From assembly GCF_006345805.1 (NCBI RefSeq), contig NW_021828363.1, positions 1-8,699 of the forward strand: a stretch of 8,699 nucleotides of DNA, given 5' to 3'. The translations under genes and the position numbers were made by a program. Source of the stretch: Octopus sinensis (taxonomy: Eukaryota). Each line of letters begins with the position of its first letter. The stretch's first letter is position 1. The notes below the pieces were generated by a model, which did not search any database, was not told where the DNA came from, and saw only the letters and a program-made list of their open reading frames with translations. This document shows positions 1 through 8,699 of this stretch, in pieces.

Positions 1-247
1 CTAAAACTTTTATTAAAATCAAACGAAAATAACCTGATAATTAATTAAAATAATTGATAATGAAATTAAGTCGATTTATTCATTTTTTATCAATTTTTTG
101 ATTGAATGAATTTTTCCAAGAGTCGGCAAAAACCGACATCACCAATTTTTCCGATCAATAACGTTTTTTATTATAATTATACAGTTTTTTAGGTCTAACC
201 ATTTAAAAACAAATATTAAAAATTCATGAATTTTTTTACTATATAAA

Positions 248-294
248 CTAGCTCGGCAGCTCGCTTCGCTCACCGCGACCTAGCTCCTGCGGAG
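248..294 (-). other. Helitron 3' terminus: hairpin(s) plus CTAG
   Basis: The minus strand reads CTCC-GCA-GGAG CTAG GTC GCGGT-GA-GCGAAGC-GA-GCTGC CGAG CTAG|T, a GC-rich island in AT-rich DNA. The GCGAAGC core lies 11 nt from the terminal CTAG. Confidence 0.85.
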
Positions 295-361
295 GGCCTG
301 TTTCATCAAACAACTATAATTTTATGTAGATGTATATAAAACTACCTGGTTTAATGTAACC

Positions 362-551
362 CTATTCTATCGCCTGTTGATAAACGATGTTTGTCGTCCG
401 TCCTTCCTTGGCATATATGAATAAATTTTTCTCTTCTGCCTACCCTCGAGCATCCCACATACAGCTGTCCATGTGAAAAGCACTCACTCTCTAAAAATAA
501 CCCAACTACCTTTAATGACTGTCCCTGGGCCTTGTTTATTGTCATTGCAAA
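362..551 (-). pseudogene. C-terminal fragment of Helitron RepHel Pif1-family (SF1B) helicase, frameshifted
   Basis: [38 protein letters not shown] contains Pif1 motifs V/VI. Removing one base from the T-run at 426-430 continues the frame as [24 protein letters not shown] (stop 362-364), matching the usual Helitron ...TxNIVY end. Upstream of 551 is low-complexity sequence, so the Rep domain and most of the helicase are missing. Confidence 0.9.
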
Positions 552-647
552 CTTTTTTTTTCATTTTTGTAGTTTTATTTTTTTATATTTTATTTTTTCA
601 TTTTTCCTTTGTAATTTCCTTTTTTTCTTTTTTTTTTGTTTTTTACT

Positions 648-706
648 GGCGGAAATGGGGCAGGGGAGATGCGGCAGGCGGAAATGCGGCAGGCAAGAAA
701 GCGACA
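648..706 (+). repeat. Short GC-rich tandem repeat, 14-15 bp unit, 3 copies plus a degenerate fourth
   Basis: GGCGGAAATGGGGCA / GGGGAGATGCGGCA / GGCGGAAATGCGGCA / GGCAAGAAAGCGACA. Confidence 0.7.
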
Positions 707-924
707 CACAAAAAAACGACCACCAAAAAAGATTTAATTAATTACCTTATTAAGCTGACCGTTTTTTCTTCAGCTTCGTTTTTCCTCCTTCGGTTATCTA
801 TTTAAAAATTATTTTTTGAATAATAAAAAAGTTAGGAAAAGAGGCATACCGAAAATAAATTCTATCTTTACGAAAAACTCAAGTAAATAGTTAATATTTT
901 TACGCAAATTCTTCTGATTGCGCT

Positions 925-1165
925 GTCAATTGGTGGTAAATTGTGTTAATGGTTTGTGCTAATGTGGTTTCAACAACTATCAAGTGTTTTTCAAAATCTG
1001 TTAATTGCACACTCTATTCAAGGTCGTGCGTCAATTGGTGGTAAATTGTGTTAATGATTGTGCTAATGTGGTTTTCATCAACTATCAAAGTGGTTTTTCA
1101 AAATCTGTTAATTGCACACTCTATTCAAAGTCGTGCAATCTGTGATTGCACATTCTGTCAAAGTC
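925..1165 (+). repeat. Tandem duplication, ~105-bp unit x2 plus a partial third copy
   Basis: GTCAATTGGTGGTAAATTGTGTTAATG...AATCTGTTAATTGCACACTCTATTCAA(G/A)GTCGTGC occurs at 925-1029 and 1030-1136. The stretch 1137-1165 (AATCTGTGATTGCACATTCTGTCAAAGTC) is a diverged copy of the unit's end. Confidence 0.9.
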
Positions 1166-1346
1166 AAATATGATAATAGCTTTAATTTTGATTCATGGTC
1201 GATAATGATATATGCATTTAATTTTAAAGAGAAAAACATAGGATGAATTGAATTTCTTTATCGCGAATAATTGGGAGTTCATCATTGTTAATATTCTCGC
1301 TGTCGTTTTCATCAAGGATATTCTTAATACGTGAGATTTTTGCCTT

Positions 1347-2699
1347 GAAGGTTTTAATGGACCTCATCATGAATGTCGAGGACATTCGCGTTGTTCATTT
1401 TAATCAAAATGCAAAAAATAATTTTTTGATTTTTTGGGGGAAGGTTTTAAGGACTTCATCATGTAAGTCGAGGACATTGTAGTTGTTCATTTTAACCAAA
1501 ATGCAGAAAATTTTTTTTTATTTTTTTTGGGGGGGAAGGTTTTAAGGACTTCATCATGTAAGTGAGGACATTGTAGTTGTTCATTTTAACCAAAATGCAG
1601 AAAATTTTTTTTTAATTTTTTTTGGGGGAAGGTTTTAAGGACTTCATCATGTAAGTCGAGGACATTGTAGTTGTTCATTTTAACCAAAATGCAGAAAATT
1701 TTTTTAAATTTTTTTGGGGGGAAGGTTTAAAGACTTCATCATGTAAGTCGAGGACATTGTAGTTGTTCATTTTAACCAAAATGCAGAAAATTTTTTTTTA
1801 ATTTTTTTGGGGGGAAGGTTTTAAGGACTTCATCATGTAAGTCGAGGACATTGTAGTTGTTCATTTTAACCAAAATGCAGAAAATTTTTTTAAATTTTTT
1901 TGGGGGGAAGGTTTTAAGGACTTCATCATGTAAGTCGAGGACATTGTAGTTGTTCATTTTAACCCAAATGCAGAAAAATTTTTTTTAATTTGTTTGGGGG
2001 GGAAGGTTTTAAGGACTTCATCATGTAAGTCGAGGACATTGTAGTTGTTCATTTTAACCAAAATGCAGAAAATTTTTTTTTAATTTTTTTGGGGGGAAGG
2101 TTTTAAGGACTTCATCATGAAGTCGAGGACATTGTAGTTGTTCATTTTAACCAAAATGCAGAAAATTTTTTTTAATTTTTTTGGGGGGAAGGTTTTAAGG
2201 ACTTCATCATGTAAGTCGAGGACATTGTAGTTGTTCATTTTAACCAAAATGCAGAAAATTTTTTTAAATTTTTTTTTTGGGGGGAAGGTTTTAAGGACTT
2301 CATCATGTAAGTCGAGGACATTGTAGTTGTTCATTTTAAACCAAATGCAGAAAATTTTTTTTAATTTTTTTTTTTTTGGGGGGAAGGTTTTAAGGACTTC
2401 ATCTGTAAGTCGAGGACATTGTAGTTGTTCATTTTAACCAAAATGCAGAAAAATTTTTTTTTAATTTTTTTGGGGGAAGGTTTTAAGGACTTCATCATGT
2501 AGTCGAGGACATTGTAGTTGTTCATTTTAACCAAAATGCAGAAAATTTTTTTTTAATTTTTTTGGGGGGAAGGTTTTAAGGACTTCATCATGTAAGTCGA
2601 GGACATTGTAGTTGTTCATTTTAACCAAAATGCAGAAAATTTTTTTTTAATTTTTTGGGGGGAAGGTTTTAAGGACCTCATCATGTAAGTCGAGGACAT
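1347..2699. repeat. Minisatellite/tandem array, ~93-bp unit, 14 full copies plus a partial 15th
   Basis: The unit GAAGGTTTTAAGGACTTCATCATGTAAGTCGAGGACATTGTAGTTGTTCATTTTAACCAAAATGCAGAAAA(T)nAA(T)n(G)n starts at about 1347, 1440, 1535, 1628, 1721, 1814, 1907, 2002, 2096, 2188, 2284, 2383, 2476, 2569 and 2662. Length variation is mostly in homopolymer runs, and there are no unique spacers. Confidence 0.97.
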
Positions 2700-3194
2700 C
2701 GTATTGCCAATTTGAAGTTGGTGTGCACCACAGACAGACAGAGACAGACACACACCATACCATTTTATTATTAAGATTATTTGGATTTGCATCAATATCA
2801 TGCCTCAGTAGGGCATTCTCTCCTACGGCTAAATCTTCATTAAATTTCCATTTCCGCCTTTTTTTTCCATTTTTTCTCCGGCGAAAACACGGCTTTCATA
2901 CACACTTTGTTGATTCAACCAATCGTCCTCGTTTTCGAAATAATCAGATCCAATTATCTCCGATTGACTTGATTCAACCGCTTCATTTTCATCGAATGAC
3001 AATAACGCCAATCTTATTTCCTCCGGGATTAAATTATTTCCTACCATAAAATTTCGAAAGGTGTCCTCTTGGTCGTTTCATGCTTCGCCATGTTATATTT
3101 ATAAACGATTTCTTGATAGAAGTCTTTATAGCTACCAAAAGACCCATTTGAGGCACTAGTTGAGCTAATCCACCCTTTGATCGATTGATTGAAT

Positions 3195-3221
3195 CTAAAG
3201 ATAAATTTACAAATAACTTAC
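3195..3221 (-). other. Putative 27-nt spliceosomal intron in the integrase gene
   Basis: GAA AG|GTAAGTTATTTGTAAATTTATCTTTAG|A TTC AAT CAA has a consensus GTAAGT donor, a TTTAG acceptor and an in-frame TAA if retained. Splicing restores QGHVERFNQSIK. Confidence 0.85.
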
Positions 3222-3456
3222 CTTTCTACATGACCCTGAATCCCTGTGCTTTAGGGCGTCCACTTATATGTATGATTTTCAGATCATTACACATTGTTTC
3301 CATACATTTGTTCTTAAATTCTTTCCCATTATCCGTCTTTAGAATAAATGGGCGACAAATCATGTAAAAAATATTCTTTATTTTTCTAGTAATTTCCTCC
3401 CCTGATTTCCGCCTGGCAACTGCGAATTTAAAAAATGAGTCTATAACCACAACCAA

Positions 3457-3482
3457 CTACAATTTATACAAAAAGAAATAAC
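3457..3482 (-). other. Putative 26-nt intron in the integrase gene
   Basis: GGA TG|GTTATTTCTTTTTGTATAAATTGTAG|TTG GTT GTG GTT ATA GAC separates ...DNGW from LVVVIDSF. One extra G at the junction (lost by decay or sequencing error) is needed to keep the frame. Confidence 0.55.
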
Positions 3483-3808
3483 CATCCATTATCGCTATTA
3501 AGGCTAGCATACCTTCTTAAATCCACTAAATCTGCAATCGGCGTCCATATAAAAAACATCTATTTGAATATTTTTGATTACTTCAAGTTCATCTTTAGTA
3601 AGGTTGAGTAAAACCATTTCTAAAATATAGATTTGATCAATTATACTTATTATTTTTTCAAATTGGAAAACTTAGATAACCAAAATAAATTGCACGGTAG
3701 ATTAATTTGAAAAAAAACTTTGATAAATTACTAAAATAATTAAGAAAATCAAAAAATCTAATCAAAATTAATTGAAAAAATATTTATTTTTTTAAAATAA
3801 CGTTGAGT

Positions 3809-3847
3809 GGGCATTATCCAACCCAGGGCATTATCCAGCCGGTGACA
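3809..3847 (-). mobile_element. Candidate 5' terminus (TIR) of the integrase-encoding DNA transposon
   Basis: The minus strand reads TGTCACCGGCTGGATAATGCCCTGGGTTGGATAATGCCC. It starts with TGT as in Ginger-type TIRs and has a 12-bp direct repeat (GGGCATTATCCA at 3809-3820 and 3826-3837). It is a GC-rich island about 200 bp upstream of the integrase ATG, directly abutting the truncated hAT gene. The partner TIR is not in the window. Confidence 0.55.
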
Positions 3848-4086
3848 TAATTTTTAGAGAATAATTTCTATCAGCCTTGTTTGGACGAGTTACCCAATGA
3901 TGACTGGTCAATGCAAGTCACTAAAGCATTTATTCAATGCGATATACCCTTGCATAAATTGACTATGCCTCCTCTAAAGAATTTATTCAAGAATACTTCT
4001 TTGCCTCTTCCTTCCCAATACAAAGCAAGAATGTGCGTTAAACAATTGAAAACTGAATATATTGTATTATTTCAAGAAAAGTTTAG

Positions 4087-4110
4087 GTTTATGAATATAT
4101 AATTTTTTAG
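4087..4110 (+). other. Putative 24-nt intron in hAT transposase
   Basis: TTT AG|GTTTATGAATATATAATTTTTTAG|A AAT contains an in-frame TAA (4100-4102). Splicing joins ORF 3881..4102 to the SDEVT-containing frame that runs into ORF 4178..4363. Confidence 0.8.
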
Positions 4111-4352
4111 AAATCAACTTGTATTCGCCATAAGTGACGAGGTCACTATTCGTAGTCAAAAATTTGTTGCAGTTTTAATGGGGATACTTAAAAATCCCAA
4201 TAAAACTTATTTGATTTCTTTCGTAAAAATTGATAAAACTTCTACCAAAGAAACAATTATTCAAATTGTTGACGATACGATTAAATGCGTTTTAATTGAA
4301 AGACAAAATTTCCTTCTCCTAATAACAGATTCCGCTAAATATATGCTAGCAG

Positions 4353-4376
4353 GTTTTATTTAACATATAATTATAG
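4353..4376 (+). other. Putative 24-nt intron in hAT transposase
   Basis: GCA G|GTTTTATTTAACATATAATTATAG|CT GGA AAA contains an in-frame TAA (4361-4363). Splicing gives TDSAKYMLAAGKVLK, matching the family pattern TDxAxYMxxAGxxLK. Confidence 0.82.
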
Positions 4377-4761
4377 CTGGAAAAGTTCTTAAGCTTTTAT
4401 ATCCAAGGTTATTTCACGTAACTTATGTTGCTCATCTGATGCATAATTGTTCAATGAAAATCAGGACTATTATCCTGAAATTGATTCTCTTATTGCATCA
4501 ATTCAAGTGGCAATAACAAAAAATAACAAGAGAAAACGACTATTTAATGAAATTGGAATTCCACCTCATGTAGTTTTAACTAGATGGGTACTTGGCTAAC
4601 TGCTGCATTTTATTATGCAAAAAATTTAATACATGTGATAAACATTTTCAAAACAATTCCTGATGATGGAATCATTGTTCAGGCTGCAAAAAATAGCCTA
4701 AGAGATGAATCTCTAGTAAAAAGCTTAAGTTCTATTGTTAGAAATTATTCGACAATTCCAG

Positions 4762-4785
4762 GTAAAACTAGTTTAATAATAGCAG
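4762..4785 (+). other. Putative 24-nt (or 21-nt) stop-free intron in hAT transposase
   Basis: CCA G|GTAAAACTAGTTTAATAATAGCAG|AA TTA has a GTAA donor, TAAT and a tandem TAGCAG acceptor. It is hidden in ORF 4584..5105 because it is in frame with no stop. Removal gives NYSTIPELLCKFE. Confidence 0.6.
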
Positions 4786-5111
4786 AATTATTGTGCAAAT
4801 TTGAAAGTTCTCACTCCTCAATAGAGTTAGCTTACAATGAGCTAAAGAATTTAAAATTTGACGACGAATCAGATATAATTGAAAAATATTTGAATGAACG
4901 ATTACAAAAAAATGATTTATGTCAAATTATAAGAATGACAAATTCATCAATTTCTCCTGAAGAATATTGTATGCTTTTAAAGTGTCAGCCTTCATCCTCT
5001 TCAATAGAACGATGCTTCTCTCAAATTAAAAACTTTATGAGGGATAACAGAAATTTTAATATTGAAAATATAGAGAATTATGTTATATGTTTGTATAATA
5101 AATGATTCTTA

Positions 5112-5234
5112 AGTTAAAATTTGTTAGGTTAAAATTTTTGTTTTATAGGTTAAAATTTGGTTATTTTTAGGTTAAAAAGTTAAAATTTTTAGGTTAAAAA
5201 ATCGAAGTTTTTAGGTTAAAAAAAAATTGCACTA
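5112..5234 (+). repeat. hAT 3' subterminal repeats and probable right terminus
   Basis: About seven copies of (TAG)GTTAAAA follow the transposase stop and end in ...AAAATTGCACTA. The reverse complement starts TAG, compatible with a hAT terminus. The exact end cannot be confirmed without the left TIR. Confidence 0.65.
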
Positions 5235-5245
5235 GTCATTATTAA

Positions 5246-8234
5246 GAAAGAAACTAATTAACTAAGTAATTTTACTAACTAAGTCCAGAGCCTTCGAAGT
5301 GAGCAGAAGGCGGCACTCCACGCACCTCCTCCCCTTCTTCCTCCTCTTCTCTGGCACTGTAGACCTTCGAGAAGGTGCAGTCCAGCGCCTCTTGCTGACT
5401 AAACGTCAGGAAAGGGCTGGATCGGCGAGCATCAAACGAGACACTCTCCAGAGTCCTCTTAAGAACAGTTGACTGTATATAAGCCTGTAGAGACTTATCT
5501 ACATCCAACTGTCTTAAGTACCGCTTGTGGTATTTGGTGACCAGTCCATCCCATGTCATCACACACGGGATGACATGGACTTTGCACTGGTGCATCAGTC
5601 CTAGCTCGTTTGCAAGGAGGTCATACTTCCTCCTTTTCTCCACTTCCACTATCTGCAAACGGTCTAGGCACGTGATGCCCACCTCCACGATAACAATCTC
5701 CCCGGTGACCTTATCGTGGACCACAATGTCGGGTCTGTTGTGCTGGACAACAATCGAGGTGCGTATGGGGGTATCCACCTTAATGCACACCCGCGAGTTC
5801 TCACACACCGATTGAACTCGATGGGTTCGCAACTTTCTGGACCGCCTCAAGCCGTACTTATTGCAGAGCAAAAGATGGAGGGACCTCACCACCTCGTTAT
5901 GCCTCCATGTGTAATCATGGTAAAGCATACTCCCGCACTTCGTGGCTAAATGGTCAACGGTCATTGCCTTACTCTTACAGTGGTTACACTGTTTCCGTTG
6001 ACCATTAAAAAAGTTTCTATCCTGCAAATATGAGAACAACCCTTCTGATCGGGGAGAGTTATTCCCATATTTCAGCCACGTAGATGACGACGATACGTCA
6101 ATGTGCGGGTTGTCCAGGCTGCTAAAGAGAGTCTTGTGAAGGACTTTTAAGTTGATCTTTTTAATTAAAGACTCCTTTTGAAGTTTGATCAACTCCTTCA
6201 CATTAACTTGGGTAGCACCTAGACCATACTTAGCCGACACATAGCCTTTTATGGTTCCTAGGTGTGTACCACGCGCTTTTTCAGCAGCAAGGATGGCAGC
6301 CTTCCTTTGGGATACACTCGACCCACTCCACAAGGTGTCGTGCATCTTAGTAAGAATTCGCTCACTTAAGTGTACGATGTTACTCAGTCCACGTCCTAGC
6401 TGCCCGCGAGACAAGTACAATCTCTCCTTATTGCTTGCCAACACGTGGACATGATTCTCTCGGAGTACTCTTCGGACAATAAGGTCCATTTCATCGTACT
6501 CACTCGGCTCGAATTCGATCAGGCCAACGTAGTAGTTTAGCAATGAGATGGCATACTCGTTCAAGGCATGAAATAAGTTCCGTGCATTGAGCCAAGTCTT
6601 ACATAACATTGCCGCCCTACTACGCACACCCTCCACTACACACTTTCTCGTTTCGGGTGTGATTAATGAGGCTGGACTCTCAACCACACCAAGATACTTA
6701 TATCCTTGGTGTTCCTCCAAGACTTTGACTAGGTCACCGCACACAGGGGTGTTAGTCGCCGACTTGTCGTAGTTGAGCTCCAACCCCACGGCCTTCATGA
6801 AACCTTTCAGGACTTTACCCATTGAGTGGAGGATCTCTGAAGACCGAGCGAACAGCTTAATGTCGTCTATGAACATGAGATGGTTGGTGCTAAAACACCC
6901 TCCTTCATGTTCGATCGACATTTGTTCGAATTGGGCAGTGAGGACTCTACTCAGCGGTTCTAGGCAGAGGACGAACAGCAGCGGAGACATGCTGTCGCCC
7001 TGTAATATGCCCCTCTCTAGTTTCACCTCGCCTATATCGCATTTGTTGTAATTTAGATGGACGTTCCACCTGTCCATCACAGTTGCAACAAATTTGATAA
7101 ACCACATTGGCAACTTAAGCCTTCGCAGACACTCAACGAGGTAGGCATGATCAACCGAGTCATATGCCTTCTTCACATCCACCCACATTGACACTAGTGA
7201 GTTTCCGTGGGCTCTCGCGAGGCATTTGTTGATCAGTGCCTGCTCCTTAGCTCCCTGGCAATCCCGCCGAGTACCTAACTGGTTCTCGGACAGAATCCCA
7301 TTCACCTCCACGAAATTTCTGACCTCAGTAGCCACCCCCTTAGTCATCAACTTGTACAGGTTGGGCATACAGGTTATCGGACGATAATCTGTCGGAGCGG
7401 AAGGGTTATCTACTTTAGGGATCAAATAAGTGACCCCAGTACATAACCACTCTGGAATCGAGCCAGGGTCTAGTGTAAACTGTTCGATTGCTCGACACAT
7501 GCAATCATGGATAGGTTTGCAATTTTTAATAAAGAAATTATACACTTTATCGACCCCAGGTGTCTTCCAGTCAGAGAGACGGGTTACTGCTTCATCGAAC
7601 TTCTTGCGGATGTCAGAGACACCACAAGACTCGGTCATCAAGGGAGCATCGGGTCCACAAAACGGAAACGACACACCCTTGCGAGGACGTGCTTTCCACA
7701 TACTCCCCCATGTGTCAAACATTTCGGCCATTTGCTGGGTACCCTCCTTCGTCTCTCCGTGCAACCGACGATAGAACGACCTGCGATTAAATTCAAACAG
7801 GTTGTTCTCCCGCCTGCGCTGACACCGAGACTCATGAGTTGAGAGCTTCTTCTGATAAACGAGAATCAGCTCCTCCCTCTCTGCCCGGACACGCCTCAAC
7901 TCGTTGAGGTCCCATTTGGCAGCTCGTTCCCGACGAAGTAAAGTACGCACCAAGGGGGGAGTCTTGCCCTTGACCCCATTGCTCACATTCAAAATGTGCC
8001 CAGTCAGCGCTTCCAGCTCGGCTTTCCTTGCGGCTACTTTTGCGGCAATGTTTTCTCTCCATCTACTCTTTGGGGCAGGCCTCTGAGTGATTTCATCATA
8101 GGTTGTCTGTGCCGAGTACAAATAGAGAGAAATCTCGTCCATTGTCTCCGGAGGCTCACGCACGATCGCGTAAGCTATGGCACGATTGATGCAACCCATC
8201 ACGTCACTTCTGAGTTGCCCACCGAGTATCTTAC
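5246..8234 (-). mobile_element. Non-LTR retrotransposon with restriction-like endonuclease (R4/Dong-like clade), 5'-truncated
   Basis: It has a single RT-CCHC-RLE ORF and a sharp composition shift (one sampled line 31/60 GC, versus 8/60 and 18/60 in flanking lines). The reading frame stays open upstream of 8202 to the AT-rich junction (KILGGQLRSDVMGCIN), indicating 5' truncation. The 3' UTR is very short. Boundaries are approximate. Confidence 0.9.
5275..8202 (-). CDS. Reverse transcriptase with C-terminal CCHC zinc knuckle and PD-(D/E)xK restriction-like endonuclease (N-terminally truncated)
   Basis: RT motifs are WKTPGVD, YRPITCMPNLYKL, WVDVKKAYDSVDH, RGILQGDSMSPLLF, HLMFIDDIKL and YKYLG. 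The zinc knuckle is CNHC-x8-H-x4-C, followed by RHNEV and the endonuclease NRPDIVV...IVEVGIT...EKRRKY. The ORF runs 975 codons without stop or frameshift. Confidence 0.95.
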   Translation of the reverse strand: MMGCINRAIAYAIVREPPETMDEISLYLYSAQTTYDEITQRPAPKSRWRENIAAKVAARKAELEALTGHILNVSNGVKGKTPPLVRTLLRRERAAKWDLNELRRVRAEREELILVYQKKLSTHESRCQRRRENNLFEFNRRSFYRRLHGETKEGTQQMAEMFDTWGSMWKARPRKGVSFPFCGPDAPLMTESCGVSDIRKKFDEAVTRLSDWKTPGVDKVYNFFIKNCKPIHDCMCRAIEQFTLDPGSIPEWLCTGVTYLIPKVDNPSAPTDYRPITCMPNLYKLMTKGVATEVRNFVEVNGILSENQLGTRRDCQGAKEQALINKCLARAHGNSLVSMWVDVKKAYDSVDHAYLVECLRRLKLPMWFIKFVATVMDRWNVHLNYNKCDIGEVKLERGILQGDSMSPLLFVLCLEPLSRVLTAQFEQMSIEHEGGCFSTNHLMFIDDIKLFARSSEILHSMGKVLKGFMKAVGLELNYDKSATNTPVCGDLVKVLEEHQGYKYLGVVESPASLITPETRKCVVEGVRSRAAMLCKTWLNARNLFHALNEYAISLLNYYVGLIEFEPSEYDEMDLIVRRVLRENHVHVLASNKERLYLSRGQLGRGLSNIVHLSERILTKMHDTLWSGSSVSQRKAAILAAEKARGTHLGTIKGYVSAKYGLGATQVNVKELIKLQKESLIKKINLKVLHKTLFSSLDNPHIDVSSSSTWLKYGNNSPRSEGLFSYLQDRNFFNGQRKQCNHCKSKAMTVDHLATKCGSMLYHDYTWRHNEVVRSLHLLLCNKYGLRRSRKLRTHRVQSVCENSRVCIKVDTPIRTSIVVQHNRPDIVVHDKVTGEIVIVEVGITCLDRLQIVEVEKRRKYDLLANELGLMHQCKVHVIPCVMTWDGLVTKYHKRYLRQLDVDKSLQAYIQSTVLKRTLESVSFDARRSSPFLTFSQQEALDCTFSKVYSAREEEEEGEEVRGVPPSAHFEGSGLS

Positions 8235-8246
8235 AAAAAAATGTTT

Positions 8247-8529
8247 ATAGAAATAATGAAAAAAAACCATAAATAACAAGTAAAAACTATTCATCACAGA
8301 AAAATATAAAATAAATATTTTTTAGATATAGAAAATGTATAAAAATGGGAGAAATCAATTAAAATGTTTCAGTCATTATTAATAATGTTTATAGAATGAT
8401 GAAAAATACATGATTCTTCAAACCAATAATTAATTATAAAATTAAAGGATCAAGGAACCAATAGACATAGAAATAATGAAAAAAACCATAAATAACAAGT
8501 AAAAACTATTCATCACAGAAAAATATAAA
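8247..8529 (+). repeat. ~63-bp direct repeat, two copies 220 bp apart
   Basis: ATAGAAATAATG(A)nCCATAAATAACAAGTAAAAACTATTCATCACAGAAAAATATAAA occurs at 8247-8310 and 8467-8529, differing only in A-run length. Confidence 0.9.
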
Positions 8530-8699
8530 TACATCAACCACAAAAAGTAATGACAAACTACACGTCATATAATACGTTATTTTAGGAATTAAATAAAATC
8601 TTGAAATTAAAAAAAAAATAAATTATAATTTTAGTTATTTGCATTCAAATTACACTGGTTCAAATTATTTGTCATTGTCTCCTCATTATAATAAACTTT

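Follow-up and report, generated by a model that had tools for sequence, protein, structure and literature searches.

The window, that is, the whole stretch of 8,699 nt that was analysed, carries the remains of an integrase-type transposase on the minus strand, which are split by a Helitron-like insertion, followed by most of a hAT transposon on the plus strand and the frame of a non-LTR retrotransposon (Table 1).

Table 1. Features of the window, with predicted introns numbered by their site in the transposase of relative P0002 where such a number applies
Feature	Positions	Strand	Remarks
3' non-coding part of Ginger copy	1..247	-	right inverted repeat cut off by contig start
Helitron-like insertion splitting Ginger copy	248..2776		helicase C-terminal piece 351-560 (weak matches); 93-nt tandem array 1347-2703
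Transposase remains, broken	2776..3617	-	ATG 3617; D 3532-3530, D 3333-3331, E 3226-3224; rve PF00665
Predicted intron, site 239.2	3195..3221	-	27 nt, phase 2; donor GT in window copy, GC in the majority
1-nt loss, frameshift	3244..3246	-	~22 nt upstream of the 27-nt intron; not in siblings
Predicted intron, site 158.0	3457..3481	-	25 nt, phase 0; window copy has a mutated donor, TT
Junction of ~390-nt internal deletion	3536..3541	-	H2C2 finger and introns 76.0 and 116.0 gone
Left terminal inverted repeat	3807..3847	-	begins TGTCAC; extent of match given in text
One side of presumed 5-bp target duplication	3848..3852		inside first 27-nt hAT intron; other side beyond contig start
hAT, 3' three quarters, young	3848..5233	+	~99% identical to siblings
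Predicted hAT intron	4087..4110	+	24 nt, phase 2
Predicted hAT intron	4353..4376	+	24 nt, phase 1
Predicted hAT intron	4762..4785	+	24 nt, phase 1, stop-free, in frame
Non-LTR retrotransposon frame	5275..8244	-	989 aa, RVT_1

An earlier sequence-only reading of this DNA took the integrase-type gene for a DNA transposon of the Ginger kind rather than the remnant of an LTR retroelement, and the inverted ends and 5-bp target duplications of its copies bear this out. A search of the window's own genome assembly (G000) gave at least 91 matches, with 40 of 170 candidates scored; a second search of G000 scored 150 of 1839 candidates. The repeats at the ends of copies read TGTCAC...GTGACA, and the termini across families are TGTCAC or TGTGAC, both of which fit TGTNR. 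In the window's family the inverted repeats match closely over ~41 bp and loosely, at 83%, over ~65 bp; across families they measure 26-71 bp, at the low end of the ~45-300 bp of Ginger2/Tdd. Perfect 5-bp AT-rich target duplications flank 13 of 14 distinct two-ended copies (30 loci), and the end calls across families gave 5 bp in 20/30, none in 8/30, and 6 bp and 3 bp in 1/30 each.

Four tiny introns interrupt the gene of the longest copy (L009, 1904 bp), whose product has an H2C2 finger and a D-D(35)-E core. The H-H-C-C and D-D-E residues are present in L009 and L071, rve was found in L008 and H2C2 in P0001, and neither RT nor RNase H was found. Whole elements measure 1.8-2.1 kb between the inverted repeats, which leaves no space for RT beside the stand-alone gene. 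GPY/F and YPYY motifs, judged by eye, are absent from the predicted proteins; they have a C-terminal region resembling an integrase tail, without the literal motif. Features of Ginger1 are lacking, since the targets are 5-bp and AT-rich and the proteins of ~410 aa have no OTU/Ulp1 tail. Those of an LTR integrase are lacking as well, since the gene stands alone between inverted repeats and not in a pol with RT. The element shows all of the Ginger2/Tdd features examined from Bao et al., and its trees were built with unnamed relatives, the searches having returned no named reference for Ginger, TDD, or Polinton. Searches of the atlas for the window's transposases returned only generic integrase and hAT clusters.

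Judged from its sequence, the window copy is dead, with ~390 nt missing, frameshifts, and a dead donor in its second intron; the sequence-only reading had overlooked this damage. The large deletion, at 3538, is common to 11 of 52 loci; further damage consists of a 9-nt loss near 3419 and a frameshift near 3050. The copy interrupts the first 27-nt intron of a hAT whose identity to its siblings is ~99%, so its move appears to be recent. A helper transposase would move intact and deleted copies alike, and the window copy would have landed recently in the intron of the young hAT, to be split later by another insertion. This insertion, which we take to be Helitron-like from its motif, is ~2.5 kb long and has a helicase tail, a 107-nt duplication, and ~14 copies of the 93-nt repeat; inserts resembling it were seen in L005, L016, L024, and L226.

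The 27-nt segment at 3221-3195 (minus strand) runs from GTAAGT to TTTAG in phase 2 and splits the Arg codon after the catalytic E (HVE-R|FNQ), and its retention brings an in-frame TAA into the reading frame, both as the sequence-only reading had described. A 26-nt segment had also been proposed between DLVD and VIDSF. A tiny intron does lie there, but the proposed borders (3482-3457) were one base off: excision of 3482-3457 leads to a stop six codons downstream, whereas excision of 3481-3457 regains the frame NGW|LVVVIDSF. The donor of this intron is GT in 20 of 24 matched family copies, TT in three (the window and two siblings), and CT in one (52 loci examined), and the base that restores GT at 3481 is present in all six public contigs covering it (runs X2-X4). 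The 841-nt transposase stretch contains 32 GT..AG segments of 22-33 nt as a chance background; since such pairs are common by chance, the case for both introns rests on family comparison.

For this comparison, 97 loci were aligned to a profile by a purpose-written spliced aligner; 70 were covered well enough, and de-duplication at 90% left 26. The aligner accepts only GT/GC-AG introns of 19-45 nt (19-60 for CCT genes), so that the range of sizes is in part a product of its settings, and stray calls arise in the variable linker. Sites are numbered by P0002 positions. Twenty-two families, with proteins 51-88% identical, share four intron sites, and a clear intron is present in 16 of 18 covered families at site 76.0, 16 of 20 at 116.0, and 20 of 22 at each of the window's two sites, 158.0 and 239.2. 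At the latter two, the remaining two families each have unresolved extra DNA at the site. Site 116.0 is missing from three families, and most of the other cases without a clear intron are unresolved extra DNA. Both window segments stand above chance because the same site and phase recur in 20/22 families each, at 22-33 nt and with unrelated sequences.

The 77 family introns measure 22-33 nt with a median of 26, against a median of 26 for 58 CCT introns of the host (p=0.84). They are 79% AT and divide into three length classes of 25, 23, and 29 introns; introns at the same site are no more alike than those at different sites (0.354 vs 0.344). Their style is that of dicyemid introns (GT-AG, median 26-27 nt, weak signals), with a range partly set by the aligner. 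The continuous relatives P0001-P0003 have zero residues at the four intron sites. Calls at 129.0, 137.2, 286.2, and most of those at 304-349 (open frames or variable linker) were not counted as introns. At site 318.2 of L071, the variable linker contains a GT-AG segment of 36 nt, called in 11 loci of one family, that is either intron or coding. L142, which seemed intron-poor, proved to be a degraded alignment and was left out of later trees and counts.

It is barely credible that the segments are coding insertions or products of decay. The frame of L008 does run for 275 aa straight across the 27 nt, and the automatic gene models P0004 and P0006, filed under Octopus sinensis, translate such segments. 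Contigs from four runs, of unrecorded kind, carry both segments unspliced, with no spliced read seen and no joint at any of five predicted introns; none of the runs listed as carrying the stretch is on record as RNA. However, 52 of the 77 segments are not multiples of three and 21 others contain stops; all lie at fixed sites with GT/GC-AG ends, and without them the frames of L071, L112, and L136 run unbroken over their full length. A presence/absence check of the 27-nt intron among genomic copies, as the sequence-only reading had proposed, gave 0 matches to joined flanks vs 12 with the intron, so precise loss was not found. Twenty 10-kb host-gene flanks held no young transposon copy suited to a combined RNA test. 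Eight other runs that share the species label of the best-matching run contain next to none of the stretch's words, which is no proof of absence and carries no weight here. Both tiny introns, as predicted from the family alignment, are very likely real, and their size is the norm of the host. Intact copies (such as L071, L112, and L136) would be transcribed, and the host spliceosome would remove all of the introns constitutively.

The TAA in the 27-nt intron had been put forward as a possible splicing-dependent control, an idea that family comparison does not sustain, since most copies have a GC donor and no stop and 73/77 family introns would break the frame if retained. In the window's family, the donor at 239.2 is GC in 13/21 copies, GT in 5/21, and AC in 3/21, and GC-donor copies read the 27 nt as nine residues without a stop. 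Four of the five GT-donor copies belong to the deleted subfamily and, because of their large deletion, cannot encode the enzyme. A GTAA donor occurs at this site in just 2/20 families, and the TAA appears to be a by-product, since it is spelled by a GTAA donor in phase 2. Because retention of 73/77 introns would break the protein, the 239.2 intron is not special.

A regulated switch at the catalytic E, in which retention stops the enzyme as in the third intron of the P element, is improbable. Retention control is established for the P element (cited in the accessible part of PMC4158355), retention in the window copy does bring in the TAA, and the usual GC donor of the family is a weaker one that may be spliced less often. 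Against the switch stand not only the stop-free GC copies and the frame-breaking introns, with three sites upstream of E, but also the window copy itself, which is frameshifted just upstream of the 27-nt intron and has no zinc finger; in addition, CACTA transposases are reported to have intron borders near the DDE glutamate as well (PMC4158355, in part). GC-AG donors were seen both at site 239.2 of the transposon and in the second intron of the host CCT gene L031. The GC donor of the transposon retains the full AG|GCAAGT context, and host donors are otherwise weak.

G000 contains two sets of CCT and ATP-synthase genes: a long-intron set on C1-C23 and a compact set on small scaffolds. The window's family has copies on four scaffolds that bear compact CCT genes (C8459, C8693, C1794, and C8702), and among the matches listed in the Ginger and hAT searches of G000, none lies on C1-C30. 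The intronless ATP synthase beta gene on C8694, a scaffold that also bears the intron-carrying Ginger copy L156, is 98% identical over 414 aa to that of Dicyema acuticephalum, and other full-length matches are 65-84% identical; two matches outrank it by score but cover just 38% and 66% of the query. In D. acuticephalum this gene is described as intronless (PMC2222250, in part). A myxozoan or microsporidian source, the first idea, was ruled out by the 98% match. Seven compact CCT genes have 58 predicted introns with a median of 26 nt, L033 and L037 being left out of the count as duplicates. For dicyemid introns, the accessible parts of earlier studies give a median of 27 bp (PMC6543705), a mean of 26.2 (PMC2222250), and a splice donor reduced to GTa (PMC13644364).

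Since the named close transposase matches are filed under Octopus sinensis, G000 is likely to be octopus together with a co-sequenced Dicyema. The window's host is judged from its siblings, since its own contig bears no housekeeping gene, and the window DNA is likely that of a dicyemid, a minute parasite of the kidney, that was sequenced along with the octopus. CCT genes occur twice on parasite scaffolds (L032/L033 and L031/L037); as exons and introns both differ between L032 and L033, mixed haplotypes or two Dicyema species are possible. In the literature searched, with most subscription papers, Repbase, and supplements outside its scope, nothing was found on Dicyema transposons or on this contamination.

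That the element might instead belong to the octopus, or be what is left of an LTR-retroelement integrase, is very improbable. The only named close proteins are indeed those filed under the octopus; however, none of the listed family copies is on the chromosomes, and chromosomal genes carry long introns. Distant matches do include retroelement polyproteins, but the four polyprotein matches score 110-122 bits, against as much as 382 bits for transposases that stand alone and 231 for a single fused model, and the whole elements, with their inverted repeats and 5-bp duplications, have no room for RT. The window copy is best regarded, with good confidence, as a broken, non-autonomous representative of a 1.9-kb Ginger2/Tdd-like transposon, likely of a Dicyema co-assembled with the octopus, whose segments are predicted to be ordinary spliceosomal introns of the host's size (22-33 nt).

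The 22 families form one group (97/91; SH 95), which is surrounded in the tree by 73 added database proteins whose frames are continuous. G000 also has intronless families with frames of 397-418 aa, which are placed elsewhere in the tree, and a clade of all G000 families is rejected at p-AU 2e-41 in a test whose groups were named after a first tree had been seen. Two sites are restricted to tips: 194.1 is present in 1/22 families, and 356.2 in 4/12 covered families, all in one subclade. The metagenomic locus L296:220-2140 holds a closely related element that ends in the same motif and shares 49-56% identity with the dicyemid families, and it has introns of 31, 256, 28, and 36 nt at 49.0, 107.0, 237.0, and 331.1, with none at the four sites. 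In the best tree it lies inside the dicyemid clade on a long branch (90/91), and a sister position is not rejected (p-AU 0.35). The host of L296 looks to be another short-intron, AT-rich eukaryote. Among 79 other metagenomic loci (24-35% identical), eight have an intron call and zero have one at the four sites; a common weak call of 72-91 nt at 270.1 was seen in the distant loci L340, L344, L346, L362, and L371.

It is somewhat more probable than otherwise that the clade descends from an intronless ancestor, acquired the four introns on its stem, and added others later in subclades. Since then the intron sequences would have changed completely, with site, phase, and length conserved. The introns could alternatively be old, derived from an intron-bearing ancestor in an earlier host, shrunk in dicyemids, and lost in the intronless relatives, which is rather unlikely. 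For CACTA transposases, loss is described as the prevailing process (PMC4158355, in part), three families are without site 116.0, the hAT introns favour neither gain nor loss, and L296, if truly nested, lost all four sites. The continuous outgroups, moreover, came from collections favouring intronless genes or transcripts, by which gain may be overstated. However, an old origin requires several complete losses, in the L162/L164, P0256, and L165 lineages; 194.1 and 356.2 are confined to tips; and L296 shares none of the four sites yet has four introns of its own. The simplest reading of these sequences is likely to be separate gains, in the dicyemid Ginger clade and in L296, from an intronless ancestor.

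The hAT on the opposite strand shares the tiny-intron style and the adjacent retrotransposon is free of introns, its 989-aa frame being uninterrupted; both points had been noticed before. What had been missed is that this style is the ordinary intron size of the dicyemid host. Copies of the hAT have 8-bp target duplications in 5/5 cases checked, and the intact copy L181 (364-2152) has four predicted introns of 24-27 nt. The family is young, 1.79 kb long, with copies ~99% identical, and likely active on this sequence evidence. Related hAT families have three intron sites in common, one clade (100/99) is distinguished by site 386.1, and introns are absent from five sampled hAT loci where these are well covered. 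The intron at 4762-4785 is retained in one contig of run X8 (kind unrecorded). A Pfam search of two hAT pieces gave no match.

Merlin transposases on parasite scaffolds have introns of 21-35 nt, three to six each, at six recurring sites; seven chromosomal Merlin loci have open frames of 317-352 aa and are intronless. Loci L026:78-790 and L246-L295 carry 3-6 tiny introns in ~300 codons. The literature search returned nothing relevant on Merlin introns.

Intron numbers in the Dicyema superfamilies are 3-5 for Ginger2-like, 3-4 for hAT, and 3-6 for Merlin transposases. We tentatively propose, as a possibility held with less than even confidence, that transposases in a tiny-intron host repeatedly acquire introns of 22-35 nt until they reach a host-like density, that at least three superfamilies have done so in Dicyema, that newer arrivals are still intronless, and that the same Ginger lineage gained a different set elsewhere. 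If so, the transposons would be a fast and datable record of intron gain in an animal noted for intron shrinkage. The gain might even have been selected, if spliced transcripts escaped silencing or were better exported; intron-bearing genes are protected from silencing in human cells (PMC8770142, in part), which serves here as an analogy only. In the literature searched, within the scope given above, repeated acquisition of tiny introns by transposons was not found described.

The origin of minimal introns becomes testable on many young, near-identical copies, because one small genome contains, across superfamilies, transposase families with introns and others without. Parasite transposon proteins also stand in public databases as octopus genes: P0004, P0006, P0011, P0256, and P0257 are filed under Octopus sinensis and are in fact transposon pieces of the parasite group. 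P0004 and P0006 include tiny introns as residues, and the aligned core of P0257 is identical to that of L164. Overall, the comparison suggests that these transposons acquired introns in the style of the host and do not use them as a special switch, and the finding is explained by two known things, namely that Ginger elements can have introns and that dicyemids have 26-nt introns.

Among known systems, Tdd-4 has introns, and intronless relatives of the window's family are named KRBA2-like at NCBI. KRBA2 is derived from Ginger2 (PMC3575427, in part). As described in the accessible part of PMC2836005, Ginger2/Tdd elements resemble the window's family in their TGTNR ends, short inverted repeats, AT-rich targets, H2C2 and DDE motifs, and lack of GPY/F or YPYY, and TDD-4/5 share the 5-bp target duplication. 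However, they are 2.7-6.7 kb long as against 1.8-2.1 kb for the whole elements described here, a 4-bp duplication is listed for animal Ginger2 where the window's family has 5 bp, and the Ginger2 table in that part gives no intron numbers, whereas the elements described here have three to five introns of 22-33 nt. Ginger1, in the same source, also has an integrase-like transposase with 0-4 introns, including one GC-AG, at sites common to families; its 4-bp CCGG/CCGT targets, YPYY, GPY/F, and OTU/Ulp1 domains were not seen in the window's family (PMC2836005).

Dicyemid miniature introns, as far as the accessible parts of four studies describe them, are like those of the transposon in their median of 26-27 nt, weak GTa donor, and AG acceptor; however, they were described in host genes, with old conserved sites in Pax6 and Zic, whereas here they lie in mobile transposases at sites absent from relatives (PMC6543705, PMC2222250, PMC6736024, PMC13644364). 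Plant CACTA and mariner transposases likewise have intron sites conserved at the family level, some of them at the DDE glutamate, with occasional gain. In the part of that work that could be consulted, loss prevails and the introns are of normal size, whereas in the present case the introns are tiny, occur at host density in three superfamilies, and gain appears likelier for the Ginger clade (PMC4158355).
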